Shown here piece after piece: positions 1 to 64,000 of a DNA stretch of 64,000 nucleotides (position 1 is the first letter of the stretch; each line of letters begins with the position of its first letter). The notes under the pieces were generated by a model. It saw only the letters and a program-made list of their open reading frames with translations. It ran no database searches and was not told the DNA's origin. The stretch covers positions 40,486,001 through 40,550,000 of the forward strand of contig NC_073389.1 of assembly GCF_028641065.1 (NCBI RefSeq), written 5' to 3'. The position numbers were made by a program, and so were the translations under genes. The DNA is from Leucoraja erinacea. Its lineage: Eukaryota.

Positions 1-496
1 TCTTGTCCCCTTTTCCAACTACAAACAATAAAAATAGCACTTGAAATTATAACACATTTAAAGGTTTTTTGTCAAATTTTCTGTACTGTGGAAGGCACTG
101 GCATCGATCCGGGGTGAGGGGGAATATATCCCCTCACTTTTTGAGGTTGGGTATGGCCTGTATTAATATCCCCCAGTTTTGGAGGTCGAGCAATAACTAA
201 AATAATAATCACCCGCTCCTATCTCAAAAACATTGAAATCATACTTCTACAATACATTAAAACATGATTTTAATATATTAAATTTCAAAAAGTCCCTACG
301 GTGGGAGGGGGGCGCCGCCCACTCGATCACTCCACTCCCTCATCAGGGACCTCCAAGGCCAGTGATCACTCAGTCCCCCCACTTTCAATAAAGTTCCACG
401 GCCCCTGTCATTGACCTGGGAACATTGGTTTTGTCTTTTTGCAGTTACCCTGTGTTTTTACGTGTACATTATGTGTGTCTGTGTATATATATACAC

Positions 497-636
497 AGGG
501 AGTTAGAAAGGGATCAGGGGGTATGGAGAGAAGGCAGGGATGGGATAATGAGTTGGATGATCAGCCATGATCATATCGAATGGCGGTGCAGGCTCGAAGG
601 GTCGAATGGCCTACTCCTGCACCTATTTTCTATGTT
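497..636 (+). mobile_element. CR1/HER1-type LINE 3' tail
   Basis: gatcagccatgatcatatcgaatggcggtgcaggctcgaagggtcgaatggcctactcctgcacctattttctatg; recurs near 25270, 38860, 40740, 47525, 53415 and 54540. Confidence 0.8.
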
Positions 637-1053
637 TTTATATCTATAGATATGTGTATATATATGCATGTGTATATATTGATGTGTGCGTATGTATGTG
701 TATATGTATATAGACATAGACTTTCTCGTTTATTATATTGTTTACAGTGTGATATGTTTACATATTCTGTGGTGCTGCTGCACGTAAGTATTTCATTGTT
801 CTATCTGGGGCATATGACAGTAAAACACTCTCTGACTTCTCTCCAGAGATACTGCTTGTCCTGCCTGCCTGCCTGCCGCTGAGTTACTCCAGCATTTTGT
901 GTCCAACGAGTTTTAATGCTGCGACCAGCGGCCCGATGAAGGCGGAAACTCAACACACAAACTCATTGCCTGCAACGGCGTCGCCTCCCCCTAGAAAGTA
1001 GGATGTTGTTGCGGACCTATTGCCCCACTGGGCAGGAATGAGGAGCCACATAC

Positions 1054-1370
1054 CTGGCGCTGATTCTCCGCCACGCTGCTCCCCTCACGCCGCTCCTCCA
1101 CCTGCTGCAGCGTGGCCCCCAACCCCAGGCGTAGACAACACTTTCCACACAATGCCAGGCCAGATCTAATTTGTTTTAATGTTAGAAAGGCCAACAGCAA
1201 GGCTGAGGGTCGCGCCGATGCAATTTCGTATCTGCTCGTTTTTATAAAACGTATGCATAAAACTATCGTGAGTTTTCTCGTTTCCTTCTGGTCCACCGTC
1301 TGCTGAAGCTGCTGCGCTGAACATGAAACTACACATTTCCCGGGTAACCGGATGACGCCGGAAATGGGCA
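1054..1370 (-). promoter_or_regulatory. Candidate CpG promoter and first exon of an unidentified minus-strand gene
   Basis: CpG-rich; clustered X-box-like TTTCCCGGGTAAC, TGACG and ETS CCGGAA motifs at 1336-1364; strong minus-strand donor CAG|GTATGT at 1054/1053. Confidence 0.4.
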
Positions 1371-3159
1371 CAACATGCTGGAGTAACTCAGCAGGTCGCA
1401 GTAGAGCAGACAGAATGTGCAGAAAGGAACTACAGATGCTGGTTTATACCGAAGATAGACACAAAATGATGGAATGACTCAGCGGGTCAGGCAGCTTCTT
1501 TGGAGAAAGAGGAGGAGAGCTTCTTCAAAGCAGGCATGCCTTGTGGAGATTTGGCTGACAAAATGTGTAGAAATGTCCTTCATCTGCTCCACTGCAAAAT
1601 CTCCTCAAGGTATACCTACGGTGAAACAGTTCTCCTCCTCTTTCTCCAGAGATTCTGCCTAACCCCGTTGAGTTACTCCGGTATTTTGTGGTCTATCTGA
1701 TGCTGGAGATGGGCAGTAATACAGCGATAGCCCCAGCAAGAGGAGGAGTGACACAAAATGCTGGAGTATGCAGTTAGGAGGGAGAAATACATCAGCCATG
1801 ATTGAATGGCCAAGTAGACTTGATGGGCTGAATGGCCTAACCCTGCTCCTATCACTTATGACCTAGGACTTCACTGACGTACTATCTATCTTCGGTATCA
1901 ACCAGCATCTGCAGTTCCCTACGCAAGAGGAGAAGGGAGATGGGGCCTGATGAAACCAATGAGTATTGGCATGTAGAATCAGTTTGATAGCAAGAGTAAG
2001 AAGTTATTGATGGATCCTGAGTCTTCGCACATGCTGGCAAAAAAATAATTGCACTACTTTGCCTGCATGTTTCCATTATTTCTTGGTTTATACTGTGCTT
2101 TGCAGTTTAGCTCCAGTTAGGAGACCTAAATTCTATCCCCATCAGTGACTTCTTACTCTGGCTATCGTATCTTCAAACTGATTCTCCATCTTGAGCTCAA
2201 ACATAGTACAGTACTGGAATAAGCCCTTCGGCCACAATATTTGTGCCAAACATGATGCCAAGTCCAACTCTTATCTGCCTGCACATAATCCATATCCCTC
2301 AATTACCTACATATCCATAAATCTATCAGGTCTCTTAAATGCAACTATTGTATGTCTCACCCATCACCCCCGACTGTGCATTCAAGACACTCACCACCCT
2401 CCGTGTAAAAAAATCTCTCACCCCACACATCTCCTTTCATCTTTGCCCCTCTCACCTCTAATATTTGATTTTTCAGTTTAGTTTATTTAGTTTAGTTTAT
2501 TGTCACGTGTACAGTGAAAAGCTTTTGTCCTGTGCTAACCCAGTGGAAAGACAATACATGATATTCCTCAGGATGGAAGGTAAGAACACATTTTCTATCC
2601 TGAAGAGAAGGTTCTGACTATCTACTCTATCTATGCCTCTCATAATTTTATATACTTCTACCAGGTTTTCAGGCAACCTCTGGCGTTCCAGAGAAAATAA
2701 TCCAAGTCTGTCATACCTCTCCCTGTAACTAATACCCATTATATAATTCTGTTACACCTCCTTTGCATCCTTTCCAAAGCCTTCACATCCTTCCTGTAAT
2801 GGTGTGACCAGACTGCATGCTATACTGCAATTGCAGCAAACCAAATTTCTACGAAGCTGCATCATGTCTTACTGATTCTTATCACTAAGACATGATGGCG
2901 AGTCTCACCTTTTCTTGATAGAACTACTCTGCCTCCATCTGCAAAGCAGTCAATCAATCTGTATTTTTCTCCAAACTAGAAGAGGCTGTTGGGTTGGAAG
3001 ATAAGAATAAGGAGAACGCATACTTGTTTTGCAAAGTAGAAGAGTGGATGAAAACACATGTACAAAATTAAAGAGATATAATTGAGAGCCTATCAACAAT
3101 AGTGGAAGAGATAAAAAAAATTAAGATCAATTGGAAACTCTAGTGTACAAATTTTACTC

Positions 3160-3345
3160 AGAACAGGGCTGGAGAAATTAGGAAAGTGGAAGCAAGTCCT
3201 TACAAGAAGTCCGAACCTGGTCGGAAATGTATAATCAAGAAAATTATTGGAATCCATGGGTTTGTAATGGTTATTGGTCACTGACTTCAGCCCTGAGATG
3301 GACAAAGAGAAATCGAGAAAAGGAACCTGAGTACTTACAGGTCTC
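3160..3345 (-). mobile_element. Degenerate Penelope-like reverse transcriptase fragment
   Basis: PFLD.S.SISG....T..HYKP.DS..FLDY peptide typical of the PLE RT C-terminus. Confidence 0.65.
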
Positions 3346-4023
3346 AAATCTATATGTCCAAACTTAAGAAGGTTGACTCTGGAAGTCCCAGAGGACCCTA
3401 AATTGTTATGTTACCAAATACTCCAGATCAAACTTTAGAATTTCCCTTGAAGATCTATACTTAATATCAGGAGAGATCCATAACTAATCACAGATAATCA
3501 TAAAATTATATATGTATTATGTACAGATTTACAAACAGGAAAAGTTAACTTAGCCCCTCAAACATGGTCCATCTACCATTTAAAACATGGGTAATCTGTA
3601 ATTTAATACAATTTACTTCACTTTAAACTATAACCATTGATTTTGTTCAATCAACACAGAACAAGGGATCTATATCCCTGTTCTATATTTTAGAACATCT
3701 TCATTTTGTTAGCACATGAGATCTTGAGATTCTTCACCATCTTACCCTCATTGTGATCTTGTTCTCCTGAGTTGAATCATTGAACCCCAACAGAAGCTTG
3801 AGAAAAAGGATATCCCTTACATGTTGCATAAGGCACTTTACATTTTTCATTACCAAATTTAAATCTTAATTTTTTACCACACAGTTGGCAATAGTAAAGA
3901 ACGAGTCACTGATGAGGAAGTATAAACTGGTATTTTGGGAAATCCTTTTTGTAGCCGGCAGTGGTCCAGCTTTCTGAGGTCTGCATCCAAGTCTTTCTCA
4001 TATCTGGACCATAGGATTATTTT

Positions 4024-4245
4024 GTTCAAGAAGGAACTGCAGATGCTGGAAGATCGAAGGTACACAAAATTGCTGGAGAAACTCAGCGGGTGCAGCAGCA
4101 TCTATGGAGCGAAGGAAATAGGCGACGTTTTGGGCCGAAACCCTTCTTCAGGAGTCTGAAGAAAGGTTTTGGCCCGAAACGTCGCCTATTTCCTTCACTC
4201 CATAGATGCTGCTGCACCCGCTGAGTTTCTCCAGCAATTTTGTGT
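4024..4245. mobile_element. Palindromic Penelope-derived short element with a hammerhead-like core
   Basis: Inverted arms of about 90 bp centred near 4153; 16-bp TSD ACCATAGGATTATTTT at 4008 and 4246. Confidence 0.8.
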
Positions 4246-5399
4246 ACCATAGGATTATTTTAACTGTCAGATTGGTTTGTTTTGCTTCTCTCTCCTATTT
4301 TTTCATATTTACAACTCATCTCTTCATTGTCTACTTGTCTGCTATCGCCGCCTTTATCACATACCATCATTCATTTCCTGACTGGATTCCTCTTGACCAC
4401 TACTCTTTAGTTCCTTCCCTTTCTGTGTAATTATTTATAAGCTATTTATTTTTTGTCGTCACTCTCTACTGCAATGAAAGACTGGCTCATCGGCCTGAAA
4501 TATTGACTTTTTTATCTCTCGACAGATATTTCCTGACCCGAGGCAAAATTTCTATATATATTTAAGAAGTAGAAACAAGGAACTGCTGATTTACAAAAAA
4601 AAAGGACACAAAGTGCTGGAGTAACTCAGCAGTTCAGGCAGCATCTCTGGAGAACATGGAAAGGTAACATTTTGGGTCGGTACCCTTCTTCAAATTGATG
4701 TATATATATATATTTGTTGTGTTGTGGTGTTTAAAGTACTTGTAAAGCTTTAGTAAGTGAGAATTGCATTGTTTGGTCCAGGTGCATATGATAATTAAAA
4801 ACTCTTGCTTTCTTGATTTTCGGTTTTCCTCATCGCTAAATTTTATTTATGATAAAATTACAATTACAAATGGTATGAACATTGAATTCTCCAATTTAAT
4901 GTTTACCCTCTCTTTCCCCCGCTCCCACCACACCCTCCATATGCTCATCTCCCATCCCCGAGTCTCATATTTTGGTTATCCCCTCTTTACCCTTCCAGTC
5001 ATATCCCTCCCTCCAGCCTTTTTTCCTTATTTGACACCATTCTGTCTCCTTTTCGCTTCTAGCCTTTGTCACTATCCTCACCCATCAGTCAATCAAAATT
5101 CCCTCACCTGTATCCACTTATCACAAGGCCTTGCCTCCTCACCTCTGTTTTCCAGCTTTCTCAGCCCTACTTTATCAGTCTGAAGAAGTGTCCTGACTCA
5201 AAACGTCAACTTCCTCCACATCATCTGTCTGACCCACAGAGTTCCCCCAGCACTTTGATTTTTGCCTTAACCTACTAATTCTCTGAAAATTCATAATTTT
5301 TTTTCATGGGTGCTTTGCCGCCGGTGAAATTTACCATTCTCTAAGTATATGTTTATCATAAGATAGCTATAAAATCGTCCACTTTGTAGGAGTATACAA

Positions 5400-5600
5400 G
5401 CAAGCGGTGGATTGGAGTTCCGGTTTAAAGGACCAACGAGCATCTGGTGCATGTTTCCTACCCTTGTGCGATGATGTTATTGGGTGAAGTTCAGGAAGCT
5501 CCGCCCGCGCGGCAATTTTCACTTTGTTACATTGGTGCCAGAGAACGGTGAATCTTCTCTGCAGTCCGTCATTCATTTCGGTGCACGGCGAGGAAGGGAT
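5400..5600 (+). promoter_or_regulatory. Probable promoter of the Cut8/Sts1-like gene
   Basis: Local CpG enrichment; GC box CCGCCC at 5501; three reverse CCAAT boxes (ATTGG at 5411, 5479, 5531). Confidence 0.5.
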
Positions 5601-5848
5601 AGGGAGGGAAGGGGGGGAAAGGGAAAACAATTACAAGGACTGAAATTTATGAAGAGAAAAATTCCCATCCTCTTCTTCACAATTGCTCACGAGAAGCAAG
5701 GAGCAAAATCCGAAACTTTCGCCGGGAGTTTATTTATTTTTTTTGTTTTATTTTGTTCTTCTCTCCAGCAAGTGGACTTCAATACGCGTCGATTTTGCGT
5801 TTTACTAATATATTTATGGCTCCTGCTGAAAACCTAAGACAAGTGCTG

Positions 5849-5882
5849 ATGGAAATTCCAAACCCGCAGCCTAAGATTGCTG
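5849..5882 (+). CDS. Cut8/Sts1-family protein, coding exon 1 (MEIPNPQPKIA+1 nt)
   Basis: ATG at 5849; donor G|GTACGT at 5883; phase 1 joins in frame to the 7273 exon; lies just downstream of a CpG-rich promoter-like region. Confidence 0.65.
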
Positions 5883-7272
5883 GTACGTAAACCCATGTTT
5901 AAATAGACGCGGAAAAAATAAGGCGCTTAACTGAGACGAGGCGATGGGGGAGGGAAGGGGAACACTCTTGTTAACTAGTTTTAAACACGGTTGAAAGTCA
6001 ATATGATGATCATTGATTTTGAGTATTGCATCTGTTCAGTTAAATGATCAATCTGCACTATTGTCCGAAAAAAATGATCAGTTATGTTTTTATAAAATTG
6101 CTGCTCTACCACGATATTGGCGGGGAGATGAGAAAGCAGTTTCCATCCCGCACGTTCACCCAAATTGTAATGTTTAGCATATGAAATAGAATATATTATA
6201 GTTTAATAGACCCAATGTATGTTATTAATTTATTAGCTGAAATAATTTGAGGATGATGATCATTGCAATATCTTTATTGTAGCAATGGAAGACGCGGGAA
6301 GCGCCAAACGTGAGCCAACAATTGATGGGAATCCTTATTGATTACACTATTGATTAAAAAATATTTATCGGGTTTTTGGATGCGATACTAAATTAAATAT
6401 GTGTTTATATTTTATATGGATTGACATTGATGATTTTATAGTGCGTGGACACAATACATTGGTAATAGTGGCCAGCTGTTGGTAAAACTGACCAGATATA
6501 ATCTGATACAAGCATTGTCGACGCAAAGAAGAAAGCTAGGATAAAATAGATATTATTTCTACTTTAAGCATGAATGCAACATGGGGATTTCTTAAACTTT
6601 TAAAAGCTGACCTTTTGAATAGATAGTGAGACCCCTATAGGCCACATTTCTCATTATACTCATTATTTTCCTAATTTAAAAATGTATACTATTCTCACGT
6701 ACAGTGCATTTTTGGCTGTAGTATACTATATCCGGACAGACAGCCAACAGATAACTTATAAATTGAACGATCCAGCAATAAGCAGAAGTTACAATGTTAA
6801 CGCGGGAGGCTTATACAAAAATCATTCACAAATATTCTTGCATGCAAGTGTTTGCGGTTCCGTGGTGAGAAGAGCATCACTCGTAGTATTTAAATTTGAC
6901 ATATTGCGAATATTAACACTCAGAACTAAACATTTTCAGCAGATCAACGGTGCAGAGGATGTAGTTGGCGGTCTTGAGCAGAGACCTAGAGTTACCCTAC
7001 ACAGGAAGCAGGCTCTTCCACCTAACTCATCCATGCCGACCAAGATGAACCAGCCCCATTTGGCTGCTTTTGGCCCAGAAATCTCTACACCTTTCCTACC
7101 CATCGCATCTACAGCTGTCCCTGGCGGCGTGTTCTATGTATCCACCACCCTCTTAAAAACAAAAGTTGCCCCTCTGGTCCCCTTCCAAGTCCATGTTGCC
7201 TTAGAAAAAAAATGCAGATTCAGTCATTAATTTTGCTTCTTTTAAAAAAAAAACACTTTTTTCCCCCTCCAG

Positions 7273-7392
7273 TCCATCTTCGCAGGACCTATGAAGAAAT
7301 TATGAATTCCACGAGGGCGCAAACACGTTTAACAGCACTTCATGCCAATGTTCCTCCAACATCTTTTCTAAGAATGGAGAACAGCCCAACAG
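7273..7392 (+). CDS. Cut8/Sts1-family protein, coding exon 2 (VHLRRTYEEIMNSTRAQTRL...RMENSPT)
   Basis: Polypyrimidine tract and CAG acceptor (ttccccctccag); donor AG|GTAATT; phase 1 to 1; open frame. Confidence 0.75.
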
Positions 7393-7888
7393 GTAATTGT
7401 TTAATTCAAGATATGAATGTTACATCAGGTTTGTGTGTTTGTGTATACAAACTTTGCTGCAATAAGGTAATGTGATTGGCCGAATGGCATAATTCTGCTC
7501 CTATCAAGTATACTCTGCCATTCAATCATGGCTGATCTATCTCTCCCTCCTAGCCCCATTCTCCAGCTTTCTCCCCATAACCCCCTGACATCTGTACTAA
7601 TCAACAATAGATGTCATCCCCTCTTTCCTATCAGGATCTTGGTCAAAAGTAGTCTTGGTTGGTGTGCTTTTTAGAGCCAACATGCTTGGCTTGTTCCAGC
7701 ATGTAGAGTGAATTGAAATTTGATTTCTGTAATGCTGGAGAATTCTGCAGACGGATCAGCAACTTTGTTTATTATTGAAGATCATTTTGTAATATTTTTC
7801 GTTTATATGATGGGCTATTCCCCCAATAAATTGGGATGTTCACGCAGCAAGTTCTTCAATTTAGCTATTTAATTTGGTACTGCCATTC

Positions 7889-9262
7889 ACGAGACCCTTC
7901 TTCAGACGAGGGGGGGGGGGCAGGAAAAAGAAAGGAAGAGGCGGAGACAGTAGGCTTGTGGGAGAGCTGGGAAGAGGGAGGGGAAGGAAGGAGTAAGCAA
8001 GGACTATCTGAAATTAGAGAAGTCCATGTTCATACTGTTAGGGTGTAAACTACCCAAGCGAAATATGAGGTGCTGTTCCTCCAATTTGCGCTGGGCCTCA
8101 CTCTGGCATTGGGGTGGGCCCAAGCCAGTCAGATTCGGAATGGGAGGGGCAGTTGAAGTACTGAGCCATCAGGTGGATCAGGTTGGTTAGTGCGAACTGA
8201 GTGTAGGTGTTGGGTTGCTGCTGGACATGGGGGGCACGGTATGGTGGAGACGCCCCTCAAATTAAAAATTAAATTAAGGGAAGGTATCCCACGCCAGGGG
8301 GCCACATGAGTGGCACGGGTGGGGGACATTATTTGTGGAAGTGAAAATGTCAAATGGGATTTTCGCACTGTAAACACTGTATATATTTATTACTTGGACA
8401 GGGGCCACAGAGTGGCACGGGTGGGAGACTGTTGGGTGAAATTTGAAAAATGTTAAAAAAAATTGTACTGAAAAAACTTGTATAGTCTCCGAAAATGTCG
8501 GATGAATTTTGTTTTGTTTGAATGGTTCAGGAATTGCATATATTTATCAATGAATAAAGTCTATTTTGAAATAAAAAAAAAAAAAATAAAAAAAAGAGTG
8601 TAGGTGTTGGGCGAAACAATCGCCAAGCCTGTGCTTGGTCTCGCCGATGTAGAAAAGCTTTTTTTTCTTCAAAATAGACTTCATTTGAGAAATAAATATA
8701 TACAATACATGATCCTTACAAAACTTCATCCGACATTCTCGGAGCCTATACATACAATACAGTTTCCCCAAATCACAAATGTATCTCCCTCCCCCCCACC
8801 CTTGCCACTCATGTGGCCCACTGGCATGGTATCCGATGTAGAAAGGTTGGCACCTGGATCTCCCGGTGGCTCAGCACTTCAACTCCCCCTCCCATTCCAA
8901 ATCCGACCTTTCTGTCCTGGGCCTCCTCATTGCCAGAGTGAGGCCCAGCGCAAATTGGAGGAACAGCACCTCGTATTTCGCTTGGGTAGTTTACACCCCA
9001 GCGGTATCGACATCCAATTTCAGATAGTCCTTGCCTTCTCCCTCCTTCCCCTCCCCCTTCCCAGCTCTCCTACAAGCCTACTATCTCCGCCTCTTCCTTT
9101 CTTTCCTTCCCCCCCCCCCCCCCCCCCCCCGACATCAGTCTGAAGAAGGGTCTCGCCCCAAAACGTCGCCTTTTTCCGTCTCTCCATAGATAGTCACCCG
9201 CTGAGCTTGTCCAGCATTTTTGTCTACCTTCGATTTTTCCAGCATCTGCAGTTCTTTCTTAA
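7889..9262. mobile_element. Inverted pair of Penelope-like 3' ends (GIY-YIG C-terminus) with two nested poly(A) retroposon insertions
   Basis: Minus-strand YIGETKHRLGD.F..HL; plus-strand HCQSEAQRKLEEQHL.FRLGSLHP; terminal ctgaagaaggg...aaacgtc motif; nested inserts at 8215-8595 and 8656-8832 with TSDs. Confidence 0.8.
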
Positions 9263-10329
9263 ACATGAATATAGAGGGAATCTTTTTTTGTTTTACTTTT
9301 GCCGCTTTTTTGCTGATGGGAATTTCCCATTGAATGATGGGATAGAAAAGATGCATTTTGCAGAGGATTAGTGTAAAAGTGTGCTTGATGTCCAATGTGC
9401 GGTGAAGTCTATCAAATAAAAATTGAGATAACCAGAAAATCTGCCCTAATGCTGATTGAAGGATCTATTAGTGTTGCAGATAACACTCATTGTCTATGAA
9501 TAGTGCACAGAATCTTTTGTCCAATAAAAAAAATGATTTTGTTATCATGGCTCCATCCAATGGCCCAGGACCTCCTTATTTCTACAAAGAATGGTCATTT
9601 TGTAGTTTGGGTATGTAAATTTTCTGGATTGGTACATGAACCTAAAGCTTACTGACTTGTTAAGAATGTAATCACCGAGTCGAAATCCTGAAGGATTTTC
9701 ATGGCCATATTTATATCCAGAGGTATAATTTCAAGCAGACTATTATTTTATGCCTTTATTAGCTTTACCAATCTTTATTATTTTATCCCGGTGTTTGTAA
9801 AAGACCAACTAAAACTAATATGACAAGCAGATGTAGATTGATATGATGTTGTGGCCATTGGCAGCTATTCATCTTATTGCTTTGCTGAAAGTACACTTTA
9901 TTGTTTTCCAGCGCAAGATTTTTCTGAAGTCTCATCGTTCGCCAGAAGAAAGTTTGGAGCCAGAAGAAGAACATACACCAGTTCATCAAATTTCATATGT
10001 AACAAAAAATCATTGGAAAATGATAGTGAGAAAGGTGTGTGCCTGTTGAATTTGATATTGTATACCATTTTATATGAACCTGAACAGGTTCTACAGAGTT
10101 CATTTTGCATCCATTTACAGATAACTATGTGTTGGCAGTCATATTTCCACACCTGGGATCCAAGTGTACCATGGATATATGATAATGGACATAGAACAGT
10201 TATTTTCATTTTATGATTGGATGTCATATCTCAGATTAGCTCAATGTCAAATATACCAGCATGCAATGAAATTTCTCCTTTGCATGAAGCCCATAGAGTA
10301 AACATTTACGGTAATGATGAATACAAAAT

Positions 10330-12610
10330 TCTGACTGTCCTGTTGGCCTTCTTCTCAAAACGAGCATTAAGTTCACCAGGGAGGGCTGCACTGTAACCAG
10401 TGATGCTGCCTGACTTTACTTTGCTTTGCGGGCAGTTATGGCTTTCGGGCCTTGCCACAGTAGATGTGTGTCTGAATGCATTGTCTTGGCATTCCTGATG
10501 ACTTTGCAAAGATTATAGTGAGGTTTCTTGAACCACCTGGAATTGGTCTTGGCCTTCACCTGGGAATGTACCTCATAATTCATCAATGGTTTCCAATGGG
10601 GAACATTTTGATTGTCTTCTTCAGCACTCCTCTGCGCACTTGCTGATGAAATCAGTCATGGCAGTGGCCAACTCATTCAGGCTGGCTGTTGATTCCCTGA
10701 ATATGGACCAGTTCACTGACTCAAAGCAGTGGGATGTCATCTGTTTCTGCAGAAACAAACTAAAAGATTGAGTTACTGCTGTACGTAGACAGTGTCATTG
10801 GTGTGCAGGGAGGAGAGCAATTCTGGGGGGCATCAGTATTGAGAGTCTGGGTGAAGAAATTGTTATGATGACCAATTCTCAGTTATGCCAGTCAGAAAAA
10901 ACATTTGCAGATATATGCCCCAAGGCCAAGATTCAGGAGCTTTGTGAAGAGTTTATTCGGTATTATGGTGTTAAAGGCTGATCTGTCGTCAATGAATAGC
11001 ATCTACACAGAAATGTGAGATGTTGTATTTTGGGAAGTCTAACATGGGTAGGACCTTCACAGAGAATGGTAGGGCTCTGGTGAGTTTTGTAGAGCAGAGG
11101 GATCTAGGAGTGCAGGTGCTTGGTTCCTTGAAGGCCGAGTCGTAGATAGATAAGGTGGTCATAAAGTCTTTTGACACATTGGCCTTCATCATTGAGTATA
11201 GAAGTTGGGAGGTCATGTTGTAGTTGTGTAAGACTGGTGAGACCGCATTTAGAGTATTGTATTCAGTTCTGGGCACCATGTTATTGGAAAGATGTCAAGC
11301 TGGAACAGCTACAGATAAGATTTACGAGGATGTTGCCAGGATTAGAGGGTCTGAGCTATAGGGAGAGGTTGAGTATGCTGGGACTCTCTTCCCTTGAGCA
11401 AGGTGGATGTTAGGTGATCTTATAGAGGTGTATAAAATCATGAGAGAAATAGATCGGGTAGATGCACAGTCTCTTGCCCAGAGTAGGTGAATCGAGGACC
11501 ATAGGGCATAGGTTTAAGATTTAATAGGAATCTGAGGGGTAACTTTTTTACACAAAGGGTGTTGAGTGGATGGAACAAGCTGCCAGAGGAGGTAGTTGTG
11601 GCAGGGACTAAACCAACGTTTAAGGAACAGTTAGATAAGTACATGGATTGCACAGGTTTGAAGGGATATGGACTAAACGCAGGAAGGTGGGACTAGTGCT
11701 ATTGGGGCAAGTTGGGCCAAAGGGCCTGTTTCCACGTTGTATCACTGTGGCTCAACTTAGACATGGGCATTTTTATTAACAAGGTGATCCAGAGCTTAAT
11801 CATGTAGTGCAAGGGGTCCACCATGGTCCTATTTTCCTTTACGCAAATTGCTAGGCCCTAGATTGTCCAGGAGATTGATGTTAATGTGGACAATACCAAA
11901 CACTTAATTGTGGTCAATATTAGAGCTACCTGGTGGTAGTCATTGAGATCTGTCATTTTTACTTTTCTTGGGGATTGTAATTAGAGCAGTTTCCGTGAGA
12001 GATTCAAGGTGACCATATGACTAGCACATGATTTCGGTATCGGTTCAGAGACTCCATCTGGGCCAACTGCTTTCCAAGAGTTTATCCTTGTGAAAGCACA
12101 TCTGACCTTCAAATCCATTCTCAACCAGTAGAGATATGCCATTGCTAGAGATCCCCCACTTCCCCAATTTGGCCTAATAGCTTGTGACAGTACACAGGCC
12201 TTGTCACAGTTGTCTGGCATCACTTGATTAAATTGAACCTCTAAATTGTTCTGGAATTTTCCTTTGGCATCCCTGATAGCCTTTCACAGATCCTTGTACA
12301 GCCTTGCATCTAGACTTTAGAAGAGTCTTTCCCATTCATTTACGTTTTTGAATAAGATAGATCCCAATTGCCTTTGTCTGAATACAGTCGTCGGCATAAT
12401 TCTTGATGAAACTAGTCATGATAGAGATATATTCATTCAGACTGGAAAAGTTGTCTTGAACATGTTCCAATAATAGACCCTGAAGTAGACCCTCTGCCTC
12501 CTCAGTCCACTGGTGTGTGATTCTCTTCATTGGTACCTTGTGCTTCAATCTTTGTCCGTAAGCCAGCAAGAGCACTGACAGATGATCAGACTGGCCCAAA
12601 TGAAAGTGAT
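10330..12610 (-). mobile_element. Old Rex1/Babar-like LINE remnant interrupted by a CR1 fragment
   Basis: GQSDHLSVLL (endonuclease C-terminus), KAVGPDGV and GELNARFE peptides in minus frames; plus-strand CR1 piece at about 11005-11750. Confidence 0.6.
11005..11750 (+). mobile_element. CR1-type LINE 3' fragment
   Basis: [15 protein letters not shown]...[21 protein letters not shown] peptide. Confidence 0.85.
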
Positions 12611-12831
12611 TCTGATCATCCGCTAAATATAATCTGTGCCGAGAGTTTCTTGGTTTGATGGTGGTTTTATTATTTTATGATTTCTTCTGACATGTTGTTT
12701 GCAGGCAGACCAAATGTGTACACCCAATAAATATTAAAGTTGAATCATTTTTTTAATGTTGTGAAATTGACTATTTAAAAAAAAAAACCTACCCATGAAA
12801 GAACGGACAGAAATTTAACTTTTTATTTCAG

Positions 12832-12962
12832 AATCTCCTTTCAAGAAACAACGACTGCATTTTAAGCGAGGTGTAGATTTGGAAGTCAAACTAAACCACC
12901 TACTATCATCTCAGCTGGTGCAGACTTTCGTATTGCACAGATATCCTGCAATTGATGATGAG
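12832..12962 (+). CDS. Cut8/Sts1-family protein, coding exon 3 (ESPFKKQRLHFKRGVDLEVKLNHLLSSQLVQTFVLHRYPAIDDE)
   Basis: ttttatttcag acceptor; GAG|GTATGC donor; phase 1 to 0; basic NLS-like stretch followed by an L..L...QL......HRYP pattern like the Cut8 dimerisation helices. Confidence 0.8.
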
Positions 12963-13133
12963 GTATGCCAGCTGACTACCTGTCACTAACTGAATAAACC
13001 ACAGTCTAAAAAATTTTGAGCCCAACCAGTCTCACCAGAGCTTCCCTCTAATGATCAAATTAAAAATGCACGGTAATTTGTGCTGTTGGGAGTTCGAACT
13101 ATATCAAAACCAATGCATTTTTTTCTGAAACAG

Positions 13134-13295
13134 GACAGGAACCTGGTTCTTCCGTCATTGATCTTGAAATTTGCTCAAGAACAGCTGGCATTAACCAAAA
13201 GAAGTGTTTATCGATCAATACCACGATGGCGCTTGGGATCCAACAGAGATGCCTACTGTTACCGCAAAGCACATAATCATCTTCGCATTTACAAG
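13134..13295 (+). CDS. Cut8/Sts1-family protein, coding exon 4 (DRNL...KRSVYRSIPRWRLGSNRDAYCYRKAHNHLRIYK)
   Basis: ttttttctgaaacag acceptor; AAG|GTTTGT donor; phase 0 to 0; S.P....S..D.Y.Y.K...HL motif. Confidence 0.8.
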
Positions 13296-14957
13296 GTTTG
13301 TATTTTCTGATAAAGATTGAATGGAAGGTCAATAGGGTGTTTGTTTTTCCTACAATTTTCTGTATATATACTATGTATGTTTCAATTGATATTTGAAATC
13401 ATGACCAGGAATGCAAGATCTTGATTTACCATTTTAAGATTGTTCTTTGCCCAAATATAATTATACACCCATGGGCATTTGACAGATTGACCAAATTACT
13501 TTATATTTATGTTGAGGAAGTTAAAATTAACCCTTCCAAATATTTGAAATCTTAAATGGGGGAAAAAAACAAACAGTGGAAACACTCAACACTGCTTGAC
13601 TGCTGCCTGAACTGCTATGTGATTCCAGTATTTTCAGTTTTTATTGGGATTATTACTGAACACATTCAGTGGAAATATTATATATTTTATTATTTTAGGT
13701 AGGTATGCTTTAATGGAAGTATTAGATTAGATGAGAATAAGGCATCAACATTTGTACTAAACTTGGTCTTGACAAGATGAATAAATAGTGAGACAATTTA
13801 GTTCAATGTGGCTCTTCCAAAAAGAAACCTCTGCGGGGTTGCAGAGCGATTTGCTTTCATCGCCTTGCATTGTGGTGAAGAGCTTGCTTGTTTTAGTTCT
13901 AAGTTTGTTTTTTTGTTGGGTACATAATCTATTTTATCCAAACAGGATTAGTCTGAAGTGATGTTCTGGATCTCTTTACCTTTCATTTCTTTTGAAGATT
14001 GTAAAAAGCAAATTTCTCTGGTACTTTATCAAAGTTGTGTCTTCGCCCACCATTCAAAACTTAAGACTTGACCATAAGCAGCACAATATCCCAAATACAG
14101 CCTGATTTGTTTTGTCTGTTTTCAATAATAGTTATAGTTTGGCATTCTATCTACTTTGCAATTTTTCAGTCCAAAATGCTGGCAATATTTCACCCTTATC
14201 CTTTGTGGATTTTCTAACTCTCTGAATCCGCGGTGTACCTTGCATTATTACATTGTATTTTTGTTTTCTAACTGCTTAAACAAATAATTTAATAACTCTC
14301 TCGTCTCTTGGTAGCACACCCAATGATTTGAATTTAGTTATATGTTATTCCAACTGCCTGAATGCATAAATAAAATTCAATACATTGGGTTCCAATCTTT
14401 AGGGTGTGTGGTGGGGGGTTCACTCCAGCTTTAATGTTTACAATGTATCTTCCCTTGACCCCACCACCCCAGTTTGTCCAGTGTTTACATTCATATGTAA
14501 TTGGTTATTTCCAGGAACCAAACCAACAATTTCCTCTTGCTGCAAGGTCCAAAAGCCTTGCTAGTTTAACATTTGAATTAAATGAAACAATCTATTCCTC
14601 CTTCACAGGTATGGTCTCAACATCCTGATTTTAAGCAACTGAAGGAGAAGAAATTGGGAACCTATTTTATCTGGTTCAAATGCAGCTACTGATTGAGCCA
14701 GAGGCATGTTTTCCTACATGGAAAAGTGCTGTCATGTTCCGATTGGCTATGTGAAATGTATTCAAATCAACTGAAGTGACTTTGAAAATTTTATGATAGA
14801 TTGGGTTCAATTGGCTTTGGTAAAATTGTAAATGATCCCTAGTGTGCAGGATAGTGTTAGTATACAAAGTGATCGCTGGTTGGCGCAGAATTGGTGGGCG
14901 GAATGGCCTGTTTCCACGTTGTATTTCTTAACTAAACTAAATTTTGTTTCTTTGCAG

Positions 14958-15184
14958 AGAACATGCCTGGAACAAGGAAAGCTATTATTGCAAGCAGAAC
15001 TCTGGGAGACTGCCTTAAACTACATACTGAATGCGTGGAGGTACACGAGTGAACTTCCACAGTGGGATAATAGTTTCCATAATGAATGTACACAACAGTG
15101 TTTTGCGGTTTTAGCTGTTCAGTGCTTAACTGCTTTGCAACGAAGCTGTCTGGCGTTGGAGAAGTATAAACAACTAAGGAAAAG
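14958..15184 (+). CDS. Cut8/Sts1-family protein, coding exon 5 (RTCLEQGKLL...W...AW..TSELPQWDNSFHNECTQQCFAVLA...)
   Basis: ttgtttctttgcag acceptor; AG|GTAAAT donor; phase 0 to 2; contains LPxWxNxxHN, the hallmark motif of the Cut8/Sts1 family. Confidence 0.88.
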
Positions 15185-15258
15185 GTAAATTGCTTGTACA
15201 GAGATGTTAAGAAATTAAAATAATTGATTTCTGGAAGTGGGGTTGAAGTCCTCTCCAG

Positions 15259-15543
15259 TTTAGTTAAGAGATGCAGCTTGGAAATAGGCCCTTCGGCCCA
15301 CCGAGTCCACACCGACCAGCGATCCCCGCACATTAACACTATCCTGCACACTAGGGACAATTTACAATTATACCAAGCCAATTAACCTACAATCCTGAAA
15401 ATCTTTGGAGTGTGGGAGGAAACTGGAGATCCTGGAGAAAACCCACGCAGGTCACGGGGAGAACGTACAAACTCCATGCAAATAGCATCCATAGTCGGGA
15501 TCGAACACGGGTCCCTGGAGCTGTAAGGCGCCACTGTGTCGCC
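15259..15543 (-). mobile_element. tRNA-derived V-SINE (HE1-like)
   Basis: Minus strand: GGCGACACAGTGGCG head, B-box GTTCGATCCC, V-domain GTTCTCCCCGTGACCTGCGTGGGTTTTCTCC...CCTCCCACACTCCAAAGA, TAAAC-type tail. Confidence 0.8.
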
Positions 15544-15880
15544 TACTCATAAACTATTAATTAAAAAGAAAATTGAATGTCTGGCATGAAAAATAAGATT
15601 GACCTTGTTTCTCCAAATGCACTTGCGTCTCAGGATATGGGTTTGGAAAATCTTAGTGCATTTTGTGAGGTGGTGGGGTGGAATCGTCAAGTCAACCCTC
15701 TAATGCATTTTGTTTTGAAGTAGCTGATAGTAGTTTGAAAACTTGAATAAAGTACCAATTAACTAACATTTTGTGCATAATTTAAAAAATGACTTGAATC
15801 TTTTCTCAACATCATGGATGAGGGGATTGGATAATAAACTCACCTTGTAAACCTTGGTTGGTATTTTAAAACTTTGTTGT

Positions 15881-16745
15881 AGAATGCAAGCCAGTTATCT
15901 ATATAATGCTAAAGTTCAAAAAGCAAAGATCAACCTTTTTTTAGTTGAGGTTGAGATTTGCACTTTTGTCTTTAATAGACAAAATCTCCAGAATGTTTGG
16001 TTGTAAAGTGTATTGTAGAAACTAGGACGTTTCTAAGTTCCGACCCAGCTGATGGCAACTTGACCTGAGCTTGACCTTAGGAAAGAAAAGTTGACCAAAA
16101 CTGTACACAATACTCTAGATGTGGTCTCACCAGAGCCCTATACAATTGCAGAAGAACCTCTTTACTCCTATACTGAAATCCTCTTGTTATGAAGGCCAAC
16201 ATTCCATTAGCTTTCTTCACTGCCTGCTGATGTGTGCAATGTTGTGACAAAACTTTGTTAAGTTGATGAAACATGGGGGGGATGACATAACTCAGGAAAC
16301 CTGCTGGAATAAATTTTTTAGAATGCAAGCCATAATCTATATAATGCTAAAGTTCAAGGCAAGATCTTTTTTAGTTGAGGTTGAGATTTGCACTTTTGTC
16401 TTGAATAGACAAAATCTCCAGAATGTTTGGTTGTAAAGTGTATTGTAGAAACTAGGACGTTTCTAAGTTCCGACCCAGCTGATGGCAACTTGACCTGAGC
16501 TTGACCTTAGGAAAGAAAAGTTGACCAAAACTGTACACAATACTCTAGATGTGGTCTCACCAGAGCCCTATACAATTGCAGAAGAACCTCTTTACTCCTA
16601 TACTGAAATCCTCTTGTTATGAAGGCCAACATTCCATTAGCTTTCTTCACTGCCTGCTGATGTGGCAATGTTGTGACAAAATTGTTAAGTTGATGAAACA
16701 ATGGGGATAGACATATTAACTCAGGACCTGCAGGAATATATATTT
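15881..16745 (+). repeat. Tandem duplication of a unit of about 430 bp (15881-16319 and 16320-16745) containing a CR1 fragment
   Basis: The central ~280 bp is identical between copies (both encode [13 protein letters not shown]...[11 protein letters not shown] on the minus strand); the ends differ by scattered indels. Confidence 0.9.
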
Positions 16746-17019
16746 TCACCTGCATAAGACCTTTTCTAGGCATATCTTCATATCAAGGCAGATGCATTCA
16801 TTCATTTCTAAAAGTAATCTAGTTACTATAATTTTGCTGTCTGAGTTTGCTGAAGTGCTTCATCAACAATGAATATGGGATTTGGTGATGATAACATTGT
16901 TGGTTTGACTCTGGCACTTAGTAGCTGAGTAACTGAGAGAAGGGAGAATACAATTGCAATTTACATGTTTTAAAAAAAAACTTTGAACTATGATCTAACA
17001 ATTCTTCTTTCTGTTTCAG

Positions 17020-17140
17020 ACTTAGAATTGCATATACGCAAAACAAGCTGATCAAACCCTGTCTTGAAGAGATGGAAACTATGCTTGTAGTCTTGGAATG
17101 CGGTTCTCCAGGACAAAATCAATCTTGTCTAAGTCCTTAA
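17020..17140 (+). CDS. Cut8/Sts1-family protein, last coding exon (RLRIAYTQNKLIKPCLEEMETML...CLSP*)
   Basis: ttctttctgtttcag acceptor; phase 2 continues the frame to TAA at 17138-17140; total CDS 795 nt = 264 aa. Confidence 0.8.
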
Positions 17141-18078
17141 AATTTCAACGAATAAGAAGTGCAGTGTGTCCATAATTAAAAATATTGTATGCCTTAATAG
17201 GAAAAAGACCGCTTCAGGTTGAGCACAAAAACATATATTGACATCAAATCTATTTGTTCAAAAAAAAAGTCCATACATGAGTATTTTTACTGTGCATTGG
17301 AATGGGTCCAGCACAACATAGGAAAATGGAAATTGGAATTAAAAGGAGGGATTTTTGTCATTTAAAGAGCAAAGAGAAAATAGTTTTTTTTTTTTTTTTT
17401 TTTTTTTTTAATGCTTAGTTGTGAAAGGTAGCCTTTGTCCTTTAACTTAAATTGTCCATCCTTGTAACAAAAGGAAGAGCAACCTGTAACTTTTAGCTGC
17501 AGGATTCCGACTTGAGTGAATATACAATTTTGACAATTAGGTTGATGTTTCTTGTGGAGGTTTGTGTAAGTATTGGTACGAGTCATTTCGGATATTTCTG
17601 AAGACGTGTTTCATGGAAACCTTGCAGTATAAAACTTGAGATTTTTGAATGCAAATTGTATTTTGAGAACCATTTTATTTAACTCCTCTGTATAAGAAAA
17701 ATGAATGTTGTAGATGTCATAGTATGCAGGTAGACGTGTTGTACCACAAATGTAGTGTAATGGCAATATTAGTAACCTAATAATGGTAATTGCACTTTAA
17801 CCTTTAACTACATACTGTTTTTAATGTGGAGTTTCTGGTATTAAACCAAAAAATGTTTGAGTGAATTTCGACTAGTTGGAAATATTTTCATATGTTAAAA
17901 AAACTATTTTCATTAATTTATGTATGAATTTCTTAAGTATAAATTTATCTAGTTATGCGTAATGTAATATGTTAATTGTTACTCGAACACTGAAATCCAA
18001 TGTATCTAACATGTTGTGAGTGGAAAATATGTAATTTATGTGTTGGTAATTGAGTCATTTGGTGTTTAAGGGTTTTCA

Positions 18079-18164
18079 AATAAAGTGAGTACTAACTTAT
18101 AACCTTATCAATGCATGGAAAGTGGGCCTGTAAATTCTCTATTTTGAAAATGTTGCAAAATAAA
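18079..18164 (+). terminator. Candidate polyadenylation signals of the Cut8/Sts1-like gene
   Basis: AATAAA at 18079 and 18159, ending an AT-rich, transposon-free stretch of about 1 kb after the stop codon. Confidence 0.45.
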
Positions 18165-18671
18165 ACACAATATGATTGCTTCTATATCATGCAGATTACT
18201 AGAGGGGTTTAAGGTCCTATTCAAAAACAATACATTTGCCAATTAGTGACTCAATCAAGTTGTAAAACAGATAAATTCACTGTTTGCTCAAAATCGTCAG
18301 GGGAAAAATATTTGCCTTGCCATTTACAACTTTACAACGGATATAGCCTTTGCACCCTTTCTTTGACTGAAATGTGCGTGATGTCAAAATTTTTCTTACT
18401 AGTGCGGTTTTCCTCCCAATATTCAATGGACCTTGTATCTTATTTATAGTTGATCTAGGTGCACTATTACTTGTCTCCATCCTACAGCACCAGTTAATCT
18501 GTGGATTGTAGTTACCTCTGCAAAATAAGTCAAATTACTTAAGAATCGCTGGAAAGGGAATCTTTATCCTTGCATTACCCAATTGCTCAAAATTTGGGTC
18601 GAGGCGTGAGATTAAAGGGATGAATGTGCTATTCAAATATGTGCACCAGCAATGAGTTAGGTAGTTCCGAG

Positions 18672-19476
18672 TTCAGATTCAGATTCAGATTCAATTTTAA
18701 TTGTCATTGTCAGTGTACAGTACAGAGACAACGAAATGCATTTAGCATCTCCCTTGAAGAGCGACATAGCAAACGATTTGAATAAAAAAATAATATCGGG
18801 GTGGGGTGGTGATTGGCAGTCACCGAGGTACGTTGTTGAGTAGAGTGACAGCCGCCGGAAAGAAGCTGTTCCTCGACCTGCTGGTTCGGCAACGGAGAGA
18901 CCTGTAGCGCCTCCCGGATGGTAGGAGGGTAAACAGTCCATGGTTGGGGTGAGAGCAGTCCTTGGCGATGCTGAGCGCCCTCCGCAGACAGCGCTTGCTT
19001 TGGACAGACTCAATGGAGGGGAGCATGGAACCGGTGATGCGTTGGGCAATTTTCACCACCCTCTGCAATGCCTTCCGGTCGGAGACAGAGCAGTTGCCAT
19101 ACCATACTGCGATGCAGTTGGTAAGGATGCTCTCGATGGTGCAGCGGTAGAAGTTCACCAGGATCTGAGGAGACAGATGGACCTTCTTCAGTCTCCTCAG
19201 GAAGAAGACACGCTGATGAGCCTTCTTGATCAGAGTAGAGGTATTGTGGGTCCAAGAGAGGTCATCGGAGATGTTGACTCCCAGGAACCTGAAGCTAGAA
19301 ACACGTTCCACCTCCGTCCCGTTAATGTGGATGGGGGTGTGCGTGCCGCCTCTGGACTTCCTGAAGTCTACAATGAGCTCCTTGGTCTTCTTGGAGTTAA
19401 GGGCCAGGTTGTTGTCAGCGCACCATGCTGCTAAGTGCTGGACCTCCTCCCTGTAGGCCAGCTCATCGTTGTTGCT
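18672..19476 (-). mobile_element. 5'-truncated Rex1/Babar-type LINE with an intact RT C-terminal frame and (CTGAAT)n tail
   Basis: ORF 18820-19488: W..DNNL.LN..KTKELIVDFRK...FRFLGV.I..DLSW...KKA.QR.FFLRRLK...YRCTIESILT; microsatellite tail at 18672-18692. Confidence 0.9.
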
Positions 19477-21105
19477 CAAAGATGGCATCTGTATTACCAG
19501 AATTAAGGCGCACGTGAGAAAAATGTGTTGTTTGCATCCTCTAATTTAGAATGTCACGGGTAAATAATAGAAATATCAAAAAAAATTAAGTATTTACAAA
19601 GATTTCTTGGAGAAAATAGATGTAATGGGGTAAAGAATGGGAAGAACTTTCTGAAAATACTTGGCTAGAGAATGAATGTGGTTTTATTTATTTAGAGGAT
19701 TACATTAGAGGTCGCTTTAACATCGTGACGCTTCAGAAGGTTGTATTTTGCAGTTTTCGCAAATATTGGCTTGGTCTACATTATTGTTGAAGCTTGGCTA
19801 GCAGATAAATCCAAAAGAAGTTTTGAAGAAATAATGAAAAACTTTCCAGTGTAGAAAATATTAATTTAAGGTAGTTAATAAATGGTGCACAGATGGCATG
19901 AGATATAGAATTGCACACTGTTATCATATGGAATAATAGTCTCTAATAGTGGAGGTAAGAGATTCAATGATAAATGCAAAAGAAAATTAAAGATTTGAGT
20001 GAGTATTTGCAGAAAAGGATAGGAGAATGGGGCTTTTGTTTTTGTCAATGTGCCAGCTTGGGCAGAGTGTCCTGGTTAAGGGCTATATTGTTCTATGATT
20101 CTTCTAATGTACCTCAATGAAATTTGCATCTTTTAAAAGCTGAAATTAAACACAATGTTCAAATGGTTAGCAAGAAATATCTAATCTCATTCCACAAGTC
20201 TAAACCTAGTTTTGGTTACCTAAACAAACCCACAAGGAGTTGCTTCTAGAAACCCAGAAGATAGATTAAAGAGACTACTGAAGTAACATCTGAAAATATG
20301 TTGCTTTTTTCAAATTTGCTTTATTTCTTGGAAAACAATCCATAGATTATTTGCATAGGATGCAACTTGTTTGGGTAGATCCTGCAGCATGTACTCCTGG
20401 TCTTGAGCATGTTCGTCCACAATCATACTTACCATTTCTTTCAAAGACGTTGAAAGTGTAGTGCCTTGCTTCCTAATTTCTCACAGTGATGTCCACATAG
20501 CTATGTCCCTCTTCTATAGATTATGAATTATTGTAAATTATCAGGGATGAAATTGAAACGAGTTGTTGTTTTGTAAGTACTTCAATTTGTATCATATTTT
20601 CTCTTGCATCTACTTAGCAGATTGAGAAAGCCATGCTTTTATGCTTAATTTGATTACTAATTCAGTCTATATTTTCTCATTGCAGAGGCACAAATTGTTA
20701 CTGTGGTACAGCTCTGCAACTTGCTCATGCCCTAATAGCTTGTTCTTCATCAGGACTACAAAAAACTATTTCATTGTGGAAGGTATAACAAAAGCCAAGC
20801 ATGTTTAATGTGCTTGCCACACAGGTTTTCGGTGTAAATATGACAAAAAATGAATGCCAATGGAAGCAGGAACTTAAAAGATTCTGAGTTATTCTACATA
20901 ATAGCACTGCAAAAATGGCGAAATGGTTAGTAAAATAAAGATAATTATTTTTACTAATACTTTGCAATATCAGGTGTAGAAATCACTTTCACCTGAGAGC
21001 AGTGATATTACTGCATTGCAAGCAGGATCTTTGATTGCAAGTGTCTGATAACCTTGTGGATTTGTATTTATTTTGCCTTGCATTTAATTAATTCAGAAAA
21101 ATTAA

Positions 21106-21171
21106 GTTCTGATTCAGATTCAATTTTAATTGTCATTGTCAGTGTACAGTACAAAGACAACGAAATGCATT
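21106..21171 (-). mobile_element. Short 3'-tail-only copy of the same Rex1-type LINE
   Basis: Near-identical to 18680-18741. Confidence 0.8.
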
Positions 21172-21449
21172 ATCGTACAATTATAAAGAACTCGACTTAA
21201 AGCACTCTGGCAAACTGAACTCTCATGCAATTTAGTAAGAGTAAATGTGTATGCACTAATAAACAATCTAAAGCACACAATATCTGTGGAGAGAACTCAA
21301 GTTATTGTTCAGGAGTGTGACTGATCAGATTTCAGTTCTGATTGTGAAGAAAGAATTGGTGTCAAAATAAATAAATTACTCATGCCATGAGTGATGTTTT
21401 AAAGATGTTTCTAAGAATCCTATATAGATGTTAAAATAATTGGTTTTGT

Positions 21450-22560
21450 AGATAATTTCGAAAGTTATCAAGAATTACAGTGGGGTCATGATCAGCTGGG
21501 TGAGTGGGCTGAGGTATGGCAAATAGAATGTAATTCAGGTAAGTGCACAATAATGCCTTTTGTTAAGTCAAAACAGGGTTGACTTTCACCTTTAACAATA
21601 GGGCCTTGGGGTGTGTTGTGAAACAGCGTAACCTAGGAGCACACATTCATAGTTGCCTAAACATGGCGTCACAGAGTGTGTGGTGCAAAAGGCTTTTGGC
21701 ACTCTGGAACTTCATCAGTTGGGAAATTGAGTAATGAAGCTGGGTCGTCATGCTACAGTTGTACAAGACAAGGTTGCATTTGGGGTTTTGTGTTCATTCA
21801 TGGTCACCCTGCATTGGAAGTAGGCCATTACGCTAGAAAGGGTGCAGAAATGATTTACTAAGATATTGCCAGGACTGAAAGGACCGAGTTACATGGAAAA
21901 ATTGGGCAGGTTAGAACTTAATTCCTGGGCATAGAGGATACTAAGGGCTGATCTGAGGTATATAAAATCATGAAGGGCTTCGATGGAGTGAATGCACAGT
22001 GTTGTGCCCCAAGGTAGTCTAGAAGAAGAAGACACAGCTTTAAGGTTTTTGGGTGGTACACTGGTGTAGCTGGTAGAGCTAGTTCCGCAGTACCAAAGGC
22101 CCAGGTTCAATTCTGACCTTTGATACTGTGCCTGGAGTGTTTGCACATTCACCTTGTGACTGCCTGGGTTTCCTCTGGCTGCTCAGTTTTCTCCCACATC
22201 CCAAAGATATTTATAGGTTATTATTTGGCTTCTGTAAATTGTTCCTCCTGTAGCGAGAGGCAATGAGGGAGTGGGATAATGGGTGATCGATGATTGGTGT
22301 GGACTGAAGTGCCTGTTTCCATGCTGTACCTATAAATTAAATGAAGGCGAGATGGAAAAGATTTAATAGGAAACTGAGAGCAAACATTTAACATAGACAT
22401 TGGAAAATGTATGAAACAAGCTACTAGAAGAGTGGTTAAGGGAGGTACAGTAACATGTAAAAGACAGTTGTACAGGTACATGGGTGGAAAAGGTTTAGAG
22501 GGCTATGGGTCAAATGAGGGCAAGTAGGATTAGTTTAGATGGACATCTTGGCCAGCGTGG
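21450..22560 (+). mobile_element. Degenerate CR1 fragment with a nested V-SINE (about 22051-22340)
   Basis: CR1-like nucleotide motifs on both sides of gggtggtacactggtgtag...ggttcaattctgac...ttttctcccacatcccaaaga. Confidence 0.65.
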
Positions 22561-23567
22561 ACGAGTTGAGCCCAAGGTCCTTTTAGTGAGATGCTCAGTG
22601 AGATGTGCTGTGGCAAGTGACCTTTCTGGACTAATGCAATACTTTCAATGTACAGGAACGCATCAAGCTCCAGAGTGGTTCACTCAGCTAAGTCCGTCAC
22701 AGACCCATTTATTCTCCCGCCCCCCCCCATCGAAAGCATCTATGCGAAGGATTCTCACTATATAATCTATGCCCTTTTTACTAGGATCTGTTTTCTGATT
22801 TTTTTTATTTTTGGTTTTGTTTCTTTCTTTTCCTTGTAAAATGTACGGAGTTTATGTGCCTGTAAGCAAGATTGTCATTGCACCTGTAATTCAGTACTTG
22901 TGTGCGTGGCTGGCTATACACTCCACTTGATTTGACTTTGACTTTGACTTGAGATCAGGAAAGAAGATTTACTGCACAGATGCCATCTGACCTGCTGAGT
23001 ATCTCTCCATATCACCGTCTATATCTCTCGGTTCCCTTTCCCCTAGACTCTCCCCAATCTGAAGAAAAGAAGGGTCTCGATCCTAAACGTCACCATTCCT
23101 TCTCTCCAGAGATGTGTCCATCTTCGAGTATTCGTAGTACTTTTGTTCTCTCCCATTTCCAGCAGACGATGCCATCCATTTAAATAAAATAATTGGCAAT
23201 GGGGATGCATGTGCATTTTACGACGATCCAAATTAATATTGCAAGAGTAAGATTAACAACATCTTTACCATCGTGATAACTCTCACGAACACCCAAGCAG
23301 TACCTGCCGTAAATCGACTTGTCCTATGAGTTCCATTACTACCAAAGAGGTTGCTAAAATGGGCGTGGAAAATGCCCATGATCCCCTCCATAGCGTACTA
23401 CACGTCAGTCCATTGCATTTAGCAGGAGTAGCCTATCTTGCTCCGCTATAAGATCTTTGATTACTACAAGCCTGTGGTTTTCACGACGCTCGGTCGCAGA
23501 GAGAGGAAAGATCCGGCGATACAGTTTACGGCAACAGCTGAGGGACAGACGTGGAAGCGGCGAGAGG

Positions 23568-23638
23568 ATGGCGGCGGCGGCGGCCGAGGATGAGCAGCCG
23601 GTACCGGGCGGCGGCGGCGGCGGCGCCAGCAGCAGTTG
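23568..23638 (+). CDS. TBC1D23: TBC1 domain family member 23, exon 1 (MAAAAAEDEQPVPGGGGGGASSSW)
   Basis: GC-rich exon; aggATGG Kozak context; TG|GTGGGT donor; phase 2 completes W in W-DKDL. Confidence 0.85.
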
Positions 23639-24725
23639 GTGGGTGAAGCGTAACTTGCCTTGTGGCTAATCTAGAACGGAAAGGAGTTAACACCCCCTTT
23701 GATTCTGCCCAGAGTGGGGCAGCCTCTGTGAGGTGGAAAAAGCTCCTCACCACCGAGTCCAGGCAAAGAGCTTGAAGCTGGGCAGAGAGAGGATCGATTG
23801 AGAGCAAAGTATATTTGATTGAGAGGACGGGCTGAGTGTGACAGCTTCTTGATTTCAGTTCCGTGTGTTCCCACATTAAAAAAAACAACGCGAGCCCAGA
23901 CTCTTCCCCCTCCTGTGGGAAATTAAGTTCGTAAAAATCTTGAATTCTGCGAAAAATGTGGGCATTAACAGTTAATAAACCAACAGACTTTTTATTTTTC
24001 GAAGATAGATTGTACAACCAGTCACTTTGGCAATCAGTGTTCGTCTTGTCACTTTTAGCGATGAATGACTTTTAATTTTAAATGACTACGTTTAAAGGAA
24101 TAACTGCAATCTTGGTGTTTTCAAGCGGCTAGTAGCAATTTGCTGAGGAGGTTTGTGTGATGAGACATGGTTTTTATTTTTGTATATTTTTTTACCTTGT
24201 TTAGCAGGTGTAGTGTGAGGTATTTTGATTGACATTTGATATCAAAAAGCATCACTCTGGACTTTATTACTTCCTCCCATGCAATTAGCTGAACATAATT
24301 TGAATGAATTTAAAAACACGCTCGCATTAAAATTGTCACAAACACCACATAATTAGTCTTCAAATCTTCCATTTAGTGCTGGAATGGATGTGTAATTATC
24401 TTGTGAATTTTGTTCTGTTCAAGGTGACTAAATTGTCAAAAATGCTACCATAATAATTATTAGAGAAAAGCCACTCTGAGTGATCCGTGAATAGTTGTAT
24501 CAAGCTTTGTAATTTCTGGACAAAATGCAGATCTTTGTGCATGTGCTTATGGTCTAACAGTGTTCACATTGCATTTTATTATGACATCAGTTGGGTGAGA
24601 TGGTTATTGTTATTACTTTGGTTTCTGCTGCTGTCAAGTATTTTGAGAACATTTGTTTTCTATGTGTTGGCTGAAAAAGAGATGGGACATGATGCTTGTC
24701 AAGCAGAAAAGCTTGTTGTTTGAAA

Positions 24726-24852
24726 GTCTGAAGAAGGGTTTTGGCCCAAAACGTCGCCTATTTCCTTCGCTCCATAGATGCTGCTGCACCCGCTGAGTTT
24801 CTCCAGCATTTTTGTGTACCTTCAATCTTCCAGCATCTGCAGTTCCTTCTTG
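24726..24852 (+). mobile_element. Penelope-derived short element (single arm)
   Basis: Starts agtctgaagaagggttttggcccaaaacgtc; AAAGCTTGTTG duplicated at 24708 and 24853. Confidence 0.75.
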
Positions 24853-26271
24853 AAAGCTTGTTGATGCTGTTTACAGTTTCACCTACAGAGTGGGAATTTG
24901 GGAAGAAGGTCAGGAATCTGCAAAATCAGCGTGGGTGTAGGGTAGTGGAGACAAAGGCTTGCAATATATCCTTTCATTCTTTTGCCAATGGTTTTAGACA
25001 TGCTACCAGTTTGAGCAATTTTCTCTCTATCTATTTGCTATGTACCTTTCATGATGTTAAATACTGCTACCGCATCGCATGTCCTCATTTTCAGATCCAG
25101 AGAAAACAATCCCAACTTTCCCAGTGTATCATATAACTAAAGTCCCATATTTCTAGATTCAGACTAGTAAAATTCTTCCGTTCCCTTTTCAAGGTCTCCA
25201 CGTCATTATTATTATTTTTTAAAGGCGTGACTTCCAAAATTGGACTCAATATTCCAGTTGCAGGTAGAAACATAAAAACATAGAAAATAGGTGCAGGAGG
25301 AGGCCATTCGGCCCTTCGAGCCAGCACCGCCATTCATTGTGATCATAGCTGACCGTCCCCTATCAATAACCCGTGCCTGCCTTCTCCCCATATAGTGAAT
25401 CATTGTTTTATGAAGGTTCATAATGTGGATCCCAATTGTTCTGTCTTAAATGTCATTTTCAACGATTTATGAACATATTTTCCCTGATCTACCCTTTTCA
25501 GAATTGTGTCAATTTCTTTATTTTGCTGCTCCATATTTTTCCTGCCCAGACTTTGTAATTTTCTGTTTTAAGTTTCATCTACCATGTATCTGCATTCCAC
25601 CAGTTTCTGTTCTCCCAAAGTTTGGACCTGTCTTCCTCATAGTTCTCTCTGCGTACAAAATTTGTGCTCTCTGTGGATTTGGAAATTGTACCCTTTAAAC
25701 CCAAGTCATGACCATAAAGAAACATGAATGTATAGAAAAACAATATTCCTAGTAACACCCCACCCCCACTCCCCCATCTACCCCACTGAACCCTTTCCCC
25801 CCCTGGCGAGTTTCCCTTCACTTTAAGAATTAACCATTTGCTATTTCCATTTACCAAACTGAATTTACATACATTTCACTACTTCCCTTTTATTTCATTC
25901 TTGATGACAAACTCATTATGCGTTTATCAAGCACCTTTTAAAGCACTTGTTTACTTTTTTAATAAAAAATCCCCAATTGATCCACTGCACAGGCTGAAAA
26001 TTGATAACTGGCAGATACTGGAAAACCTGGGTTAACTTAAGTGGATGTATCACCTAGACCATTTACAAAGGAGTCAAGGGACATTGGGAGAACACAGGAT
26101 AATGGTGTTGAGGTCAGGATTGGATTAGGCCTGATCTTATTGAAGGTCTGTTCCTGTTTCTTATTATCTTGCTTTCACATTAGTATTCTAATGATTTGGC
26201 TCTATTAAATCCATGCTGCCTTTACCTAACCATTCTACCCATAACAATGTAACTGCCAATACTGTTAACCA

Positions 26272-26532
26272 TATAACCATATAACAATTACAGTACGGAA
26301 ACAGGCCATCTCGGCCCTACAAGTCCGTGCCGAACAACTTTTTTCCCTTAGTCCCACCTGCCTGCACTCATACCATAACCCTCCATTCCCTTCTCATCCA
26401 TATGCCTATCCAATTTATTTTTGATACCAACGAACCTGCCGCCACCACTTCCACTGGAAGCTCATTCCACACCGCTACCACTCTCTGAGTAAAGAAGTTC
26501 CCCCTCATGTTACCCCTAAACTTCTGTCCCTT
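26272..26532 (-). mobile_element. CR1-type LINE 3' end
   Basis: KFRGNMRGNFFTQRVVAVWNELP peptide plus tail. Confidence 0.85.
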
Positions 26533-27089
26533 GATTATTGTTCCCCAAAACTTCCTTACTACCAACCGTGTAATATGTACAATTCTCCAGTCCTCGGACA
26601 TGACCCCAGCATCAACAGATGTTTGGAATATTGTATCCAATAGTTCTGCAACTTCCACCCTTTGTTCAGAATCCTGGAATGCAGCCCTTTTTAGATCAAG
26701 TGATCTTTTAAATACAGTTAGCTTTTCCAATATAATTTCTGAATTTTTAGCTCATCCAGTATTTAAAATAAATTTGCTTGCTGATACTCGGACTGGATCT
26801 TCCTTCCAAAAGACCAGTGTAAACAATCAATTATCATCTCTCCCTTCAATAAGTAAATCTGTTGATAACTGTTTTTCAAGCAAACACAAAAACAAATATT
26901 TAATGTGAGAACCACAATAACTATTAATACATGACTTGCTATTCTTTAACAATGTAATTTAACAGAGCATCTAGTATAATTTGAGCAGTTGGTTGGTACA
27001 ATAAAACAATATGCACTTAAAAAAAAAATGCAGGAAACTTTCTGGAATTAGAAAGTCACCTATGCAATCAAACTTGTTTAAAGGAAGTA

Positions 27090-28283
27090 CAGGTGCACAA
27101 CCTTTTATCCGGTGTTCCAGAAACCGAAAAGCTCCGAAAACCGGCCATTTTTTCCAGATGTCGTCTGCGCACCAAAGCTCGCGTTTGGCGCCAAACCTGA
27201 CCCAAAACGACCCACGGTCAACCCAGGTCTGTACTACTGTAGCGGCTGCCTCCTCCCTGGAGACCGGGAGACGCTTAAACATCTGTAAATCATTGCTTAA
27301 ATGTTAGTCAGTTAGTTTGGAGGGCTTTTATGTGAAGGGGGGTGAAGGGGTAAACTTTAATTCTTAGTCCCCTACCTGGTCGGAGAGGCGGGGAGCGGTC
27401 AATGCCTTACCGGGTCGCTGTGCAGTAAGCTCCGCAGCGCTGTGGCCGGTGGGGCAGCGGGCGGCGCCAGTTGTAGCTCCGACCCCGGCAACTCTACCCC
27501 TGGCTGCGAGGCGCTCCAAAAGCGGCCCGCGCCGGCCGGAACAAGCTCCGCGAATTCGTCAGTCGGCGACGTCGTCGCAGCGCTGGGATACCAGCGGGGT
27601 GCGGGCAATGCCTTACCGGGTCGCCGTGCGGCAAGCTCCGGAGCGCTGTGGCCGCCGACACACAACATCGCGGAGCGTCGCTGGATTTGGAGCCGCGCAG
27701 CCAGGGGTAGAGTTGCCGGGGTCGGAGCTCCAACCGCGCCGCCCGCGGCTGGACGGAGCCCCCAGCTCCGCGGCTCCAAAAGCGACGCTCCGAGAATGTT
27801 GGAAGAAGGCGGCAACAGCGCTCCGTTGCCGCACGAACCACGCTGCGACCAAAGATCCTATAGCGGAGCTTCTCTAGGATACATCCCGACTTCTCGCTAC
27901 GTCCGGCCGCGGGCCGCGCTGGATTTGGAGCAGCCAGGGGTAAGTTTTAGCCACAACCGGCGCCGCCCGCGGCCGGACGGAGCCCCCAGCTCCGCGAGGT
28001 TGGGAGTCGCCGACCAGGTAGGTAGGGGGACTAAGAATTAAAGTTTCCCCCTTCACCCCTACACCACCACCACCACCACATAAAATCCCTCCAAAATAAC
28101 TGACTAACATTTATGCAATGATTCTCCCGGTCTCCGGGGAGGAGGCAGCTGCTCCAGACTTTTCAAGCCGCCCGCGCTACCTACCTAATCTACGCTAAAA
28201 ATCTTCCATTCTGAAATCCGAAAATGTCCGAAATGCGACAAGTGTCTGGTCCCAAGGCTTTCGGATAAAAGGTTGTGCACCTG
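27090..28283. mobile_element. Non-autonomous Tc1/mariner (Tigger/pogo-like) DNA transposon with a GC-rich interior
   Basis: Perfect 22-bp TIR CAGGTGCACAACCTTTTATCCG; TA TSD at both ends; internal nested inverted arms. Confidence 0.9.
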
Positions 28284-28543
28284 TATAATGCAAACATTAA
28301 TTTAAAACTGGGTGATAGTAAGTGTACCTTCTGCTTCTTATTCTTATTTGCAGTCGATCCTTGCAATTCCATTAAGGCAGTCCAAATTCTTATGGTTAAT
28401 TTGTTCTTCTATTTTATTTTTACAGTATTCGTGGCATGCATACGTGCAAAAGAAAAAAAAGCAGCATTTTTTGCACACACTGTTTCAGAGATAGGTGTTG
28501 TATATCAGGAGCCATATTCCCAAAATGATAAATGCTTGTCTCA

Positions 28544-28785
28544 GAGACACAAAATGCTGGAGTAACTCAACGGGACCGGCAGTATAGAAAATAAGTTTTA
28601 GGAGGAGGCCATTTGGCCCTTGAAGCCTGCACCGTATCTCTGGAGAGAAGGAATGGGTGACGTTTCCGGTCGAGACCCTTTGAGAAAGGGAATGCAGGCG
28701 TTACCTGCTGCCTGTCCCGCTGAGTTACTCCAGCCTTTTGTGTCTATCTTCAGTTTAAACCAGCATCTGCAGTTCCTTCCCACAC
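28544..28785. mobile_element. Penelope-derived inverted short element with an embedded CR1-tail fragment
   Basis: 13-bp TSD AATGCTTGTCTCA at 28531 and 28786; inverted acacaaaatgctggagtaactca arms. Confidence 0.7.
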
Positions 28786-30644
28786 AATGCTTGTCTCATG
28801 TTCAGGCTTAATTATATAATTTGTCTGATGTTCCAAAATGTCACTTTCCACTTTACACAAACAAATACTTGCAATGACTGACAACAGAGGTGACAACATA
28901 AGTGTAAGGAATTCTCAATAAAATGTTTAAAAAAATTGTACATCATATTTTTGAATTCAAATCAAATCTTGTTTTGGAAAGCTGTTGTAACATGCAACAG
29001 GTATTGGGAACTTGCATGTGCAGATCTAGTATATTCAAGTGATAGGTCATAACAGTCAAAAACCTTAATTATCCACTCTATTCACTAAATCATTCTCCTA
29101 CTTCTGCTTGATTGCAGGCAAATTACAAATCAGAGGAAGAAGACCCAAAAGTCTTTCAAAACTTCTCATTTCACTCTGTATCACGAAATAACCATTATCT
29201 TACAATAATGTTTGAAACTGCAAGTAATTAGCGCTCTTGAAAAAACATTTATCGCCTTTTATAACTAAGTGCATGACATTGTGCGTTTCATTTATTTTAA
29301 CTTAATCTGCAATTGTTTTTCAGTATAGAATGCAGTGGTGCCCAGTGAATTTGATTATTTCCTTTCATTTCCTCTTCAGGCCAGTCAATCTATTCTCCTT
29401 CCCTCTATTTGGCACACCATCTGCACACATAGATGTTAGCTTCATTCAGACCAAGTTATTGTCAGCATGAATAAATGTGCAGTCCAAATGTTTTCTTCAT
29501 GATCTTTCCAAGATAGTAAACAGTTCCCAAAACCAAATCTTTCTGGAAATGAACAGAGATACAAAATTCAGAGCCATCATTTGCGTATTTTCACTCGCTC
29601 TAGCTAAAATCCGGTGCTGATGAAATAGGTGCTGTTAACAGTTGTCTTTCTTATTTTGTTTCCATTTCCTCTATCCTTTTCATTATAGTTTTGCCAGCCA
29701 ATTTGCCGTCCTATATCTTTTAGGGTTGTTCTTGAAATCTGTATGGAGGATTTAAACAGAAGGGAAAAACACTCTAACGACCTCTCTGTCAGTACATGTA
29801 GTTTTTATGTCTTGCTGAAATCCATGTAATTTCAAAAGATGTTTCTATTACATTCTCTGCAGTAGTCTAATTTTGTTTTGCTGGATTTTTGATGAAACAG
29901 TTGATCAATTTTATTCTTTCTTGGTAGACTATCAGCTGAGTAATTTTCACAGTTATTTGCATGCATGGTTAACTATTCATGTTCCAAATTACAATTTTAA
30001 GCAACACGCGTCTATTGAAAAAATAAACATGCATCATACTTGGTTCATTAAACACAAAGAAAAGCTCACCTTACAAAATCTAGTTTTCTCCTTCCGAACC
30101 AAGTACATTTGTCTTTATCTATTGGTTTGGTTATAGCCTTATTATGGCTACTAGCCTGCGACATTTTATGCAACTGTTGCAAATTTTTTTGTTCACTTTG
30201 TTGACATCCACTGTCATGACCTCATTTTGCTTTTGATCCTATTTCAGTTCCCAATTTTCTCTTCAACAGAGTTATGAATCAATCCATTCTTTTCCATGCC
30301 ATTCTGCTTTAAAAAAAAACAATAGAGTGATATAAACTGCTGAAAAGCCAGTTCTATAATTGTGGTCATTGAATTATTGTGGATGATTACCACAAATAGG
30401 CAAAAACCCGATGTAGCAGGACTTTACAATAGCGACACAAGATACTGCAAGGAAATTCAAACTAAAGGTATTGGATCTTAGAATGCATAGTATGTTGCAA
30501 TATTTTGACACAACAATAATTGGTAGAGGAGCGATTGGCCAGTAAATGTGACTGTAATGGCGTTTGTTTAGTCCAGCAACAGAATGCAAGTTGGGACATC
30601 CATTGTTCAATGAATAATTTTGAGTCCAAAGAGTCTTTAATGAT

Positions 30645-30866
30645 CGACGAGAAATAAGGAATTGCAGATGCTGGTTTATACCTAAGACAGACACAAAGTG
30701 CTAGAGTAACTCAGTGAATCAGACAGCATCTCTGGAGAAAAAGGATGGGTGACCTTTCAGGTCAGGACCCTTCTTCAGAAGTCTGAAGAAGGATCCCAAC
30801 CCAAAACGTCAACAATCTTTTTTCTCCAGAGATGCTACCTGACCCACTGAGTTTCTCCAGCACTTT
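30645..30866. mobile_element. Palindromic Penelope-derived short element
   Basis: Inverted arms centred near 30780; 14-bp TSD GAGTCTTTAATGAT at 30631 and 30867. Confidence 0.8.
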
Positions 30867-30892
30867 GAGTCTTTAATGATGTTTTCCTGATA

Positions 30893-32542
30893 CAGGTGCA
30901 CAACCTTTTATCCGAAAGCCTTGGGACCAGACACTTTTCGTAATTCAGAATTTTTCGGTTTTCGGAATGGAATATTTTTAGCATAGATTGTAACGGCTGG
31001 CTCAGTGGTAGAGTGCTCGGCTCGTAACCGTAAGGCCGCGAGTTTGCGCCTCGATCCCGGCAGTTACTCGATCGCGAGTTTGAGTCTTCAATGTAGGTTT
31101 TTCTTGCAGAATAGGAGAGAATAGGGAGGGTTAGGCTGGGATCCTTCTCTGCGAGATGATCTTAGTGCGGGAGACAAGTGTAGGAGAGGTGTACTGACTG
31201 TGTGGGCAGAACTTTGGAAGGGATTGCCCACCATTCTCAAAAGCCGCTGTGTCTCCCTGTCCCTCCAACTCCAGAGGAATCCGCTGCCCGATGCGCCGCT
31301 TCAGCGACAAGTGTCAGTTCGCCCACAGCCCGAGCTGCGCCCCCTCATCCGCAACCCGGGTTCCTCTGGAGTTGGAGCGGGGCTGGGCTAGAGTTGTTGC
31401 TGGCTGTGAGTCTCTGGGATCTCCGTGCTTGCAGTGGGCCTGGGGGTCGGTGTCCCGATGAGGGGGCGCAGCTCGGGCTGTGGGCGAACTGCCACTTGTC
31501 GCTGTAGCGGCGCATCGGGGAGCGGCTTCTGGTGGTCCTGACGTCTCTCAGCTCCTGTCCAGGGGGACGGCCGGAGACGTCAGGACCAACAGGAACCCGC
31601 TCCCCGATGCGCCGCTACAGCGACAAGTGCCAGTTCGCCCACAGCCCGAGCTGCGCCCCCTCATCCGCAACCCGGGTTCCTCTGGAGTTGGAGCGGGGCT
31701 GGGCTAGAGTTGCTGCTGGCTGTGAGTCTATGGGATCTCCGTGCTTGCAGTCGGTGTCCCGTTGGTCCTGACGTCCCCGGTCACCCCCCTGGAATGGAGC
31801 TGAGACTGGGAACTGTACCGCCCTTGCCCCCTCCCTCTGCAACTGCAAACAACCCCACAGTTCCCAGTCTCAGCTCCTGTACAGGGGGTGGCCGGAGACG
31901 TCACAGCCCGAGCCATCAGCTTCTGTCCCTACGGGGACAGCGGAGAGCGTGTTCCTCTGGAATTGGAACGGGGCTGGGCTGCTGCTGGCTGTGGGTCTCT
32001 GGGTTCTCCGTGCTTGCAGTGGGCCTGGGGGTCGGTGTCCCGTTGGTCCTGAAGTCTCCGGTGACTGGCACTAGCTCCGACGTGAAGACAGTACAAAGCC
32101 CCCGCGCCGGTACAATGCGTGGGGAGCTGGAGAGGGGAGGGAAGGGGTCACACACATGGCCGGGAAGCAGAGGGGTGGGTGTAGGTGGGGTGAAACTGAA
32201 GGGAGCGACAATTTGCTGCTGCCCGCTGAGTTAAAAAAGTTCCCACGCAAGACTCACGATACACTGTGTATCGTGAGTCTACCGTGGGAACTTTTTAACC
32301 TCAGCGGGCAGGCAGCAGCAGATTGTCAATTATTAACCCTCCCGCGCAATATACCCTCACCTTCTCTTTTATGAATGGGGATTTAGTTCCCCTTTCTTCG
32401 AGGACCGACCGGAGGTTCCGCTGTCACCTCTGCGGGCCGCCCTCGGTGAACGTTTTCAAGGACCTTTTTTCAAGGACTGAAAAAATGTCGCTATTCGGAG
32501 GTTTTCGTTATTTGGATCGTCGGATAAAAGGTTGTGCACCTG
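30893..32542. mobile_element. Second Tigger/pogo-like non-autonomous element with the same TIR and a different GC-rich interior
   Basis: Same 22-bp TIR and TA TSDs; about 100 bp of subterminal sequence shared, in opposite orientation, with the 27090 element. Confidence 0.9.
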
Positions 32543-32639
32543 TATAATCATGCTGGCTGCCTTCATTCTCATTTATATATTTTCTCCCTGCCACCTGGTC
32601 TATTCACTCCTTTTAGTGGCTGTCTTCAGCCATCTGATA

Positions 32640-33080
32640 CAGTGCCCTCCATAATGTTTGGGACAAAGACCCATCATTATTTATTTGCCTCTATACTCCA
32701 CAATTTAAGATTTGTAATAGAAAAATCACATGTAGTTAAAGCGCACATTGTCAGATTTTATTAAAGGGTATTTTTGGTTTCACCATATGGAAATTACAGC
32801 TGTGTTATACATAGTCCCCCCATTTCAGGGCACCATAATGTTTGGGACACATGGCTTCGCAGGTGTTTGTAATTGCTCAGGAATGCAGGTATAAGAGAGC
32901 ACTGAGCACCTTGTCTTTCCTCCAGTCTCTCCATCAACCTTGGAAACTTTTATTGCTGTTTATCAACATGAGGACCAAAGTTGTGCCAATGAAAGTCAAA
33001 GAAGCCATTATGAGACTGAGAAACAAGAATAAAACTGTGAGAGACATCAGCCAAACCTTAGGCTTACCAAAATCAACTGG
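32640..33080 (+). mobile_element. Tc1-family transposon left end (IR/DR) plus transposase N-terminus
   Basis: TA|CAGTGCCCTCCATAATGTTTGGGACA with an inner direct repeat near 32830; MRTKVVPMKVKEAIMRL...VRDISQTLGLPKST HTH peptide. Confidence 0.85.
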
Positions 33081-34639
33081 ACATACAAAGATTCAAAACC
33101 AGCAAGGATCTACGCCCAATAGTCAAGATTTGTTTCAGAAGCGAATTATGCCAAGTCTTTGGTTAATTTTGTCCATATGTCAGAAAAAACACAAAATCAC
33201 TGTACTGTAACCGTACCTCAACAGTATTGTAAATAAAATGCTGTTGAATAGGGCAAATTGACATGAACGTTTGTTATCTTCTCTTGTCTAGTTGCAATGG
33301 TATTTAATCAGGATGTCCCATGGTTTTAATGGGCTTTAAGTATCTGTGGCTGTTATATTGTTTAATAGAATATTGTTACACATCTGTCAATAGAAGCATT
33401 TGTTATTTATATTTCTAAAGAATATTTTTGGAATTTTATATATACCAACATAATTTCTCAGTTCCGTAATTAGTTTTTCTCTGTGCATTCTAGAATCAGC
33501 CTGGTTCTCGTGTGGTGTCAACCTGAAATCCATGGCATTCTCTTTTTTAATCTGCTTCATTTTACTCTAAATCTATCCAGGGTACGCTGGCTCTCATTGC
33601 TCTCCCTTTCCATCTCGTGGGAATGTAGCTGGACTATTTGAATCATTTTAACAATTGCAATTGAATGCTTTATAGTCTAACATTTAGTGTTCGCTATGAA
33701 GATATTTCCACCAATTAAAGATTGAGAAACTATTCTCTTTGGTCACTGCTACAAGCTTTGCTTCTTTGCAAACACCTTCATACCTGAAGCTGACTCGGAT
33801 AGCCTTTAGTTTTGCCACATTGGATCCAAAGATCAGCTTTGTAATTACACTGGCCCTAATTAAGCAGCTTGATGTTGAAATTCTTTTTCATTTTCACATT
33901 GCTTTTGAAATTGCTCTCAACATTTATTTGAGGAGATATTTTGACACTCCTTCACTTTGCAATTTCTTTCAGCACCACATTTTTGAAGATATCTGTCTGT
34001 GCCTTTACTGAGATTCTGGCCTCTTGATCATCTCTAAAGTTAGTTGCTCCACCACTGCAGCAAAACATTCAGCTTCCAAAGCTAAGATTGTATTTACATA
34101 TGCTCCGAGTAGGGCCTTTGGCTATTTTGCATTAGTAAAAAGCTGAACAAATTCAAATCATTGTTAAATAATCTAGTGTGTTATCAGTTACTGGTTCTTA
34201 CTCTTCCTTGGTCCGTTTTCTTTGACTAAAAGACAAATCTGGGACATTCATTGATTATCAAAAAGCTGCAGTTACTTGGAAATAAAAGCAGAAAATGCTT
34301 GAAATCATTAGTCAGATGGCATCTAAGAAAAGAGGAAGTATTAATGTTTTAGGCAAAGATTTGCTAATTTGAGAAAGCAAGCTGGTTTTAAATTCCAAAG
34401 AGGGTGTGGAAGTAATGGATAGGACAAAGGGAATACCTCTGGTATGGTGAGTCGATACCAAAGTTTACAAGCTGTCTGGTTAATGAGTGTAGTTAGAGAA
34501 AAAAGAAAGGGAAGTGCAAAGCTGTATTGTGCAGGTGAGAGCTGCTGCTAACCCTGAAACTAAATGGAGAATTCTGGCTATTCCAGCAGATCTTGCTGTC
34601 TGTGGAAAGAGCATAAACCTCAACAAATATTATTTTTTT

Positions 34640-34930
34640 TAGTTTTATAGGTAGTGAACGGAAACAGGCTCTTCGGCCCATCAAGTCCACGCCGACCAAC
34701 TACCCGCCAGTTCACACTAGTTCTATGTTATCCCTCTTTCCTACCTAATAGGGGTAATTTACAGAGGTTAATTAACCTACAAACCAAGTCTTTGGGATGT
34801 GAGCAGAAACAGGAGCACCCAAAGGAAACCCACAAAGTCACAGGGAGCATGTGCAAACTCCACACATAGCACCTGAGGTCAGGATCGACCCAAGTCTTTG
34901 ATGCTATGAGCAGCACCTCTTCCAGCTGTG
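34640..34930 (-). mobile_element. V-SINE (HE1-like)
   Basis: Same architecture as 15259-15543. Confidence 0.7.
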
Positions 34931-35414
34931 CTGCAATTTATAGGATAAATATTTTGCAGAAGAACTAGACAGTTTGGATACAAGCAGAATAAAGGAGTTA
35001 TCAAAAACTGTTGACTTCATTATCAAGATCTGAAGGCTCCAATGTACCCAGAGAAGATGAGATTGTATTCCCTGATCTTTGAACTTTGTTGGAATGGTGT
35101 AGGAGGCCAAAGGCAGCAATGTCATTAAAGGAAGAGGATGGATAATAAAAGTAACTAGCAATTGAAATTGGAGTGCATAGAAGTGTTTTGCAAAGTGGTC
35201 ACACAGTAGTTTGGTTTCTCTGTTTCTACTGAATGCAATACTCTAGATTGGAATAAGTGCAAGTGAATTGCTGCTTCACCTGTAAGCACCCTAAATGCTG
35301 GGAAAGATGAAGTAAAAAGATAGATGTTGCATGTCACTGAATGGTGGGAAGGAGTGAAATAAAATGGCAGGTGTTGCAAAAGTAGTTTGTGGAGATGGAA
35401 GCGTGGAGAAGAGA

Positions 35415-35870
35415 GTCATGAGTAGGTTAACATATGATGCGCATTTGACGGCACCAGGCCTATATTCGCTGGAGTTTAGAAGAATGAGAGGAGACCTCAT
35501 TGAAACATACAAAATAGTGAAAGGCTTGGATAGAGTGGATGTGGTGAAGATGTTTCCACTAGTGGGAGAGTCTAACACTAGAGGTCATGGCCTCAGAATT
35601 AAAGGATGTTATTTTTGGGAGGAGATGAGGAGGAATTTCTTTAGTGAGAGGGTGGTGAATCTGTGGAATTCTTTGCCACAGAAGACTGTGTTGGCAAAGT
35701 CAATGAATATATTTACGATAGATAGATAGATTCTTGATTAGTACAGGTGTCAGAGGTTGTGGGGAGAAGGCAGGAGAATGGGGTTAGGAGGGAGAGATAG
35801 ATCAGCAATGATTGAATGGTGTAGACTTGATGGGCCGAATTGCCTAATTCTACTCATGTCACATGATCTT
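35415..35870 (+). mobile_element. CR1-type LINE 3' end
   Basis: GLYSLEFRRMRGDLIETYKI.KGLDRVD...TRGH.LRI.G......RRNFFS.RVVNLWNSLP. Confidence 0.9.
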
Positions 35871-36312
35871 ATGATGAAGAAACTGATCCCATCAGATTGC
35901 TTAAATGGTATGGAAGATATATATGGTGGTAGTATCCCTCTTAAGATAATGTAAATTGCAGAAGATGTTCTGTTGAATATGGACTGCTAGAGTGGAAGAT
36001 GAAAATAAAGGGACCCATACATTCATTCTTACAGAGAAAGACGAGGGTAAAACAGAAACAAGGGGAATAGAGGAGGCACACGAGAGCCCTGAAAACTATG
36101 AAAGATGGGAAGCTGGAGTTAAGAAAAGAGGAAGAGATCTGTGGAGCAGATAGGAAAGAGATGGATAAACTCTGACAATGCAATGGCTTCCTTATGGGAA
36201 GCATTGTGGGAGGAGAGGTAATCCAGATAATTGTGAGTTGGTGGGCCTTTAATGAATACTACTGTTCAGCCTACAGAGTTTCCAGCACTTGCTATTATTC
36301 AAGACGACATTA

Positions 36313-36702
36313 AGGGCCTGTCCCACCGTACGAGGTCATTCAAGAGCTCTCCCGAGTTTAAAAAAAAAAATCACTCGTGGTAAGTACGTAGCGGCTACGT
36401 CAGAGCTCGTGGATGTCCCATAGCGGCTCGTAAAGCTAACGGCAGGTACTCGGGAAACGCGGCAACTCGTGAAGTTTTTTCAGCACTGTGAAAAATGTCC
36501 ACGAGTGCCCCGGGTACCTACGAACGGCTATTACCGTAATCCTCCGAGTTCGAATCAGGAGAAACTTGGGAGATACAAAAATGCTGGAGAAACTCAGCGG
36601 GTGCAGCAACATCTATGGAGCGAAGGAAATAGGCAACGTTTCGGGCCGAAACCCTAAACTTGGGAGTACTCTTGAATTACCTTGTACAGTGGGACAGGCC
36701 CT
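36313..36702. mobile_element. PIF/Harbinger-like MITE with a nested Penelope-derived fragment
   Basis: TIR AGGGCCTGTCCCAC; TTA TSD on both sides; nested insert at about 36572-36656 flanked by an AAACTTGGGAG duplication. Confidence 0.75.
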
Positions 36703-37137
36703 TTAGTGTTTTTTCTCCGTGATGCTCCTAATTGAATAATCGCATAATTTAATATTCCCCTTTTAAAAGGAGCAGCAGTTGACTGCTATTTGTGAGTTTT
36801 GAGGATACGAAAGTGAGGCTTTATATATGAGCTTTAGCACTTTCTAAATTGCTGTCCAAATGGTTTTATGTTCCTGTTAATTTGAAATAATAATTATATT
36901 TATTTGGAACTGTTACTCCCGAATTCAATGTATTTGTTATTTTCAGATTTGTTTTGCATAGTATCGGCTACATAGCAAAATGTTTTATAGGGTTGTATTA
37001 GTGTTAACTGCAAATGCATTCATGCAAGAGCAATTGATCAATGAGAGTAACCATAGAAATGTACAGCATAGAAGGGAGTTCAACGGCCCATTACATCTAA
37101 ATTGGCCTTTAGCAAGAGTGCTTCAAATTGAATCTTC

Positions 37138-37420
37138 CTTAGTTTAGTTTAGTTTTTAGAGATTCAGTGTGGAAACTGGCCCTTCGACCCACTGAGTCCA
37201 CACTGACCATCGATCACACATTTAATGAGTTCTTTGTTATCTCACTTTCGCATCCACTCCCCACACATTTGGGGCAATTTACAGAGGCAAATTAACCTAC
37301 AGACCCACGCATCTTTGGGACATGGGAGGCACGGAGGAATCCCACACGGTCACAGGGTGATTGTGCAAACTCCACTCGGCCAACACCTGAGGTCAGGATC
37401 GAACCTGGATTTCTGGCACT
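37138..37420 (-). mobile_element. V-SINE (HE1-like)
   Basis: (TAAAC)n tail, V-domain and B-box on the minus strand. Confidence 0.7.
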
Positions 37421-38122
37421 TTCAGACGTTACTGAAGTCTCATTAGCATACTGATGTGAGTTGAAGATTAATGAACAAACACTTACCTGAATGTAAGAGT
37501 AAACATTTCATTGTTGGGTTTGGGGCAATGGAGGGCTGAAGGGCCTAGTGGATGGTCCCTAGCTGTTCATATTCAATTTCAATGATTTTGGTGAGGAGAC
37601 TGAGTGCAATATATCCAGGTTTACTGATGATGATGCGAGTTGTGAGAAGAATGCAAAGAAGTGTCAGGGGGATATCAACATGCTATTCTGTTGGCAAGTT
37701 CGTGGCAGATGGAGTATAAAGTGAAAAAAATTAGATCATTCTGTTTGATAAACAAATAGAAAGAGTTTTCTAATGGTGAGAGATTGAAAACTCAGTGTTT
37801 AGTGGTATCTGCATGAGAATTAATGACCTTGCAGAGGACGGTTAATATTTTAAGTTGACGTGAGTTGAACTAATATTTGCATATACTTTGCCTCGATTTT
37901 TAATTTCTAATATTATTTCCAGTTTTATTTATCATACACAATTATTATGGCTTCTCAAATTTTCATATAAAGAATATTACTTATTTTTACATACACATTT
38001 TAGTCCTAATAAGTGGCCTTATTGGACTAAATTCCCTTCCAGTACTTCCAAGTCAGCCAGTGCTAAGATTTTGTAACATTTTTCTACTGATGTATTTGTA
38101 CAAACACAACCTGAATTATTGA

Positions 38123-38587
<465 letters not shown>

Positions 38588-39042
38588 TAAGGATAGGCAG
38601 AGGTGAAGAGATGCAGTTTGACCATCCGAAGAAACAGTTATGGAATGTATCTGAATAAACTGTTAACCTTATTTTAGAGCTTTGTTTATTTTGCAATAAC
38701 TACTGTTATCATGTGGCGATGAAAGCAAAATGCAAATGGGATAACTAACTGTTTCTGATCAACACAATCATAACTATGACCTGGTTTTGCAGTTCCTCTG
38801 TATTGTTTTGTACTAAGCCATACAGACCAGAAAAAAGTACTTATGATTCTCAAGGGGCTAGTAGAATCAAGGGATATGGGGAGAAGGCAGGCACAGGTTA
38901 TTGATTTGGGACAATCAGCCATGATCACAATGAATGGCGATGCTGGTTTGAAGGGCCGAATGGCCTCATCCTGCACCTATTTTCTATGTTTCTATGTATA
39001 GATTAAGCCAGTCACAACAATGAAAGAAATTGTAATGCTTTA

Positions 39043-39243
39043 AGGGCCTGTCCCACTTGGGCGTCATTTACGTGACATCATTTACGCGACATCATTTACG
39101 CATCATGGCGCACACGTCGTGATGTGCACATGATGCGCTCATGGTGCCTGGTGACATAGGCAGTCGCGCACGGCATCCCAGGATTTTGGGATGTACAAAA
39201 TCTTTGTGCGCCATCTGCATGACGCCCAAATGGGACAAGCCCT
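39043..39243. mobile_element. PIF/Harbinger-like MITE with the same TIR as 36313
   Basis: AGGGCCTGTCCCAC...TGGGACAAGCCCT; flanks TTA/TGA. Confidence 0.7.
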
Positions 39244-40552
39244 TGAGTTGACCTCACTTCAGTGGGCTGAAAGCAGTAGGAACAATCAGAACTAACAATT
39301 GTAATCCAGTGATTGTGTGAGAATGCATCAACTAGTCTGCGTAAACTTTCAAATAAAGAATGGATACATGGATGAGGCAGCTGTTTACATCCAAATGACA
39401 TCAATTTAGCGAGAGATTTATGTTCTTGCATCATTCTAACAGAACCCACACTCATTGACTGCTTTCCATATTTAAAATTTAATTTGTTAGATTAATACAT
39501 GCATGGCTATGCTCTCAATTTTATGTAAATGTAGCAAGTTCAATTGTTTTAACAGGTTAAAGCATGCTTTCCAATGAGTGCTTAAATTGTGTTGAGTCCC
39601 CAAAACGGCCACATGCATTGGCACAATGTTGATTTAATGTGCAATATTTCCTCCTCTTTTACCGAGGATAACTCTTGTTAGTGTGTAATTTGATGGCGTG
39701 ACTTGTTTCTAATCACTATACCCATTGTTCGTGTATAAATGTGAATAGTCACTGTAGAGAACTTCAGTTGAAAAGTGTATGTACCAAAAGGAATGCAGCA
39801 CATTACCAGAGCTTCAAAGAATGTGAGGAGGAATTCCATAAAATGGGGTTTTATCCGTTGTATATAATTGGATGGTTGAAATTTGGGGACCTTGAAAGAT
39901 ATTGAAAGGGGACAGAAACTCATTTCTACTAGCAGTGGCGTATGGGACAAAGGGACACAATCTGAAAATCAAAGCTATTCCATTCAAAAGTGACAGTAGG
40001 AATCTCATCTTGACCTAAAGGTTACTAGAAACATAGAAGAATAAGGGGGTTAAGGTAAGGAAGTAATTATACCAGGGAGGAACAACATTCAACCTACATT
40101 CCACAGAACCAGTAATTCATTCGCTCCCTTGCTCTAATCCTGAAATCATTGATCAAGTTTACTTTCACAACTGTCAGAGGCAGCAAGTTCCAGGCTATTA
40201 CTATTCACTGTATAAAATGTTCTTCATGATTATTCAAATCCTTATTTTGTGTTCTCCTTGTCTTCTGTCATAAACTGATGAGAAGAGTTTCTCTGTCCAC
40301 CTAAATCTGAACACATCTGGCAAATCTCTCTTCAAACTCCTTTGTTCAACTTACGATCTCCAGCTTTTTCAACCTAACCTTGTAGCCCAACTACCTCATC
40401 ACCTAAACCTTCTGATAAATCTTTTCTACACTCTCTCAAGAACCCTCAGATCTTTTCAAAAGTGTAGGGCCTGGTACTGGGCACACTGTTCTTGATTGTG
40501 ATCCAACTGAAACTTAGTAGTGTTGAACGTAGCCTCTCCTTTTGTACTTTTG

Positions 40553-40880
40553 TTCCCGATGTTGGGGAGGTTCAGAACAAGGGGTCACAGTTTAAGGATA
40601 AGGGGGAAATCTTTTGGGACCAAGATGAGAAAAACATTTTTCACACAGAGTGGCGAATCTCTGGAATTTTCTACCACAGAAGGTAGTTGAGGCCAGTTCA
40701 TTGGCTATATTTAAGAGGGAGTTAGATGTGGCCCTTGTGGCTAAAGGTATCGGGGATATGGAGAGAAGGCAAATACAGGATACTGAGTTGGATGATCAGC
40801 CATGATCATATTGAATGGCAGTGCAGGCTCGAAGGGCTGAATGGCCTACTCCTGCACCTGTTTTCTATGTTTCTATGTTT
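40553..40880 (+). mobile_element. CR1-type LINE 3' end
   Basis: Degenerate ORF2 end plus the conserved tail ending ttttctatgtttctatg. Confidence 0.8.
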
Positions 40881-41842
40881 CAACACCAACATTTCTAAAC
40901 CACAAAATCACACATGCTTTGCCAAGTACTCTCTCAATAGGTTCTGTAAATTTCAAAAACTATGCACATAAAAATCATAGATACCGTACCGAAACAGGCC
41001 TTTTAGCCCAACAAATTCATGCTGACGATCAAACATCCATTTTCCTTTAATAATCCCATTTTATAATTCTCCCTACATTTTCATCATGATTCTGCCGCTC
41101 GTATAAAAATTCAGGGCAATTTTCAATTGCCATCTAACCTACAAACATGCGCACCTTTGGGGTGTAGGAGGAAACTGGAGCACCAGAGGGACAACATGCA
41201 AATCTCACAGAGATGCAGTAATGTTTGAAACCGGGTAACTGTACTATGGGGCTATGACTCCAATAATTGCACCACTGTGCCGTCTATAAACCCTCAGTTC
41301 ATCTGTAACTGTGCTCTTATGAATTATGTGTCATTTCGATACTCCATCCATAAAAATGCATGCTTTTCCCTATGAATTTTCCTTTGCTACTGTTAACCTC
41401 GGGCTGAATGGCCCATTTATGTTCCAGTGCCATGGAATTGTACCCCAGTCTGGTGCACCTTCAGGAAAAATGAACTGAATGGAAATTAAACACATTTTAG
41501 AAAATGTTGTTTGGTCAAATGAAATGCTTTTTAAATCTGCTAAAACAAGGAACTGCAAATGGTGGGTTACAAAAAAAGCGACACAAAGTGCTGGAATAAC
41601 TCAGCGGGTCAGGCATCATCTCTGGAGGTCAAGGATAGGTGACATTTTGCATCCGGACCCTTCTTCAGAATCACAGTGGTCAGGGGCGGAGTGGAAAAAG
41701 AAGTGTAAATTTGGTGTATTGTGATGTAATGAAGCTAAGGGTATTATGGTTCCCATCTCTGCAACCTGGTACAGTGCTAACACGTAAATGATTTGAAGAG
41801 GGGAAGTTATGAACTTAGCTACAGTTGTTTAATAGGAAGTAC

Positions 41843-42375
41843 AGAGGTTCACGTGCACCTCCTCTAACCTCATCTACTGTATCAGGGGTCAACCTCTCTA
41901 CATCGGTGAGACTAAGCGCAGGCTCGGCAATCGCTCCGCTCAGCCCGTCTTAACTTACCTGATCTCCTGGTTGCGCACCACTTCAACTACCCCTCCCATT
42001 CCCAATCTGACCTTTCTGTCCTGGGCCTCCTCCATTGTCAGAGCGAAGCCCAGCGCAAATTGGAGGAGCAGCACCTCATATTTCACTTGGGTAGTTTACA
42101 CCCCAACGGTATGAACATTGACTTCTCTAACTTCAAATAGCCCTTGCTTTCCCTCTCTATCCCCTCCCCTTCCCAGTTCTCCCACCAGTCTTACTGTCTC
42201 CAACTACATTCTATCTTTGTCCCTCCCACTCCCTTGACATCAGTCTGAAGAAGGGTCTCGACCTGAAACGTCACCCATTCCTTCTCTCCAGAGATGCTGC
42301 CTGTCCTGCTGAGTTATTCCAGCATTTTGTGTCTACCTTCAAATTAAACCGGCATCTGCAGTTCTTTCTTACACA
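41843..42375 (+). mobile_element. Penelope-like element 3' end: GIY-YIG endonuclease remnant plus terminal repeat with a hammerhead-like motif
   Basis: RFTCTSSNLIYCI...LYIGETKRRLG.R...HFN...LSVLGLLHCQSEAQRKLEEQHLIF.LGSLHP.GMNIDFSNF, followed by CTGAAGAAGGGTCTCGACCTGAAACGTC at 42245. Confidence 0.88.
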
Positions 42376-43504
42376 TTTCAACATACTAAGCATGCCTTTG
42401 ATTATTGCCAGCAGTCTCACTCAATTTAGAAGTCTGTGAGTGCAAGACCCATAATAGAGGCCTAAATACATAATTTCCAGTGCAGCACTGAAGAATTGCT
42501 GCAATGTCGAAAGTGGCATATTTCTGATGATGCATTAAATCCACAAGGTCAGTTGAAGTTGATCGAGAAGGTGCCATGACACGAATTGCAGTAAAATACT
42601 GACATGGTTGCAATATCCTCGCTGATGTCTATTTTTTATTGTACACCCAAAATAACACACTTTCCAACTACAACCAGGAAGACCAGAGCAGCTTTTCACT
42701 TCTCCCAAGAACACAGATCCAATTAATAAGCCCACTACTGATCTCCACTTTGCTGAATGTTCTCACATGGATGCTTCCAGTTGTAACTCCAATTACTTTC
42801 TCCATATAAAAAGTGTTGCTATTGGAAAATGTGTCGGTGAATTTATGGGATTATATGAACATTCTTTGGCCCAATCCATACTTGGATCCCCTCCTGTTCC
42901 CTTGCATTAATTAATTTCATACCTTTTGGTTACAATTTCCATCCTGCTTCACCTTTGCTTGATCTTTTTCTGATTGTTCTCTTCCTTTTCTGTGATACAA
43001 AATGACCACAGGCCTCGCTAATAAACATTTTTGTCCTGTGAACGAATAAAGGTTAAATTTAAGGATATAGGCCACCAGTTCATTGATTCCTACAACTATC
43101 TTGACTATTCTTCCTTTACACACTTCATCTTGTGAGGACTCTATTCAGCCCTCCTGGTTTCCTTACCTCCTGGTATTTGTATCGGAAAATGCTACCTTCC
43201 ATGCCAGTGCTTCCAAGATATCTTCCTATTTCTCAAACATTGTTTCTCCCCTCTATCATATTCAGGGCTCCCAACCATATTTATCTTTCTTTGCACCATC
43301 TCCAGTCCCAATCTTTTCCGATCTTAATATCTATCGATATTGATTGCCAGTTCAGATGGAAGGTTATTAAACTAAAATTCAATGTGTGTGAATTATCTGT
43401 GTTGCCTCTATTACGATTGTTACTGCATTCTAAAAGCAGTACCATGTGAATGCAAAACATTTTTTATATGCTGCTTTTACATTTTAACTGGTTCTTCGTT
43501 TCAG

Positions 43505-43610
43505 ATTTCACTCAATGTGGCAGGGAAAGTAGGTAGTCTGGGATCATGGGATGGATCTCTGGACCTGCCAGAACAAACATTCATTCAAGAAGATTGCCAA
43601 AGGCTCATAG
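43505..43610 (+). CDS. TBC1D23: TBC1D23 exon 3 (ISLNVAGKVGSLGSWDGSLDLPEQ...)
   Basis: Peptide similarity; ttcag acceptor; G|GTAATT donor. Confidence 0.95.
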
Positions 43611-43939
43611 GTAATTAAGCAACTATTGTGAAGCGTGGAATGTTTGCCTATGTTATTGTTTATAACAACCCGCATCAAACATGGCATTCCAGCAGGATGA
43701 CAAGGGGAATGTTGAGGTGTATGATGCAGGATGCCATCAAAGCTGAAACCAATACATTTAAAATCTAAAAAAATGATGATTGGTCATGTTAACCTTCAGT
43801 TTTAAAACCTGAAAGATATTGGAGAAATAAAAGTTTGCAATGCAAAGCTCATTCAAAGTCTGCCCTATGCAAATGACTGAAAGAATTCTGAATTTCATTC
43901 CTTAGCTCTTTCCTAAATCTTACATTTGTTTATAGATAT

Positions 43940-44780
43940 AGATAGATAGATATGCCATTTATTGTCACTATACATGTACAGTGAAACTGAAAGCTGCTCG
44001 TACTCAGTGCATACATACAATTTTACAAAAAAAACAAGAAACAGAAAAACAAAACAGAAGGGAGATGGGGGGGGGGGGGGGGGGGGGGGGGGGGGATGGG
44101 GGGGGGGGGAATAGGTGCACAAATTCTACGGCGCTACATACATATATACATATATACAGATGGAAGTCCGTGTTGGGCGGTGTAGTCAGTGCATGTGTGG
44201 ATTTGAATTTATGGTAGATATAATTCTCGGGAAGCAGCTATTCCTGAGTCTGTTGTCCTGGATTTGATGCACCGATAGCGCCTTCCAGAGGGCAGCAGGT
44301 CGAACAGTCCAAACGCAGGATGGGAGCTGTCTTTGGTGATCTTCTTTGCCCTGCTAAGGCAGCGGGAGGGTGTAGATGTCCATCAGGGAGGGGGAGAGGG
44401 CAAACCAATGATCCTCTGCGCTTTCCTGCATCCAAGCCCCATAAATTAGATGAAATGCTGCTGTCGTGTGGAGATCCACCTATGACCCTTCCACACACTC
44501 GCCGTTAATGTGTAGGGGGACTAAGTCGGTGCTGTGCCTCCTGAAGTCGACAATGAGCTCTTTTGTTTTCCTGGTGTTCAGAGCCAGATTGTTTTCTGAG
44601 CACCAGGTTGTCAACTTCAGGACTTCCTCTCTGTAGGCTGCCTCGTCTCCCTTTGAAATAAGTCCGACCACAGTAGTGTCGTCAGCAAATTTGACGATGC
44701 GGTTGTTGTTGTGGGCCGGACTACAGTCGTAGGTGTAGAGACAGTATAAGAGGGGGCTTAGCACACAGCCCTGTGGGGTT
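43940..44780 (-). mobile_element. Rex1/Babar-type LINE fragment, internally deleted; poly-G run at 44066-44109
   Basis: PQGCVLSPLLY.LYTYDC...IVKFADDTTVVGLI...W..ENNL.LNT.KTKELIVDFRR. Confidence 0.85.
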
Positions 44781-46675
44781 TACTTTGGACATGTAACTTT
44801 GCAGCACCCCATTCTGCATCTTCACTGTATCTGTGCTTCCATGTTGCTTGTTTAGCATCCAATCCCTAAATTAGATGAAATTGGCTCCGTCCACCTATGT
44901 TTCAATTTGAAAATTACTATGTGTGCAATTCTGTTCATATCCTCATCATTTTACATTTCTCCATTTTTTTGCCTTTGTTCGTTCTGCTATTGTGATTAAA
45001 ACTTTAGCCACCCCAGAGTTGAGAATCTCTCCCTTAGTCGCTTGTGTATTCCAATTTTAAGGCTCCTAAGAAATTACTTCTTCAACTTCTTTGTCTTAAG
45101 AATGCTTTTCGTAGTTCAGCATCAGTTTAGGTCGAATTACACCCCTGTGAAGTGCTTTGAGACAGTTTATTGCAGTATCTTTTTATAGTACTAATTGAAG
45201 TACTTGATGGAATTTGCTTCAGTGATTCATTTGCCACTAACTAGGGAGCAGGTTCAATGAGAATTTTTTTTACAGAATTTGGCAGAAAAATGGTTGATAT
45301 TTTCCCTGCATGATTATGACGGAGTTCAATTCCTGACAACTAATTGTCACCTGAGCTATTTGTATGTTGGAAATGAACAAAATCTCTGCAGGAGAGGATC
45401 CTGGAAACAACTGTGATGGAAGAGTGAGCAGATGCGGGAAGAACAGCCGCCGGCTGGTTTCCCTGACGAGTGAATCTGCTTGGCTCGACCCAACCCGCGA
45501 TTGTGGTTGGCTCTGTGGGGGGATGGGGAAAGAAGGCACGTGAAAATTCTCCATTCCCCTGGCAAAAGATGCCTGTAGCACTGCAGAGCCAGCTAATACA
45601 TCCCCATCCATCCTGTTGGTTCCCAAACACGCTAGTGCATGTACAAGTTGCATGGCGTTCATAATCCATATTGGGCACTCAGGATATAGATGAGAAAAAC
45701 TATCTTCACCCATAAGGTCGTTTTTGAAAACATTACCTGAGATGGATAAAAAGGTTCAGTCACTGATTACATTCAGGAAGGAGATCCAAGGATTTGGGGA
45801 TGTTAATTAATAGAATCAAGAGATTTGGATTAGTGACGTATTGGTGCTGAGGTAAAAGATCAGAAATGGCCTTATTGAATTAAGGAACTGGTGGAAGAGG
45901 CCAAATAGCCTACTCGTGCTCGTTTATTATAAAGGTGTCTTTGCTAACAACAATCTGAATTAGTAGTGGGAATTCATTGAAAGTTCTTGTTCCTGCAATA
46001 TGTATAAGCAATTGGTGTTTTTTGCATGGGTATGTGACAGCGGCAATTTGCAATAATGTTGATTGTGTGTACAATAAAATGTCTTAAGGCACTTTAAAAG
46101 AGTATTGTAAAACAAAATTTGACTAAGCCACGTAGGAAAAAGTTAGCAGAGAAACACATAGTTCGAAGAGCATACTTAAATCGGAACTTGGGCCAATAGG
46201 AATTCATGGTTTAAGGGTTAAGCAGCCATGGGCAGTTTAAATGACTTGTTGGTACTAACTTCCCTCATTAATAATACAAAATGACATAAAGTACCAGAGG
46301 ACAATGTCAGAAATGTACACAAGAAATCTGGCTTAGTGCCAGAACAGTTGATATGACATAATGGCTAAGGAGAAAGGTGAATTTCAAACGAAGCAGAGAT
46401 TTCCGCCATAATGTGTTATGATGATAAAAAACCATCAGCATTACAATTAATGCAGGCACATCTTTCTTATGCACTTTCAGCTTTGAAGCAGAAGTTCAGT
46501 ATACAATGCAGCATTAAAGAAATCTTCATATGAGTAGCTCCCATCCTGTAAGATCTATAGATTATGGATTTCAAAATTAGTGGTTTCAAATGTCCTTTTA
46601 AAATAAAAAATACATCCAATATTTCAGTTTCAGAAATCTCATGCAATGTTCCCATAAATACTAATACATTTTTGA

Positions 46676-46912
<237 letters not shown>

Positions 46913-47524
46913 TAAGGAAATGTCTATGATGCCTGAATTAATCACCATTCATTACAGCTTGTGGAAATGATGTCTCTACTCTATAATCAATAAACTGCAG
47001 CTAATGGAAATCTGATATATAAACAAAGTGCTGGAAATACTCCGTGGGTTAGACAGGATTTGTGGAAAGAGAAACAGAGTTAATGTTTCTGTTTGATGCC
47101 CTTTCGTCAGAATGAAGAAAAGTTTATAAATCATATTTGTTTTATGTTGAAGGGACTGGGACTGGCATGTTTCCAAGGGCTTAGATGTGGTGGAATTTGT
47201 TAAATATGTTTAGGAAAGATTCCTCAGGCAATTTGTAGAAGTCCGGACAAGAGAGAGATCAAAGCTTGACTTGCATTAAGGGAATAGGGCAACACAGGTG
47301 ACTGAAGTGTCAGTGGGCCAGTCTTTTGGGACAAGCGAGCACAGTTTTATTGTTCTGGGATTGAGAAGCATACTTAACAAGGGTAACAGGAAGACAAAAA
47401 AGAGCAGAAGATGAGTCTAACAGATAAGATTAAGGAGAATCCAAAGAGATGTTCTAAGTTTATTCAGGGAAAAAGTACCACCAGAGAGAGAATATGGCCT
47501 CACATAAATCAGTGGTCTGTGTGA

Positions 47525-48050
47525 CAATAGGTGCAGGAGTATGCTATTTGGCCCTTCGAGCCAGCACCGCCATTCAATGTGATCATGGCTGATCATCCCC
47601 AATCAGTACCCCATTCCTGCCTTCTCCCCGTATCCCCTGACTCCGCTATCTTTAAGAGCCCTATCTAGCTCTCTCTTGAAAGTATCCAGAGAACTGGCCT
47701 CCACCGCACTCTGAGGCAGAGAATTCCACAGACTCACAACTCTCCGCGAGAAAAAATGTTTCCTCTTCTCCGTTCTAAAACTGTGACCCCTGGCTCCCCC
47801 AACGTTGGGAACATGTTTCCTGCCTTTAGCGTGTCCAAACCCTTAACAATCTTATATGTTTCAATAAGATATCCTCTCATCCTTCTAAACTCCAGAGTGT
47901 ACAAGCCCAGCCGCTCCATTCTCTCAGGATATGACAGTCCCGCCATCCCGGGAGTTAACCTTGTAAACCTACGCTGCACTCCCTCAATAGCAAGAATGTC
48001 CTTCCTCAAATTAGGGAACCAAAACTGCACACAATACTCCAGGTGTGGTC
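47525..48050 (-). mobile_element. CR1-type LINE 3' fragment
   Basis: [30 protein letters not shown]...LEFRRMRG.LIETYKI. Confidence 0.9.
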
Positions 48051-48312
48051 CCCTAATTTGAGTAAGGACATTCTTGCAACTGCAGGAGATGGGCAAAGTC
48101 CTCAATTAATAATGATCCTCTGTTGTTACCACAGATATGAAGATCAAGCAACCCTTCACTTGAAGGGTTGATGAGTCAACCCACTGAAATGTCTCTGCAC
48201 TGCCTAATTGCAAGCATGTCCTTCCTTAAACATAGAGATAAATAAATATTGCTCCATGTGTGGTCACAGCAGTGTCCTGTAATGTTGTATCAAAACCTCC
48301 CTCTTTGCAGTA

Positions 48313-48524
48313 ATAAGGAACTGCAGATGCTAGTTTAGATGATAGATAGAAAAATGCTGGAGTAACACAGCAGGTCAGGTAGCACCCCTGGAGAACATGG
48401 ATAGGCGACCTTTCGGTTTGGAACCCATCTTCAGACTGAAGAAGGGTTCTGACCTAAAACAACGCATATTTGTGTTCTCCATGAATGCTGCCTGACCCGC
48501 TGAGTTACTCTAGCAGCTTGTGTC
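48313..48524. mobile_element. Palindromic Penelope-derived short element
   Basis: Inverted arms centred on tcttcagActgaaga at 48435. Confidence 0.75.
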
Positions 48525-49846
48525 AGTTCTGTGTGGACAAAAATTGAAATAATGTTCCAGGTTGATTTTGCCAGTTCTGATCCAAACTGAAAGGCTGGTT
48601 ACCTCAAATTGTTGTATTCAATGCTGAGCGCTGAACTCTGTGACATGCTTAGTTGGAAAATTGACCTTATAGATTGGCTTTATAGATCAATATCAGAGGC
48701 CAAAGATAAAGTGGGGTATAAAGCTTAAGGCAACCCGTAACTCAGTCGTCCTTGTATGCACACATGGAGATGTTCTGTAAAGCCAATCAGCACTTGATGT
48801 CTCCAATGTAGAGGGGATATGATAAATTGTAAGAAATTTAAGCTTTTTTTTTGTTTAATCTGAATGGAATATTTGGGTCCCTGAATAGAGGGAAGAAAAG
48901 AGGTGAAGAACAGATGTTGCATGTCCAATAATTGCCTGGGAAGGTGCTGAGACAAAGAGAATGGGTTTTTGTTGGAGATAAAAGAATGAATTGGTGTGTT
49001 TGGAAAAAAAATCCTTTGGAACGTGAAAGCAGAGGAAATAATAAGTAAGACAATGGCACTGGGTTGAAGGTGCTGAAACGTATGTAGGATGGGTGATCTC
49101 ATCAATGCGGAAACTAATGAGAATAAAGGCTACTAATCTTGCTCTAGGTGGGAGATGAGGGGGTTGGAGCAGATGTGTGGAAAATGGAACGCACAAGTTG
49201 ACAGCCAACAATGAGAGTTACAGTGAAGGAAAAGGAAAGGCCTCAGAAGCGCTTGTGTTTCATCAACAGAACAGATACAAAAACATTGGCGAACTCAGAA
49301 TTGATCAGAATCCTTTGTCTGCAGTTGGGTGGATGACCTCCATCCACCCAACTTCATACAAAGGATTCTGTTCAATTCTGTGCAACCAAGAGAACTCCCT
49401 GTGATGAAAGAAATTTCAAATGGGAGAAGGGCAAAGTCAAATATGGATTAAGGGAACAGAAGACACTAGATGAAGTCTTGAGCAAAACAGAAAGTGCTAG
49501 AGGAACTCAGCAGGTCAGCAAGAATCTGTGGAGGGAATGTTCTGGTCACTATCTCATACTGTCTATGTTGACGTAGTCTGAAGAAGGGTCCCAACCCAAA
49601 ACTCTCCACAGATGGACGATGTAAGAGCAGAGTGAAAATTATTACCGACGGTAATCGGATTGAACAGGTGTTGGAGACAGCACCAGTGCAGTCACCCATT
49701 CTGCCTTACAATGCTTATTATTTTTCCAGCATTTTAGAATATTTAATTGCTTTGTTTAGGATTGAACGAATCACATGTCCTGTATTTTCAGAAGTCCAGC
49801 TGGCATAATTAACCATGTACTAAATTGAACTTTGATTTGTTTTTGA

Positions 49847-50059
<213 letters not shown>

Positions 50060-50821
50060 TAACTATGTATCATAATTACTTAAATTCATGGAAGATGCAT
50101 CTCCACAAAAGCTGGTGTTTTTGATAGAATTCAATTAAATGAATTTGTTTTTCAATCTAGGTTCCCAACATCACAGAATCTTACAGCACAGAAACGGGTC
50201 CTTACAGCCACCCTAATGTCATGCTAATCCTGTTTGCTGGCATTAGGCTTCTCTCCCTCTTTTTTTTTCCAATCCGAGTACATATCCAAATGCCTTTAAA
50301 CCATTGCAACAATATCTGTCACCAATACGTCCTCTTGCAATTCATTCCAAATATTCACCACTCTTTGTGTGGAAACTTACGTTCAGATCTCTTTTGAATT
50401 TATGCTGTCTTACCTACACCTGTCCCCTTTTGTGCAAAACCTCCCTTTCTTGCAAAATAGATTCAGCCAATCTGTCCTAGCCCTCATTCTTTATATTTCT
50501 AAGCCATAATTTTGTAAAGCCCAGCTTCCTACTTTCCAATGAGAATAAACTCAGCCGATCCAATCTCTCTTTTGACAACAGCCCCCATTCCAGGCAATAT
50601 CATGCTGAATATCTTCTGCAGTAAGTCAGACAAATATTGGAATTGAATGAATTTTTGAAATGGGAAATTTTACCCCTCAAATTGTTTTGGTATAATTTTG
50701 TGACAATTTATTTACTACAGTTTATGATTTTCTAACTTAATAATTTGCTGGGTGGGTGGGTGACATATTTTGAACGGTTAGATAATTTAAAATGAGAAAT
50801 TATGAATTTTGTTTTTTTTTT

Positions 50822-52070
50822 AATGAATGAATGAATAAGTTTATTGGCCAAGTATGTACACATACAAGGAATTTGCCTTGGTGCTTTGCTTGCAAGTAAC
50901 AACACGACATACAGTAAACAATTGAGATTAATACATTAAAACATTAAGAATAAAACATTATAGGTTAAACATGTGAATGAAATAAAATACCAGAGCAAAA
51001 GGAGGCTACAGACTTTTGTTTATTGTGTAGAGCTACCGCTCATGGTAAAAACCAGTTTTTATGTCTGGCCGTGTCGGCTTTGACAGTCCGGAGTCGCTTT
51101 CCAGAGGGATGTGAATCAAAGAGTTTGTGGCCAGGGTGAGAGGGGTCAGAGATGATCTTACCCGCTCCCTTCCTGGCACTTGCAGTGTACAGTTCGTCAA
51201 TGAGGGGAAGGTTGCAGCCAACAAGCTTCTCAGCTGATCGAACGATTTGCTGCAACCTCCGGATGTCGTGCTTGGTGCCAAACCAGGTCATGACGGAGAA
51301 GGTGAGGACAGACTCAGGATGGCAGTATAGAATTGGACCATCGTTGCCTGCGGCAGATTGTGTTTCCTCAGCTGCCGCAGGAAGTACCCTCTGTTGGGCC
51401 TTTTTGACTGTGGAGTCGATGGTGGCACCTCATTTAAGGTCCTTGGAGATGATGATCCCAAGGAACTTAATAGACTCCACAGATGTGACTGTGGTGTTGT
51501 TGATGGTGAGGGGAGGGGGAGTTCTCCTAAAGTCTACTATCAATTCCACTGTCTAAAGAGAATTGAGCTCTGGGTTGTTACAAAGGCATCAGGACACCAG
51601 CTGTGTCACTTCCTGTCTGTAGGTAGATTCCCCATCCCGGATCCGTCTAATCAGGTTGTGTCATCCGCAAACTTGAGAAGCTTCACAGAGGAATCTGTGG
51701 AGGTGCAGTCATTGGTGTAGAGAGAGTAAAGGGGAGGGGAGATAATGCAGTCTTGCGGTGCTCCTGTGCTGAGGGTCTGCGGGTCTGAGATGTGCTTTCC
51801 CAGCCTCACATGCTGCATCCTGCCTGTCAGGATGTTGGTGATACACTGACAGAGGGGTTCAGGCACAGTCAACTGGGAGAGTTTGGAGTGTAGTAACTCT
51901 GGCACAATGGTGTTGAATGCAGAGCTAAAATCCACAAACAAAATCCTTCCATAGGTCCCCTGGCGGTTTAGGTGCTGGAGGATGAAGTGCAGGCCAGGTT
52001 GACTGCGTTATCCACTGATCTGTTGGCCCGGTATGCAAACTGCAGAAGGTCCAGCAGGGGGTTTGTGATA
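50822..52070 (-). mobile_element. Rex1/Babar-type LINE, 3' 1.2 kb with RT and a (CATT)n tail
   Basis: FVDFSSAFNTI.P..L..KL...GAPQ.C.ISP.LYSLYTNDC...KLLKFADDTT. Confidence 0.9.
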
Positions 52071-52647
52071 TTTTTATGGCCCACATTGAATCCAGAATTT
52101 ATCCACTGCTTTCATAATATGTTTTAATAGGATAATTGTATTGCAATTTATATTCAATAAATTCTAATAGTGACTTGAAGAAAAATATATTTTCTGTGGG
52201 GCATTTGTTAAATACCTCAATCCCCCCCCCTCCCGTATTGGAACGATTGTCTTGGATATATCACCTTGACAAACTATTCTAAAATTGGGTACTTTGTTTT
52301 GACAACTAAAATATATTTTCAAATGCATTTTAAAAGATATTCATTGTGATGTTCATACATTATACTTTATAATATAGGAAGTGGTATGTCTTAAATAGTG
52401 CATTAATCTTTTGTGCTGAATACAATGGTGAATTGCCGTAAGACTTTTGAATCTGGCTAGATGAATTAAGTAATCCAAAAAATGGAGTATTACAATGTTG
52501 TCGTGTAATTAATCAGAGATGTCTTAAACTTATTTCACTTAATTTATGGCTTATACCTGATAAAAAATACAACCCACAATCCATTATTTTCTTTAAAAAG
52601 CATTTTTAAATGTGTTGCCAAGAAGCTATGATTAACTTTTAGTTTAA

Positions 52648-52818
<171 letters not shown>

Positions 52819-53414
52819 TAAGTGACTTTAAAAAAAATATTTTAATTGTTATGATTAGGCTCACTTTACATTTGGATATTTGTAATGCCATATTGGTATA
52901 AAACTGCTGTTTCTAGTTGATTTTGATTTGCACTTTAAACTTCTTTATTATAAAGGAGTATTTGACTTGCATACATTTCTTAATTCCTATATATACATTA
53001 CATTATTAGTTTCTATTTAAAACAATGCATTATTATGTACTTATAGCAAATTATTATATTGAAAATTACAGACTAATATTAAATTTGATTCATCTTAATT
53101 CTGAATATTATCCTTATGTTGAGCCACATAATTTGTGTACACTTGAAGCTTCCCATTTGTCCTTAAATTTAATCTTTTTCACCGTAAGGCATTGTTAAAA
53201 TTTCTATATTAAAGAAGATACACTGATGAAAAATATATATTTTTAATGGGTTTTCTCTCCATGATTTGCAATGCAATGCACTGTTGGCAGCCATCAGTGC
53301 CTGCCTTGGCCCAAATTATAGAATTCCCAATCTCTTTATGTGTTTCCTCCTTTACTACTGCTCCTTAATATCTCCTAATAGACAATAGATGAAGGTCTTC
53401 TTCTTTGTTCCCAA

Positions 53415-53830
53415 TTTGGCCCTTTGAGCCAGCACCGCCAATCACTGTGATCATGGCTGATCATCCACATTCAGTACCCCGTTCCTGCCTTCTCACCATA
53501 TCCCTGACTTTGCTATCTTTAGAGCTCTATCTAACTCTCTCTTGAAAGCATCCAGGGAATTGGCCTCCACTGTCTTCTGAGGCAGAGAATTCCACAGATT
53601 CACAACTCTTTGGATGAAAAAGTATTTCCTAATCTCTGTTCTAAATGGCCTACCCCTTAATCTTAAACCGTGGCCCCTGGTTCTGGACTCCCCCAACATC
53701 AGGAAAATGTTTCCTGCCTCTAGCGTGCCCAATCACTTAATAATCTTATATGTTTCAATAGGATCCCCTCTCATCCTTCTAAATTCCAGAGAATACAAGC
53801 CCAGCTGCTCCATTCCATCAACATATGATA
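53415..53830 (-). mobile_element. CR1-type LINE 3' end
   Basis: SRTRGHGLRLRGRPFRTEIRK.FF.QRVVNLWNSLP. Confidence 0.88.
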
Positions 53831-54026
53831 CATTCAGATTTGGTGTCAGATTTTGTTTCATTTTCTCTGGTGCCTTTGGACATTACATTCCATTAAGCGT
53901 AATATATAAGCAGAAGCAGTAATATTAGTCAGAAACATGACATTTCCACAAAGCTCCTCTGTATATTTACAGTGCTCAATGTTGCATTCAATTTGCTAAT
54001 TTACAAATCCTCCCTTTTCTCCCCAG

Positions 54027-54073
54027 AGAGATTGCATTATCCCAAGAAGGAGAATGTAAGGAGGAACTCATTC
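54027..54073 (+). CDS. TBC1D23: TBC1D23 exon 7 (EIALSQEGECKEELI)
   Basis: 47-nt exon with a strong pyrimidine-rich acceptor and a GTAAGT donor; phase 2 to 1 bridges exons 6 and 8. Confidence 0.9.
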
Positions 54074-54169
54074 GTAAGTATGCCCAATTAAAGTTTTTCT
54101 GAATTAAACTTGCATATTCAAACTATAAATCTAATATAATATGTAATTTTTTTTAAATCATGCGTATAA

Positions 54170-55115
54170 AAGACACAAAGTGTTAGAATAACTCAGCGGG
54201 ACAGCCAGCATCTCAGAAAAACATGGATAGATATTGCTAGGTAAAGGAGGTGTAAAGGGGATGGACGTTCATGGTAAAAGATGAGGTAATAATGGCCTAG
54301 GAATTGAAAATTATCAAAGAGTTGAAGGGAACGTGAGGTGCGTTGGATGTAGGTCGGAAGGGACTGGCTGGGGGATAAGCTGGAATCAAGGTATTTGGAG
54401 ATGTGTTCTATGGGGCAGGAGCAGGCAGGAACAATTGAGTCTGCCGGGGAAATAACGTTTGTGTATTTTGGGAAGGAGATTGATGCAGGGAGTACAGGGC
54501 TGTGGATCTGTATGGTTGGAGGCTGTGGGGAGAAGATCATAGAAACATAGAAAAATAGGTGCAGGAGTAGGCCATTCGGCCCTGAGCAAGCACAGCCATT
54601 CAATATGATCATGGCTGATCATCTAAAATCAGTACCCCTTTGCTGCCTTTTCTCCATATCCCTTGATTCCTTTGGCCCTAAGAGCTAAATCTCTCTTGAA
54701 AACATCCAGTAAATTGGCCTCCACTGCCTTCCGTAGCAGAGAAATCCACAGATTCACAACTCTCTGGGTGATTAAGTTTTTCCTCATCTCAGCCCTAAAT
54801 GGCCTACCCCTTATTCTTAAACTGTGGCCCCTGGTTCTGGAAATCAGAGGTGATGAAATCGGCAACAGTTTGGAAGAGGATGACCTGGTGTTCGTCTGTA
54901 GGACCATGATCAAGCGGTAGGTACGAAGAGGTGTCCAAGAGTTGGTATCTGGCCTCGGCATGGTAGAGATCAGTCTGCCAAATTAAAACGGCGCCTCCCT
55001 TATTGGTGGGTTTTAATATTTGGATTGTTACTGAATGAACTGAGGACTGTGCATTCAGGGAGGGTGAGATTGGAGTGGACAATGGGTGTGGAGAAATCAA
55101 GCCAGTTGATGTCAC
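54170..55115 (-). mobile_element. Penelope-like RT N-terminal remnants with a nested CR1 tail (54538-54840)
   Basis: KP.NKGGAVLIW.TDLY.AEA..QL.DTSSYLPLDH.PT and IV.ACSCP.E.ISKYLDS.LSP peptides. Confidence 0.75.
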
Positions 55116-56767
55116 ACCAGCGACTAAAATAGGAAATGTTCAGAATTTTGTGGTGCTTTAAGAGAGATGAATTTCTGTTTCGTATATTTTCCCTTGCATT
55201 GTATTATGAGTATAGAACTAGTTTTCTATTACACTTGTACTTCAAGCACTGTTTCTTCTGCAGTTAGCTGATTTGTCACAGCATTAATGGTTTGACTATC
55301 ATGCAAATTAGACTTTTGCCAGAATGTTTCCTTTGAGTGTCATTGATCGGCTAATTGCTGAGGCAGAGAATTATTCACATGATGCTGACCTGTTATTAGC
55401 TGTCTGCATAATACAGGTTTAGCTCTTCCACAGGGAGATATTGAAAGTAGTTTTCTTTAGATCGATGCGTAATTTCAATTTTAGACTTGCTTTTAAATCC
55501 ATGTTGGCCAGAAATTGTAACGAGTCAAACCTGTATTTCCCCCTATGGCTTCTGGGATGAAGGATTTTAGTTACGTGCTCAGACTGAAGATGCTGGCGGG
55601 GTTCTCCTTGGAACAGAGGGGATTCAGAAGGGATTACGAAGGATCCATAGTTGACAGAGAAAAGCTGGTTGGGGCTTCAAGACGGAGAGGATGTTGAATG
55701 AATGAAATTGATATAAGATTTGAAGTGTCTTGAGGAAAGGAATTTAGAATCTGGAAAGAACTACTGGGGTGTATTGAAGGCAGATTTAGTCGTGATGTTT
55801 AAATGAGAGCTGGATATGTCTTTGTAAGGATATAATTTGCAGGGCTGCAGGAAAAGTGTAAGATAGAAAGATTAACTGGATTGCAATTGTACAGAGCTGC
55901 CACAACAAGGTTAGGTCAAATGGACACTTTCCACGTGAAATCGGCTGTGTGGAATGTAATGGTGAGTAAATACATCTGACTGCACTTATTTTCAGCTAGC
56001 AACTCTGTGGTGTTTCACACCAGCACATTGCATCATGAAAATCAGGAGAAAACATTGGGGATCAAATATGGAAGCTTCCCGTTGCAACACTAATGGACTC
56101 AATGTTGAGTCGACTGGTGAAATTCATTCGTCCAAAGCTAAGGGATGCTTTTTGCCGATAACACTACCCCATCCATTAAGTAAATTCAAGTAATTTGTTG
56201 GTTCTCCTAATTAGACCCGAACAGAAACGTCACCTATCCATGTTCTCCAGGGATGATCCCTAACCCGCTGAGTTACTTCAGCACTTTCTTCCAGCAATTT
56301 GGTTTTTGCACAAGATTCCAGCATCTGCATTCTCTTGTGCCTCCACTATTTTTCCTGTCAGTTACTTCAGAAGAAGTTCAAGCTTAAAATTGTTAACTCC
56401 CTGCAAGTATTTTTTTTAATTTTACGAATAGGTACTTTAAAACTTTTTAAAATCTATTTTTGAGTTGTCTTTAATTATTTGTTTTATGATTGAAATTTTG
56501 AGCTGCTGATTCAACTGTTGCAATGAATATGTATGAAATCTGCCAGGTGTATGCCATAAATATTTAAGTAGACTTAAGCAGTACCTCTCTTGATTTATAA
56601 TTAAGGCCAATGCAAATGTATTTATTACATTGTTTGTTTGGTTCATGCCGGTGTGACGTCAATAGGTCCACATCACTACAAAACCCCATTGTTGTAGGGA
56701 TTTCGTGTTGGTTTATCCTTTTCCTTTTTTGTTGTCCGAATGTGTGAGATCATTGCAGTATGCTTAA

Positions 56768-56890
<123 letters not shown>

Positions 56891-59142
56891 TGAAAATCAA
56901 GTAATGGGGGCTTTTGATAGGTAAATGTCAACTAAGGATACAAACAAGATTCAAGTAAGGCAGATTTCCGTCAAATAATGTGCATGTTTTTTGTAAAAGA
57001 AAGAAATCATCAACGTTAAACCAATAGTTTGCACTTTTCAATCTGCAAACTATTTGAAAATATAAGAATATGGGAAAACAAGATTTTTTTGCTATGTTTA
57101 AAATTAACCAGAGTTAAAATGCAAAATGCTTTCCATCACAACAAAAGTATCTTGAGTTTGTTTGAGAAAGTGGGCCATGCTTTCATCTAAAGCCAAAATA
57201 TGAGAAATGATAAGCTGATATCAAAAGATCGGAGACCATTGTAATGCAGACATGGATGTCAACTGTAAATCAAACTGTAGTGTGCCCTCTGTCTCCTTTG
57301 GTACTTCAAGCATCTTAGGTTGTTCCTCTTATCTTCCTTTACATTTACAATTTTCTCTCTCCCAGCAAAAATACAATTAAAAAATTCTCCCCAAGATAGC
57401 CCACATTCCCTTCTTATCTTTTGCCTCCATGCAAACGTGCTACCTGTTTAACTTTACCACCTCGATTTGCTTTGCTACTCCCATCGTCTCAAACACACGT
57501 CCACTTCCAATCACTTCTCTTTGTCATTTTCCACCCTAATTCTCCTTTTTCCTCTCCACTCTTTTCTAATTCCTCCCCCCCCCCCAGATAAGTGCTCTCA
57601 CTTCTATTTTGAACCCGAACCATGCATGTGCCTCTCATTGCCATGGGACATGGACAAGTGTAGCTCTATCATGGTAAACCTTCTTGGATAAATTCATCTG
57701 TCAAACTATATTTTGTATTTGGTGTCTTTGTGTTTTCCAGTTGTAGAGGATCAATGACTGCTCCCATTACAGCCAATCCTTAGGTAATGATTAGAACCAT
57801 TGTGGAGACTTGGATGGCTCATGGGGAGAAGAAAAGGCGAGCATAGTTTCATATAAAATAAGTAATGTATAGGGAATAAAGTAATTTGTATATCGTAACC
57901 TCACAGTTTGAAGACAATTTTCAATGGTTATTTAATGTTCATTAGAAAATCCTTGTCTCTCTCATGTGGCTCGGAGTCATGCAGCTGAACCTTTTTTCAT
58001 TCACAGCAGCCTTGAATCATGTGGAATCTGAAGCCAAATCTTAAGTGCACTCCCATGTAACAGAACATCACTAATTTTGAACCATATTAGCAGGTCAATA
58101 ATTTTGCAAGGATTAAATTATACAAGAGATAGGCAGATTATTAGCATTGGATTAGGTTAAAAGAACACTTTTCTATTTATATGTGTTTTAGCAGGTATTT
58201 TAGCTACTAGATTACTTTTAAAATAGACTCTGTTAGATTTGATTTTTCTGTCAGTATGCATAGAGCATGATCCTATAAAAAATGAACCACATTTCCAGAA
58301 AAAACTTGATAATGTTTTGCAGGGCAGATGCTGATAAGCTCATAAGACGTAAGAGCAAATTAGGCCATTTGGCCCATCGTGTCTGCTCCACCATTCGATC
58401 GCGGCTGATCTATTTTTCCCTTTCAACCTCATTCTCCTGCCTCTCCAAAACCTTTGACACTCTTACTAATGAAGATCCTATCAATCCCCACTTTAAAAGT
58501 ACCCGATGACTTGGCACCCTCCACCATTTGTGGCAATGAAATCTGGCTAAGAAAACTCCATATGGATAAAATCCATCTCCAATGTCTAAGATAGAATCAT
58601 GGATTTTTTTATCTCTATAGTTTCAGCCGATAGATCATGCAACACTTCCCTCGTGATTCCATTAAGCTAAGAACTTGGATCATGTGCTGGTATCTCTGGA
58701 GAACCTACAACTATTACTCAAAAGTAAGGATTCTGCTGGGCCAAGACAGATTCTGAGTGTTGTTGCAAATGCCTGTTATTGGGGTACCGCAAAACAGAGC
58801 TTTATTCTATATCTCACCTTTAACTACCTTGTTCTGACCACAAATTCAAAAAGTGAAATTATATCATTATTTTTCTGCCCTGACTTCCCTTATTTTAATA
58901 AACATCAAAATTCATAACAAATGACTAATAAAGAATTGGACATTTTCTTTTATCGAATAGCAACATTTTTAAGGAAAGTGGAAGTCTTCCTTGCATCTTG
59001 ATTTGTAATCTCCAAAGTTTAAGTTGTTTTCACTTTTCCAGTGTTTTTTGTGAATCATATGTTCTATACGACCTCCAGTTCAATTGCTAATATTTAGCAG
59101 CTGCACAACTATTGCTGTATAGCTGTTGACAGCGATTGTTAA

Positions 59143-59334
<192 letters not shown>

Positions 59335-59919
59335 TGAATAGTGTTAGTGAGTAAGGGAGGAAAGAACAAAAGGGAAGGTCAGATAGTACTGAAGGTGCTT
59401 GTGCAAATATCAAAAGAGATTATGATGATATGTAAAAGTAAATGGAACAATTAAAAAAAGCAAAAGATAGGTTAAGCAGACATTAATTGGAAATGCCAGA
59501 ATCATTGCAGGAACTGCTGTTCAAAAAAAATCTATTCATTATAGTTTGATGGCACAAAACATCAAAAGATGATGCATTACTTTTGCTGTTTGATTGTATA
59601 ATTTTTATTTAATGACCTCACTTGTTTAAATGAAAACAGATTCTTCACAACCACAAACATTTCATCTTGCCCTAAACCATAATTGTATTCAGTTTTGCAT
59701 TACCACACACAGAGGAAAAGCAATAGTTTTGTTGGCTTAAAAATTTACAACAGCTTTATTAACCTCCGATTAGATATTTGCTTTACAGTTGCAGGATGAT
59801 GTGATAGTTTGATAAAATTGCATTGAGATATCAATATTATAAAAATACAATGGAACTATGAAACAGTAAATGCTGGTACCACTCTGGTTCAGCAACATCA
59901 GTGGGGGAGAAGCAAGGTT

Positions 59920-59979
59920 ACTCAATGATCTTTCCTCGTGACTCAATGATCTTTCCTCGTGACTCATTGATCTTTCCTC
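59920..59979 (+). repeat. 21-bp minisatellite, about 2.9 copies
   Basis: ACTCAATGATCTTTCCTCGTG repeated. Confidence 0.9.
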
Positions 59980-60049
59980 AGAAATAAGAATGTTTAGATA
60001 AAAAGATGGCATCATTTAGTATTGGGATTCTTTAGTATATAGTAAGTAA

Positions 60050-60220
<171 letters not shown>

Positions 60221-60997
60221 TAAATGTAAAGTATTGGATAAATGTATTTATAGCATACATGTACGAAGGTTATTTATATGGGGAGATTTATTGTGTTTTA
60301 TTTTTGGATTCCTTATTGGGAGTTTCTAGACAATGTGAGATATTTGCCTGCCTTGCAGGTTCAATTTCCATTAGATTTCACGCAGGGGCTCTGTTACTGG
60401 AAAGTTTGGAAGGAGCTTTTAAAGGAACCTTTGGAAATTCCATGAATCAGCACATAGACATATGGACTAGGACAGTTCTAAATTAAAAAAATTAAACCTC
60501 ATTGATCCTTAGTAAGGTTCTGTTGGGACATTTTGTACTGTTTTGGACTCAAGGGAATTATTTCCTGGTTTTGATCATCAAGTTAAGGAAACGATCTCAG
60601 CGCTAAACTGAATTTTATTTCAGACAAAATGTCTGCTTCAATTTTTAATATGTTGAGGATGGATAATATAAATACAGCGTAAAGGCAGTGGGCATATGAC
60701 TAGCAAGCCTATAAACTGGATTTTTGTTTTTCATTTGAGTATATGGTAGTTGAGCAAAAGTGGTAAATCTGTTTATAAAAAATAATTATATACATTTCAG
60801 AGTTATTTGAGATCACAAATGTATTATCAATGGATGGTGATTTTCCCAAAGAACTTTGTAAAAATTAGTCATTTTCTTAAGCTTCATAAAGGAAACCTGA
60901 AATTAACGCAACCACAATTCAAATATGTTTTGTATAAATTTTTGGACTAATTTTCATCTTTATGTAAAATGCACCGCAATCTGAAATGTGTTCGTAA

Positions 60998-61213
<216 letters not shown>

Positions 61214-61721
61214 TGATATAACATGGACATAGACATCCTGATCATAGAGGAAATGTAAAATTCAAAGACCATTCAATGTTTTAAGAATTCATATTTTACC
61301 TTTGCAAAACAACCTGTTTGCATCGGGTTGTATAAATATGTTGAGTATAAAAAAAACTTATTGAGAATGAAATTTTCATTGTGCACAATATATACACAGG
61401 TGACCCTGATATTTCAGGAAGCCTTGTAAGTGTACATCTGAAAATATTTTCAAGGAAGAAATGTTTTTGTTTGCATCTTACGGTTCTTTTTACAAATGAT
61501 AAAATATAGTAAAATGCTTGCCTTTGACCCTTTTCTGACCCTGCATATGCTTGATATTCAAATATGCAACAGTGTAACAAAAAGTGTAGGAAAGAACTGC
61601 AATGCTGGTTTAAATCAAAGGTAGACACAAAATGCTGGAGTAACTCAGCGGGACAAGCAGCATCTCTGGAGAGATGGAATGGGTGACCTTTCGGGTCGCG
61701 ACCCTTCAGACTGAATCAGAC

Positions 61722-62973
61722 CCTTTGCTCTGCCAGGCCTGTATTGCAGCCATCTTTAGCTTATGCTTGTTTTGGGGGCTAGTCCCCTTCAGTTTAATCT
61801 CCAGCATATAAAAGGCATGCTCAATTGGGTTCTGATCGGGCGATTGACGGTCACTCAAGAATTTACAATTTTTTTGCTTTGAAAAACTCCTTTGTTGCTT
61901 TAGTAGTATGTTTGGGATCATTGTCTTGCTGTAGAATGAACTGCCGGCCAATGAGTTTTGAGGCATTTGTTTGAACATGAGCAGATAGGATGTGTCTATA
62001 CACTTCAGAATTCATTATACTATTACTATCAGCAGTTGTATCATCAATAAACTGAGCCAGTACCTTCAGCAGCCATACATGCCCAGGCCATAACACCCCC
62101 ACCACTGTGTTTCACAGATGAGGTGGTATGCTTTGGATCTTGAGCAGTTCCTTTTCTCCTCCATACTTTGCTCTTGCCATCACTCTGATATACGTTAATC
62201 TTTGTCACATCTGTCCACAAGACCTTTTTCCAGAAATGTGGTTACTCTTTTAAGTACTTCTTGGCAAACTGTAACCTCGCCATCCTATTTTGCGGCTAAC
62301 CAGTGGTTTGCACCTTCCAATGTAGCCTCTGTATTTCTGTTCATGAAGTCTTCTGTGGACAGTGGTCATTGACAACTCCACACCTGACTCCTGAAGAGCG
62401 TTTCTGATCTGTCGGACAGGTGTTTGGGGATTTTTCTTTATTATAGAGAGAATTCTTCTGTCACCAGCTGTGGAGGTCTTCCTTGGCCTGCCAGTCCCTT
62501 TGCGATTAATAAGCTCACCGGTGCTCTCTTTCTTCTTAATGATGTTGCAAACAGTTGATTTTGTTAAGCCTAGGGTTTGGCTGATGTCTCTTAACAGTTT
62601 TATTCTTGTTTCTCAGTCTCATAATGGCTTGTTTGATTTTCATTGGCGCAACTTTGGTCCTCATGTTGATAAACAGCAATAAAGGTTTAGGTGCTGAGAG
62701 CCCTCATACCTGCATTAAGGAGGCACCTGAGCAATTACAAACACCATATGTCCCACACATTATGGTGCCCTGAAATGGAGGGACTATGTATAAACACAGC
62801 TGTAATTTCTACATGGTGAAACCAAAATGTATAAATTATACCCTTTAATAAAATCTGACAATGTGCACTTTAACCACATGTGATTTTTTTTCTATTACAA
62901 ATCTCAAATTAAGGAGTGCAGAGGCAAATAAATAGATGAAGGGTTTTTGTCCCAAACATTATGGATGGCACTG
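61722..62973 (-). mobile_element. Tc1-family transposon (DD34E transposase pseudogene with left IR/DR)
   Basis: VLWTD.TKIN, KH.GGGVM.W.C, QQDNDPKH and SPD.NPIEH motifs spread across frames; terminal ...GGCACTG|TA; same family as 32640. Confidence 0.9.
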
Positions 62974-63035
62974 TATGTATGTTATGATTATGCTCAATAT
63001 TTAAATGTTATTTAAATATTTCTGTTCTACTCTAG

Positions 63036-63079
63036 AAAAACAAAGAATATGTGTAGCATTGCAAGAGGAGGTTTCATGG
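63036..63079 (+). CDS. TBC1D23: TBC1D23 exon 12 (KNKEYV/SIARGGFM) with an apparent +1 frameshift
   Basis: tctag acceptor; G|GTAAGT donor; 44 nt instead of the 43 needed for KNKEYVSIARGGFM+1; in-frame TAG at 63054 as written. Confidence 0.85.
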
Positions 63080-64000
63080 GTAAGTTCTCAAAATCTGATT
63101 ATTACTTCATTTTATTCAACAGCAAATCAAATTGATACTGCAATGAAGTATTGAAGTTATTGATCAAATTCCCACTTTATTGACAAAAGCACATCCCAAC
63201 CATACTCCATAATTTAATTTGATTGGAAATATATATATAAATATTCAAGATATTCTTGCCAAGTATTTTGTGCATACATTTCCATTTTAGATTGATTGGC
63301 CAAAAATTGCTCATTCTGGTTCCATTCATGCTTCATTCTTTGTAATCAATCTATCGGCTTCAACGCTGCTGTTTTGATGATGTTACTACAGAAATTGTGC
63401 AATTAAAAAAATATTTATGTGTAAGTTAATTGGCCTCTGTAAATTGCCTCCAGTGTGTAGTAAGTAGATGAGAAAGTGGGATAACCTAAAATTAGTGTGA
63501 ATGGGTGATGATCGTTGGTCGATGTGGACCAAACTAAACTATGGCTATTGTGTTCACAAATTTTGTCAGTTTTATGACGATGCTATTCAGCAGTCACTTC
63601 ATTAATTTTTTTAAATTTTAGTTATCATGTGCTTTCAACTTTTGTCGCCATATTAATGTTACTTTGCAGGTTTTATAGAGTGCATGGTTGTCCATTCACC
63701 GACCTTTCATTTCTCAGTTAGCATGCCATTTTTTGAAGGCAGACCCTTCCTTCATTGTTTTACGTAAAGGATTATGCAGCACAAGTAAGAAAGGATACAC
63801 TCAACAATTTAAAGTATCTATTCAGAAAAGTCATTAATTAACTTTTGGAATCGCACCATACTTTCTCCGAAGGTTGTGGTTTGGAATGACCAGTCTTAGA
63901 TTGAAGAACTGTTTAATTAAATCACCGGTGAAAATGAGGCATACTTAATATATTTTTGATAGCAATTAGGAATTGTTGAGCATGAGGAAAGGGCGGCACG

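Follow-up and report, generated by a model that had tools for sequence, protein, structure and literature searches.

The window, a stretch of 64,000 nucleotides from the skate Leucoraja erinacea, holds on its + strand a gene whose seven coding exons splice into 951 nt encoding 316 aa, with a single terminal stop (TAA at 17140). All introns are GT-AG, their phases are compatible and the frame is open throughout. The features are given below by position in the window.

5816..5882, + strand: coding exon 1, aa 1-22 from the first in-frame ATG; frame, GT donor and match to P0001 aa 1-23
5837..5863, + strand: predicted APC/C degron with the D-box-like motif R8-x-x-L11-x-E13-I14-x-N16; K20, which is invariant, and a conserved block RR[ST]Y come after it
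7273..7392, + strand: coding exon 2, aa 23-62; AG/GT, phase, RNA contig (X5 record 7) and match to P0001
9912..10034, + strand: coding exon 3, aa 63-103; AG/GT, phase and RNA join to exon 4 (X5 record 10)
12832..12962, + strand: coding exon 4, aa 104-147, containing the NLS-like KKQR and the larger part of the predicted three-helix module for dimerisation; splice signals and RNA contigs
12843-12854, + strand: basic NLS-like KKQR in exon 4; its counterpart in the alignment to S. pombe Cut8 is the second basic cluster
13134..13295, + strand: coding exon 5, aa 148-201, in which the six-helix bundle begins, with a highly conserved loop; splice signals and RNA contigs
14958..15184, + strand: coding exon 6, aa 202-277, encoding the six-helix bundle core; Pfam Cut8 match and RNA contigs
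17020..17140, + strand: coding part of exon 7 and stop codon, aa 277-316; RNA contigs, splice signals and P0001 match
17141..18180 (end approximate), + strand: AU-rich 3′ UTR; RNA contigs to 18122, read depth beyond, and hexamer scan

Reassembly to a single terminal stop bears out the intact + strand gene, the GT-AG boundaries and the matching phases proposed in the first-pass annotation, and all of the motifs it quoted are found in the protein. Its product of six exons and 264 aa can be rebuilt exactly from the ATG at 5849 with one exon omitted, but exon 3 (9912-10034) and the upstream ATG at 5816 had been missed. Starting at 5849 instead of 5816 removes from the product the R and L of the D-box-like element, its most conserved motif. 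The annotated skate protein P0001, which differs from the full model at 3 of 316 residues, is named 'uncharacterized LOC116980433 [Amblyraja radiata]', the kind of label that had been anticipated.

The predicted junctions are joined in contigs from exon 3 through exon 7: 3-4 in X5 record 10, 4-5-6 in X1 record 3 and 6-7 in X5 record 12. These contigs come from two runs and are taken as RNA by inference, none of the runs being recorded as such; the pieces, including that covering exon 2, each differ from the gene by 0 to 2 letters. Joins 1-2 and 2-3 are placed from splice signals, frame and the match to P0001. Two runs of raw reads, X21 and X24, give sparse exon coverage dominated by intronic repeats, and stranded reads of X21 over 5660-5790 extend the 5′ UTR at least to ~5660. 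Poly(A)-signal hexamers occur near 18079 and 18159. Three CCAAT boxes (5411-5531), accompanied by an E2F-like and a CHR-like site, suggested a cell-cycle promoter, a candidate that was rejected because the window holds 14 such triplets.

Exon 3 has 123 nt and phase 1 at both ends, so that it could be skipped in frame, and it is absent from two other chondrichthyan annotations (P0003, P0008). The segment it encodes is a predicted disordered linker (pLDDT < 50) with poor conservation (0.24). An isoform skipping exon 3 may exist, and the corresponding RNA join was not found in the contigs of the two runs. Downstream of the gene lies a TBC-plus-rhodanese gene, in agreement with the TBC1D23 neighbour named earlier. 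Exons of the CDC50 family sit on other contigs of the genome and CMS1 was not found in it, observations that are uninformative for synteny.

Family membership and predicted fold

The skate gene is a true relative of Cut8/Sts1. With E up to 0.1 allowed, the full 316-aa protein matches a single Pfam family, Cut8 (PF08559), over profile positions 27-238 of 241 at E 1.8e-21 (77.3 bits against a curated cut-off of 26.2); exon 6 alone reaches E 1.2e-11 (45.1 bits, same cut-off) and exon 5 alone matches weakly (E 0.043). A search of 177,635 PDB sequences with family profile A2 gave Cut8 (3q5w) as its only significant match (E 4.2e-11, the alignment running collinearly from NLS to bundle), for which the wider A2 was required, the narrower profile A1 having reached Cut8 at E 0.17 only.

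The predicted model consists of three short helices and then six long ones; Sts1 and Cut8, too, are described as having a three-helix and then a six-helix domain (PMC10808114). The bundle (aa 153-304) is mostly predicted at pLDDT > 90, and the short helices (120-124, 129-138 and 146-151), at a low-confidence pLDDT of 45-61, are collinear with the Cut8 dimerisation module by sequence. In the superposition on S. pombe Cut8 that had been suggested, 3q5w is the best structural match at Z 16.0, ahead of Z 11.8 for the next row; 139 residues align with an rmsd of 1.9 Å, mainly within the bundle (Cut8 70-216). Foldseek likewise returned Cut8 as its only match at E < 0.001, with a whole-chain rmsd of 11. 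An atlas search excluding PF08559 gave nothing at 0.9 or above. The family assignment made in the first-pass annotation is upheld by the Pfam profile, the PDB sequence search and the predicted fold, and no unrelated family matched better. Identity to S. pombe Cut8 is 14-18%, so low that the binding surface may have changed.

With S. pombe Cut8 (PDB 3q5w, 3q5x; PF08559) the skate protein shares a collinear basic cluster, the three-helix module and the six-helix bundle, but it is ~95 residues longer at the N-terminus and carries there a D-box-like motif for which Cut8 has no room; the first basic cluster of Cut8, in turn, lacks a conserved shark counterpart. Cut8 turnover by Rhp6/Ubc2-linked ubiquitylation is named in the title of a cited paper. 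By description, S. cerevisiae Sts1 is similar in its length, disordered N-terminus with an NLS, three-helix and six-helix domains and short half-life (PMC10808114), and different in its bipartite NLS and ubiquitin-independent degradation, whereas in the fish protein only one basic cluster is conserved, teleosts having lost it, and a degron for a ubiquitin ligase is predicted.

Distribution, nuclear localisation signal and D-box-like motif

Retention specific to cartilaginous fishes, as the first-pass annotation had it, does not hold: orthologues occur across sharks, sturgeons, gar, bowfin and teleosts, and standalone relatives of equal size occur in corals, brachiopods, arthropods, echinoderms and amphioxus. 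A quick tree with weak deep forks, which included neither fungal nor ZSWIM sequences, groups the 21 fish rows in a single clade (SH-aLRT 100) branching as the species tree, and on this sequence evidence the gene descends vertically among fishes from the jawed-vertebrate ancestor. No tetrapod, lungfish, coelacanth or lamprey name appears among the matches listed, which are the best 120 of 162 rows in one search; the searches are of limited sensitivity, a second recovering only 9 of the 14 proteins of its own profile, and clusters at 50% can hide members. According to a passage in a 2026 paper, Sts1 has no vertebrate homologue (PMC12979645), and a 2023 paper places its homologue beyond yeast in Drosophila only (PMC10520889). 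The name 'tethering factor for nuclear proteasome' is already attached by NCBI to the Lingula and Acropora relatives. The Drosophila homologue is reported to recruit proteasomes; none of our matches was identified as the fly protein. The literature searched yielded no paper on a fish Cut8. The novelty of the gene is tempered: public databases already carry a precomputed Pfam Cut8 hit for it, and fish homologues may be named in older papers.

The basic NLS proposed at first reading is present as KKQR and aligns with the Cut8 basic cluster. The pattern K[KR]x[KR] is found in the N-terminal part of 10/11 chondrichthyans, 7/7 non-teleost ray-fins and 41/44 non-fish proteins with the anchor, but in 1/102 teleost proteins, which have lost the classical NLS and reshaped the dimer region while keeping the D-box block and the bundle. 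A bipartite NLS through exon 3 (KK, 12 residues, KKQR) occurs in skate and sawfish and not in sharks, and was set aside as not general, as was a CDK site beside the NLS, present in only 4/11 chondrichthyans. A full CDK-type site is carried by 42/44 non-fish proteins, 4/11 of chondrichthyans, 1/7 of non-teleost ray-fins and 4/102 of teleosts. Invertebrate Cut8-like proteins resemble the fish protein in family, size and the placing of the NLS before the core, and many have a D-box-like N-terminus; they differ in a second conserved motif, SPxExxIxxR (41/68 representatives, shuffles max 1), which with their many S/T-P and CDK-type sites is mostly missing in fishes.

The missed N-terminus carries a conserved predicted APC/C degron, new in this analysis. 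The skate motif matches all five positions of the D-box consensus given in PMC5717348, RxxLx[D/E][hydrophobic]xN, within a region predicted to be disordered (pLDDT < 50 over aa 1-25). R8 and L11 are invariant in a range reaching from sharks as far as amphioxus and a hemichordate, and over 22 fishes the block aa 8-33 is conserved at 0.78, compared with 0.70 for the bundle. Within the first 70 aa, RxxLx[DEQ][ILV] occurs in 114/117 fish proteins (shuffles mean 2.35, max 11), a count drawn from related proteins for a class of motif that is common by chance, and in 27/68 divergent non-fish representatives (shuffles mean 0.99, max 5), the strict pattern being missing in the other 41. Conservation out to invertebrates covers R1, L4, acidic 6 and hydrophobic 7, which form the coactivator-binding half of a D-box. 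An experiment on D-box-dependent APC/C ubiquitylation or degradation was not found in the literature searched.

Possible function beside akirins

We put at roughly 0.5 the probability that this is an intact, spliced, standalone Cut8/Sts1 gene from the jawed-vertebrate ancestor whose product is a short-lived adaptor that takes or tethers 26S proteasomes to the nucleus and bears an N-terminal D-box for destruction through APC/C. By analogy with yeast, KKQR would bind importin-alpha, the three short helices (aa 120-151) would dimerise, and the six-helix bundle would bind the proteasome as the Sts1 bundle does; it is from this analogy that we infer the retention of an import pathway in fishes. Rapid turnover is described as common to all three known adaptors, occurring without ubiquitin for yeast Sts1, and in animals it may have passed to APC/C, with the adaptor removed as cells leave mitosis, or from the G1 nucleus once proteasomes had been delivered.

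Two akirin first exons are found in the same skate genome, so that the coexistence with akirins suggested earlier is supported at the level of first exons. AKIRIN2 likely shares the job, has an NLS and a cargo-binding part and is short-lived (described in PMC8961600 and PMC12979645), but it is unrelated in sequence and fold, and its C-terminal SYVS, with which it binds the 20S alpha ring, is a tail found in 0/189 members of the Cut8 family. The skate adaptor would act beside the akirins, which bind the 20S ring, rather than replace them. Human cells are described as strictly dependent on AKIRIN2 (PMC12979645). A more speculative extension is that animal Cut8 is coupled to APC/C through destruction or docking mediated by a conserved D-box, and gives fishes a second, cell-cycle-timed route for 19S-bearing proteasomes into the nucleus beside AKIRIN2, one that was lost toward land vertebrates. 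If so, loss of this route before land vertebrates would explain why human cells need AKIRIN2 to live.

Human dependence on AKIRIN2 together with akirins in the skate genome means that the Cut8-type job may be redundant, and the chief competing explanation, possible though doubtful, is that a true Cut8 orthologue has shifted to work as a cell-cycle-regulated helical scaffold, proteasome import having been taken over by akirins early in animals. Loss of the teleost NLS fits poorly with a conserved importin-alpha adaptor unless another signal replaced KKQR, and the remodelled dimer region beside a retained N-terminal block, the low identity to yeast Cut8 and the lack of any sarcopterygian name among the matches listed, as for a dispensable gene, all point the same way. 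A Cut8/STS1-like domain is also described in ZSWIM4 (PMC10897318), so the fold can serve other purposes. Retention of the NLS in chondrichthyans, basal ray-fins and most invertebrates, a strongly conserved bundle and loop, and the proteasome recruitment reported for the fly homologue argue instead for the nuclear adaptor. That same ZSWIM4 description, with a ZSWIM8-TPR cluster at score 0.79 that is a lead only, raises the thought that the gene arose by truncation from a ZSWIM4/5/6/8 gene, or else is a decaying pseudogene, which we consider highly improbable: ZSWIM4 is a large SWIM-domain cullin adaptor, the Pfam scan of the complete 316-aa protein shows neither a ZSWIM family nor the SWIM zinc finger and long C-terminal repeats of ZSWIM4/5/6/8, a search of the genome gave no match to a ZSWIM exon even at E 10, and same-size relatives stand alone in invertebrates. 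Decay is countered by the open frame, the spliced RNA and the conservation among fishes.

The N-terminal motif itself can be read in other ways. It might be a docking site or pseudosubstrate, through which the protein would link the proteasome to APC/C-coactivator or set the timing of APC/C activity; block aa 8-33 is conserved beyond the needs of a bare degron, SPxExxIxxR and many S/T-P sites accompany it in invertebrates, and S. pombe Cut8 is described as required for cyclin B and securin proteolysis (PMC11513537), a role to which docking would give a physical basis. We regard this as unlikely, because known pseudosubstrate inhibitors are described as using several motifs (PMC5717348) whereas a KEN box occurs in 0/117 fish and 0/68 non-fish N-termini, the invariant lysine beside the motif suits an ordinary substrate, and fission-yeast Cut8 does without the motif altogether. 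Less likely still, the RxxLxEI block could be another linear motif, such as a non-classical import signal or a kinase site cluster, in a plain Cut8-type adaptor. The block is basic and is retained by teleosts that lost KKQR, and position 9, commonly N in chondrichthyans only, is A, T or E in most ray-fins; the positions kept out to invertebrates, however, are those of the coactivator-binding half of a D-box.

With a Cut8/Sts1 gene kept beside akirins in cartilaginous and ray-finned fishes and many invertebrates, the picture in which yeast use Sts1 and animals use akirin gives way to coexistence of the two, with later loss of Cut8/Sts1 probable. The D-box-like motif would be a concrete link from proteasome placement to APC/C, and a fish would allow a test of which proteasome form each adaptor carries, and at what time.

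Gene model and family membership

The Cut8/Sts1-family gene on the + strand resolves into seven coding exons whose ends are AG/GT and whose phases match (boundary tests within 5500-17400); together they comprise 951 nt and encode 316 aa.

Coding exons, placed by splice ends and phase; contigs are from sequencing runs X1 and X5, taken as RNA by automated guess and not from the record
5816-5882, + strand, coding exon 1, from the AG/GT and phase model
7273-7392, + strand, coding exon 2, covered by contigs
9912-10034, + strand, coding exon 3, joined to exon 4 in contigs
12832-12962, + strand, coding exon 4, joined to exons 3 and 5 in contigs
13134-13295, + strand, coding exon 5, joined to exons 4 and 6 in contigs
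14958-15184, + strand, coding exon 6, joined to exons 5 and 7 in contigs
17020-17140, + strand, coding exon 7, joined to exon 6 in contigs

The first-pass annotation described six exons and 264 aa, a model that is reproduced exactly by starting at 5849 and omitting exon 3; the motifs it quoted are present in the window on the + strand. RNA checking of the junctions extends from joins 3-4 to 6-7, as introns 3-4, 4-5, 5-6 and 6-7 are spliced out in presumed-RNA contigs of X1 and X5 among the matches listed, and the 3′ UTR is likewise covered. Exon 6 as query retrieved P0001, which is annotated in the skate Amblyraja radiata as a 316-aa 'uncharacterized protein' (LOC116980433). Its sequence differs from the window product at 3 of 316 residues, and a match to it was obtained in the genome for each of the seven exons.

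Membership of the skate protein in the Cut8/Sts1 family, as first proposed, is secure. Exon 6 alone exceeds the Pfam Cut8 cut-off, P0001 matches Pfam Cut8 with E 1.8e-21 (positions 27-238 of 241), and all seven fish proteins scanned pass. Against the PDB, a profile built from fishes alone gave S. pombe Cut8 as its sole match (E 0.17); once basal ray-fins and three invertebrate deuterostomes were included, this improved to E 4.2e-11, the alignment being collinear from basic cluster to bundle. The AlphaFold2 model, built from the same 14-row alignment (A2), has a disordered N-terminus followed by three short helices of low confidence (120-151) and six confident ones (153-304). With this model Foldseek returned Cut8 as the only match under E 0.001, and among 48,161 chains Cut8 ranked first (Z 16.0, rmsd 1.9 over 139 residues, mainly the six-helix bundle; next 11.8). 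Atlas also points to Cut8 (score 0.94).

Taxonomic range and descent

The original observation is real and its family call correct, with the gene model corrected and the range much wider than the cartilaginous-fish retention proposed at first. Among the best 120 of 162 profile matches, the 105 named rows comprise 12 cartilaginous and 93 ray-finned fishes and no others. A second profile, which failed to recover 5 of the 14 rows it was built from and is limited in sensitivity accordingly, gave 35 matches, the named ones being 12 chondrichthyans, 14 ray-finned fishes and one brittle star. No lobe-finned, tetrapod or jawless names occur among the matches listed from these searches, and the gene was likely lost in vertebrates outside the cartilaginous and ray-finned fishes. 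An index-free search yielded 323 clusters (E ≤ 0.001); among the best 150 listed, 20 were looked up, and their names include hemichordate, amphioxus, brachiopod, priapulid, annelid, coral, horseshoe crab and insects. Of 140 representatives set against a named panel, 21 had a fish as their best match, a teleost in every case. A quick tree built from 100 core domains places the 21 fish rows in a single clade (SH-aLRT 100). Branching within this clade agrees with the species tree, so the jawed-vertebrate ancestor already carried the gene.

This distribution is at odds with what is currently stated in the field, and the regulatory motif described below adds a testable element. Excerpts of PMC12979645 state that 'no homolog exists in vertebrates', and those of PMC10520889 that the protein is found only in D. 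melanogaster. The available text of PMC9218506 describes mammals as without an orthologue, which presence in fishes does not contradict. The portions available of PMC8961600, PMC13465156, PMC6532418, PMC11513537 and PMC11982566 make no mention of a fish homologue, and PMC8698790 contains none of the relevant terms. We found no literature on fish Cut8 or its D-box, and Budenholzer 2020, Takeda 2011, Chen 2011, de Almeida 2021 or their supplements may survey the family. Public records already contain the Pfam hit, and some invertebrate members bear names there that derive from Cut8/Sts1. Budenholzer 2020 is said to describe wide conservation of the family and its absence from tetrapods; if so, specialists already know of its presence in fishes, and the novelty lies solely in the D-box and the teleost NLS loss.

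The N-terminal motif and a proposed role

The corrected start restores R8-x-x-L11-x-E13-I14-x-N16, a putative degron that conforms to RxxLx[D/E][hydrophobic]xN, the D-box consensus in the available text of PMC5717348. R8 and L11 are invariant in A2, and across 22 fishes the surrounding block, aa 8-33, scores 0.78 for conservation, on a par with the bundle (0.70), against 0.24 for the exon 3 linker. Within the first 70 residues, RxxLx[DEQ][ILV] occurs in 114 of 117 near-full-length fish proteins, which are kin (shuffle mean 2.35), and in 27 of 68 non-fish representatives of at least 290 aa (shuffle mean 0.99), shorter or non-Met-starting rows being excluded; in the quick tree it falls on many scattered invertebrate branches. 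This N-terminal extension is absent from S. pombe Cut8, the one fungal protein compared, in which only a few residues precede the basic clusters. Invertebrates share a second motif, SPxExxIxxR (41 of the 68 non-fish representatives), and fishes have another block in its place. Some cnidarian-type members begin MxxMKDI, which resembles a D-box core lacking the arginine, and invertebrate members (among P0021-P0165) are also rich in S/T-P sites.

A fly Cut8-like protein brings proteasomes to the nuclear envelope (PMC5748218, excerpted text, citing Takeda and Yanagida 2005). We give a probability of about 0.5 to the reading that the fish protein tethers 19S-bearing proteasomes or serves as their adaptor, and that its own turnover would be passed to the APC/C through the predicted D-box. 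Only 1 of 102 teleosts has the basic pattern K[KR]x[KR], against 10 of 11 chondrichthyans, all 7 non-teleost ray-fins and 41 of the 44 non-fish proteins that had an anchor (the other 24 of the 68 were excluded). Teleost orthologues (P0013-P0017, P0166-P0267) have lost the classical basic NLS while retaining the N-terminal block, and their dimer region is also remodelled; together these changes count against the simple picture, and a shifted function is a possible, if less favoured, explanation.

That the motif is an APC/C docking site or pseudosubstrate is a reading we consider unlikely. That it is of another kind altogether seems more doubtful still. ZSWIM4 has been assigned a cut8/STS1 domain (available text of PMC10897318); origin of the gene as a ZSWIM offshoot or a pseudogene is very improbable. 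An adaptor with D-box-dependent turnover is the reading we prefer.

Genomic setting

The gene is single-copy save for one broken exon 4 duplicate of 230 bases. This copy, with the start of the next intron, lies ~200 kb downstream (L004:4682-4910, G000:C13), is 92% identical and has a broken frame; no copies of other exons were found near it. A 62-codon frame that begins at an upstream ATG (window:5649-5837) overlaps the main start in another reading frame and might limit translation, and a pyrimidine tract with AG at ~5769 may serve as an acceptor within the 5′ UTR. Intron 6 contains a near-identical tandem duplication of ~450 bases (approximately window:15870-16290 and 16320-16720) overlapping a high-copy repeat.

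Coexistence with akirins, also proposed at first pass, finds support at the level of first exons: two akirin-like first exons occur in the same genome (L002:1501-1674, C5; L003:1340-1526, C26), recognized by a sequence pattern that we take to identify them, and one matches Akirin-2 in the PDB (E 1.9e-19). Exons with RabGAP-TBC and rhodanese matches lie downstream (window:49847-61213) on the same + strand, consistent with the neighbouring TBC1D23 anticipated at first pass. A CpG-rich island at ~27250-28000 may be the promoter of this TBC1D23-like gene.
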